From contig JAPKXI010000028.1 of the NCBI GenBank assembly GCA_026338065.1, positions 1-47,543 on the forward strand: a DNA stretch of 47,543 nucleotides, given 5' to 3'. The position numbers were made by a program, and so were the translations under genes. This stretch comes from Lachnospiraceae bacterium (GTDB taxonomy: Bacteria > Bacillota > Clostridia > Lachnospirales > Lachnospiraceae). The notes under the pieces are model-generated. The model was not told the DNA's origin, searched no databases, and saw only the letters and a list, made by a program, of their open reading frames with translations. This document shows, piece by piece, positions 1-47,543 of this stretch. The stretch's first letter is position 1. The number at the start of each line of letters is the position of its first letter.

Positions 1-7152: not shown

Positions 7153-9840
7153 CTACTTTGCATCAAACCAGCTAGTTCCGGTATGCATATCTACTTCTAA
7201 CTTTACCTGTAAATCAGCCGCATGCATCATCTCTTCCTCTAAAATTTGACTGACGATATCGACTTCTTCCTGATGTGTCTCAATCAGCAGTTCATCATGT
7301 ACTTGTAAAATCAATCTGGATTTCAGCTTCTGTTCTCTTAACCGCCGCTCCACCCGAATCATAGCAATTTTAATAATATCCGCTGCCGTACCCTGAATAG
7401 GAGAATTCATAGCAATTCTTTCTCCAAATGACCGCTGCGTATAATTAGAAGAAGTAATCTCCGGCAGCGGTCGCCGTCTTCCAAACATCGTAACCGAATA
7501 CCCCTTTTCTTTTGCCTCTGTCACCAACTGATCCAAAAAACGCTTAATCCCGGGATAAGCCTGAAAATATTGTTCAATATACTCCTGTGCCTCTGTCTTG
7601 GACACGCTTAAATCCTGACTCAACCCAAATGAGCTGATGCCATAGACAATTCCAAAATTGACCGCTTTTGCATTTCTTCGCTGCAGTGGTGTCACTTCTT
7701 CCAAAGGAACATGAAATACTTTGGAAGCAGTTGTACTATGAATATCTTCCGCATCCCGATATGCTTCAATCAGATGCTGATCCCCTGACATATGGGCAAG
7801 CACCCGAAGTTCAATCTGTGAATAATCAGCATCTAAAAAAACATAACCCGGCTCTGGTACAAAAACTTTTCGAATCTCTCTTCCTAACTCCATCCGTACC
7901 GGAATATTCTGCAAGTTCGGTTCGGTACTGCTGATTCTTCCCGTAGCAGTAATGGTCTGATTAAATTTTCCATGAATTCGTCCGTCCGCTCCAATATAAG
8001 CTGCCAGCCCGTCCGCATAGGTTGACTTTAATTTTGTATACTGCCGATACTCTAAAATCTCCCGCACTACCGGATATTCCGGTGCTAATTTTTCTAAGAC
8101 TTCTGCCGCTGTAGAGTACCCGGTCTTTGTCTTTTTCCCGCCGGAAAGTCCCATTTTCTCAAATAAAATCTCTCCTAACTGCTTCGGTGAATTAATATTA
8201 AACTGCTCTCCTACCTGTCGGTAAATAGATTCTTCTACCTCTTTAATCTTTATGGCAAGCCGCTTTCCATATTCTTGAAGTTCCTCCTTATTCGCCCGAA
8301 TCCCCCACTGCTCCATACGATATAGAGTAAAAATCAAAGGCATTTCCACCGTTTCAAAAAGTTTCTGCATCCCCTGTTTTTCTAACCGTTCTTTTAAAAC
8401 CGGCTGGGCTAAAAACGGAATTAAACTGTTAAAACAGCAGTACTTTAAGAATTCTTCCGGCTTTTCTTCCTGTGCCTGTTTAAGTGACATCTTTCCCAAA
8501 AGTTCACTTCTTCCCGGCACAATCCGATGCAGATAATCCCTTGCCACTTCCTCATACCCATAGGCATCTTTTAATGGATTCAGCAGATACGCTGCAATTC
8601 CTACATCAAACTTTCGCTCTTCTGTTACTGCAGTTTCTGTTCCTTTCCAGGTATCTGCTCTTTCTAAATAGGGCAGATTTTCTTTTATATTCAGAAAAAT
8701 ACTGTTTGGAGAAACTTGAACCAGCCGATGCCAGCACTGCAGCAGATATTCTTCTGTCATAAAAAACTGAATCGGTATAAAATAAGCCTGTCCTTCCGAA
8801 AAAGCAAGCGACAATCCTAATAACATTCCATCCTCTGCAATTCCAGATACCGCTACCCTTTTTTTCTTTTCCGCCTTTCGAAAAATTTCCCCTGCCTCAC
8901 TAAAATCCTCTAAAAGAATAAACTGTTCCGTTCCCTCTTTTGTCAGTTCAGCCTGTTCTGCAGAAAAATCCATTTTGTTAAAATATCGGTAAATCAGACT
9001 TTTAAATTCTAACTGCTGAAATACTTGATACGTTTCTTTGGTAAAAAAATTTTCTTTTTTGGCGTCCTCTTTTTTATATTCCAATTCACAGTCTGTTTTA
9101 ATTGTTGCCAGTACTTTGGAAAGCTGTGCCAAATGATAATGCTCTTTTAACATTTTCTGTGCTTTAGGCAGTTTAATTTCTTCAATATGTGCATAGGCAT
9201 TTTCTATTGAACCAAAACTTTGAATAATCTTGGCGGCTGTTTTTTCTCCAATGCTTGGCACTCCCGGAATATTATCGGAAGAATCTCCCATTAATGCCTT
9301 CATATCAATAAATTGTATGGGAGTTACACCATATTTTGTTTTTACATCCTCTTCATAATAATCCTCTACTTCTGTTACACCCTTTTTCGTCTTTGGGATC
9401 CGAATCTGAATCTGACTAGATGCCATCTGCAAAAGGTCTCGATCTCCAGACAGTATTACTACTTTCATTCCCTCTGTCTCTGCCTTTTTTGCCAGACTTC
9501 CAAGAATATCGTCTGCTTCCCATCCGGCATGTTCTAAATAAAGAATTTTCATCGCAGCAAGTACTTCCTTAATCCTAGGAAGCTGTTCTGCTAATTCTTC
9601 CGGCATAGGCTTTCGATTTCCTTTATACTCTTCATACATCTCATGCCGAAACGTAGGTTCTTTTCGATCAAACGCTACTGTAATATAATCCGGGGTTTCC
9701 TCTTCCACTACTTTCATAAGAATATGAATAAATCCCAACACTGCATTTGTATGCTGTCCATTGGAATTTGTCATATCCGGTAATCCGTAAAAAGCACGAT
9801 TTAAAATACTGTTTCCGTCAATCAGTAATATTTTTTCCAT
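7153..9840 (-). CDS. polA: DNA polymerase I
   Basis: 895 aa. The N-terminal 5'-3' exonuclease begins MEKILLIDGNSILNRAFYG, and the C-terminal family A polymerase motifs are present (RRxAKxxNFGxxYG, LILQVHDEL). Confidence 0.95.
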   Translation of the reverse strand: MEKILLIDGNSILNRAFYGLPDMTNSNGQHTNAVLGFIHILMKVVEEETPDYITVAFDRKEPTFRHEMYEEYKGNRKPMPEELAEQLPRIKEVLAAMKILYLEHAGWEADDILGSLAKKAETEGMKVVILSGDRDLLQMASSQIQIRIPKTKKGVTEVEDYYEEDVKTKYGVTPIQFIDMKALMGDSSDNIPGVPSIGEKTAAKIIQSFGSIENAYAHIEEIKLPKAQKMLKEHYHLAQLSKVLATIKTDCELEYKKEDAKKENFFTKETYQVFQQLEFKSLIYRYFNKMDFSAEQAELTKEGTEQFILLEDFSEAGEIFRKAEKKKRVAVSGIAEDGMLLGLSLAFSEGQAYFIPIQFFMTEEYLLQCWHRLVQVSPNSIFLNIKENLPYLERADTWKGTETAVTEERKFDVGIAAYLLNPLKDAYGYEEVARDYLHRIVPGRSELLGKMSLKQAQEEKPEEFLKYCCFNSLIPFLAQPVLKERLEKQGMQKLFETVEMPLIFTLYRMEQWGIRANKEELQEYGKRLAIKIKEVEESIYRQVGEQFNINSPKQLGEILFEKMGLSGGKKTKTGYSTAAEVLEKLAPEYPVVREILEYRQYTKLKSTYADGLAAYIGADGRIHGKFNQTITATGRISSTEPNLQNIPVRMELGREIRKVFVPEPGYVFLDADYSQIELRVLAHMSGDQHLIEAYRDAEDIHSTTASKVFHVPLEEVTPLQRRNAKAVNFGIVYGISSFGLSQDLSVSKTEAQEYIEQYFQAYPGIKRFLDQLVTEAKEKGYSVTMFGRRRPLPEITSSNYTQRSFGERIAMNSPIQGTAADIIKIAMIRVERRLREQKLKSRLILQVHDELLIETHQEEVDIVSQILEEEMMHAADLQVKLEVDMHTGTSWFDAK

Positions 9841-9882
9841 TTTTTCTCCCGCTTTTATTCCTATTCTTTCCTTTTCTTTATT

Positions 9883-10218
9883 TTATATCCATTTTATTAT
9901 CTGAAATGCAATTCCCAATCCTACAAGAATATGCAAAATAATAATGACCAGCCGGTTAAAAGAGCGAATCTGCCGAATCCGTTCAAAACGAATTTCTTCT
10001 TCTAGTATTTTATTCTCCAACAACTGGCTAAAATTATACGAAATATTTCTTTCTTCTTTTAATTCCTGTAAACCAATAGAAAGCATAAACATAATTTCTA
10101 GCTCTTCATAACAGTCCTCACAGGTTTGTACATGTTGAATAAAGCCTTCCATTTCTTGGTTTTCTAACGTATCATCTAAAAACCCGGGAATCATTCTCTG
10201 CCATTCTTTACATATCAT
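9883..10218 (-). CDS. Small zf-HC2 (anti-sigma-factor-like) membrane protein, orphan
   Basis: HVQTCEDCYEE matches the H-x3-C-x2-C zinc motif of anti-sigma N-domains, and there is a C-terminal TM helix. No sigma factor gene is adjacent. Confidence 0.55.
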   Translation of the reverse strand: MICKEWQRMIPGFLDDTLENQEMEGFIQHVQTCEDCYEELEIMFMLSIGLQELKEERNISYNFSQLLENKILEEEIRFERIRQIRSFNRLVIIILHILVGLGIAFQIIKWI

Positions 10219-10337
10219 CTTTTTTCGTCCTTTCTGGCATTTTCCAGTTTAACAGGTTATTGCTTTTATTCTAGCACAAGAATCCTAAGATTGCAAAGAA
10301 AAGATATAGGAATCCTAGTCGAAAAGTGGGGGGAGGA

Positions 10338-10575
10338 CGCCAGAGTATGGCATTGCAGTACTGTTTCGCTCTACAGAAAGTAAGAAGCTCTAAGACTTCT
10401 GAATTTAGATGCATCCAACCGGACGGACCGGGGTGCAATTCGCCCGTGCTGCGGGCTAAACACACCCCTTTTTTTGCCATTCAAGAATGGCAAAAAATCC
10501 TAATGAATCGACAGAAGTCTAAAAGCTTCTAACTTTCCTCCGAAGTCACAGTACTGCAATGCCATACTCTGGCTG
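10338..10575 (-). repeat. Family A structured repeat, copy A2 (inverted relative to A1)
   Basis: Outer stem gccagagtatggcattgcagtactg/cagtactgcaatgccatactctggc is perfectly paired but differs in sequence from A1. The inner core and the tttttttgccattcaagaatggcaaaaaa hairpin are conserved. Confidence 0.85.
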
Positions 10576-10668
10576 TCTTTTTCCACAATATAGGTATTCT
10601 TTTTTCTCTTTTTTTGTTTTTTTAATCTATCAAGGAAGTAGCGGAGCGAATTCCGAATTTCCTTTGAC

Positions 10669-10712
10669 TTAATAAAATAAAAGGCAGTTATCTTATCTTT
10701 TGATAACTGCCC
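10669..10712 (-). terminator. Rho-independent terminator downstream of tRNA-Leu
   Basis: Minus-strand hairpin ggcagttatc-aaaagataa-gataactgcc followed by TTTTATTTTATT. Confidence 0.6.
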
Positions 10713-10897
10713 AAACTAATGGTGAATAAAATTTGTTATGTTCTTTCTATTTTTATAATCGAGTAGGGAAGGCTGCCTCCTCTACTCGCCGTGCTAAATG
10801 TCTGTCAGTTCTGCTGACATCGTTCCTTGAGACATCTGTGTACATAAAAAAAATTCCCTGTAAACATTTCGTCTACAGAGAACGCCCCTGCCAAGAG

Positions 10898-10980
10898 TGC
10901 CGCAGGCCGGACTTGAACCGGCACGAGGTCGCCCCCGCTAGATTTTGAGTCTAGTGCGTCTGCCATTCCGCCACTGCGGC
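10898..10980 (-). tRNA. tRNA-Leu (anticodon CAA), type II with long variable arm
   Basis: The reverse complement reads GCCGCAGTGGCGGAATGGCAGACGCACTAGACTCAAAATCTAGCGGGGGCGACCTCGTGCCGGTTCAAGTCCGGCCTGCGGCA. Acceptor 7 bp, anticodon stem CTAGA/TCTAG, loop CTCAAAA, TPsiC GGTTCAAGTCC. No CCA is encoded. Confidence 0.85.
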
Positions 10981-10999
10981 AATTCCTTAACACTTGATA

Positions 11000-11028
11000 A
11001 GTCTATCATAGAAATAAATCCTTGTCAA
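11000..11028 (-). promoter_or_regulatory. Putative sigma-A promoter for tRNA-Leu
   Basis: Minus-strand TTGACA, 17 nt, TAGACT, about 20 nt upstream of the tRNA 5' end. Confidence 0.4.
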
Positions 11029-11130
11029 CTCTTTTTTTACAAATTTCGAAATTTGCTTGATATGGTTTTTTACAAATTTATTGTATCGTTTTTTTGAGAA
11101 TTTTTCTGTAACTTTTTTTACAGTTATAAA

Positions 11131-13503
11131 CTACTCTGCTGCCCGCATCTGCTCTATTAGGGATTGTTTTTTCTGCCTATGAATCACCCAAGCGGTCAGG
11201 ATAAATTCTATACTAAACAGTCCCAAGATAAACAGTCCCATTTCAAGGGTAGGAAATTGATATGGAACAATTTTGCCGCTAAAAGATCGCTTGCTCAGTT
11301 CCCTGCATACCATAACTGCAATTGGAAGCCCCATAAATAAGACTGTCAAAATAACAAAACAGGTATAACAAAGCCCCTCACAAATATTCATCTGATATAG
11401 TTGTTTCTTTGTCAGACCAATCGAGCACAAGATGCTGTTTTCCCGTTTTCGAAACATCTGATTGGAAAGTGTCGTATTGATTAAATTAATAACTCCAAAC
11501 AGGAAAATCAACCAAGAAAATGCCTGCATACTCCCGAAAATAAAAGAATTTTGCCATTTCTCATATTCAATATGTGCCTCAATAGTATCCAATCCAATAT
11601 TGCTGTGGTTAGACAGGATTTTTTGCAGTCCGTTTTCCACGCTCTCTGATTTTTCTGAATCACTGACAATACTCCAAGAATAGTCAAAATTTTTAATTTC
11701 AGGCAGAATCTCTTGAAATAGTGCTTCTGGTGCAAACATAGAAACACTGTCAAGAAAAAGTGCACCATGCCCATTTCCAATCTTAGTTACATCAAATAAA
11801 CCACATATCGTAACAGTCGTGGTTTTTTGACCCAAAGACAGTTCCATAACCGCCCCTACCGTCATATCATCATAATGTTTATAATAATTTGTACCCAAAA
11901 TAACGCTGTGTGAATCCTTCGGCATCGTACCAGATATCAGTGCAGCTTCTACTGACAAAACATTTTCGTGAGTCAGCATATCGCACATACCTACGGAAGC
12001 ATTTTTAGAAGTCCGAAATGCTGCATGTACGGATCTGCGTGTAACCAGCACCTCTGCTACCCCATCCACAGATAAAATTTCCTGCCGCAGCTCTTCATTC
12101 AGCGGATTATCGATACTCATAATTTCCGTTTCTGACTGCTCCGAAGCCAAATAGATTTTATAATCTCCGTCCGAAAAAAACAGCCTTGCCGCCTGCTCCG
12201 GCGATCGAGTCAGCAGCATAGAAGATACAATTAAAAGAATCATTCCACCCAAACTTAAAGATGCTACAATACTAACCGCCTTTCTGCGATCACGCAGAAA
12301 ATTCGCTATCCCCATAGATACAGGATTTAATTTTATATGTTTCTTCCGACTGTATATTTTTTCCTGTCCCATAGAAAAACGCATTGCTTCCAGCGGTGAA
12401 ATTCCGGCAGCTATTTTAACTGGTCTGCGAACAGAAACAGCCACCATAAACCAGCAGATCCATACTGTCAGAAAAACAACCATCCCATAAGAAACGATAT
12501 AAACACCCTTTGGGAATAAAACCAATCCTGCACAGACTCCCAAAAAAACTCCAAACAAAATTCCCATACTGCCAAGCTGTCGGCTCTCTCTCTTTACTAT
12601 GCCCCGAAGCTGTTTTGGCGTTGTGCCAATTGTACGAAGCTGTCCATAACTTCGAATCTTATTATTGACAGAGATGCAAAAAATACTCTGAATAACAACA
12701 TAGCCGCCAATCAGTACAAGAATTGCAGCACCGCCAACTGTAACAAAATCAATCGACCTTGAATAATAAGTGAAATAATTACTATTTATTCCCGCAGGAG
12801 GCAGATCATATTGAGCGGCAATCTCTTTGCAGCGGGCAGTTATAATCTCCTGACCGAGCTGCCGATCATTCTGAAAATGTACATAGGCACGATATCCAAC
12901 CGGATTAAAGCCTGCCCATTCTGTCAATGTCTCCTTTGAAACAACAAAGACACAGATATTTTCCTCTTCCTCACTCATACCCCTCATAATACCAGTCACC
13001 ATATATTCCCCTTGAAAACTTTCCGTATCCAACAGAACCGTTTCACCAATTCCAGCATTAGAGCCATAAGCAGAAAGAAAATATTCGCTGACAACAACTT
13101 CATTTGCCTGTTTCGGAAGCCGTCCTTTTACCAATTCCATCTGACTGCGGGCAATATACATCATCTCACTGTCACAGTACACATACGATGCATGATATCC
13201 CCGTTCCGAGTGCTCCTGCCCCAACAGATAATATTCACCCACGCGGGCAAACTCTGGCAAACCTTTTAAAACTGCCACATCCGATTCATCAACACCAGTA
13301 AAAACCGCCTCATAAGTATCAGCCACCTGACGGCGTTGCATCTGTGTAATTGAAACAGATGTAATTCCTGCAAAACAAATCAAAAATGCCGCCAATCCAA
13401 CCGCAACCACTACCATCAGATTCCTGCGTCTCTCACTTTTCAGACTCCTTTTTGCTAACTTCTTTACAACAGCACGGGTATCATTTTCAAAAGGCCAAGT
13501 CAT
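11131..13503 (-). CDS. FtsX-family ABC transporter permease (BceB-like, ~10 TM with a large extracellular loop), no adjacent ATPase
   Basis: 790 aa. N-terminus KKLAKRSLKSERRRNLMVVVAVGLAAF is typical of BceB/YxdM-type permeases, with repeated FtsX 4-TM modules. Confidence 0.75.
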   Translation of the reverse strand: MTWPFENDTRAVVKKLAKRSLKSERRRNLMVVVAVGLAAFLICFAGITSVSITQMQRRQVADTYEAVFTGVDESDVAVLKGLPEFARVGEYYLLGQEHSERGYHASYVYCDSEMMYIARSQMELVKGRLPKQANEVVVSEYFLSAYGSNAGIGETVLLDTESFQGEYMVTGIMRGMSEEEENICVFVVSKETLTEWAGFNPVGYRAYVHFQNDRQLGQEIITARCKEIAAQYDLPPAGINSNYFTYYSRSIDFVTVGGAAILVLIGGYVVIQSIFCISVNNKIRSYGQLRTIGTTPKQLRGIVKRESRQLGSMGILFGVFLGVCAGLVLFPKGVYIVSYGMVVFLTVWICWFMVAVSVRRPVKIAAGISPLEAMRFSMGQEKIYSRKKHIKLNPVSMGIANFLRDRRKAVSIVASLSLGGMILLIVSSMLLTRSPEQAARLFFSDGDYKIYLASEQSETEIMSIDNPLNEELRQEILSVDGVAEVLVTRRSVHAAFRTSKNASVGMCDMLTHENVLSVEAALISGTMPKDSHSVILGTNYYKHYDDMTVGAVMELSLGQKTTTVTICGLFDVTKIGNGHGALFLDSVSMFAPEALFQEILPEIKNFDYSWSIVSDSEKSESVENGLQKILSNHSNIGLDTIEAHIEYEKWQNSFIFGSMQAFSWLIFLFGVINLINTTLSNQMFRKRENSILCSIGLTKKQLYQMNICEGLCYTCFVILTVLFMGLPIAVMVCRELSKRSFSGKIVPYQFPTLEMGLFILGLFSIEFILTAWVIHRQKKQSLIEQMRAAE

Positions 13504-13753
13504 AATCCACCGCCTCCTGAACCCAAACTCCTATCCCTCTCAATCCCCACAACCCCCACAATTTACTCCACCGAACAGCACCATCCCGCCATCCCCCAAA
13601 AACATTCCAAACAATCCTCTGCAATACTTTCATCTTAACCTAAGACACTCCTTTCTAAACAATTTACCTTATAGAGCCTATTATAAAATCCAAATATCAC
13701 AGAAATGTCCGAATGAAACCATTCTCGTTTCATTTTTTATGACCCCATTCTTT

Positions 13754-14422
13754 CTATCTTCTATCCTCTATCTTCCCCTTTTCACAAAACGGTTTCTCGT
13801 TTCGTTTCTCACAGGACTGTTTCGAAAAAATACAACCGCAGTAATTCTGCCGATAAAGTCCATACTCCCTTGAAAGTTCAATAGAACGCTGGTATCCATT
13901 CTTCTTCTTAAAATCAGAAAAAAGATAAGGTACACCATACTCTTCTGAAAGAACCGCACCAATTTCATTTAACTTCTCTGCATTTTTCAAAGGACTAATA
14001 CTCAAAGTAGTTGTAAAATAATCAAATCCCCCCTGTTGTGCCATCCGAGCTGTCTCCTCTAATCTTAACCTATAGCAACGAAAACACCTCTCTCCGCCTT
14101 CCCTTTCCCCTTCTAATCCCTTTACCGCATCAAAAAATCGCTCCTGTCTATACTCTCCCTCCAAAAAATGCACCGGATACCGAAACGGCATAGCAGCAAT
14201 CAACCGCTTCTCCTCCTCTACCCGATACCGATATTCCTTCTCAGGAGAAATATTCGGATTAAAATAAAACACCGTAATTTCAAAATAATTCGATAAATAC
14301 TCCATTACATAACTAGAACAAGGGGCACAACAACTATGTAAAAGAAGTCTCTTTCCTATCCCCTCCTGTTCCTGCATTTTTTCCAATATCCGTTCCAATA
14401 TCTTCTGATAATTCTCAGCCAT
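13754..14422 (-). CDS. queH: Epoxyqueuosine reductase QueH (DUF208)
   Basis: LLLHSCCAPCSSYVMEYL motif (the CCAPC cluster of QueH), 222 aa. Confidence 0.8.
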   Translation of the reverse strand: MAENYQKILERILEKMQEQEGIGKRLLLHSCCAPCSSYVMEYLSNYFEITVFYFNPNISPEKEYRYRVEEEKRLIAAMPFRYPVHFLEGEYRQERFFDAVKGLEGEREGGERCFRCYRLRLEETARMAQQGGFDYFTTTLSISPLKNAEKLNEIGAVLSEEYGVPYLFSDFKKKNGYQRSIELSREYGLYRQNYCGCIFSKQSCEKRNEKPFCEKGKIEDRR

Positions 14423-14574
14423 ACTCCTAAACTACATCCTTCCTAATTCAAAATCCCATCTCTATCCACACACCAAAAAATATCATACCACTCCTCATTC
14501 CACCAAACCACCCCAAAATTCCCTCCCATTCCCACCTGAATAAAAAATAAAAATCAAATCTATCGCCAGAAAGA

Positions 14575-14834
14575 ACCAGCTGGAGTTTGGAAGCCCTTTC
14601 TCTATGCAGTGACTTCGGAGAAAAGTTAGAAAGTCTTATGCCTCTGTCGATCTCCTAGGATTTTTGCCATCTTCTGATGGCAAAAAAGGGGTGTGTTTAG
14701 CCCGCTGCACGGGCGAATTGCACCCCGGTCCGTCCGGTTGGATATATTTTCATTCAGAGGCATAAGACTTTCTTACTTTTCGGAGAGCGGAACAGCATAG
14801 AGAAAGGGCTTCCAAACTCCAGCGTCCTCTACAC
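14575..14834 (+). repeat. Family A structured repeat, copy A3
   Basis: Outer stem ccagctggagtttggaagccctttctctatgcag/cagcatagagaaagggcttccaaactccagcg. Second stem ttagaaagtcttatgcctctg/cagaggcataagactttcttac. Both carry compensatory changes relative to A1, and the core is identical to A1. Confidence 0.85.
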
Positions 14835-14970
14835 CATCCCCCAGCTTTTCCATCCTAATATCCACACATCATCCCCCAACTTTCCCATCTCAATATCCAC
14901 ACCATCCCCCCAACTTTCCCATCTCAGTATCCACACCATTCCCATTCCCCTCAACCTTCACTTTTTTCTA

Positions 14971-16479
14971 TCAAGAAATCCCATACAACTTCTCATACTT
15001 TTCCGTAAGATACCCCACAAAATAATCAGGATTAAATTCCTCCCCAGTAGCTTCCTTTAAAATCTCCCGTGCCTCCTTAAAAGCACCATACTGGTGCACA
15101 TACCGATGCAAAAACTCCCGTACAGCCCCAATATTTCCCTTAGAAAGCTCCGCCTCCACATCTATCTCACTCTTCATCTTAGCATAAATCTGAGCCGCAA
15201 AAGCATTTCCAAGTGCATAAGAAGGAAAATACCCAATATCCCCCATAGACCAATGTACATCCTGCAAAATCCCCACCGTATCATTCTCTGGTACCACTCC
15301 CAAATACTCCTGATACTTCTCCTTCCAAAGCCGAGGCAGTTCCTCCACCTCCACTTCCCCATTTATCATCAGCTTTTCCAACTCATATCGAACCATAATA
15401 TGCAGACAATACGTCAGCTCATCTGCCTCTGTTCGAATCTCATCTGCCCGAACCCGATTAATTGCCGCTACAAACTGATCCAAAGAAACCTCCCCCAACT
15501 GTTCTGGAAACGTTTCTACTAACTTTCCATAAATAGGCACCCAAAAAGCCCGGCTCCTTCCAATCATATTTTCCATCAGCCGAGACTGTGACTCATGAAT
15601 CCCACAGGAAGCCCCTTCTCCCAACACGGTCTGCGTATACCGATCCGCAATCCCCTGTTCATAAATCGCATGTCCACTCTCATGAATTGTAGAAAAAATT
15701 GCCCCTGCCAAATTATCCTCATAATAATGAGTCGTAATCCGCACATCATGATTATGCCAAGCCGTTGTAAAAGGATGTTCACTTTCCGCAATCACTCCAC
15801 GATTCAAATCAAATCCAATATACTCCGCCAAAAACCGATTAAACTCCTTCTGCTTCTCAATATCATACTTCTGATACAAAAAAGAATCCTCAATCTGCGG
15901 CTTCTTTTGAATCTTTCGAAGCAGCGGAAGAATCCCCGCCTTTAGCTTTTCAAAAAATACGTCTAACACTTCCACGGAAAAATCCTCTTCATAATCATCT
16001 AAAAGCACATCATACCCGTTTAATTTCTCTGTCGCACCATAAGAAGCAAACTTTTTGCAGTATGCGATCACTTCCTTTAAATAAGGAGCAAAGATTGAAA
16101 AATCATTTTCTTTTTTTGCCCTCTGCCATGCCTTCTGCGACTTTGACTTCAGTTCCGCATAAGCCCGCTTCTCCTCCTTAGGAATTGCTTCTGTTTTTCT
16201 CAAATTTTTCTTTATTTTTCGAATAATCGCCTGCTCCGTCTCTTCCTGCTCCTTTGTCTCTTCTGTTTTAGACTCATAGTCCTCTAAAATCTTCTTTACC
16301 TGCGGATTAGTCAGACACAGAAAATCCTCTTCCGATAAAATCCCGATTACCTTTGCCGTATACTCTCCTGCTTCCTTTGGTGCAAGAGTTGCATCGTCCC
16401 AATCTAATAGGGCAAGTGCTGTCTGTAAAGCCATATGTTTTTCCAAATAAGGCACTAACTGTTCAAAAAGCTGACTCAT
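14971..16479 (-). CDS. M32 family carboxypeptidase (Taq-type)
   Basis: HESGHAIYEQG (HEXXH zinc site) and ILQDVHWSMGDIGYFPSY signature; 502 aa. Confidence 0.85.
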   Translation of the reverse strand: MSQLFEQLVPYLEKHMALQTALALLDWDDATLAPKEAGEYTAKVIGILSEEDFLCLTNPQVKKILEDYESKTEETKEQEETEQAIIRKIKKNLRKTEAIPKEEKRAYAELKSKSQKAWQRAKKENDFSIFAPYLKEVIAYCKKFASYGATEKLNGYDVLLDDYEEDFSVEVLDVFFEKLKAGILPLLRKIQKKPQIEDSFLYQKYDIEKQKEFNRFLAEYIGFDLNRGVIAESEHPFTTAWHNHDVRITTHYYEDNLAGAIFSTIHESGHAIYEQGIADRYTQTVLGEGASCGIHESQSRLMENMIGRSRAFWVPIYGKLVETFPEQLGEVSLDQFVAAINRVRADEIRTEADELTYCLHIMVRYELEKLMINGEVEVEELPRLWKEKYQEYLGVVPENDTVGILQDVHWSMGDIGYFPSYALGNAFAAQIYAKMKSEIDVEAELSKGNIGAVREFLHRYVHQYGAFKEAREILKEATGEEFNPDYFVGYLTEKYEKLYGIS

Positions 16480-16504
16480 AATAAACTCCTTTCTTTTTTA
16501 GCAA

Positions 16505-16543
16505 AACCGGAAAGCAGCCTTTTCTTCTCACTGCTTTCCGGTT
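16505..16543 (-). other. 13-bp perfect hairpin between the NUDIX and M32 genes (possible attenuator or terminator)
   Basis: aaccggaaagcag-N13-ctgctttccggtt lies 4 nt after the NUDIX stop and just before the M32 RBS. The U-run is weak on the minus strand. Confidence 0.4.
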
Positions 16544-16546
16544 ATT

Positions 16547-16999
16547 TTAAAAGTATTTCTTACTTCCCCAAAGATTATTCCTTTTTAAATCCAAATATTC
16601 GTTATAAGCTTTTTCTAAAATCTGCTTTTCATTTGAAAATTTTAATAAGTGGTAAGCCTCATGAAATTTATAATAACCTGAATCCATGAAAAACTCTTCC
16701 CGCTGTGGTTTGCTGTAATAGCTGTCCGACATCATCAGATACCAGTGTACATCTTTCTCTACCATATCAGCAGGAGTTGCAAACGTATATTGGCTCTTTC
16801 CTACATATTTAATTATATTTCCCTTTACTCCTGATTCCTCCAATACTTCACGTAACGCAGTCTCCTTATACTCTTCTCCAGCCTCTACAGTCCCTTTTGG
16901 TAATACCCATCCCTCATATTTATTCTTATAATTTTTATATAAGAGTAAAATCTTACCTCGAAAAATAACCACACCGCCACAGCTCGTTGCTTCAATCAT
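16547..16999 (-). CDS. NUDIX hydrolase
   Basis: Nudix box GWVLPKGTVEAGEEYKETALREVLEESGV. ATG at 16999 (MIEATS) has AGGAGG 7 nt upstream; the longer ORF would start on TTG. Confidence 0.8.
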   Translation of the reverse strand: MIEATSCGGVVIFRGKILLLYKNYKNKYEGWVLPKGTVEAGEEYKETALREVLEESGVKGNIIKYVGKSQYTFATPADMVEKDVHWYLMMSDSYYSKPQREEFFMDSGYYKFHEAYHLLKFSNEKQILEKAYNEYLDLKRNNLWGSKKYF

Positions 17000-17109
17000 T
17001 GCAATTCCTCCTGTCCTTTGGTGTGAAACCAAAACTAGGATAAGTATACCTCAATTGACAGAATTATGCAAGTAAATCCAAAAATATATAGAAATTTTCT
17101 GTTACTATT

Positions 17110-19878
17110 TTAGGATTCTTCCTGATCGAGAGAATACCATGTCCGAAACAGCTTATCTGCTATCGCCGCCGCTTTTGTACTTCCTGCTCCTCCCTCTTCT
17201 ACAATCACACTCACTGCAATCTCTGGTTCCTCTGCAGGAGCAAACCCTACAAACCAAGAATGTGCCTCTTTCTTTACATCCCACTCTGCCGTTCCGGTCT
17301 TTCCTGCCACGGTATAATCCTCCGATGCAGCACGGCTTCCGGTTCCTTCTTCAACACACAGCATCATCCATTCTGTCAGTCTCTCTGCTTCTTCCTGGCT
17401 AATTGGTTCTCTGTACTTTTTTGGTCTATATTTCTTTACAGTAAATCCATGTGCATCTGTTATCCGATCTACAAAATAAGGCTTCATCATTACTCCGTCA
17501 TTGGCAATCGCTGCTGCTATCATCGCCTGATGAAGCGGCGTCATCTCTGCCGTTCCCTGTCCGATTGCCGTCTGCATCTTCTCCCAGTCAGGTGAATCCT
17601 GCTTCCATTCAAATTGACTCGATACATAAGATAGGGCAATCGGTAAATCCTGATTTAGTAAAAAACTCTCACAAAGATCCGTAAACCGCTCTGCTGAAAG
17701 CTTTGATGCAATACTGGCAAAAGCCCCATTGCAGGATTTCGCAAAAGCCGTTTCAAAGGAAATTGTTCCATGTGCTTTTTTATGATAACACTGAATAACA
17801 GCCCCCTGATACTCATAGGAACCCTCACAAGTATAGGAAAAATCGGAAATTTCTTCTGGAAATTCTCTGGCATACTCCAATGCCGTTAAAATCTTAAATG
17901 TAGAACCAGGCGGATAACGCCCCTGCGTAGCACGATTTAATAGATAACTCTGCTCGGTATCAGGATTTTCCGAAAGCGATTCCCAGATCTCTTCTATTTG
18001 ATTGGGATTATAATCCGGTTTTGAAACCATTGCAAGCACCTTTCCAGTAGAAGGCTCCATCACTACTACAGCCCCCTTTTCCTCTCCCAATGCTTCCCAA
18101 GCCGCTTTCTGAAGCGGATAATTTAACGTGGTCACAACTTGATTTCCTTTTTCTTTCTCTCCCTTTACTTCAGCCGCTATCTTTTCATAAATCGGAGCAT
18201 CGGAAGTTAAAAGCTGAAAATTATAAATCTTTTCCAGTCCGTCCTTTCCACTCTGTGAATATCCAACCACATGAGAAAACAGATTGCCAAACGGATACTC
18301 TCTTACCTCTGTCCCATCTGCTTCTATCTTTGTCTCTGCCAAAATCTCTCCGTCCGCTGACAGAATCGATCCCCGCACAACTTTTTTAGCAAACTCTTCC
18401 TGCCTCAGATTATAGGGATTATTTACAACTTCCTTACTCTCCGCTAAAAGAAAATATCCCAGATAACACGGCATCAAAATAAACAATCCGGTAAAAAGAT
18501 ACATAACCAGATAGAATTCCCGATTGCTGTTTCTTTTTTTTATTTGTATTTCTAACTCTATACTCTGCCCACAATCTGCCCTTACATCTGAATTTACATT
18601 TGCATTTGCATCAGAAATATACAGTCCCTGTATAATCCCATACATAATCAGGGAACTCAGCATCGAACTTCCCCCATAACTGACAAACGGAATCGTTACT
18701 CCAGTAGAAGGAATTAACTTCATCGCCCCGCCAATCGTTAAAAATACTTGGATCCCATATTCACAGGCAAGCCCTAATGCCATATATCGATAAAAACGGT
18801 GATGCATCTGAATTGCTGCATTTAAAATTAGCAAAAGACAGCCCAAGCAGATAAAAATAACACAGATCGCTACTAATCCTCCCATCTCTTCTGCAATTGC
18901 CGAAAAGAAAAAATCTTCCTCTACAACCGGAATCTGTGAAGGAGAGCCCTTATTGAGTCCGACTCCTAACCATCCTCCCGTTCCGATTGCAAAAAGAGAT
19001 TGTGCTATCTGATACCCTTTGCTTTCAATTACAGACCATGGATCTAACCATGCAGTCACTCTGGTCTGAATATGAGAAAATAGCTGATATGCTGTATAGG
19101 AAGCCGCTGCCCCCGCCGCCAGTCCGCCAAACAGATAAATCGGCTTTTTTGTAGCGACATAGACCATAAATACAAAGACCAATGAAAAGATCAATGCACT
19201 CCCTAAATCAGTTGAAGCAACCAAAATCAAGATATGTATTGCTGCTAAAATTCCTGTTTTTACTACCTGCTTCCAGTCATTTCTTACCTCAAACATAGCA
19301 GCAATAAAAAATACATAGCTGATTTTTACAAATTCGGACGGCTGAAAAGAAACACCCAGCAGTGCAATCGATAACTTTGCACCATAACTGGTCTCTGCCA
19401 AAATTAAAACAACCAAAAGCAGCAGTGCCCCGGCAATTCCATAGAGCCATGCAAATTTTCTCAATGCCTTCCACTTTTTCATAATATAGGGAATTACTGC
19501 CATAAAGACCGTACCCAATGCCAAGATTAAAAACTGCCGATTGGCCTTCCCTATCGAAAGTCTTGCCAGCATAATAAACCCTATCACCATTAACATGCAA
19601 ACCAAACTGGTTAAAATCTGCGATCCCTCTGGATAAGCTGTATGGAATAACGTCTCCATTAAAATCAGATAAACTAACTCTGCCCCATATAAAAGAATTA
19701 AATTTTCATTGCCTGTAGAAAGAAACAAGGATAAAAAACCTAAAAAATGAACAGAAAACAGACAAATATTTAACACCGCCAGCTTTCTTTTTCTATAATA
19801 GGCAAAAGAATAATACGTATATACCATAATCAGCAGAATAATCAGATATTTTGAAAATTCCTCTATCAGATGAATCAT
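17110..19878 (-). CDS. Natural fusion of a SEDS glycosyltransferase (FtsW/RodA/SpoVE) with a class B penicillin-binding protein transpeptidase
   Basis: N-terminal ~460 aa carries SEDS motifs FQPSEFVKI, DLGSALIF, GTGGWLGVGL, IPVVEEDFFFSAIAEEMG and IPFVSYGGSS. C-terminal ~450 aa carries the bPBP motifs STFK, SCN and KTGTAE. Single uninterrupted 922-aa ORF; GGGAGG RBS. Confidence 0.85.
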   Translation of the reverse strand: MIHLIEEFSKYLIILLIMVYTYYSFAYYRKRKLAVLNICLFSVHFLGFLSLFLSTGNENLILLYGAELVYLILMETLFHTAYPEGSQILTSLVCMLMVIGFIMLARLSIGKANRQFLILALGTVFMAVIPYIMKKWKALRKFAWLYGIAGALLLLVVLILAETSYGAKLSIALLGVSFQPSEFVKISYVFFIAAMFEVRNDWKQVVKTGILAAIHILILVASTDLGSALIFSLVFVFMVYVATKKPIYLFGGLAAGAAASYTAYQLFSHIQTRVTAWLDPWSVIESKGYQIAQSLFAIGTGGWLGVGLNKGSPSQIPVVEEDFFFSAIAEEMGGLVAICVIFICLGCLLLILNAAIQMHHRFYRYMALGLACEYGIQVFLTIGGAMKLIPSTGVTIPFVSYGGSSMLSSLIMYGIIQGLYISDANANVNSDVRADCGQSIELEIQIKKRNSNREFYLVMYLFTGLFILMPCYLGYFLLAESKEVVNNPYNLRQEEFAKKVVRGSILSADGEILAETKIEADGTEVREYPFGNLFSHVVGYSQSGKDGLEKIYNFQLLTSDAPIYEKIAAEVKGEKEKGNQVVTTLNYPLQKAAWEALGEEKGAVVVMEPSTGKVLAMVSKPDYNPNQIEEIWESLSENPDTEQSYLLNRATQGRYPPGSTFKILTALEYAREFPEEISDFSYTCEGSYEYQGAVIQCYHKKAHGTISFETAFAKSCNGAFASIASKLSAERFTDLCESFLLNQDLPIALSYVSSQFEWKQDSPDWEKMQTAIGQGTAEMTPLHQAMIAAAIANDGVMMKPYFVDRITDAHGFTVKKYRPKKYREPISQEEAERLTEWMMLCVEEGTGSRAASEDYTVAGKTGTAEWDVKKEAHSWFVGFAPAEEPEIAVSVIVEEGGAGSTKAAAIADKLFRTWYSLDQEES

Positions 19879-19899
19879 ACTCTACTACCTCCCTTGTAC

Positions 19900-22194
19900 T
19901 TACTCAACCCCCCGTTTTAAATGCCCTCTGGTAAATGCAAAAGGTTCTTCTAAAAATATCCTATTCTTCCGATATGCCTGAATAAATTTCGAAAGAATTT
20001 CCGTCATCTCCGCTACTGACTCCAAAGTAAAATCCAATCGTACCGCAGCAGGTGCAATCCGATCCACTTCTTTTTTTGCACTTAAAAGAGAAAGCGGCTT
20101 ACAGTTATAAATTTTATTATAACAAAACTTACATCTGTTTTTTACGATAAATTCATTGTGATAGCGATCCGTCAGTGTTAAAATGCCCGCCTGCTTCTTA
20201 CACCCCTTCTTATTTTTCATAATACACTGTGCCGATACCATCATAGGAAGATAGCCATAGACAATCAATTCACTCTTTTGATCGGCTATCTGTGCCAATT
20301 CCTTTCCGTTTAACTCCAAAGGAAGCGTAATCCACTCTGCTTTCCACTGTTCTTCAAATACCCGCATACTCTCAGAATTAAATCCATAAAGCGTAGAATC
20401 AAACCGAATCGAAACAGATTCTTTTCTCTCCCTATTCTTCTCCCTAACAAAAGAAAGCTCATCTAAATTTCTTACAACAAATCCGTCTATCCCTGCCTGC
20501 AATAACAGCTCATACTCCTGCTCTAACCACGCCTGCTCCAGATCTCGAAAGACAGGAGGCAGCATACAGTAAAACTGCTTTTTAGGAAACTGTTCCCGAT
20601 AACGTTTTATCTCCGCTGCCGAAAACTCACCGGCGTCCAAATAAATGGCAGAAATCTCCGAAAACGCCGCTGCCGCTGCTACATACTCCTTTTTTTCCAG
20701 ATATACATGAATCGGATAAAACGGCTGATCTGTAAAATCCACCTGTTTTTCGGTCTTTTTCCTATGATTTTCTCTGCAGAGTTCCTCTTCCTCACTGCGG
20801 CAATAAGGCTGCAGCAAAAATTTCTGCAGCTGCTCTAATGCCCTTCTTCGCAGTTCATTTAATTCCGTTACACGAATAAAACTTTTCCCGTCTGTCTGAA
20901 CAGAAAGCTCCGAAAAATAAAAAGGCGTACCGCCAGTTTTCTCTATCTGTCTGCGAATATTTTCCTGTGTAATTGGCTGTTTTTGTGCCAAAGCCACTTC
21001 TTCTCCCCATACCGTTACCCTATTTCCTTCTTCCTCTACCGTAAGTTCTGCTCTCTCTCCGCACTGCACCACAACCTTTCCGCAGACAGCCTCCTGAAGC
21101 TCTTCAGCAAGAAATTTTTTTCGAATATTTTTTATTAACTCCTGATTTCTGCTTTCATTCTCTCCCTCTTTCCCCTGAAAAAATATCATATCTTTTCCGT
21201 TTCTTTCTACATAATATCCCTTTGTAAATCCACCCCGATTATAGAGATCATATAGAATCTTTTTATCCTTATCCGACACCAAAAAACGCTCTCTTCCATA
21301 CTCCAAATACCAATCTAAATATTTTCGATAGATACTAACTACTCCTGCTGTATACTCTAATTTTTTCATTCTGCCTTCAATTTTAAGAGAATACACTCCC
21401 GCCTCTAAAATATCCGGCAGCAGTTCAATACTGCACAAATCCTTTGGACTTAAAAAATACCGTTCTTCCTTCTGACCTTTCTGTCCTCCCGGTTCACCAA
21501 CCTGATAAGGCAGACGGCAGGGCTGTGCACAACGTCCCCTATTTCCGCTTCTTCCTCCTGCCAAACTGCTAAATAAACACTGCCCGGAATAGCAGTAGCA
21601 AAGTGCCCCATGTACAAAGCTCTCTATCTCTAAAGTCTCTAGCCCCTTTGTTCTATGAATCTTTCGAATCTCTTCCAATGAAAGTTCCCGTGCCATTACC
21701 ACCCGGGCAGCCCCCATTTCTTTTAAAAGTTTTGCCCCATAGACTCCCGTCAATGTCATCTGTGTACTAGCGTGAATTGGAAGCTTTGGAAAATTCCTTT
21801 GAATAAAAGAAAATACCCCGATATCCTGCACAATAACGGCGTCTAACCCCTGCCGATAAAAAGGCAGCAGATAAGAGTACAGCTTTTCTTCCATCTCCTC
21901 TTCCTTCAATAAAGTATTCACTGTCAAATACAACTTTCTCTTATGAAGATGCACAAAATCAATTGCTGATAATAAAGCTTCGGTATCTAAATTGTTGGCA
22001 TAAGCCCTTGCACCAAATAAATTTCCCCCCAAATAAACGGCATCTGCTCCTGCCAAAACAGCCGCTTCCATCGTCTCATAAGAACCAGCAGGTGCCAGCA
22101 GTTCTGCCCTTTTTGCATGATGCACGTTATATTCCTGTCTTTTCTCTAAATCCATACCTCTTCTAACATACTTCCTTTCTAAAAAGAATGTCAT
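19900..22194 (-). CDS. U32 family peptidase (PrtC/collagenase-like, long form)
   Basis: ELLAPAGSYETMEAAVLAGADAVYLGG is the U32 N-terminal signature. Start placed at MTFF (22194) with AGGAG 6 nt upstream. Confidence 0.8.
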   Translation of the reverse strand: MTFFLERKYVRRGMDLEKRQEYNVHHAKRAELLAPAGSYETMEAAVLAGADAVYLGGNLFGARAYANNLDTEALLSAIDFVHLHKRKLYLTVNTLLKEEEMEEKLYSYLLPFYRQGLDAVIVQDIGVFSFIQRNFPKLPIHASTQMTLTGVYGAKLLKEMGAARVVMARELSLEEIRKIHRTKGLETLEIESFVHGALCYCYSGQCLFSSLAGGRSGNRGRCAQPCRLPYQVGEPGGQKGQKEERYFLSPKDLCSIELLPDILEAGVYSLKIEGRMKKLEYTAGVVSIYRKYLDWYLEYGRERFLVSDKDKKILYDLYNRGGFTKGYYVERNGKDMIFFQGKEGENESRNQELIKNIRKKFLAEELQEAVCGKVVVQCGERAELTVEEEGNRVTVWGEEVALAQKQPITQENIRRQIEKTGGTPFYFSELSVQTDGKSFIRVTELNELRRRALEQLQKFLLQPYCRSEEEELCRENHRKKTEKQVDFTDQPFYPIHVYLEKKEYVAAAAAFSEISAIYLDAGEFSAAEIKRYREQFPKKQFYCMLPPVFRDLEQAWLEQEYELLLQAGIDGFVVRNLDELSFVREKNRERKESVSIRFDSTLYGFNSESMRVFEEQWKAEWITLPLELNGKELAQIADQKSELIVYGYLPMMVSAQCIMKNKKGCKKQAGILTLTDRYHNEFIVKNRCKFCYNKIYNCKPLSLLSAKKEVDRIAPAAVRLDFTLESVAEMTEILSKFIQAYRKNRIFLEEPFAFTRGHLKRGVE

Positions 22195-22231
22195 GTCTTT
22201 CTCCTGAGAATGACATGACATGTTCTATTCT
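22189..22231 (-). promoter_or_regulatory. Hairpin spanning the RBS and start codon of the U32 peptidase gene, directly after the zapA stop
   Basis: atgtcatgtc-N14-gacatgacat is a 10-bp perfect inverted repeat whose loop contains AGGAGA and the ATG. Confidence 0.4.
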
Positions 22232-22695
22232 TATTTATCCTGTTTTTCATTCTTATGCTGCCCATCTTTACTTTTCTCTTCCTTTTGTACCGTTTTCGTA
22301 TGTGTTGCTTCTGCCTCTAAACGAATAATCGTCTTCTCCTGTTCACTCACTGTCCTTCGAAGAGCTTCCAATTCCAGTTCTTCCTCCTCCATACGAATCT
22401 TTAATCCTACTAACTCATGTTTTAAATTCGAAATCTCCTTATTGCGATCCTCCAATTCCAAACTTGCTGTATCTGCACTTTTCTTTGCTTTATAATAATC
22501 ATCTGCCACATTTAGATACATTAGGATATTTTGTACCTCTCGGTTCTGACGTTTATATCCCTCTGCCATACGTACCTCAGAAAGTTTCGCATTAATATAT
22601 GCAGCCACTTTATTTAGATATTCCGGGTCTTCATATCCGCTTAATGTATATACTTTTCCGTCAATAACCACCTGTACATTGTTCTTTAGTGCCAT
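22231..22695 (-). CDS. zapA: Cell division protein ZapA-like with a C-terminal coiled-coil extension
   Basis: VQVVIDGKVYTLSGYEDPEYLNKVAAYINAKL matches the ZapA N-domain pattern; 154 aa. Confidence 0.65.
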   Translation of the reverse strand: MALKNNVQVVIDGKVYTLSGYEDPEYLNKVAAYINAKLSEVRMAEGYKRQNREVQNILMYLNVADDYYKAKKSADTASLELEDRNKEISNLKHELVGLKIRMEEEELELEALRRTVSEQEKTIIRLEAEATHTKTVQKEEKSKDGQHKNEKQDK

Positions 22696-22815
22696 CCAGT
22701 ATCCTCTCCCTGTATCATTCTTCCTCTGTTATTAAACCTTATTATAATCAATTTCAGAAAAAAGCACAAGCACTTTATAAGAGGATTTTCTTTTCCAAAA
22801 TTTTCCTTCTCCTTA

Positions 22816-23805
22816 TTATTTTAATCCCAAATGCTGATAAGCCAGATCTGTTACAATTCTTCCGCGAGGTGTCCGCTGCAAAAATCCATTCTGAATCAGA
22901 TAAGGCTCAATCACTTCCTCTAAGGTCCCCGCATCCTCTCCCAATGCCGCTGCCAACGTATCCAATCCACAAGGACCTCCTGCGAACTTTTGTATCAAAG
23001 TAAGCAAAAACATCCGATCACTATTATCTAGTCCATACTTATCCACTTCCAGCAAATCCAAAGCAAAATTTGCCACGCTCTCCGTAATCACCCCATTATA
23101 CTTCACCTGTGCAAAATCCCGCACTCTTCTCAACAGCCGATTGGCAAGCCGAGGAGTCCCCCGGCTTCTTCTAGCCATCTCCATTGCCCCTGCCGGCTCT
23201 ATCTCCACTTTCAATACCTTAGCTGAGCGAAGTAAAATTGTCTGCAGTTCTTCCGGCGTATAAAATTCCAATCGATGAATCACCCCAAACCGATCCCGAA
23301 GAGGTGCCGTTAAAAGTCCTGCCCTAGTCGTAGCCCCCACCAGAGTAAACTTTGGCAAATCCAGCCGAATCGATCGTGCCGTAGCCCCCTTTCCAATCAC
23401 AATATCAATTGCAAAATCTTCCATTGCCGGATAGAGTACCTCTTCCACCTGCCGGTTTAACCGATGAATTTCATCAATAAACAGCACATCTCCCTCCTGC
23501 AGATTATTTAAAATAGCCGCTATTTCCCCCGGTTTTTCAATCGCAGGACCAGAAGTAATCTTCATATTTGTTCCCATCTCATTGGCAATAATTCCTGCAA
23601 GTGTCGTCTTCCCCAGTCCGGGAGGACCATAAAACAATACATGATCTAATGGCTCTTTTCGGCTCTTTGCAGCCTCAATATATATTTTAAGATTTTCCTT
23701 TGCCTTTGCCTGTCCAATATAGTCCTTTAAAAGCTGTGGTCTAAGATGATTTTCCACACTGCTGTCTTCTTCTGTCAGCTCTGTTGTTATAATTCTCTTT
23801 GCCAT
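22816..23805 (-). CDS. ruvB: Holliday junction branch migration ATPase RuvB
   Basis: Walker [12 protein letters not shown] and DEIHRL, ~329 aa, downstream of ruvA. Confidence 0.95.
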
Positions 23806-23821
23806 ATATAACCCTTCCGTC

Positions 23822-24430
23822 CTACCGACTGATCGTTTTTAAAGAAGCCTTTAGCAACGCTTCTACTGTCATTTCTTCTGTCACTGTTACCGCCCGAACC
23901 GCACGAAGAGCATCTGTCGGACTATATCCTAAAGCCGTCAATGCCTGCACCGCCTCATTCTGAATCTCTGCAGTCTGTCCCAAGAGCGACTTCTCCTCAT
24001 TTGCTATCTTCTGCTCAAATGCCTCTTCTAACTTTAATTTATCCTTTAATTCAATTACCATCTTCTGTGCTGTCTTGTTTCCGATTCCAGGTGCTTTTGC
24101 AATCGTTTTCGCATCTCCCGCCAATACGGCAAACCGCAGTTCATCTGCAGAAATGGTAGAAAGAATGGCTAAAGCTCCCTTTGGACCTATCCCGCTTACC
24201 CCTAAAAGAAGCCGAAAAATATTCATGTCATCTCTATTTAAAAATCCATATAAATCCAAAATATCTTCCCTTACATAGAGATATGTAAAAATTTGAATTT
24301 CACTGCCCACTGCCGGAAGCTTAGCAATAACAGCAGCAGGAACCCGTATTAAATACCCGATTCCATGATTCTCTACAACTGCAAAATCGGTACCAGCTTC
24401 TTTTAATTCCCCTTTAATATAATAAATCAT
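23822..24430 (-). CDS. ruvA: Holliday junction DNA helicase RuvA
   Basis: MIYYIKGEL...[10 protein letters not shown]-terminal OB domain and HhH motifs [10 protein letters not shown]...[11 protein letters not shown]; 202 aa. Confidence 0.9.
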
Positions 24431-24624
24431 TGTGGTTCTCCTTACCCATAGTGTTACAAACCTGCTTCGATTAATCGAACATATATACGATTGTAGCAGA
24501 TTTTCTATTATCTGACAAGACCTTAATTCGAATCGATCGAATAGTAATCTGATTGTTTATAGTGAGCCAGAAAATTATTTATAGTGAGCCGAATGATTGT
24601 TTATGGCGATCCGGACGATTGCAT

Positions 24625-24748
24625 CTGCTGGTGAATCCCTGCTGGGGCCGTTTGCACTAAGGCTTCCTCGCAGCGGACACATAAGGCACGAAAGTACCGT
24701 GCCTAAGTGCCGGCGGGAAGCAATACCCCTGCAGGGATTCACCAGCAG
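24625..24748 (+). repeat. Family B repeat, copy B1: conserved ~93-nt core flanked by copy-specific perfect inverted arms
   Basis: Arms ctgctggtgaatccctgc / gcagggattcaccagcag. Core tggggccgtttgcactaaggcttcctcgcagcggacacataaggcacgaaagtaccgtgcctaagtgccggcgggaagcaataccc. Confidence 0.85.
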
Positions 24749-24790
24749 CTACAATCTGTCTATCTCAACGGAATGTTTGATAGAATCGCT

Positions 24791-25057
24791 TTACCAAGTT
24801 GTTTTCTGATCTTTATGTGTATAATGTTTCATCTGTACTAATAAATTGGACAATTTTTCTTGATAATATTCTTTCTGTTTTTCATCCAGTTTATTTGCAT
24901 CAAGATATTCCTGAAAAACCTTTTGAAATTCCTTTAAATTTTCTTGTGCTGCGTCTTTATAATTATTTGACATATTCATTTGTATCTTTTGTAAAATTGT
25001 CTCTAACTGAGCATTTTTCTTTGCTTTATTTTTCAGATCTTTAAAAAATAAAAACAC
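24791..25057 (-). CDS. Hypothetical small K/E/Q-rich protein (88 aa), lying between repeat copies
   Basis: ORF only; no recognisable domain. Confidence 0.3.
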   Translation of the reverse strand: MFLFFKDLKNKAKKNAQLETILQKIQMNMSNNYKDAAQENLKEFQKVFQEYLDANKLDEKQKEYYQEKLSNLLVQMKHYTHKDQKTTW

Positions 25058-25265
25058 GGATTTAATTTAACCTCCTAAATCTTTAAATTAAAAACATATC
25101 GCCTATTTTATATAAAAATGCGGAGAGAAATCCATATTTTTCCTCTCCGATCTATTTACCATCTCTATTATAAAAGCAGCCTTAAAATTTTTCAACTATA
25201 TTTTATTATAAATATAATATTCCATGTAAAACATAGGAAAATTTTCACTAAAGCATAAAAATCAA

Positions 25266-25366
25266 AGGAAATTCGCAATCCGCTTCACTACTCGCTCATA
25301 ACCTCATAGCCACTATCGCAACTTTTCAATGAAAGTCTAAAGTCTGCACTTCCTTGATGAGGTTAA
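25266..25366 (+). repeat. Family C repeat, copy C2 (leader module plus a shortened hairpin module)
   Basis: ggaaattcgcaatccgcttcactactcgctcataacctcatagccactatcgca...cttccttgatgaggttaaa, with the internal hairpins deleted relative to C1. Confidence 0.7.
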
Positions 25367-25383
25367 AATAAGGTACAAAACAG

Positions 25384-25521
25384 CTCGCCCTAAGGGATCT
25401 TTCTTTGCTGGGGCCGTTTGCACTAAGGCTTCCTCGCAGCGGACACATAAGGCACGAAAAGACCGTGCCTAAGTGCCGGCGGGAAGCAATACCCCTGCAA
25501 AGAAAGATCCCTTAGGGCGAG
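25384..25521 (+). repeat. Family B repeat, copy B2
   Basis: Arms ctcgccctaagggatctttctttgc / gcaaagaaagatcccttagggcgag, a perfect 25-bp inverted repeat. Core identical to B3 and B4. Confidence 0.85.
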
Positions 25522-25629
25522 CGTCAGGACTACCCAAAACAATTCTAAATCAAACAATCCCAAACCACTCCAAACAATCGAAACTCTACAATAAATGAAA
25601 AACTTAGTATAAAATATATTATACCTATT

Positions 25630-27048
25630 CTATTTATTCTCCGTCTGAGGCAGACTAATCCGCACAAACCGCCTTAAAAACTCCCGTCCATTAAAAGGAA
25701 ACAACGGATACAAATAACTCTTTCCCGAAAGCGTGCGATTCTGACAAATACAAAATACCGCAAACAAAATTCCAAATCCATATCCCCAAACATCCAATAT
25801 CTGTGTAAGCAGCAAGGTAATCAACCGCATAAACTTAAGTGCAAACCCCAGCTCAAAACTAGGCTGCGAATAATTTGCCAACACCACAAAAGCCATATAA
25901 AGCATAGACTCCGAATTAAACCACCCCGACTGTACCGCATAATCTCCTAATACTAAACCCGCAATTACGCTTAAAGGCGTACTAAGCATATTAGGTGTAT
26001 TCACAGCCGCAAGCCGCAACCCATCAATCGCAAATTCCAAAATAATCAACTGCCAAATCAAAGGAACCTGTATCTCTTCAGCCGGAAAGATAAACGCAAG
26101 CCATTCTGGAACCCACTCTGGATTTTTCATAAGCAACAGCCAAGTAGGTGTCAAAATCATTGTCAAGATCGTAATAATAAATCGTGACACTCTAAGATAA
26201 GTCCCTGTAACAGGAGGAAAATAATAATCATCTGCTTCCTCTAAAATATCAAATACCGAACAAGGCAGAATCATAGCGGAAGGAGAATTATCTACTAAAA
26301 CCGCAATCCCTCCTTCCAATATCGATGCCGCTGCCGTATCTGGACGCTCGGTATATTTATACTTCGGAAACGGATTCCACCATCCCCTTCTATAGAGACA
26401 TTCCGCCAAACTCTCCTGATTCATAGTCAATGCATCAATATCAATTTTTTTAATTCTCTGAATCAACTCCTTTAAAAATTCAGGATCGACACGATCTCTC
26501 ATATAGCAGACAGCTATATCCGTCTTAGAAGAACGCCCCACTGTATAGATCTCATTTGTCAATTCCGTACTTCGAATTCGGCGGCGAATTAATGCCGTAT
26601 TGGATACCATCGTTTCTACAAATCCATCCCTAGAACCACGCATTACCCTATCTTTTTCCGGTTCCTCTACTCCCCTTGACGGATAACTTCTGCAGTCAAT
26701 CAGATAAGCTTCCTGATACCCCTCTACAAACATTGCAACCACACCGGAAAGTACATTTTTTATAATCGTATCCTCTTTTGTCTCTAATTCCACCTCTAAA
26801 TAAGACAAATATTTTTTAGAAAATCCTGCTGCATCGGACGGCATATCCTCTTTTTTAATACTAACAAAAGATGCCATTAACTTCTGCATATCGTCATCTT
26901 TTACAAAACCATTTACAAAAAAATAAACTGCATTTCGCTCACCAATCAAAAGTTCTTTATATAAAATATCAAAACTATCCTCTGTCCGCAAAAGCTGCTG
27001 GAACCGTTTTAAGGTATTTTGAAAATTCAGCTGATCTGTCTTATCCAT
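25630..27048 (-). CDS. GerA-family spore germination protein (GerAA/SpoVAF-like A subunit)
   Basis: GIAVLVDNSPSAMILPCSVFDILEEADDYY and C-terminal TM helices are typical of GerAA. Start placed at MDKTDQ, which has a GGAGG-type RBS upstream. Confidence 0.8.
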   Translation of the reverse strand: MDKTDQLNFQNTLKRFQQLLRTEDSFDILYKELLIGERNAVYFFVNGFVKDDDMQKLMASFVSIKKEDMPSDAAGFSKKYLSYLEVELETKEDTIIKNVLSGVVAMFVEGYQEAYLIDCRSYPSRGVEEPEKDRVMRGSRDGFVETMVSNTALIRRRIRSTELTNEIYTVGRSSKTDIAVCYMRDRVDPEFLKELIQRIKKIDIDALTMNQESLAECLYRRGWWNPFPKYKYTERPDTAAASILEGGIAVLVDNSPSAMILPCSVFDILEEADDYYFPPVTGTYLRVSRFIITILTMILTPTWLLLMKNPEWVPEWLAFIFPAEEIQVPLIWQLIILEFAIDGLRLAAVNTPNMLSTPLSVIAGLVLGDYAVQSGWFNSESMLYMAFVVLANYSQPSFELGFALKFMRLITLLLTQILDVWGYGFGILFAVFCICQNRTLSGKSYLYPLFPFNGREFLRRFVRISLPQTENK

Positions 27049-27318
27049 TCCTCCCACCCTCTCCTTATTTTTTATTTTTCTTCAAGATAGTATCTTCTTA
27101 ATCTATCCGAAATATACAAAATTTAATAAGGAGATTTTTTCCACTTTCCTATTGGCACAATTCTTTCTCAATCAAATTATAATTATGTTTTAACTTTATC
27201 ACAGTTTCTTTTTTATCAAATTTATCAAAGAAAGAGACTACTGCAATCAGGTATAACATCCTTTACACAATAGTCTCTTTCCTTTTTATTTCTATTCGAA
27301 CTCTTTATTTTTATTTCT

Positions 27319-28041
27319 TTATTCTGAGGCAGCGGAATCCGAATGATAACTATAACTATTACTCTCGCCTTCTCCACGCACGGTTAAATCTAAAGTAGTA
27401 ATCGTGCCTTCATATTCTGCCGGTATTTGGAAAATTAAAACCGCCTGTTTCGTTTCATTTGCTGCAAATACTTCCTTAAAAGAAGCCAAATCATCCAGTA
27501 ACATGGTAAGCTGTGCCCCAAATCGTTCCGTATCATTTACCCGACACCGGTAAGTTCTCTCTTTGGATAAAATATCGCACTCTTTTTCCTCTCCCGTCCG
27601 ATTGGTAATATCAAACTTCATAACCAGCAGCCGTTTATTCTGCGTTGCCCTCATTGCAAAATAAGCATCTCCTGTATTCGGATATGTATTCGTCACTTCA
27701 TACCCGGCATATTCTACCTCAAATCCTTCCGCTGCAATCCCTACCGCTTCCGAAAGATTCTTTGCCGGTGCCTCCGTAGAAACAGGAAGATTCGGCGATA
27801 TCTGCCCGCCCTGTCCGTTTTGTGATATATCTGCCGGAGCAGTTGGTGTAATATAAATATTCGGAATAGTCTCTATTACTTCGTCCTGCAATTTAGGCTG
27901 ATAGGTATTTGAATATTTTAATAATACAGTTGCTGCATACTCTGCTATTAGATCACTTTCACTATCTGTCAATTCCACTGCTCCGCAGCCTGTTAAAAGT
28001 ATCGTTGCTGCACATAACACAGTACATAGTCTCTTTTTCAT
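27319..28041 (-). CDS. Hypothetical lipoprotein
   Basis: Signal peptide with lipobox LLTGCG; 240 aa; no recognisable domain. Confidence 0.6.
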   Translation of the reverse strand: MKKRLCTVLCAATILLTGCGAVELTDSESDLIAEYAATVLLKYSNTYQPKLQDEVIETIPNIYITPTAPADISQNGQGGQISPNLPVSTEAPAKNLSEAVGIAAEGFEVEYAGYEVTNTYPNTGDAYFAMRATQNKRLLVMKFDITNRTGEEKECDILSKERTYRCRVNDTERFGAQLTMLLDDLASFKEVFAANETKQAVLIFQIPAEYEGTITTLDLTVRGEGESNSYSYHSDSAASE

Positions 28042-28252
28042 CCTTCTTACCTCTCACTCTATTCATAAAATTTACAAAAAATTCCCGTCCTGCTTTCCTC
28101 TCTTCTCCTAATATATCACGAAATCTGCATTTTCACAACCTGATTTTACATTTTCACAATGCAAATTTCCTTTTTCAACCTAACAATACCCATTCCCAAG
28201 CAGCTCCATCTCGCCTTTTATTCTTTTTATCAATAAAAATACAGGAAAAAAC

Positions 28253-28501
28253 AGCCAGAGTTGGGAAGCGATTCTTTTTTGCTGTGACTTCGGAGAAAAG
28301 TTAGAACGTCTTATGCCTCTGTCGATCCACTAGGATTTTTTGCCATTTCCAAATGGCAAAAAAAGGCACGTGTTTAGCCTCCTGCAGAGGCGAATTGCGT
28401 GCCGATCCGTCCGGTTAGATGCACCTAAACTCAGAGGCATTAGCCGTTCTTACTTTTCGGAGAGCGGAACAGCAAAAAAGAATCGCTTCCAAACTCTAGC
28501 G
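28253..28501 (+). repeat. Family A structured repeat, copy A4
   Basis: Outer stem gccagagttgggaagcgattcttttttgctg/cagcaaaaaagaatcgcttccaaactctagcg. Core helices ggcacg/cgtgcc and cctc/gagg replace ggggtg/cacccc and cccg/cggg of the other copies, each change fully compensated. Confidence 0.85.
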
Positions 28502-28539
28502 TCCCCCTCCCCCCATTTCCCTACAAAACCCCCATTTCC

Positions 28540-30054
28540 CTACAAAACCCCCGTATCACTATCCACCTCAAACCAAAATTCCACCCCATTTTCCAAATTT
28601 CGAACCCCATATTCTTTATGATGAGCTTCCATAATTGCCTTTACAATCGACAGCCCAATCCCGCTCCCTCCATACTCTCTTGTCCGTGCCTTATCCACCT
28701 TATAAAACTTAATCCAAACCTTCCCCAACTCCTCCTCTGGAATCGGATTCCCTGTATTAAAAACAGACACCCTTACCGTATGCTCATTTTTTGTCAAAGA
28801 AACAACGATCTGCTTCTCTCCGCCTGCATAGTGAATCGCATTACTAATATAATTCGTAACCACTTCCTCTAACTGATACTCATCTCCCCATACAAAAACC
28901 GGCTCCCGCTGCTCGAATAAAACCGTAATCTTGTCCTGCCTGCATAAAATTTCAACCGACTGAATCACACCCAAAATCAATGCCGTCAAATCAAACCGCT
29001 CCATCGTAATCTGTTCCTGTCCAAATTCTAACTGATTTAAAGTCAGCAGTTTCTTTACCATTTTATTCATTTTATCTGCTTCATCTATAATTACTTCACA
29101 GTAAAACTCCCTGCTTTCTGCATCCTCATTAATCCCTTCTGCAAGCCCCTCCGCATATCCCTGAATCAATGCAATCGGCGTTTTTAATTCATGAGATACA
29201 TTCGATAAAAATTCCTTCCTTATCTCCTCCATCTGAATCTTCTGCTCAATATCCTTTTGCAGTTCATTATTTGCCGACTTTAATTCAGAAATCGTATGCT
29301 CTAACTTTTTGGAAAGTTCATTCATACTCTGCCCTAACACACCGATTTCATCTTTATCGTGCCGCTCATACTTTGCCTCAAAATCTAAATTAGACATTTT
29401 CCCCGATAATTCTGCCAATTCCAACAAAGGTCTAGTCAAACGCCTAGTAATCGTAATCGAAATCATAATAGCTAAAATACTGACAATTCCTCCCACATAG
29501 GCAACAAAACGATTGGAAATCTCTACACTTTCCTTTATACTTTCCACCGGAATACGAAGCAGCATATATTCTCTGGTATTAGGCTCCACCCCGAATAATT
29601 CCAAAAAATTAGTCGAATAGCGACTATCTTTATTTCGAAAAATACTATAATCCTCTTCCCTTTTTAAAGTCACCGCACTATTCTCAATTCCAAATAAATA
29701 AGGCATTACCAAATCCTGCAGGGTCTGTACATTGTGCACATTATAATAGACTGGTTTTAACATTCCTGTATTGGCATCCAAAATAATAAATGTAATATTG
29801 GATTTTTGGCACAACCCCTCTAACTCCAATGCTACCTCATCCGCCTTTTTATTACTCTGTACCAATTCACACATACTCACATAAGCATTTTCCAATTTTG
29901 TCTGTTTACTAATTAAATAATAATCTTCTAAAAATCGATTATTAATCAATAAAAGCAAAAAAACTGTACCAAAAGTCGCAAATAACATTAATGCTATTAT
30001 TTTGGTTCGAATAGAATATTGTATTTTCCCTACTAAACCTGCTATTTTACTCAT
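28540..30054 (-). CDS. Sensor histidine kinase (2 TM, HAMP, HisKA, HATPase_c)
   Basis: H-box SNVSHELKTPIALIQGYAEGL, with N, G1 and G2 boxes in the C-terminal third; 504 aa. Confidence 0.9.
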   Translation of the reverse strand: MSKIAGLVGKIQYSIRTKIIALMLFATFGTVFLLLLINNRFLEDYYLISKQTKLENAYVSMCELVQSNKKADEVALELEGLCQKSNITFIILDANTGMLKPVYYNVHNVQTLQDLVMPYLFGIENSAVTLKREEDYSIFRNKDSRYSTNFLELFGVEPNTREYMLLRIPVESIKESVEISNRFVAYVGGIVSILAIMISITITRRLTRPLLELAELSGKMSNLDFEAKYERHDKDEIGVLGQSMNELSKKLEHTISELKSANNELQKDIEQKIQMEEIRKEFLSNVSHELKTPIALIQGYAEGLAEGINEDAESREFYCEVIIDEADKMNKMVKKLLTLNQLEFGQEQITMERFDLTALILGVIQSVEILCRQDKITVLFEQREPVFVWGDEYQLEEVVTNYISNAIHYAGGEKQIVVSLTKNEHTVRVSVFNTGNPIPEEELGKVWIKFYKVDKARTREYGGSGIGLSIVKAIMEAHHKEYGVRNLENGVEFWFEVDSDTGVL

Positions 30055-30095
30055 CTCTTTCTCTAATACCTTTCTGCTTTTATCCCTCTGATTCC

Positions 30096-30776
30096 TTATT
30101 TTCCCGGTTCAAATTTATATCCCATTCCCCATATGGTTTTAATATATTCCCCTTTTTCCCCCATTTTACTCCTTAATTTTTTTACATGTGTATCAATGGT
30201 TCTAGCATCCCCAAAATAATCATAATTCCAAACATGATTTAAAATCTTTTCCCGAGACAACGCCAGCCCCTGATTCTCAATAAAATACGTCAATAACTCA
30301 AACTCTTTAAAACTAAGTTCTACATCCTCTCCATCAATTGTAACTTTATGTGCAGCCTTATCCAGACGAATTCCTCCTATCTCAATCGCTTCATCCATGC
30401 CAAGCACATTGGTACGGCGTAAAATAGCTTCTACTCTTGCCACTAAAATTTTAGGGCTAAACGGTTTTGAGATATATTCATCCACGCCCAATTCAAATCC
30501 CAGCAGTTCGTCCCGCTCATCCCCCTTTGCTGTCAGCATAATAATCGGTACCTTTGAATGTTGTCTAATCTCTCTGCAGACTTGCCAGCCGTCCATCTTC
30601 GGCATCATAATATCCAATATTAAAAGTGCAATCTCTTTTTCCTGAAAAAAAATATCAATCGCTTCTTCTCCGTTCTCTGCTTCTAAAACCTCAAAATTCT
30701 TTTTCACCAAAAAATCCCGTACCAATTTTCTCATTCGGCTTTCATCGTCAATCACCAGAATTTTTAACTTTTCCAT
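30096..30776 (-). CDS. OmpR-family response regulator
   Basis: Receiver domain ILVIDDE...LILDIMMPKMDG and a winged-helix C-terminus (trans_reg_C); 226 aa. Confidence 0.9.
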   Translation of the reverse strand: MEKLKILVIDDESRMRKLVRDFLVKKNFEVLEAENGEEAIDIFFQEKEIALLILDIMMPKMDGWQVCREIRQHSKVPIIMLTAKGDERDELLGFELGVDEYISKPFSPKILVARVEAILRRTNVLGMDEAIEIGGIRLDKAAHKVTIDGEDVELSFKEFELLTYFIENQGLALSREKILNHVWNYDYFGDARTIDTHVKKLRSKMGEKGEYIKTIWGMGYKFEPGK

Positions 30777-30846
30777 TTTATTCCTTCTTTCTTTTCGTTC
30801 TAATCTCTGGATCTTTTTCTATTTTAAAAATTATCATAAAGTTATG

Positions 30847-31461
30847 TTAATTTTGTGAATCTTTCCCGAAAAGTTCCTTTTCTTTTGCCTTTAATTCTTT
30901 TTCCCTTTCTTTTAATTCTGCTTCTTTCTGCTGTAAATCTTTTTCCCATGATATATATTTATTAATCAGTGTATTCTCATAATTTAATATATTGACATGA
31001 TTACTATTTAGTGTAATATAAGCCATAATCAATATAGCAGCAATCAACAAAATATTTAAAATAAGGGCATGATAATATTTCTGCCGATAATAAAGACTTG
31101 TATTTTTTTTATTTTTCTGAGCAATTCGTTCTTCTTTTTCCGCTCTGTCCCTCTCTCTTACCCGCAGCCACTGTTCATCCTCTAACTGAAATCCATATAT
31201 TCTCTGATTCTCGATCTCTTTTGCCTCTAACAACCGCTCTTTCCATTCCCTTAAAAATTTTGTCCCAACTTCTGTTTTCAATATATTGCGTTCTGCCAAT
31301 TTATTATATACAGCAAGTGCAACCTCCATATTTTCCATATCATTTTGCGACAAAATATACTGTATCCCTTCCCACTCTTTTTTTGCCTTTTTCGCTTCCA
31401 CCGGATCTCTGTAAGTAATCCCGTAAATGGTTTCTCCTTTAGCCATACCGCTTTTCTCCAT
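30847..31461 (-). CDS. Hypothetical single-pass membrane protein with coiled-coil segments
   Basis: ORF with a central TM helix (ILNILLIAAILIMAYITL) and KE-rich heptads; 204 aa. Confidence 0.5.
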   Translation of the reverse strand: MEKSGMAKGETIYGITYRDPVEAKKAKKEWEGIQYILSQNDMENMEVALAVYNKLAERNILKTEVGTKFLREWKERLLEAKEIENQRIYGFQLEDEQWLRVRERDRAEKEERIAQKNKKNTSLYYRQKYYHALILNILLIAAILIMAYITLNSNHVNILNYENTLINKYISWEKDLQQKEAELKEREKELKAKEKELFGKDSQN

Positions 31462-31505
31462 TTCTTTTAGTCAAAGGAAATAAGGAAATTCGGAATCTGC
31501 TCCTT

Positions 31506-31640
31506 CCTCATAATCCTATGCTGCTATCGCTGCTTGTCAGATGGAACTTGCCCCCAACTGACACAAGGAAGTCCCCCAACCCACCGCTTTCGCCTTCACG
31601 GCTTAGAAGCAGAGGACCTCCTTGATAGGTTAAAAAACAC
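31506..31640 (+). repeat. Family C repeat, copy C3
   Basis: taatcctatgctgctatcgctgcttgtcag...ctgacacaaggaagtccccc...ggcttagaagcagaggacctccttgataggttaaaaaa. Confidence 0.7.
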
Positions 31641-31662
31641 AAAAGCCCCGGATCTCTCCGGG
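31631..31662 (-). terminator. Rho-independent terminator after the 153-aa ORF
   Basis: Minus-strand cccgga-gaga-tccggg followed by GCTTTTGTGTTTTTTA. Confidence 0.55.
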
Positions 31663-31683
31663 ACTTACTCTGCCGCAAAATCA

Positions 31684-32145
31684 TTAAAAATCAACACGTC
31701 CTGCATTTTTGCCGTTGATCACATAATATACAGCGGCTTCTTCTGGCTTAATATAAATATCTAACTTTTTAATCGATCCGGCACGATGTCCTTCTGATTC
31801 CCAAGCCTTCTTTACTCTATCTTCAATATCTACTATATTGACTTCTTTATTTGCATATTGAATATAAATCTGTTTTTCCTGACCGTTCTCTTTCTTAACA
31901 GCTTCCTTCTTTGCAGCCCCTCTTTTCCCTGCTGCTTCTGTTTCTTTCTTTGCTGTTCCTCTCTTTGCCCTTGGTTTTCTCTGCTTTAGAACGGATGTCT
32001 CTCCGTCATTTTCCATAAACAACTCATCCAAAGAAGCCTCTTCCAATTTTGCTTCTGCCGGCTTACTTTCCACTGCTTCCGGCATCACTGCTGATTGAGT
32101 CTTTTCTGCGATTTCATTTTCTGTTCCTTTTTTCCTTCTTGGCAT
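31684..32145 (-). CDS. Hypothetical protein, K/E-rich N-terminus with a conserved C-terminal domain
   Basis: 153-aa ORF, C-terminal IYIQYANKEVNIVDIEDRVKKAWESEGHRAGSIKKLDIYIKPEEAAVYYVING; no function assignable. Confidence 0.5.
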   Translation of the reverse strand: MPRRKKGTENEIAEKTQSAVMPEAVESKPAEAKLEEASLDELFMENDGETSVLKQRKPRAKRGTAKKETEAAGKRGAAKKEAVKKENGQEKQIYIQYANKEVNIVDIEDRVKKAWESEGHRAGSIKKLDIYIKPEEAAVYYVINGKNAGRVDF

Positions 32146-32164
32146 ATATATCCCTCCTTCACAA

Positions 32165-32416
32165 TTAACAATCTAAATATGCTGCCATACTCTCCATTGC
32201 CGCATCTTCATCTGCACCATCTGCATATATTGTAACACTCATCCCTTTATGAAGTGTCAGTGCCATCATACCCATGATACTCTTGGCATTTACCTTACGT
32301 GTTCCATTCTCCAAATAAATAGAGCTTTCATATTGACAAGCAATCTGCACTAGCTTTGCTACCGGATTTAATTCTTCTTCCGCAGGTGCACCAACCAAAA
32401 CTGTCTTGCTTTCCAT
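32165..32416 (-). CDS. HPr-like phosphocarrier-family protein lacking the catalytic His15 (Crh-like); Ser46 region retained
   Basis: MESKTVLVGAPAEEELNPVA...KVNAKSIMGMMAL. The Ser46 motif KSIMG is present, but the position of GIHARPA has no His. AGGAGG lies 8 nt before the ATG at 32416. Confidence 0.7.
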   Translation of the reverse strand: MESKTVLVGAPAEEELNPVAKLVQIACQYESSIYLENGTRKVNAKSIMGMMALTLHKGMSVTIYADGADEDAAMESMAAYLDC

Positions 32417-32497
32417 TCTATACTCCTCCTCTAATTGCATACCAATTCCTTTTTTTCTCTTTTTCGTTCCTTTCGGCACAAATAGCTTTTCGAATAT

Positions 32498-32527
32498 ACT
32501 ATATAACACAAACAACCATTTTGGCAA
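32498..32527 (-). promoter_or_regulatory. Putative sigma-A promoter for the HPr-like gene
   Basis: Minus-strand TTGCCA, 18 nt, TATAGT. Confidence 0.35.
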
Positions 32528-32536
32528 GCACTTTCG

Positions 32537-32570
32537 AAAAAAAAAATTAGCAGACGCGATCCGCATCTGC
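32537..32570 (-). terminator. Rho-independent terminator after tRNA-Pro
   Basis: Minus-strand gcagatgcg-gat-cgcgtctgc (9 bp with one G.U) followed by TAATTTTTTTTTT. Confidence 0.8.
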
Positions 32571-32580
32571 TTAAATTCAG

Positions 32581-32654
32581 TCGAGGTGACGTGATTCGAA
32601 CACGCGACTTCTACGTCCCGAACGTAGCGCTCTACCAAACTGAGCCACACCTCG
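32581..32654 (-). tRNA. tRNA-Pro (anticodon CGG)
   Basis: The reverse complement reads CGAGGTGTGGCTCAGTTTGGTAGAGCGCTACGTTCGGGACGTAGAAGTCGCGTGTTCGAATCACGTCACCTCGA, a 74-nt cloverleaf with anticodon loop TTCGGGA. Confidence 0.85.
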
Positions 32655-32680
32655 AACATAACACGGTTACGTTTAACCGA

Positions 32681-33043
32681 TGGAGCTGAGGGGAATCGAA
32701 CCCCTGTCCGAAGACTCCTCCATCAAAGCATCTCCCACCACAGTCCCTGTTTTATGCATAGCCTTTTTCTATACGGTTCCCTCTATCGGACACCCATGGA
32801 CAGGTTTCCGGCTTTAGTAGCTTCATTTTTCTTTTATACCCTCAAAGCTTTGGATACAAAGTTCCTTACCTCCTTGATGCCGGATTCTTAAGCAGTAAGC
32901 TACCTAAGAGCGACAGCTGCTATTAAGCAGCGAACGCGTAATCTTCGTTTGCGTTTATATTTAATTTTCGGTTTACTAATGCGGTTCCGACCCGCAGGTG
33001 GCTTCTCCAACTTCATAATCCCCGTCGAAACCAGTACAACCCC
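32681..33043 (-). ncRNA. ssrA: tmRNA (ssrA)
   Basis: 5' GGGGTTGTACTGGTTTCGACGGGGATTATGAAG and 3' GGGGTTCGATTCCCCTCAGCTCCA form the tRNA-like domain, with G3.U as the alanine identity pair. The internal tag reading frame is GCAAACGAAGATTACGCGTTCGCTGCTTAA (ANEDYAFAA*). Confidence 0.9.
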
Positions 33044-33090
33044 GAATTTTTCAATTCTTTCAGTTGAATGGTTCTTACAGAACAATAGTT

Positions 33091-33119
33091 ATTATACTGA
33101 TAAAATAATCATTCGTCAA
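33091..33119 (-). promoter_or_regulatory. Sigma-A promoter for tmRNA
   Basis: Minus-strand TTGACG, 17 nt, TATAAT, about 45 nt upstream of the mature tmRNA 5' end. Confidence 0.6.
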
Positions 33120-33298
33120 GTATTTTTTTTTATTTTTTAAAAAAAGTCCGATAAAACAAAAAACCTCTTTCCTGCTTTAACTGCCCTTTTCCTCCCAATA
33201 CTTATGTACGCAAAAAAAGACTGCTGCAAAACAATAAATAGTATTATGATTGCCCCTATATTCTGTAAAATTACTATATTTTGCAGCAGCCCCTTTTT

Positions 33299-33607
33299 CT
33301 ATTTTTCCAATTTTTTCATCTCTAAAATAATTCGATCCAAATCTTCTAACGACTGCTTAATAGAACTATTTACCGCTGCTGAACTGCTTGCCAATTCCCC
33401 GACTTTTGTAGCAACAATCGCAAATCCTTTTCCGGCATCTCCGGCTCGTGCTGCTTCTATTGAAGCATTCAATGCTAAAATTTTTTGCTGACTTTCAATT
33501 TTATCCAAATTTTTTGTCTTATCTAAAATTTCCCTAATACAATCGTCTGCCCGATCAATACAAGCCTTTAACTCCTCAAATTGAACTCCTGTTTCTTTCG
33601 TCTCCAT
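33299..33607 (-). CDS. Mini-MCP: 102-aa protein consisting only of the methyl-accepting chemotaxis protein signalling hairpin tip
   Basis: [31 protein letters not shown] is the highly conserved MCP tip (the CheW/CheA-binding region). There is no TM, HAMP or sensor domain. Confidence 0.6.
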
Positions 33608-33648
33608 AGAATTATTCCTCGCCCTCTCTTCTCTTATTTTCTTTATCC

Positions 33649-34566
33649 TTATTTTAAAAACCCATTTACAATCTGTGCCTCAGCCTCACTCTCTGTTAGT
33701 CCAAGCGTCATTAACTTAATGATCTGTTCTCCAGCAATCTTTCCAATCGCCGCCTCATGAATCAGACTTGCCTCCAGATGATTTGCTGTAATTTCAGGAA
33801 TTGCACTAATATTGGCACGATCCATAATAATAGCATCACATTCCGTATGTCCGTTACACTTATTATTCCCATTAATCTTTGAAAAAAAGATCTGTCTAGA
33901 ATCATCTTTTGCCACTGCCCTAGAAATCACATTCGTTCCAGAACCTTCCCCATCCAAATCCACCTCAAAGGAAGTCTCTGCTACTTGTTTTCCATGTGTC
34001 ATCAGCTTCTCTTTAATCACCAAAGTTGCATAGTCAGCCAGTTTTGCCTTAGTAGAACGCTTAGTAGAATCCACTCCCCGAATCTGAACGGTCTCCATCT
34101 CCATATAACTGCCTTCTCCTAATTCCACAACCGTCTGCGGATTCATAATCCGTTCTCCTGTTCCTTCCCCGCTTCCATAATGCTTTTCCACATATCGCAC
34201 TTTTGCATTTTTCCCAACAAAAAAACTATGAATTCCATCATGCCGAGTTTCCTTTGCTCCACCATTATGAATTCCGCACCCTGCAACAATTGTAATATCG
34301 CAGTCATCTCCTATGTAAAAATCATTATACACCATCTCTGTCAGTCCGCTCTGACTAAGCAGCACCGGAATATGCACACTCTCCTTTTTTGTTCCCGGCT
34401 TAATTCGAATATCAATCCCCTGTTTATCCTCTTTTGTTACAATATCAATATTGGCGGTCGTATTCCTCTCCGCACTGACACCATTTGCACGAATATTGTA
34501 TGCTCCCTGCGGCACTTCATGAAGTCCTGCTACCTGTTCAAGCAAGGTCTTTTGAATCTCATCCAT
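33649..34566 (-). CDS. sufB: SufB/SufD-family Fe-S cluster assembly protein
   Basis: 305-aa beta-helix-type SufBD protein immediately downstream of sufC. Confidence 0.8.
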
Positions 34567-34568
34567 CT

Positions 34569-35303
34569 CTACACCTCCCTTTTCTGATAATACCTGCAGG
34601 AACTTGTACCAGATAGCAATTCCGGCAAAATCTCATCCTTCTTTCCAATTGCCTGAATGGATCCATTTGCAATCACCACAATCTCATCCGCAATATTCAA
34701 AATCCGCTCCTGATGAGAAATAATCATAATCGAACGTTTCTGTTCCTGATAAAGTCTTTCAAATACATCGATCAAATTACTAAAACTCCACAAATCAATC
34801 CCCGCTTCCGGCTCATCAAACACAGAGAGTTTCGATGCCCGTGCCATCACAGTCGCTATCTCAATCCGCTTTAATTCCCCGCCGGAAAGACTGCCGTCCA
34901 CTTCCCGATTAATATAATCCCTAGCACAAAGCCCCACCTCAGACAAATAATTACAAGCTCCGGCAACCGTCAGCTTCTTTTCTTTTCCTGCCGCCAGCAT
35001 AATCAGATCCTTTACTGTAACCCCCTTAAACCGCACCGGCTGCTGAAAAGCAAAACTAATTCCTGCCTTTGCCCGTTCTGTAATGGTCATCTCTGTAATA
35101 TCCACCCCATCAAATAAAATTCTTCCCATGGTTGGCTTTTCAATTCCGACAATTAACTTAGCAAGCGTTGATTTTCCTCCGCCATTCGGTCCGGTTACAG
35201 CAATAAACTTTGTATTATCCACAGTTAAACTAATATTCCGTAAAATCTCTTTTTTCTGATTTTCTCCTTCCACTTCAAAGGAAACATTCTGTAATTCCAG
35301 CAT
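34569..35303 (-). CDS. sufC: Fe-S cluster assembly ATPase SufC
   Basis: Walker A GPNGGGKSTL, ABC signature LSGGELKR and Walker B LSVFDE; 244 aa. Confidence 0.9.
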   Translation of the reverse strand: MLELQNVSFEVEGENQKKEILRNISLTVDNTKFIAVTGPNGGGKSTLAKLIVGIEKPTMGRILFDGVDITEMTITERAKAGISFAFQQPVRFKGVTVKDLIMLAAGKEKKLTVAGACNYLSEVGLCARDYINREVDGSLSGGELKRIEIATVMARASKLSVFDEPEAGIDLWSFSNLIDVFERLYQEQKRSIMIISHQERILNIADEIVVIANGSIQAIGKKDEILPELLSGTSSCRYYQKREV

Positions 35304-35427
35304 TTTTCTTTATCCCTTTATGCCTTTCTTCCCGATCATTCCACTCGGTAAATAATCCTATCATTTCCAAAATTTTCTATTCCATTTCCAAATGATATAC
35401 TTATTATAGTTTTTCCTAGCAAAAAAG

Positions 35428-35649
35428 TCAACTATTCTCCTGAGATGCTTTTTCCTCTTGTGCTTTCTTTTTTCGATTCCGTGTCCCAAGAATTCCGCCG
35501 ATACGTCCGGTTTCCCGTGCAGAAAGCGTTCCCCATCCCCCTTTCAGCACTTTATCTAACACCCCAATTTCCTCTGCAATTTCTAATTTCATCTCATCCT
35601 CTGGTGTTAAATTCTCTAAATCAATTTCTTTCTTTTTCTTAGTCGGCAT
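35428..35649 (-). CDS. Alpha/beta-type small acid-soluble spore protein
   Basis: KLEIAEEIGV...GGWGTLSARETGRIGGILG is the SASP alpha/beta signature. Start placed at MPTKKKK, which has GGAGGAG 6 nt upstream. Confidence 0.8.
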   Translation of the reverse strand: MPTKKKKEIDLENLTPEDEMKLEIAEEIGVLDKVLKGGWGTLSARETGRIGGILGTRNRKKKAQEEKASQENS

Positions 35650-35795
35650 TACTCTCTCCTCCAATACTCTAATTTTACCAAGAGTATTTCCCTAATTTTC
35701 AAGGCTTATTCAATTTCTAAAGAAAAGTTATCAGAAAAAAGGAAAACCACTTCAGCAATTATAAACCAGATATTGGTATTGTAGAACCGGACGCA

Positions 35796-35929
35796 GGTAG
35801 CATAGAGAGATTCTTTGCTGGGGCCGTTTGCACTAAGGCTTCCTCGCAGCGGACACATAAGGCACGAAAAGACCGTGCCTAAGTGCCGGCGGGAAGCAAT
35901 ACCCCTGCAAAGAATCTCTCTATGCTACC
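35796..35929 (+). repeat. Family B repeat, copy B3
   Basis: Arms ggtagcatagagagattctttgc / gcaaagaatctctctatgctacc, with an identical core. Confidence 0.85.
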
Positions 35930-35937
35930 CGCTGTTT

Positions 35938-36148
35938 CGTTCCCCCTAGAAATAATGCCTCATAAACATTTTTATTCTACCTGTTGGTTTATTCCTCCTG
36001 GAAACAATACCTCACAAACATTTTTACTCTGCCTATTAACTTGTTCCTCCTGGAAATGATACTTCACAAAAATATTTTATTCGGTCTGCTGGTTTATTCC
36101 TCCTAAAAACAACGCCCCGTAAAAATTCTCTACTCCGACTGTTGGAAT
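35938..36148 (+). repeat. Degenerate tandem repeat, about 52 bp x 4
   Basis: Units of the form tcctcctggaaacaatacctcacaaacatttttactctgcctattaacttgt, with about 70% identity between units. Located upstream of the SASP gene. Confidence 0.6.
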
Positions 36149-36162
36149 TCAAAAGAAATTTG

Positions 36163-36279
36163 TAATCCTATGCTGCTATCGCAGCTTGTCAAATAGGGCT
36201 TGTACCCCACCTGCCCCCAACCCACCGCTTTCGCCTTGGCGGCTTAGAAGCGGGGGACTTCCTTGATGAGGTTAAACTA
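36163..36279 (+). repeat. Family C repeat, copy C4 (5' arm degraded)
   Basis: taatcctatgctgctatcgcagcttgtcaaatagggcttgta...ccaccgctttcgccttggcggcttagaagcgggggacttccttgatgaggttaaa. Confidence 0.7.
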
Positions 36280-36345
36280 TCTAAAATCACACAAAAACGG
36301 TTTTAATCAACCAAAATACTGCGACTGTTCCGGTTGGAATATACA

Positions 36346-36485
36346 GCTGACACCACTGGATGAATCTCTGCAGGGGTATTGCTTCCCGCCGGCACTTAGG
36401 CACGGTCTTTTCGTGCCTTATGTGTCCGCTGCGAGGAAGCCTTAGTGCAAACGGCCCCAGCAGAGATTCATCCAGTGGTGTCAGC
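36346..36485 (-). repeat. Family B repeat, copy B4 (inverted relative to B3)
   Basis: Arms gctgacaccactggatgaatctctgc / gcagagattcatccagtggtgtcagc, a perfect 26-bp inverted repeat, with an identical core. Confidence 0.85.
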
Positions 36486-36560
36486 GTCCCCCCAACAGAA
36501 AATCACCCAATGATGTCAGCGTCCCCCCAACATATATTCGTTTAAATTCAAATCATTCGC

Positions 36561-39500
36561 TTAAATTCGAATCTCTTTCCCCAATCCAAAAGAATACAAT
36601 ATCATCTCCCCAACTTCCTCCCCTGTCATCTGCTCCAATGCCATTTTATAAAGTTCAAACTGCCTCTCATACCGCATCACCAGCACTTCCTCCTGCCCTT
36701 CATAAACTGCATCTGTCTTATAATCCAACAGTACCAACTTCCCCTCCTCTTCAAAATAAACATCAATCACCCCCTGCAGTAAAATTAACTCCTGACTCTC
36801 TGTCTCCCGATATAACTTCCAAGCAGGAATCCCCACTACAAACTGCGTCTCCCGATAAATCTGCCCTCTCTTTTCTGCTTCCCGCATCCGCTTTGCCGTC
36901 TGAGAGGTTAAAAACGCCACAATCCTCTGATTCCAAATCAACTTAGCATTTTCTTTTGAAAGTTTCTTTTCCTCCACTAACTGCCGCTTTAACTGCCCGA
37001 TTCGTTTTGAAATCTCGTTCTCTTCCATTCCATCAAATTCTGCTAAATTCATATTTTCCAAAAAAATATGATAGGCGGTTCCTCGTGTTGCTCCTCCCAC
37101 ACCTTCTAATTTTCCCTGCATAAATTTCGGCAGAATCTCTTCTTTTTGTTCGATTAATAATGCCGTATCTTCTTCTGCTTCCATTTCTCTTTGATTCAAA
37201 CGTTTCTGCTCCGATACGGAAGTTTTTGCATAAAGTGACATTTCTTTCTGATAAGGATACAGATAAGAAAACCTCTTTTCTATCTCTTCTCTTAACTGAG
37301 GATCAAAACATTGCGAAAAATCCAGTTTCTTCTGATAATCGGATAAATCCATATTTTCTTTCTGCCGCAGAATCTCTCCCTCTGCAACTCCCTTTGGTGT
37401 ATAAAATGTAACTTCACAACTTTCTTTTGTGATCGCCGGTACAATCCAATCCAGATAGGACTCCGCTTTTGCAAGGGAAGCATAGGACAATGCCGCTCCT
37501 CCGTTTGTTTCTCTCCGCCACTTTTCATATCGTTCTGTCATCTTATCTGTTACACCGGTTAAAATCAGCTTTTCTTTTGCCCTTGTCAGTGCTACATATA
37601 AAATCCGCAGTTCTTCTCCAAGGTTTTCTAAACGAATACTTTTTTGAATAATTCGCTTGATTAAAACAGGAGCTTTCGTTCTGCGTTCATAATTTACAAA
37701 ATCTAATCCCACTCCTAAGTCGGGATGAATCACTGCTTTCTGCATAGCATCCATTTGATTAATCTTTTTTCCCATTCCGGCTACAATAACAATCGGAAAT
37801 TCCAGTCCTTTGCTCTTATGGATACTCATAATCCGAACGGTGTTGTCCTGTTCATTTACAATCGATGCTTCTCCGAAGTCCACCTCATATTGGTTGAGTT
37901 TTTCAATATAGCGGATAAAGTGAAAGACACCCCGATAACTGGTTGCTTCAAAGGCAATCGCTTTTTCTAACAGCATATCTAAATTCATTCTTCGTTTTGT
38001 TCCTGCCGGCATGGAAGCGGCATAATCTCCATAACCTGTTACTTTTAAGACTAATCGTATTAATTCATGAATAGGGGTACATGCTGCTTGATCCCGGAAA
38101 TATTCTAACTGTTCTAAAAATGCTTTTACTTTTTTATCTAGTTCTTCTTCTTCAACTGGAGAAAGCAGTGCTTCATAGAGATCTCCCTCTAGATGAGCCG
38201 AACGGATCTTTGCCAGTTCTAAGCTGCTGAAATGTCCAATCGGCGAGTGCAGAACCCCTGCTAATGGAATGTCCTGTCTGGGATTGTCAATAATTCTTAA
38301 TAGGTTTAATACCGTCTGTACTTCCAAGGCGGTAAAATATCCGGTCTGGGACTGGGTATGGGCAGGAATTCCTTCTTCCATGCAGATCGTTACAATCGTC
38401 TCTCCCCATCCTGCTACTGTACGCAAAAGGACAACAATATCCCTGTACTGTGCAGTCCGATAGGTACCCGACTTTTTGTCTAGAACTTTCAGACCGGTAT
38501 CTGGATGGGTCAGTCTTCGAATCTGACCGGCTATTACCTTTGCTTCCATTACCAGGGCTGTCATTTCTGCCGTTACCAGATCGGTGGTATCCTCTTCTTG
38601 GGATTTATTGATCAGCAGTAACTCGGTCTTTCGCTCCTGTGCTTCTGAACCGCCTTCTGGAAATGCTGCTCCCGGATAGAGTGCTGCTGCGTTGTCATAG
38701 GTTACGCCTCCTAATTCTTTCCGCATAATCTGATAAAAGATATCATTTACGCTCTGTAAGACCTCTGGACGGCTGCGGAAGTTTTTATGGAGATCAATTT
38801 TTTGATAATTGCTTTCTTCTGTGGTATATGTCTGATATTTTTCCACAAAAAGCTCGGGTCTTGCTAAACGAAACTTATAGATGCTTTGTTTTACATCTCC
38901 TACCATAAAGACATTGGGAATTTCTTCCTGATAGCGGGAAACGCTAAATAAAATTGCTTCCTGTACTAAATTGCTGTCCTGATATTCATCGATCATAATC
39001 TCTGTAAACTGATCCCGATATTCTTTTGCAATCAGTGACGGCACTCTTCCCTCTTTTGTCTGTTCGGTCAGGATATTAAGTGCCAAATGTTCTACATCCG
39101 AAAAATCCATTAAATTGCGTTCCCTTTTTTTTGCCTGATATCTGGTATGAAAGTCTAATGTCAGCCTTACCATTACCGCCATAGTCTTGCTTACATTTGC
39201 CATATTTTCCAGCATCTTATCGATTGGCTGAAAATAGAACTGCTTTCCGATTCCCCGAATTTCCTCTTTGATTCGATCTCGAATCTCTTTGACTCTTGCC
39301 TTTTTTTCAGCATCGATCGAGGAATCTTTTTTTGAGGATAAGCGGATAAAATTTACTTCTTTTAAAGCCTTTCCAAAACTTTGATAGGATTTACACTGCA
39401 CCAATTTTTCTAAATAATAGAAATCTGACTCAATAGCTGGAAGATACTGATAGGGACCTCTCTCCTGGCTGCAGATCTGTTTTGCCAGATCCAACTGTCT

Positions 39501-40241
39501 GCAGCAGTCCGTGATGAGTTTTTTTAGATATTCCATTAAAAACTGTACGGATTTAGTCTGCTCTAATGCTTTTCTATAAGCCTGTTCCATTGTTTTTTGT
39601 TCTTCCTGATCCAAAACTTCTTCCTCGGCTTGTTCCTCCATAGGGTATTCATTTAAGCAGCCTTTTAGCCATTCCTCCGGATCGGGATAACTCATTGCAA
39701 ATTCATAGAGCCGCAAAATCAAGTCTTCTAATCCGCTGTCATTTTTTCCGGTTGAATAACTCTCTACAAAATGAAAAAACTCCGGATCTGCCTCGCTGTA
39801 GTAATCCTCTAACAGTCCTGCTACTACATCTGATTTTAACAGTTTTCGCTCCCCCTCATCTCCAATTCGAAAAGAGGGATCAAAGTCTAACAGATCAAAG
39901 TGATCTCGAATCACACTCAGACAAAAACTGTCAATTGTCATAATTTGTGCCGTATGAACTAATGTCTGCTGTCTCTGCAAATGGGCATCTTCTGGGGCAT
40001 CTTCTAATGCTCGTTCAATAGCAGAAGTAATTCGTTCTCTCATCTCTGCAGCCGCAGCATTGGTAAATGTAACAATTAAAAGCCGGTCAATATCCACCGG
40101 ATTCTCCCGATCTGTAATCATCTGAATAATTCGTTCTACCAAAACGGCTGTTTTTCCTGAACCTGCCGCTGCCGAAACCAAAATTGCCCTATTCCTTAAA
40201 TAGATAACCTGTTCCTGTTCCTTTGTCCAATTTACTGCCAC
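36561..40241 (-). CDS. addA: ATP-dependent helicase/nuclease subunit A (UvrD-like, RecB-type nuclease)
   Basis: N-terminal Walker A AAAGSGKT, UvrD helicase motifs and a C-terminal PD-(D/E)xK nuclease; 1226 aa; overlaps addB by 10 nt. Confidence 0.95.
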   Translation of the reverse strand: MAVNWTKEQEQVIYLRNRAILVSAAAGSGKTAVLVERIIQMITDRENPVDIDRLLIVTFTNAAAAEMRERITSAIERALEDAPEDAHLQRQQTLVHTAQIMTIDSFCLSVIRDHFDLLDFDPSFRIGDEGERKLLKSDVVAGLLEDYYSEADPEFFHFVESYSTGKNDSGLEDLILRLYEFAMSYPDPEEWLKGCLNEYPMEEQAEEEVLDQEEQKTMEQAYRKALEQTKSVQFLMEYLKKLITDCCRQLDLAKQICSQERGPYQYLPAIESDFYYLEKLVQCKSYQSFGKALKEVNFIRLSSKKDSSIDAEKKARVKEIRDRIKEEIRGIGKQFYFQPIDKMLENMANVSKTMAVMVRLTLDFHTRYQAKKRERNLMDFSDVEHLALNILTEQTKEGRVPSLIAKEYRDQFTEIMIDEYQDSNLVQEAILFSVSRYQEEIPNVFMVGDVKQSIYKFRLARPELFVEKYQTYTTEESNYQKIDLHKNFRSRPEVLQSVNDIFYQIMRKELGGVTYDNAAALYPGAAFPEGGSEAQERKTELLLINKSQEEDTTDLVTAEMTALVMEAKVIAGQIRRLTHPDTGLKVLDKKSGTYRTAQYRDIVVLLRTVAGWGETIVTICMEEGIPAHTQSQTGYFTALEVQTVLNLLRIIDNPRQDIPLAGVLHSPIGHFSSLELAKIRSAHLEGDLYEALLSPVEEEELDKKVKAFLEQLEYFRDQAACTPIHELIRLVLKVTGYGDYAASMPAGTKRRMNLDMLLEKAIAFEATSYRGVFHFIRYIEKLNQYEVDFGEASIVNEQDNTVRIMSIHKSKGLEFPIVIVAGMGKKINQMDAMQKAVIHPDLGVGLDFVNYERRTKAPVLIKRIIQKSIRLENLGEELRILYVALTRAKEKLILTGVTDKMTERYEKWRRETNGGAALSYASLAKAESYLDWIVPAITKESCEVTFYTPKGVAEGEILRQKENMDLSDYQKKLDFSQCFDPQLREEIEKRFSYLYPYQKEMSLYAKTSVSEQKRLNQREMEAEEDTALLIEQKEEILPKFMQGKLEGVGGATRGTAYHIFLENMNLAEFDGMEENEISKRIGQLKRQLVEEKKLSKENAKLIWNQRIVAFLTSQTAKRMREAEKRGQIYRETQFVVGIPAWKLYRETESQELILLQGVIDVYFEEEGKLVLLDYKTDAVYEGQEEVLVMRYERQFELYKMALEQMTGEEVGEMILYSFGLGKEIRI

Positions 40242-43200
40242 TCTTCTCCCTCCTCTATCCGAATCATTTGTCCCGCTGCTTCTTCTACTTCTTTCTGCAT
40301 CTTTTGTAAAATATCCTCATTGTCCATCTCATGCAGTCTTCGGTATTCATATCCTGTACTCTTTTCGTCAAATCCGCAGACCTCCCGAAATTCACAGTAA
40401 TCGCATCCGGTTTCGGTTCCTTTCCGATACGGGGCAATCTGTGTATTTCCATCTAATATTTCTGCTCCCATTTGGCGTATCCGATTTCGTACATAAGCAG
40501 ACACTGCTTCAAACTGCCTGGTATCGACAGCAGAAGAATTTTTACTTAAACTCCCATCTTTATTATAACTAATCGGAATGACATCAGAATGTTTATCCAT
40601 AGAGGAATCTAAAAGTGCAATTACTTCCGATGCACGGTTGACTAATCCGTTCATCTTTAGCTTAGAAAGCAGTTCCCTTTCAATCTGTTCCTCCCCCATC
40701 TCTTCTGTCTCTTCAATTACCGGATCTTTAATATTATAATAAAAAATTCCTGCAGGAATCACGGTTTTCTCCACCCGCTTCCGCTGTTCTGTCTCCATTG
40801 CCGCTTCCATATAAACTACCAGCTGAATCTGCAGACCATAGTAGACCGAGGACAGATTAAATTCAGCAACCCCAGATTTATAATCAATTACTTTAATATA
40901 GATATGTTCTTCATCCTCATAGAGATCCATCCGATCCAACCGTCCGGCAAGGTACATATTTTCCTGATCCGAAATCGGAATCGTAAGGGCATCTAACTGA
41001 TCGGCAGGAGAAAAAAAGACCTCATAATTAACTGGCTCAAACTTTCCTTTCTGCAGCTGTTTCTTCAATGCCCAGACTGTCCGATTTACAATCCTCTCTA
41101 ATCGATCAATAAAATAAGCATTTCTTGCCGTACTCTGCAGCACATGATTTCCATAGTCAGCGGACGCCTCCTCCACAGATTCTTTTACCATCTTCTGCTG
41201 ATCTTCTGGCGTTACCATACTCCATTTCATCCCGTTTTCCTTTATCTTATTCGAATAACGCTCAATCGAATTATGAAACAGATTTCCCATATCCACCGCT
41301 GCCATTTCAAATTCCTGACGTTTTGCAAGCCGAAGCCCATAGGTTAAAAAATGAGCAAATGCACAGGCAGCATAACGTTCTAACCGAGTTACACTATTAA
41401 TCGGCTGCGGTCCATACAGTGCCGCCGCTGCCAGCTTTCCTATTCCGCTTTCGGTATTGTGATAGGAAACCGCTTCAAATAGCTGATCCATTCGCCCCTT
41501 CCAATTTTCTTGTCCCGCATACCAAGAAGTCAGTTCCAAAAAAATGGGATCGGCATTCTGCTGAATCGGATTTTGGCTAAATTCTAACAGCTTCGAAATC
41601 CAATAGTGTAATGTCCCCTCTGGTGTTGTAATCTGCTGCAGCTCTTTCTCTCTCTTTTCCTCGTCCTCCTGCTCCAGTGCCGGAAATAATTTTTCAATCG
41701 TATAGACTAAATAAGAGGGACGAATCGCTTCACCTGCCTGCGTATTTCTGCTGTAACTTAAATACAGCCGTTCAGAAGGCTTCGTCAGATTCAGATACAA
41801 ATAGAACTTCTGAATATAAGCATTTTCTTTTTGCGTAGGAGAAAGCGTAATCTTCTCTTCTTTTAGAAACTGCCGCTCCATCTGTGAGAACATCCCGCCT
41901 TTTCCACTGTTCTTAGGAATAATCCCGTCATTTAATCCCAAAAAGAACAAAACCCGAATTTCATTCAGACGAGTCCGCTCCATATCTCCAATTAAAATCT
42001 GATCGATCGAAGGAGGAATCAATCCCACTTTTAATTCTTCAAATCCCGCATCCAAAATCCCGTTTAACTCCTGTGCCGAAATCTGTTCCTCTCCCAGCAA
42101 TCCCACCACTTTATCAAATAATTCCATTACTAACGGATAGACCTGCTTATATTCTTTTTCCTTTGCCAAATGCCCCTGCTCCCGAAATGTACTCTCATAT
42201 GCTTCCATTTTCTCCTGCAGACCGATTTCCTTTAAAAACCCATATAATGCTTCTATCTTTTCCTTTACGGTTCCTTTTTTCCGCTTCCAGACAGAAGAAA
42301 GGGTTTGAATCGGCAGCAGCACTGCCTCCCGAAGCTGATTCATCCGCTCTAACTCAAGCGGCTCGTCCTTTTTCATACTGCGTACCCAAAGTTTTTCCCA
42401 CTGTCTCTGTCCCCGAATCCCCATAGCCAGACAATAATTTTCCAATAAATCTACATCTTCCCGTGCAATCGAAGTCATATTGCTTTTTAAATAACGAAAA
42501 ACACTCTCATAAGAAAAATTATCTGCTATCATCTCCAATGTACTGCGAATAAACTCCACACAAGGATTTCCCATCATTCCCTTTTTCTGATCGACAAAAT
42601 AAGGAAGCTGATTTTCATTTAACACTTCCTCTAAACTATCCCGATATCCTTCCAAATCCCCTGCTATAATTGCAATATCTCGATAGCGGTACCCCCGTTC
42701 CCGTACTAAATTGACAATCTCTCTGGCAACATATGCCGCCTCTTTTGCCGGATTCCCCGCTACATGAATCGATACTGCCTCCTGCTTTTTCTTATAAGCC
42801 AGATAGGGATAACGAAATAAATTCCTCTCCAGCCAAAAAAGTGCCTCTGCCTGCCGGAATCGGTGATGTTCCTCCCCTGTCAGTACAATATCCTTCTCTT
42901 TAGGAATCTGCCGCTCCTCCGCCAAACGGATCAGATGGGAGATCATCTCTTTACTCATATGAAATAATTCCTGCTCCCCGCCAATCCGATAGGGATTTTC
43001 CCGTGCATCTATTGTAACTGTCAGAGTTACTTTAGGAGAAAGCATCAATAACAATCCAATCAACTGATACTGAATCGGTGTAAAACCAGTAAAACCATCC
43101 AGCCAGACACTGCTTCTCTTTACCATATTAGACTCTGGTATCACTCGGCAGAGCACATCTAACTGCTCCTCTTTTGTAATATAATGCTCCTTTGTAAACC

Positions 43201-43702
43201 GTTCAAATTCCTGTATAATAACCTGCATATCGTTTAACTTTGCATAAAGCATCGGTTTCTTTTTCGCACATGCCAGCATTTTCTCCTGCTCTTCTTCCCG
43301 AATTCCATACTGATAAAATTCCGATACAACCGATTTTATCTCACTTACCATCCCCGGTGTATGCCGTTTCTGTCCATAAAGTTTTAACTCTTCCTTCTTA
43401 TTCTCCAGCACCTTCCGAAGCAGCAGATTTTTTCCGGTATCATCCAAAACAGGAAGCTGTGCCGCCCCCACTTCCGATAAAACCCGATAGGAAAGCCGCC
43501 CAAAACTTAAAATATCAATATTCATCACGCCATGTCTGGGATGAAGTTCTACAATATCCTTCTGTGTTTGCATAGAAAATTGTTCTGGTACAATTAATAG
43601 AAAATTTTTCTCTGGATGTTCCATAGACTCCCGAATTAATTCCTGATATAAATATCTCGATTTTCCCGAACCAGAACCGCCTAAAATCAGTTGTAATGAC
43701 AT
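40232..43702 (-). CDS. addB: ATP-dependent helicase/nuclease subunit B
   Basis: N-terminal GGSGSGKS, and a C-terminal Fe-S cysteine cluster (CDYCEFREVCG) characteristic of AddB; 1156 aa. Confidence 0.95.
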   Translation of the reverse strand: MSLQLILGGSGSGKSRYLYQELIRESMEHPEKNFLLIVPEQFSMQTQKDIVELHPRHGVMNIDILSFGRLSYRVLSEVGAAQLPVLDDTGKNLLLRKVLENKKEELKLYGQKRHTPGMVSEIKSVVSEFYQYGIREEEQEKMLACAKKKPMLYAKLNDMQVIIQEFERFTKEHYITKEEQLDVLCRVIPESNMVKRSSVWLDGFTGFTPIQYQLIGLLLMLSPKVTLTVTIDARENPYRIGGEQELFHMSKEMISHLIRLAEERQIPKEKDIVLTGEEHHRFRQAEALFWLERNLFRYPYLAYKKKQEAVSIHVAGNPAKEAAYVAREIVNLVRERGYRYRDIAIIAGDLEGYRDSLEEVLNENQLPYFVDQKKGMMGNPCVEFIRSTLEMIADNFSYESVFRYLKSNMTSIAREDVDLLENYCLAMGIRGQRQWEKLWVRSMKKDEPLELERMNQLREAVLLPIQTLSSVWKRKKGTVKEKIEALYGFLKEIGLQEKMEAYESTFREQGHLAKEKEYKQVYPLVMELFDKVVGLLGEEQISAQELNGILDAGFEELKVGLIPPSIDQILIGDMERTRLNEIRVLFFLGLNDGIIPKNSGKGGMFSQMERQFLKEEKITLSPTQKENAYIQKFYLYLNLTKPSERLYLSYSRNTQAGEAIRPSYLVYTIEKLFPALEQEDEEKREKELQQITTPEGTLHYWISKLLEFSQNPIQQNADPIFLELTSWYAGQENWKGRMDQLFEAVSYHNTESGIGKLAAAALYGPQPINSVTRLERYAACAFAHFLTYGLRLAKRQEFEMAAVDMGNLFHNSIERYSNKIKENGMKWSMVTPEDQQKMVKESVEEASADYGNHVLQSTARNAYFIDRLERIVNRTVWALKKQLQKGKFEPVNYEVFFSPADQLDALTIPISDQENMYLAGRLDRMDLYEDEEHIYIKVIDYKSGVAEFNLSSVYYGLQIQLVVYMEAAMETEQRKRVEKTVIPAGIFYYNIKDPVIEETEEMGEEQIERELLSKLKMNGLVNRASEVIALLDSSMDKHSDVIPISYNKDGSLSKNSSAVDTRQFEAVSAYVRNRIRQMGAEILDGNTQIAPYRKGTETGCDYCEFREVCGFDEKSTGYEYRRLHEMDNEDILQKMQKEVEEAAGQMIRIEEGEEWQ

Positions 43703-43832
43703 GAAATCCCTCCTTTGTTTATTCCAGTCAGCTATAAAAATTCTTATTTTCTATTATAACATACCATCTAAAAAGATACCACCTTTTCAGACAGCAGAAG
43801 AAACTCATATCCAAAAAAATTCCCCGGAAATA

Positions 43833-44068
43833 ACGCCAGAGTACTTGAAAGGGAACTGTTCCGCTCTCCGAAAAGCAGAAGCTCTAAGACTTCTGAATCT
43901 AGGCATATCCAACCGGACGGATCGGGGTGCAATTCGCCCGTACAGCGGGCTAAACACACCCCTTTTTTTGCCATTCGAGAATGGCAAAAAATCCTAGTGG
44001 ATTGACAGAAGTCTAAGAGCTTCTAACTTTCCTCCGAAGTCACAGTTCCCTTTCAAGTACTCTGGCTG
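43833..44068 (-). repeat. Family A structured repeat, copy A5 (inverted)
   Basis: Outer stem gccagagtacttgaaagggaactg/cagttccctttcaagtactctggc. Conserved core and the ttgccattcgagaatggcaa hairpin. Confidence 0.85.
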
Positions 44069-44175
44069 TATTGTCTCACAATCTACTTTTTTTCTCTTTG
44101 CTCCATTATATTCTTATTCTTTTTTGTTAAATTTCCTTCTTTCTTTTTTTATTAAAAATAATTTTAGAATTTTTG

Positions 44176-44216
44176 CATTGGTCAAAGCGGATTGCGAATA
44201 TCCGATTTGACTATCC
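44176..44216 (-). repeat. Family C leader module only
   Basis: The reverse complement gatagtcaaatcggatattcgcaatccgctttgacc matches the C1 and C2 leader tcaaatcggatattcgcaatccgctttg. Confidence 0.5.
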
Positions 44217-44563
44217 CTATCAGACATTTCTCTATATCAGCCGTAATCATTTTATGCTTGTATTTTACACACCAAACAATATGATATTGGATGGAATATA
44301 CCTATCCACGTCCATGAGTCACTTCCATATAGAATCACCTCGTTATACAAACGATAATAGATGTATGTTGTTATATCAATTATTTTTAGCATTATTACTT
44401 GAAATTTAATTAACATATGTGAGCAATTCATCCCACGACTAAATGCTCATGTACGGTAAAGAAACAAGAAACCGAAAACAAGAGATAGACCTCCAGCACC
44501 ACACTATTCCGAACCAAAGACCAAAAGACAAGCATGATGGAATCCCTCTCTCATTCCTTTATG

Positions 44564-44911
44564 TCAAAAAGATTTTCCGCTGTTTTCCGTTCCCCATTGA
44601 CACATACTTTCCATAATGGGGAGGAGGGAACGTCCTTTATTTGAAAGACTATACTCAACTTTTGGCGGTATCTGCGGATATTCTTTACGGATAATAAGCC
44701 CGTCTGCTTCCAATGCCTTTAACTCTGTACTTAATGTTTTGTAGGTGATTGTTCCGATTTTTCGTTGTAGTTCGTTAAAACGTATTGTGTCGTATTCAAC
44801 GAGCCAATAGAGAATAACCAGCCGCCATTTTCCACCAATCATAGATAATGTATAGCCAAAAGGAGTATCAGTCAAAGAAACAATTCTCTTTTCAAATTTT
44901 TCCATGCTCAT
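44564..44911 (-). CDS. HxlR-family (MarR-like) transcriptional regulator
   Basis: GGKWRLVILYWL...RFNELQRKIGTITYKTLSTELKALEADGLI wHTH region. Start at MSMEKFEK with GGAAAG 7 nt upstream. Divergent from the flavoprotein gene. Confidence 0.85.
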   Translation of the reverse strand: MSMEKFEKRIVSLTDTPFGYTLSMIGGKWRLVILYWLVEYDTIRFNELQRKIGTITYKTLSTELKALEADGLIIRKEYPQIPPKVEYSLSNKGRSLLPIMESMCQWGTENSGKSF

Positions 44912-45022
44912 ATAGGTACTTTCCTTAAAGATAGTATTTGTCAAAAAAGTGCGTACTTGTCTTTTTGACATTGCGAATATAGAATAGCATAAAGAACGAT
45001 ATTTAGCAAGGGAGTAAAAAGC

Positions 45023-45604
45023 ATGAAAAGAATAATGGTTATTTTAGGCGGCGGGCGTGTCAATGGAAATACGTCACAGTTAGCAGAAGCATTTATGAAC
45101 GGAGCTAAAGAAGCCGGACACCAAGTAGAGATGGTATCATTGAACAAACTGAATGTGAATGGCTGCATAGGCTGTAATGCCTGTCGCTATGGTAAATCTT
45201 GTGTACAAAAAGATGATTTTAATTCACTTGTTCCAAAGATAAAAACGGCGGATTTAATCGTATTTGCGTCACCTTTATATTTCTGGACTGTATCATCAAA
45301 AATTAAAGCATTTATTGAACGTTTTTACTGTATAGCAGAAAAAGACGAGAATCCACCTTTGGGACGATATGAGAAATATCCCATACATGATTGTGCTTTG
45401 CTTATGACTTCCGCTGATAACTTTTTTTGGACGTTTGAGCAGGCTGTTTCTTACTACAAGTTTACATTGATAAACTATATCGGTTTTCACAATAAAGGTA
45501 TGTTGCTTGCTGGTGGTTGTGGTGAAACAAACGGGAAACCTCAGATTTCAAAAACCACTCATTTAAGGGAAGCATATGAATTTGGAAAAGCAATTTACGA
45601 ATAA
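45023..45604 (+). CDS. Flavodoxin-like NAD(P)H-dependent FMN reductase / iron-sulfur flavoprotein-like oxidoreductase
   Basis: MKRIMVILGGGRVNGNTSQLAEAF flavodoxin-like N-terminus with a CIGCNAC cysteine cluster; 193 aa. Divergently paired with the HxlR regulator. Confidence 0.75.
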   Translation: MKRIMVILGGGRVNGNTSQLAEAFMNGAKEAGHQVEMVSLNKLNVNGCIGCNACRYGKSCVQKDDFNSLVPKIKTADLIVFASPLYFWTVSSKIKAFIERFYCIAEKDENPPLGRYEKYPIHDCALLMTSADNFFWTFEQAVSYYKFTLINYIGFHNKGMLLAGGCGETNGKPQISKTTHLREAYEFGKAIYE

Positions 45605-45624
45605 ATGAAAAGGGGCTTTGAAAA

Positions 45625-45942
45625 ATGATGAAGAAATGTAAATTAACTATCTTGAAAACAACGCTTCAAGAAGATTTAGCAAAGGAATATGGCGTTCCCA
45701 ATTTAAGCATATGTCCTTTGATGAAAGAAGGACAGGTATTCTATGCCGACTATGCGAAGCCAGAGGGCTTTTGTGACGAAGCATGGAAAGCTATCTATCA
45801 GTATGTATTTGCATTGGCAAATGGTGCAGAGGGTTGGTACTCTGATGATTGGATTGACCCCAAGCATAAAGATGTGGCAATTTGTTCATGCAATGACGGA
45901 TTAAGACCTGTAATTATCAAAGTTGAGCGAGTTAATGAATAA
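45625..45942 (+). CDS. Conserved small Cys-containing hypothetical protein (105 aa)
   Basis: ORF tightly linked (20 nt) downstream of the flavoprotein gene; no function assignable. Confidence 0.55.
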   Translation: MMKKCKLTILKTTLQEDLAKEYGVPNLSICPLMKEGQVFYADYAKPEGFCDEAWKAIYQYVFALANGAEGWYSDDWIDPKHKDVAICSCNDGLRPVIIKVERVNE

Positions 45943-46010
45943 TCGGAAGATTATATAAATGCAACCGTAAACCATGCAACGCCCTATGTGGAAGAAAGAG
46001 GGAATCGTTT

Positions 46011-47543: not shown

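Follow-up and report, generated by a model that had tools for sequence, protein, structure and literature searches.

Family B, an intergenic hairpin repeat of about 155 nt that is restricted to one species, combines near-identical cores with self-complementary arms that differ from copy to copy, and this is probably explained by a pairing constraint on the arms together with the exchange of core sequence between copies, with rare interaction between the two arms. An exotic copying mechanism is most likely not needed for the contrast between arms and core. The preliminary description of this DNA had reasoned that ordinary divergence would alter core and arms alike, a premise that does not hold if selection acts and copies exchange sequence. 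The window, meaning the whole stretch of 47,543 nt that was analysed, is bacterial chromosome: alongside a tmRNA and two tRNAs it encodes housekeeping functions, among them ruvAB, gerA, suf genes, addAB and polA.

Four copies of the repeat, B1 to B4, had been placed in the window, and a 37-nt core probe, allowed up to 3 mismatches, recovered exactly these four sites, compared with 0.00 matches expected in shuffled sequence. Folding gives every copy a long hairpin, the z-scores of which range from -9.7 to -11.6. The cores are as similar as had been described, with three identical and B1 differing at two bases, although the arms enclose 88 nt (TGGGG...CCCCT) rather than the 93 nt originally given. 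The perfect arms of 18-26 bp were correctly seen as far as they went, but they form the perfect part of an outer helix that spans 26 bp in each copy, within which B1 has two mismatches and B3 has one, further out than the arms first quoted. The elements and their parts are as follows.

24613 to 24766, plus strand: B1, whole element, with GGAC at 24613-24616 and the T-rich frame TGTCTATCTC at 24757-24766
24617-24642 and 24731-24756, plus strand: B1 outer helix, with 2 mismatches
24643 to 24730, plus strand: B1 core, 88 nt
25373 to 25526, minus strand: B2, whole element, the strand being taken from the outer frame, which reads TGAC...TGTTTTGTAC on the minus strand
25383-25408 and 25497-25522: B2 outer helix, perfect, enclosing the core at 25409-25496, which in the window is inverted relative to the frame
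35789 to 35942, plus strand: B3, whole element, with the outer helix at 35793-35818 and 35907-35932 (1 mismatch) and the core at 35819-35906
36336 to 36489, minus strand: B4, whole element, with the outer helix at 36346-36371 and 36460-36485 (perfect) and the core at 36372-36459

Alignment of the copies with their flanks revealed conserved sequence outside the arms: GGAC precedes the helix, with 1.3-2.0 bits per position at -4 to -1, and TGTnTnTTCC follows it, often extending as TGTATATTCCAACCRGAAC. The unit is therefore larger than originally described, and runs from GGAC through one strand of the 26-bp outer helix, a T.T position, the 88-nt core and the second helix strand to TGTnTnTTCC. In B1, the core comprises P1 (GGGG/CCCC), an asymmetric internal loop starting CCGTTTGCAC, a 17-bp invariant middle helix, P5 (GGCACG/CGTGCC) and an apical loop, which is the site of its only two differences from the other cores in the window. 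Most stems of the family are perfect Watson-Crick helices over 23-26 bp. The outer 18 arm positions differ between copies at a mean of 8.9/18, which fits the 50-60% identity first estimated. Despite this outer variability, a recognisable consensus is common to all arms, the innermost 7-10 nt of which, GA(A/T)TCTYTGC, are semi-conserved; the shared junction motif reported previously is real, in the form GA(A/T)TCYYTGC. A known RNA family was ruled out as the identity of the repeat: a gathering-threshold Rfam scan of the whole window returned only the tmRNA and the two tRNAs, and a permissive scan (E up to 10) over B1-B2 gave only chance-level matches. Open frames in the core run into the variable arms, and have no consistent start or stop. 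The translated core matched only two spurious ORFs in a large protein database, and the contig of one of these, on examination, came from a sample of the same species.

That species was identified through the exact core 24-mer, which is present in 1 of 185,579 species-representative genomes. The genome in question, MGBC128194, is a MAG of an uncultured Lachnospiraceae species; it has 24 matches spread over 19 contigs, and many of these matches are at contig ends. Its locus L017, which carries the orthologue of B3 (99.2% identical), matches 32707-36411 of the window at 99.2% identity, and hence the window represents the same species as MGBC128194. The host is an uncultured mouse-gut bacterium. 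The preliminary description had proposed collecting further copies and aligning their arms against the core, and a sensitive search raised the family to at least 33 copies in approximately 170 kb, with arms that share the consensus.

Across these copies, the arms evolve under a pairing constraint, with visible one-sided intermediates. Covariation was counted as alignment cells and compared with a shuffled alignment: 97.1% of cells were paired, against 83.6% after shuffling, and double-sided changes affected 212-218 cells, against 66. The outer helix has 24 covarying pairs of 30 and the apical helix P5 has 4 of 7, while the middle helix (P2-P4) has 0 of 17, and never varies. P5 has changed through a stepwise compensated series, from GGCACG/CGTGCC to GGTGCT/AGCACC and then GATGCT/AGCATC. 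Single changes in the core occur at unpaired positions, and those at paired positions are compensated, as in P1 of L002. Closely related arms differ almost entirely by compensated changes, with about 20 uncompensated mismatches persisting in the outer helix. Orthologous arms in 5-9 other strains are unchanged but for single one-sided changes, with B1 being identical in 8 other assemblies except for one new arm mismatch in L047. L001 and L015 represent one locus that has diverged: the flanks are approximately 85% identical, whereas the 140-nt hairpins differ at only 3 positions, two of which constitute one compensated pair. Hence change in the arms is slower than in the neutral DNA that flanks them, and this, with the stability of orthologous arms, led to the rejection of in-place arm hypermutation. 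On the preferred explanation, the arms are the element's own 26-bp outer helix and descend from a single ancestral arm; only base pairing is constrained there, and substitutions demonstrably accumulate as compensated pairs through one-sided intermediates.

The preliminary description had instead suggested that one arm is regenerated from the other during propagation. In its full form, this would entail an arm being rebuilt from its partner at every propagation, by hairpin-primed synthesis through a single-stranded intermediate, with arms diversifying at transposition. Such rebuilding would account for the perfection of most stems over 23-26 bp and the almost wholly compensated differences between closely related arms, and the arms of B2 do interact at the DNA level, as described below. 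Nevertheless, it is distinctly unlikely. Firstly, mismatches in the outer helix persist uncompensated, and new one-sided changes have appeared between strains. Secondly, the compensated change distinguishing L001 from L015 arose in place, with the flanks having diverged by 15%. Thirdly, P1 and P5 inside the core show compensated swaps as well, meaning the pairing constraint is general and not special to the arms. Fourthly, rebuilding offers no reason for synthesis errors to spare the core. Hence the part of the suggestion that stands is that the arms interact as DNA, as the B2 inversion shows; regeneration at every propagation does not stand, as one-sided changes persist in strains and paralogs, and the arms are stable between orthologues and slower to change than their flanks.

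The pairing constraint also has a polarity. Outer-helix G.U cells number 14 on the strand reading ACAG, hairpin, CGTCC, against 1 on the opposite strand (two-sided binomial p ~0.001, from simple arithmetic on cells that are not all independent). As two transition types give the same G.U outcome in strains, selection on one folded strand is favoured over mutational bias. The G.U-favoured strand is the one opposite to the terminator orientation, which counts against the preferred explanation.

Selection alone cannot explain the contrast between arms and core, because P5 is able to vary, yet is mostly uniform: the same P5 is found in 22 of 26 copies, while nearly every arm differs. The distances between arms were not associated with those between cores (Mantel r = -0.17, p = 0.97). 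Of the four copies whose P5 is variant (B'), three have their closest arm relative, only 2-3/18 differences away, among copies with the common B-type core. Within the core, all four gametes were observed for many pairs of sites, involving sites 10, 34 and 51 and the P5 block. These incompatibilities, with the uncoupling of arms from cores, demonstrate that copies exchange core segments. The resulting mosaics fit short-tract gene conversion among dispersed copies, a signal that comes from few informative sites and for which recurrent mutation could be partly responsible. Homologous recombination or gene conversion would homogenise the approximately 100 nt of shared core, and conversion would be unable to extend into diverged arms that lack homology. 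The middle of the core, consisting of the 17-bp helix and internal loops, appears to be under a sequence-specific constraint, given that it is completely invariant while the helices on both sides covary; this suggests an additional sequence-specific partner. Two other candidate signs of exchange were set aside. The matching of apical-loop alleles within pairs, considered as a sign of local conversion, occurred in 3/10 against an expected ~0.2 by our own arithmetic, which was not significant. The L048 chimera, considered as proof of crossover between copies, was indistinguishable from mis-assembly at 3.6x coverage.

The uncoupled histories of arms and cores could alternatively reflect the 88-nt core being an independent mobile unit, inserting site-specifically and in either orientation at the apex of older hairpins that supply the arms and frame. 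The core is found in both orientations at B2, and the frame and inner-arm motif are shared with a second hairpin family, A, that has an unrelated core, both of which are congruent with this idea. The preliminary description had likewise proposed insertion at the apex of pre-existing palindromes or terminators. However, the arms have a consensus, a helix length that is constant at 26 bp in every family B copy, and conserved outer flanks, which together imply that the variable helix belongs to the element itself. A census of hairpins with stems of at least 15 bp and loops of up to 320 nt, covering the approximately 170 kb of window and MAG loci, found nearly every long hairpin to belong to family A or B. 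The only others were one short, unrelated hairpin with a 16-bp stem and a 9-nt loop, and stems formed between inverted B copies that lie next to each other. Hence no framed stem without a core was present among the long hairpins of a sample with 33 B and several A copies. The four-gamete incompatibilities, which place recombination break-points within the core, also argue for cores being mosaics rather than indivisible units. Furthermore, the core faces the same way within the frame in 32 of 33 copies, which a perfect palindrome could not impose on an inserting sequence, and the two alleles of B2 fit inversion in place. An independently mobile core is therefore very unlikely.

B2 is the sole locus at which the core is flipped. 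Strain L039, at 98.7% overall identity, has B2 with the same arms and flanks around an 88-nt core that is the exact reverse complement of that in the window. Four assemblies have the flipped core (the window, L020/L044 at 184x coverage, L021 and L045), and three have the canonical one (L039, L046 at 76x and L047 at 47x). The final k-mer of metaSPAdes-style assembly is typically 55, and the contig names indicate that these are presumably such assemblies. As the inverted repeat at B2 is 31 nt, and therefore shorter than this k-mer, ambiguity in the assembly graph should not create the inversion. The exact inversion shows that the two arms interact at the DNA level, a contributing process that is real but rare, being seen at one locus.

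Recombination between 26-31-bp inverted repeats, or replication template switching between them, would invert the core. Such an event would also rewrite one arm on the template of the other, and so may help to keep the stems perfect. Replication template switching makes perfect stems and multi-base compensated changes, and inverts loops, as described in work on rRNA and microRNA genes with mostly 4-nt loops (Monttinen and Loytynoja 2022, PMC8794818). Family B resembles these footprints in its perfect stems and compensated changes, and the inversion of the B2 core is an 88-nt example of loop inversion that is polymorphic between strains. Template switching at B2 is suggested by this one inversion, and homologous recombination between the arms gives the same product.

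An exact inversion polymorphism supported by several high-coverage assemblies, in an element with strand asymmetry and an inner-arm motif and junction conserved in all copies, raises the question of whether the repeats are multi-copy programmed switches, in which a site-specific recombinase acting at the junction of inner arm and core toggles a strand-specific function. This is highly improbable, as only 1 of 33 loci is flipped; no flip was seen at B1, B3 and B4 in 5-9 strains, or at A2 in four strains, and a single event can explain the distribution of B2 orientations. Nor was there any promoter-like site in the core, or any recombinase encoded in the window. The likeness of B2 to invertons, in that a segment bounded by inverted repeats is found in both orientations within one species, is limited to this one locus, and family B further differs from invertons in having inverted repeats that vary from copy to copy and no linked invertase.

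Family A, which comprises five copies in the window, consists of hairpins of approximately 250 nt with a branched, conserved top, with the following approximate limits.

4422 to 4679, minus strand: A1, with outer stem GCCAGAGT/ACTCTGGC, just past the stop codon of the gene ending at 4738
14569 to 14827, minus strand: A2, just past the stop codon of the peptidase M32 gene
28244 to 28504, minus strand: A3, just past the histidine-kinase stop codon at 28540
10335 to 10583, plus strand: A4
43831 to 44076, plus strand: A5

Its design combines the same outer frame as family B with a conserved outer stem, a hypervariable but complementary mid-stem, and the branched conserved core. A2 is unchanged in four other strains. 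The inner arms of the two families are alike (GCGATTCTTTTTTGC followed by TGT in A, and GAGATTCTTTGC followed by TGG in B), having the motif GAWTCTYTGC in common, while their cores are unrelated. Hence the genome contains at least two hairpin families with the frame GGAC, long hairpin, TGTnTnTTCC, and this common frame and arm design is a property of a repeat superfamily. In the window, the superfamily has a density of about one element per 5 kb. Short-read assemblies break at its copies. It is quite improbable that both families are substrates of one dedicated machinery, either a site-specific recombinase or an HUH-type single-strand enzyme, that both spreads the hairpins and flips their cores. 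In that reading, its recognition sites would be the frame (GGAC ... TGTnTnTTCC) together with GAWTCTYTGC in the inner arm, where a T.T mismatch is frequent.

At 84-89% RuvA identity, relatives have neither B1 nor B2, with intergenic spacers of 161-178 nt and 283 nt against 360 nt and 572 nt in the window species, and approximately 33 kb of their loci contained no related element. Therefore the family expanded on the branch leading to the window species. No match was found in plasmids or phages, in viral contigs searched with two core patterns, or in JGI metagenomes, in which family A had only four chance matches in unrelated GC-rich DNA; hence a plasmid or phage origin was ruled out. The intergenic DNA of the relatives does not align with that of the window, and comparison with them recovered no base-precise empty site. 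Matches to unoccupied GGAC^TGTnTnTT targets fall inside coding regions and are uninformative. There was no consistent direct repeat, short or long, at any tested boundary, and flanks are as similar within copies (4.56) as between copies (4.53) or after shuffling (4.55). Hence the family would have spread along the lineage to this species without leaving a target-site duplication. Ten convergent pairs are spaced 116-654 nt apart with T-rich tails facing inwards, and the second copy sits upstream of the next promoter. B3 and B4 form a convergent pair, and B3 lies upstream of a promoter-like site of a SASP gene. Such pairs were ruled out as composite transposons, as their spacers are unrelated.

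How the family spread is addressed by a further possibility, that it is a REP/BIME-like or IS200/IS605-like element mobilised by a genome-encoded HUH (Y1) enzyme acting on a folded single strand. This is compatible with the preferred combination of pairing constraint and core exchange, as it concerns the spread of the family. REP/BIME elements are intergenic palindromic hairpins, often just past stop codons and frequently in inverted pairs, and their species-specific families can act on transcription termination and mRNA ends. Family B likewise has a short conserved motif at its 5' flank, the 4-nt GGAC, without target duplication, as well as frequent inverted pairs like those of BIMEs and REPINs. 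Its expansion is species-specific, its mismatches are strand-asymmetric, and its stem has a recurrent T.T mismatch. However, the tetranucleotide is GGAC rather than GTAG, and the likeness is one of analogy only. At approximately 155 nt, family B is 4-5 times the length of a REP (20-40 nt), with a large conserved internal domain, and its stems differ between copies, unlike the short conserved palindromes that are recognised by the enzyme in REPs. The REPs and REPINs of proteobacteria are accompanied by a RAYT, whereas the host of family B is a Firmicute, with no RAYT in the window. For IS200/IS605, a conserved 5' tetranucleotide without target duplication is compatible, but these elements have separate subterminal hairpins at their left and right ends, alongside TnpA and TnpB, rather than one long hairpin. 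The preliminary description had proposed searching for a linked Y1/HUH transposase or TnpB, and no transposase, recombinase, Y1/HUH or TnpB gene was found in the 47.5-kb window. Mobilisation by an HUH enzyme is, on balance, unlikely, though not negligibly so. A weak IstB-like C-terminal fragment is present at 46011-46559.

Other comparisons similarly capture parts of the element. Many MITE-like hairpin repeats are species-specific, with some serving as terminators or processing sites. In classical MITEs, the terminal inverted repeats are alike from copy to copy and a target-site duplication is present, whereas the outer helix of family B is hypervariable and no duplication accompanies it. Like integron attC sites, family B conserves structure more than sequence, with strand asymmetry and unpaired stem bases; yet attC sites have a conserved stem base (the R boxes) and a variable centre, the opposite layout to that of family B, and occur in cassette arrays with an integrase, neither of which is present among the housekeeping genes that neighbour family B. 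In form, family B also resembles the hairpin-forming Correia/CREE, ERIC, BOX, RUP and SPRITE repeats, which are likewise interspersed between genes, measure 100-250 nt and adopt long stem-loop folds. Families of stem-loop repeats are widespread in bacteria, and have been catalogued (PMC2267715). Family B is an undescribed form of bacterial interspersed stem-loop repeat, a class that is itself already known.

The position of the copies after stop codons and their orientation point to a use in ending transcription. Copies within 110 nt past a stop codon number 14, and in 12 of them the order GGAC, hairpin, T-rich tail runs with the gene (two-sided binomial p ~0.013, by our own arithmetic). These include B2, 108 nt past the gerA stop codon, with its frame in the terminator orientation, and B4, 76 nt past that of addA, which reads GGAC, hairpin, TGTATATTCC. 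A1-A3 also present a hairpin then a T-rich tail in the direction of the gene. In these five transcription units, each followed by an A or B element, no ordinary terminator was found between the stop codon and the element; units without either element have one, and a relative without B2 has an ordinary hairpin then T6 after gerA. The T-rich tail is modest, at 5-6 T in 8, with TGTnTnTT conserved, and the stem base is often A.C-mismatched on the strand in terminator orientation. Simple terminator scans are unable to score hairpins as long as those of family B. Judged from position and orientation, ending or insulating transcription, by means of a hairpin and its T-rich tail, is the likely use of family B and the role with the best support.

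Were one of the less probable readings correct, the consequences would be broader: programmed switching would make family B a new kind of multi-copy invertible element, and a machinery common to families A and B would imply dozens of invertible terminator or insulator modules across the genome, with a switchable, strand-specific core function. Under the preferred explanation, perfect copy-specific arms around an identical centre need no new copying mechanism. Rather, one short repeat displays three regimes of evolution, with a helix that covaries, a middle that does not change, and a core kept uniform by exchange between copies. One uncultured gut Lachnospiraceae species contains an undescribed and abundant repeat superfamily, marked by an invertible core, a three-zone pattern of conservation, and a frame common to families A and B, the members of which probably serve as terminators of housekeeping genes.

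The window carries a sister family of the B hairpin repeats, family A, whose five copies share the GGAC...TGT frame with family B:

4422-4679: family A repeat
14569-14827: family A repeat (A2)
28244-28504: family A repeat
10335-10583: family A repeat
43831-44076: family A repeat

Each is a hairpin of around 250 nt with a branched and conserved top, beneath which the mid-stem is complementary yet hypervariable, and compensated changes were found within the core. Three copies, A1-A3, are positioned directly 3' of stop codons. Tandem arrays adjoin one member of either family:

35918-36127: four copies of a 52-53-nt unit, adjoining B3
14838-14940: three copies of a 34-35-nt unit, adjoining A2

The copy number of the 34-35-nt array is variable, and the spacing of the convergent pair B3 (35789..35942, plus strand) and B4 (36336..36489, minus strand) differs between strains, being 476, 640 or 770 nt. 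Strains also differ within the outer helix of these two copies, as stem position 8, the central N of the GANTC motif in the arms (window 35811/35914 in B3 and 36364/36467 in B4), alternates between T-A, T.T and A-T; across the family, the T.T mismatch was present at this position in 9 of the 26 copies.

Partial and composite B copies were also observed. An extra B4 right arm and frame abuts B4 at 36490-36524, with 83% identity to 36455-36489. It is a degenerate "solo arm" that may have arisen by slippage or remained after the deletion of a copy. In sample ERZ13641601, the B copy at 741-894 of locus L048 combines the left arm and flank of the element at locus L016 with the right arm and flank of that at locus L008, the junction of the two halves falling within the core. 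Either two dispersed copies have crossed over here, or the contig, at 3.6x coverage, is mis-assembled.

A third repeat family, C, often adjoins B copies:

1636-1789: family C repeat
25267-25370: family C repeat
31511-31635: family C repeat
36163-36276: family C repeat

These repeats have the terminal sequence ACTTCCTTGATGAGGTTAAA, and some contain the hairpin CAAGGAAGTCCCCC.../...GGGGGACTTCCTTG (e.g. 1723-1775). A promoter-like TTGACA-16-TAGGAT, read from the minus strand, is present in two of them, at 36192-36165 and at 31540-31513.

Among the neighbouring genes, ruvA is preceded (24455-24520) by a promoter-like TTGTCA-17-TACAAT and a LexA-box-like CGTATATATGTTCG, to which upstream conservation is limited in relatives. 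The 182-aa ORF at 46011-46559, which has no B copy closer than 10 kb, weakly matches IstB/IS21-type ATPases in their C-terminal portion (E ~1e-7), and may encode a DnaC-like protein or be a mobile-element remnant. The 812-aa protein at 1902-4340 matches the shoulder and repeat domains of major vault protein, which are unusual for a bacterium.

Finally, the conserved 3' flank of B copies, TGTATATTCCAACCGGAAC (e.g. 36327-36345), resembles a segment internal to the family A core, GTGTATCCAACCGGACGGAAC (e.g. 4576-4596), a likeness in sequence that hints at modules common to the repeat families.

Follow-up and report, generated by a model that had tools for sequence, protein, structure and literature searches.

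The 911-bp spacer between addA and the SASP gene of this Lachnospiraceae bacterium is a recent, lineage-specific pile-up of three kinds of non-coding, structured, interspersed repeat. Its frame is a divergent pair (B3 and B4) of a hairpin element of ~175 nt, family B, which is undescribed and has no match to any Rfam family. The window, that is, the whole stretch of DNA analysed, comprises positions 1-47,543 of contig JAPKXI010000028.1 (assembly GCA_026338065.1). Between the SASP ATG (35649) and the addA ORF (36561-40241) there is no gene, and the initial annotation of this DNA had reported no ORF; the ORFs found there are all of 61 aa or fewer, and all overlap repeats. Every block which that annotation had named was recovered, with coordinates agreeing to within a few bases.

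Read from the SASP side, the spacer opens with the native SASP upstream region (35650-35788, minus strand), delimited by alignments with the relatives L050 and L051 and containing the stretch GAATAAG...GGGAAATACT, which we take to be a putative promoter by the sigma-F/G consensus. The body of B3 follows (35789-35935, minus strand; 194 bits with model R1), made up of ACAG, a 25-bp stem, the core, the complementary stem and CGTCC, with its 3' end facing SASP. Its own 5' leader (35936-35958, minus strand) aligns as a diverged form of TGTTCYGGTTGGAATA-N, and hairpin and leader together extend a little beyond the interval 35796-35929 first assigned to this copy. A tandem array of about four 52-bp units (35937-36148, minus strand) comes next, each unit running from the B3 leader through ACAG into the arm for ~10 nt, with ~25 nt of flank after it; TRF reported it at 35940-36112 (period 52, 3.3 copies, 75% matches), and a repeat search placed four units across 35918-36127 at 75-77% identity. 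Beyond the array and a family C copy, C4, lies B4, with a 5' leader GTTCCGGTTGGAATA that matches the family consensus exactly (36320-36342, plus strand) and a body at 36343-36489 (plus strand; 197.7 bits with model R1), where 36346-36485 had been proposed. The CGTCC end of B4 is convergent with addA and 72 nt from its stop codon. The 3' arm of B4 is repeated in a 35-bp x 2.2 tandem (CCCCAGCAGAG...GCGTCC; 36455-36532, plus strand, by TRF), and the 19-bp direct repeat reported earlier, exact at 36479-36497 and 36514-36532 (each one base off the original positions), is part of it. B3 and B4 are, as proposed, inverted copies of a dispersed hairpin element, 85% complementary in the repeat search.

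C4 (36150-36282, plus strand) is an independent, unrelated structured repeat that happens to occupy the same spacer; its segment 36163-36276 is 86% identical to C3. The full-length reference copy of this family, C1 (1627-1790, plus strand), has a closing stem and three hairpins. C3 (31495-31640, plus strand) is absent in L051, which at that site has in common with the window only the terminator hairpin of the upstream gene. The idea that C and B form one unit was discarded, since just 3 of the 12 C copies have a B copy downstream.

In relatives with AddA 90, 85 and 75% identical, the addA-SASP spacer measures 160, 58 and 166 bp, respectively, against 911 bp here, so that the whole composite is a lineage-specific addition. 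The proposal of a composite or nested insertion hotspot is thereby upheld as regards a site of accretion, and is not supported as regards a composite or invertible unit. The extra DNA lies within 35726-36560, with blastn homology resuming at 35726, and the SASP gene and its proximal upstream region, promoter-like stretch included, are kept in L050 and L051, which are without the composite. The B copies are absent from the same spacer in relatives and, as judged from these alignments, are shown to have been added after the lineage split from its close relatives. They are fixed in every strain sampled and so give no sign of ongoing mobility. The C block varies, being absent in L003, doubled in L005 and single in other strains. 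A locus of the metagenome-assembled genome MGBC128194 (L036) is 97% identical to this spacer, and in a relative with 88% identical AddA an element of a second type, family A, stands right after the addA stop, in the position that B4 occupies here. Among the loci compared, no clean unoccupied site with exact junctions was found; L017, the one locus lacking its copy and at first considered as such a site, is a deletion at GTTTTT microhomology that has left a 13-nt arm remnant.

Family B has a fixed order of parts: a 16-nt leader, ACAG, a stem of ~25 bp, an 89-nt core, the complementary stem and CGTCC. About 40 copies are present in MGBC128194, a conspecific mouse-gut Lachnospiraceae genome. B3 and B4 fold at -85 to -97 kcal/mol each (z = -10 to -12.7 versus shuffles), and compensatory changes at 27 of 56 stem pairs, among 32 copies, argue that the hairpins are not due to chance. 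While stems differ between copies by 43% on average, the non-apical core differs by 0.66%, and arm conservation is confined to ACAG, CGTCC and the 7 bp adjoining the core; the unpaired ACAG and CGTCC ends and an A-A mismatch are conserved. Even so, the outer stems remain ~96% Watson-Crick (795 Watson-Crick pairs, 23 G-U, 2 A-C and 12 other). In a second species, an orthologous B copy carries five fully compensated stem changes and one core change in 88 nt, next to spacer DNA that is ~17-20% diverged. At one B3 stem position, both a mismatched intermediate and its compensation are present among the strains. Peptide coding by B is not credible, since the core is invariant at the nucleotide level and the stems covary.

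The wobble pairs are distributed unequally between the strands. The strand that tolerates G-U (or G-T) is 5'-ACAG...CGTCC-3', and the asymmetry is intrinsic to the element: the ratio of G-U to A-C is 10:0 and 13:2 on the two locus strands and, with the copies sorted by gene context, 11:2 behind stop codons and 10:0 ahead of genes. Since neither the strand nor the gene context abolishes the asymmetry, replication or transcription bias was rejected as its source. It has also been shown that B copies multiply by copy-and-diverge, which follows from near-identical stems at different loci (L021/L028 and L024/L037). These stems, together with the stepwise mutation and compensation seen among strains, exclude the notion that each stem is made from target DNA at insertion. 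Pair partners have rare apical-stem variants in common on unrelated outer stems, which points to gene conversion of cores.

Adjacent B copies stand back to back, with their CGTCC ends toward the flanking genes, and all 12 adjacent pairs have this divergent layout (p = 6e-8 if orientation were random), with different bracketed DNA at every pair. The DNA between B3 and B4 was found at this locus only, no transposase was found in the sequence sampled, and no inversion of the B3-B4 segment was seen among the six strains compared; the pair accordingly lacks the marks of a composite transposon or an invertible segment. Two further copies in the window show local peculiarities. The body of B1 (24613-24759, minus strand) is adjoined at its 3' edge by a 22-bp x 3.2 array (24550-24621), and B2 (25380-25526, plus strand) scores 175 bits on the minus strand and 59.5 bits on the plus strand, being the sole copy with its core flipped relative to the ACAG...CGTC shell.

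The placement of the elements relative to genes is also regular. In 25 of 44 elements the CGTCC end lies past a convergent stop codon, at a median of ~40 nt, and the remaining 19 face a gene start at 117-486 nt. Read from the upstream gene, a B element is a hairpin followed by a U-rich tail with an interrupted U-run: in the first 10 nt beyond the stem there are 5.5 U on the antisense exit versus 2.5 U on the sense exit. Position and U content together suggest that B may act like a terminator. A simple terminator scan reports nothing on B, whose hairpin exceeds the rules of the scan in length and complexity. The strand that tolerates wobble is not the one carried by a transcript of the upstream gene but its opposite, and two separate roles must therefore be assumed.

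The 52-bp array consists of the leader and arm edge of B3 amplified locally in tandem, its units being copies of B3's own leader and first arm bases. It is confined to this locus and its orthologue L036, and its unit sequences vary between strains; the 35-bp tandem of the B4 arm is present in all six strains. Arrays of a similar kind, built from leader or arm, adjoin further A and B copies beside unrelated genes, and a 34-bp array at the family A copy A2 has three, four or five units depending on the strain. Both spacer arrays most likely arose from replication slippage beside a very stable hairpin. The alternative put forward earlier, that a regulator of the SASP promoter binds the 52-bp units as iterated sites, is contradicted by the derivation of the units from the B3 leader, by the arrays beside unrelated genes, by the variation of the units between strains, and by relatives without the array, in which the ~85-110 bp next to the SASP start, promoter-like stretch included, are conserved. 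The earlier finding is thus corrected, in that the array is not a sporulation control region.

A second family in the window gives a context to family B. Family A corresponds to the Rfam motif TwoAYGGAY (RF01731), with covariance-model scores of 68.2 bits for A4 (10335-10576, minus strand), 63.7 bits for A1 (4429-4679, plus strand) and 73.1 bits for the L020 copy, where the gathering cut-off is 43 bits. The other copies are A2 (14576-14827, plus strand), whose 34-bp array (14831-14943) adjoins its 3' edge; A3 (28251-28504, plus strand), with a 19-bp x 2.3 array (28510-28552) likewise at the 3' edge; and A5 (43831-44069, minus strand), upstream of addB, where synteny with relatives ends. B3 and B4 gave no RF01731 match, and an Rfam scan of 35600-36620 at E <=10 returned nothing but generic long hairpins (such as microRNA precursors). 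Family A, with A1 as an example, has the same shell as B, namely leader, ACAG, stem and CGTCC, around a different core; the 89-nt B core, one irregular hairpin, has no detectable similarity to that of TwoAYGGAY. The span matched by the Rfam model includes neither the outer stem of free sequence nor the ACAG and CGTCC ends. One shell thus carries two cargoes, A and B, and intergenic placement and divergent pairing are likewise common to both here; in other metagenomes, too, A copies possess this shell and occur as divergent pairs. A search for the shell in 320 kb gave cargo sizes of 147 nt and 239-255 nt only, with no protein-coding cargo and no related autonomous element. TwoAYGGAY was described from gut Clostridiales, the taxa in which family A is found here, and was rated as probably RNA and not cis-regulatory (Weinberg et al., 2010; PMC2864571).

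The spread of these elements is presumably due to a trans-acting enzyme. A and B would be non-autonomous, and their copying would depend on an enzyme whose gene lies elsewhere, possibly of the reverse transcriptase or HUH nuclease type. This enzyme would recognise one strand in its folded form, as RNA or ssDNA, by the invariant core and the conserved end motifs ACAG and CGTCC. The orientation mainly tolerated by the host would be that in which transcripts of the upstream gene meet the hairpin and then the U-rich tail, so that the element may act as a REP-type terminator or 3'-end stabiliser, and transcripts toward the downstream gene would pass in the non-terminating direction. Taken as a whole, the account of a pile-up with non-autonomous B elements, hairpins tolerated by orientation and arrays made by slippage is judged probable. 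Neither a reverse transcriptase nor a transposase was found among the 30 window genes and 178 ORFs of at least 200 aa surrounding other copies (~240 kb; ~7% of the genome sampled), and no RAYT gene among those 178 ORFs. No A or B copies were found on the plasmids, phages or viral contigs searched, and no B copies in JGI metagenomes. The leader and tail do not support a target-site duplication, their similarity within a copy being 9.6 versus 9.0 between copies and 9.4 with shuffled tails, and the window shows no enrichment of the leader as a target site on its own. The intact core at old orthologous loci counts against a purely selfish repeat, unless gene conversion keeps homogenising the cores.

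Several known classes of repeat resemble family B in part. The REP sequences and REPINs of proteobacteria, mobilised by RAYT/TnpA-REP, have a conserved tetranucleotide adjoining a palindrome. Like them, B elements are short, extragenic, multi-copy palindromes past gene ends, often in inverted pairs, with a hairpin kept by compensatory change, a conserved short motif beside the palindrome and locations that vary between lineages; the placement of REP/REPINs is matched by the uniformly divergent adjacent pairs and by the 25 of 44 elements ~40 nt past a stop. A preprint describes REP sequences in 3' UTRs as partial terminators and mRNA stabilisers (bioRxiv 10.64898/2026.03.23.713779). Unlike REPs, B ends in ACAG...CGTCC and not in GTAG, its host is a Firmicute, and its stem varies while the large loop, the core, is conserved, which is the reverse of REPINs. 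Small non-coding, multi-copy intergenic hairpins are also represented by MITEs, Correia, RUP, BOX, ERIC and bcr1, which can carry terminator or promoter activity. Family B shares with these its small size, lack of coding, stable hairpins, species-specific copy number and variation between lineages; it differs from MITEs in terminal inverted repeats that vary between copies (the 43% mean arm difference), and in that neither a target-site duplication (9.6 vs 9.0 and 9.4) nor an autonomous relative was found. Another example is the integron attC site, which has conserved short end motifs, a variable stem in which the fold and specific unpaired bases are kept, and one active folded strand. Conserved ends, a stem free to vary in sequence and a single folded strand are also features of B, but B has a large invariant core, no cassette, integrase or array context, and copies scattered among housekeeping genes.

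A bolder version of the mobile reading is that the shell is a portable recognition module for one trans-acting enzyme of the reverse transcriptase or HUH type, which would copy any enclosed core by way of a single strand in folded form. On this view the elements would be a new class of non-autonomous mobile hairpins and one-way terminators, with pairs serving as two-sided insulators and edge arrays as copying footprints; this is offered tentatively, as a rather unlikely proposition.

Of similar, doubtful standing is the view that A and B are multi-copy host genes for small RNAs of the TwoAYGGAY type, in which the outer stem would be a processing stalk (e.g., an RNase III substrate) releasing the invariant core and divergent pairs would be transcribed outward. 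It agrees with the constancy of the core, which extends to an old orthologous locus, beside stems that change at about the rate of the neighbouring spacer and stay paired, with G-U tolerance on one strand whatever the context, with the published rating of TwoAYGGAY as probable RNA (PMC2864571), and with the 5' leaders of divergent pairs facing a common spacer. However, no conserved promoter was found at a fixed distance upstream, conservation ending ~20 nt beyond ACAG, and a sigma-70-type scan was not enriched (5 sites versus 2.3 +/- 1.6 expected). At least 40 near-identical copies in one lineage, at sites empty in close relatives, would be unusual for a host RNA, and the 3' ends ~40 nt past stop codons and the edge arrays are left unexplained.

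Less credible is the proposal that a reverse transcriptase whose gene lies elsewhere uses the elements as templates or partners, making them SINE-like hairpins that move through RNA and cDNA; the arrays would then be traces of cDNA synthesis and integration that was repeated or aborted. Wobble tolerance on one strand accords with an RNA intermediate, and the arrays lie exactly at element edges, repeating the leader or the terminal arm. The term counts of a preprint dated 2026-09-24 (10.64898/2026.09.22.753630) join the same subjects (TwoAYGGAY 52, hairpin 33, cDNA 24, reverse transcriptase 14, repetitive 52, DRT 18). No reverse transcriptase adjoins any of the ~55 copies examined, however, and neither a poly-A tail nor a target-site duplication was found. 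The arrays repeat edge and local flank rather than core, and the 52-bp array occurs at its own locus only, which local slippage fits better; error-prone reverse transcription would moreover mutate the core too.

It is improbable that the elements are functionless DNA palindromes, perfected by replication template-switching (quasipalindrome correction), homogenised by ectopic gene conversion and surviving where harmless. Compensated stem changes at about the divergence of neighbouring spacer DNA, apical variants shuffled against stems and common to pair partners, which suggest gene conversion, and the deletion remnants and slippage arrays at edges are all compatible with such an origin. Correction at the DNA level should nevertheless be strand-symmetric, whereas the stems have 23 G-U against 2 A-C on one strand in every orientation and context, and the origin of ~40 copies, the conserved ACAG and CGTCC ends, the A-A mismatch and the 12 divergent pairs would go unexplained. 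The original readings, a composite or invertible mobile segment or sporulation-regulator sites at the SASP promoter, are hardly credible: the inverted arrangement and internal repeats are real and the array does lie upstream of the SASP gene, but the bracketed content and strain comparisons given above, and the SASP upstream region kept in relatives without the array, oppose them.

The RNA motif TwoAYGGAY, known since 2010, has stayed an orphan, and this genome constrains its biology in several ways. The motif shares a common hairpin shell with one other cargo; its multiplication is recent and took place in one lineage; and it obeys strict rules of orientation and pairing, with one strand clearly folded and selected. 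Family B provides a second, shorter natural example, whose ~40 copies and very strong covariation give a clean alignment for structure work and enable a simple reporter test of orientation-dependent termination. The elements are also of practical concern, as they break short-read assemblies of gut Lachnospiraceae, with many copies at contig ends, and can be missed by the default filters of Rfam. If the portable-shell proposition were true, gut Clostridia would harbour in A and B a new class of mobile hairpin, non-autonomous and defined by its structure.

There is good support for reading the 911 bp spacer from the SASP start codon (ATG at 35649) to the stop codon of addA (ORF 36561-40241) as structured interspersed repeats that have piled up in this lineage only. 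Its frame is, with equally good support, two copies of a new hairpin family, B, in the divergent arrangement standard for it; the family has its terminal shell in common with TwoAYGGAY RNA. The initial annotation described a gene-free composite, and all its listed blocks were found; the ORFs in the spacer reach at most 61 aa, every one overlaps repeats, and none is credible as a gene. The blocks are the B3 hairpin (35789-35935), a 52-bp tandem array of 3.3 to 4 units (about 35918-36127), C4, a copy of family C (36163-36276), and the B4 hairpin (36343-36489), which lies in opposite orientation to B3 as its inverted counterpart (85% complementary). Both copies of the 19-bp direct repeat match exactly (36479-36497 and 36514-36532), each shifted by one base from the positions first reported, and they are contained in a 35-bp tandem of 2.2 units (36455-36532). 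A separate 19-bp x 2 tandem (ATTCGCTTAAATTCAAATC, 36536-36573) covers the addA stop codon and was seen in all strains examined.

Each B copy folds with an energy of -85 to -97 kcal/mol (z-scores -10 to -12.7). Across the window's four copies, the core (about 90 nt) is virtually the same; the outer stems, about 25 bp long, vary in sequence and pair nearly perfectly within each copy. The unit was defined by a gap-free alignment of 32 full copies: a semi-conserved leader, TGTTCYGGTTGGAATA-N, is followed by invariant ACAG and a free-sequence stem, after which come a conserved TCTYTGC, an invariant A-A mismatch next to it, a GGGG/CCCC helix and the core; the complementary stem and CGTCC, often with GG behind it, close the 3' end. 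The core is invariant, and its apical stem covaries too. By using RNAalifold, it was found that pairing is kept after two-sided changes at 27 of 56 pairs, and the outer stems comprise 795 Watson-Crick, 23 G-U, 2 A-C and 12 other pairs. The G-U excess lies on the strand reading 5'-ACAG...CGTCC-3', designated sense. Since this asymmetry persists on both locus strands (G-U:A-C of 10:0 and 13:2), as well as behind stop codons (11:2) and ahead of genes (10:0), it is intrinsic to the element; replication or transcription mutation bias is excluded by the same persistence. Copy B2 (25380-25526) was the only one among the 33 full copies first examined with its core inverted relative to the ACAG...CGTC shell, as would result from recombination of its two 30-bp arms with each other.

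Comparison of an orthologous copy in a second species (L016 versus L017) revealed five fully compensated stem substitutions and one C-A pair, with a single change in the 88-nt core, located in the apical loop, next to spacer DNA that is roughly 17%–20% diverged. The partner copy missing from L017 is not an unoccupied site: it was lost by deletion with GTTTTT microhomology, leaving a 13-nt arm remnant. Within the species of the window, one B3 stem position occurs in three states: the initial pair, a mismatch intermediate between the two, and the pair restored by compensation. Paralogues differ by 43% in the stem and by 0.66% in the non-apical core. Nearly identical stems on some copies at different loci indicate copying and divergence from several source copies, and apical-stem variants shuffled relative to stems, with rare ones common to pair partners (for instance, both copies at locus L034), point to gene conversion among cores.

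Family A, present in the 47.5 kb of the window as five copies of about 240-255 nt (4429-4679, 10335-10576, 14576-14827, 28251-28504 and 43831-44069), matched RF01731, TwoAYGGAY RNA, in a permissive Rfam scan. On the strand taken as sense, A4 reached 68.2 bits and A1 63.7 bits, above the cut-off of 43, and a copy from the mouse-gut Lachnospiraceae MAG MGBC128194 scored 73.1 bits. At the gathering threshold with default filters none of the five window copies was reported, and standard annotation probably undercounts the family. The Rfam model spans only the inner part, whereas the window copies add an outer free-sequence stem with leader, ACAG and CGTCC ends identical in kind to those of B. The same shell encloses A-type copies from unrelated metagenomes; in one A copy from a metagenome (L057, 1355-1605) the flanks are fully palindromic with both ends of 5' type, ACAGC and leader being mirrored by GCTGT and the reverse-complemented leader. 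A structure-agnostic search of 320 kb for the shell found two cargo sizes only, 147 nt for B and 239-255 nt for A, with no protein-coding cargo. B itself had no match in the permissive Rfam scan. Family C, which folds into a closing stem with three hairpins (z about -10), had sub-threshold Rfam matches only; it lies upstream of B in just 3 of 12 cases and is therefore an independent repeat family.

Judging by its term counts, a preprint of September 2026 (10.64898/2026.09.22.753630) seems to deal extensively with TwoAYGGAY, along with hairpins, cDNA and reverse transcriptase. The A and B elements may alternatively be reverse-transcriptase templates, or small-RNA genes. The 30 genes of the window and 178 ORFs near other copies include no reverse transcriptase or transposase, a search for target-site duplications was negative, and in the window the leader did not occur as a free-standing site.

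Other features of the window include an ORF at 46011-46559 that covers just the C-terminal portion of an IstB-like IS21 helper ATPase; it looks like an insertion-sequence remnant and is the sole transposon trace there. The 812-aa protein at 1902-4340 (minus strand) has Pfam matches to SPFH/Band 7 and to the shoulder and repeat domains of Major Vault Protein, a pairing unusual among bacteria. At 32581-33043, between an MCP-domain gene and the HPr gene, lie tRNA-Pro(CGG) and a tmRNA (tag peptide ANEDYAFAA), both ordinary and with no adjoining repeat element.

The distribution of B is narrow. An exact 25-mer of the core was found in 2 of 185,579 species representatives, with nearly all matches in MGBC128194, where locus L036 is 97% identical to the window spacer, so the window belongs to this species or one very near it; a covariance model recovered six further copies. 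No A or B copies were found on plasmids, phages or viral contigs, nor B in JGI metagenomes. Ten B copies of the MAG are cut by contig ends (L007, L009, L011, L012, L014, L018, L019, L030, L035 and L036), and these hairpins seem to be one of the chief reasons why its assembly is broken.

B3, B4 and the 35-bp repeat are present in all six assemblies of the species; C4 is missing from one strain and occurs twice in another, and the 52-bp units vary in sequence. In relatives whose AddA is 90%, 85% and 75% identical, the spacer measures 160, 58 and 166 bp, respectively, and lacks B, C and the 52-bp array; the extra DNA is confined to 35726-36560. A relative whose AddA is 88% identical carries an A-type element, in antisense to addA, that begins 19 nt past the stop, at the position of B4, so this spot has been reached independently by different family members. 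A short way upstream of addB (43788-44563), synteny with all three relatives compared (L050, L051 and L052) stops at A5 and a C fragment; the gene beyond is of HxlR type in the window, and the relatives have an unrelated ORF of 155 aa there.

Each 52-bp unit repeats parts of B3, namely its own leader, ACAG and the arm's first bases, and the units occur at this locus and its orthologue only. Comparable arrays flank A2 (34 bp x 3.3; 3, 4 or 5 units by strain), A3 (19 bp x 2.3), B1 (22 bp x 3.2) and B4 (35 bp x 2.2), with about eight 40-nt leader units at L022 and further examples beside other copies in the MAG. Local slippage beside a very stable hairpin would be their simplest cause. The proposal that the units are iterated regulator sites for the SASP promoter found no support, as they copy the B3 leader and the SASP-proximal 85-110 bp or so are conserved in relatives without the array; this conserved DNA includes a stretch that we take to resemble a forespore-type promoter.

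A composite transposon is likewise unsupported: adjacent B pairs, of which B3/B4 is one, were divergent in 12 of 12 cases (leaders inward, CGTCC ends outward; p = 6e-8), the spacers within pairs (88 to 646 nt) are mutually unrelated, and inversion of the B3-B4 segment was seen in none of the six assemblies. In one such spacer (L023, 2016-2663), a ribosome-binding-site-like sequence precedes a small ORF whose product would be a hydrophobic peptide of about 85 aa, rich in Cys and Gly.

Divergent pairing, the arrangement that frames the addA-SASP spacer, also occurs in A copies. In 25 of 44 elements the CGTCC end meets a convergent stop codon (median distance about 40 nt); in the other 19 the gene ahead is co-directional and starts 117-486 nt away. 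In the reading direction of the upstream gene, a long hairpin leads into CUGU-N-UAUUCC, and the first 10 nt past the stem contain 5.5 U; on the sense strand the tail reads CGUCCGG and the figure is 2.5. In this the elements recall REP elements, which are reported to act as terminators and stabilisers (10.64898/2026.03.23.713779), and B and A elements may play a similar part. It is inferred that the elements are mobilised in trans through a folded single strand and that a one-way terminator effect filters their orientation.
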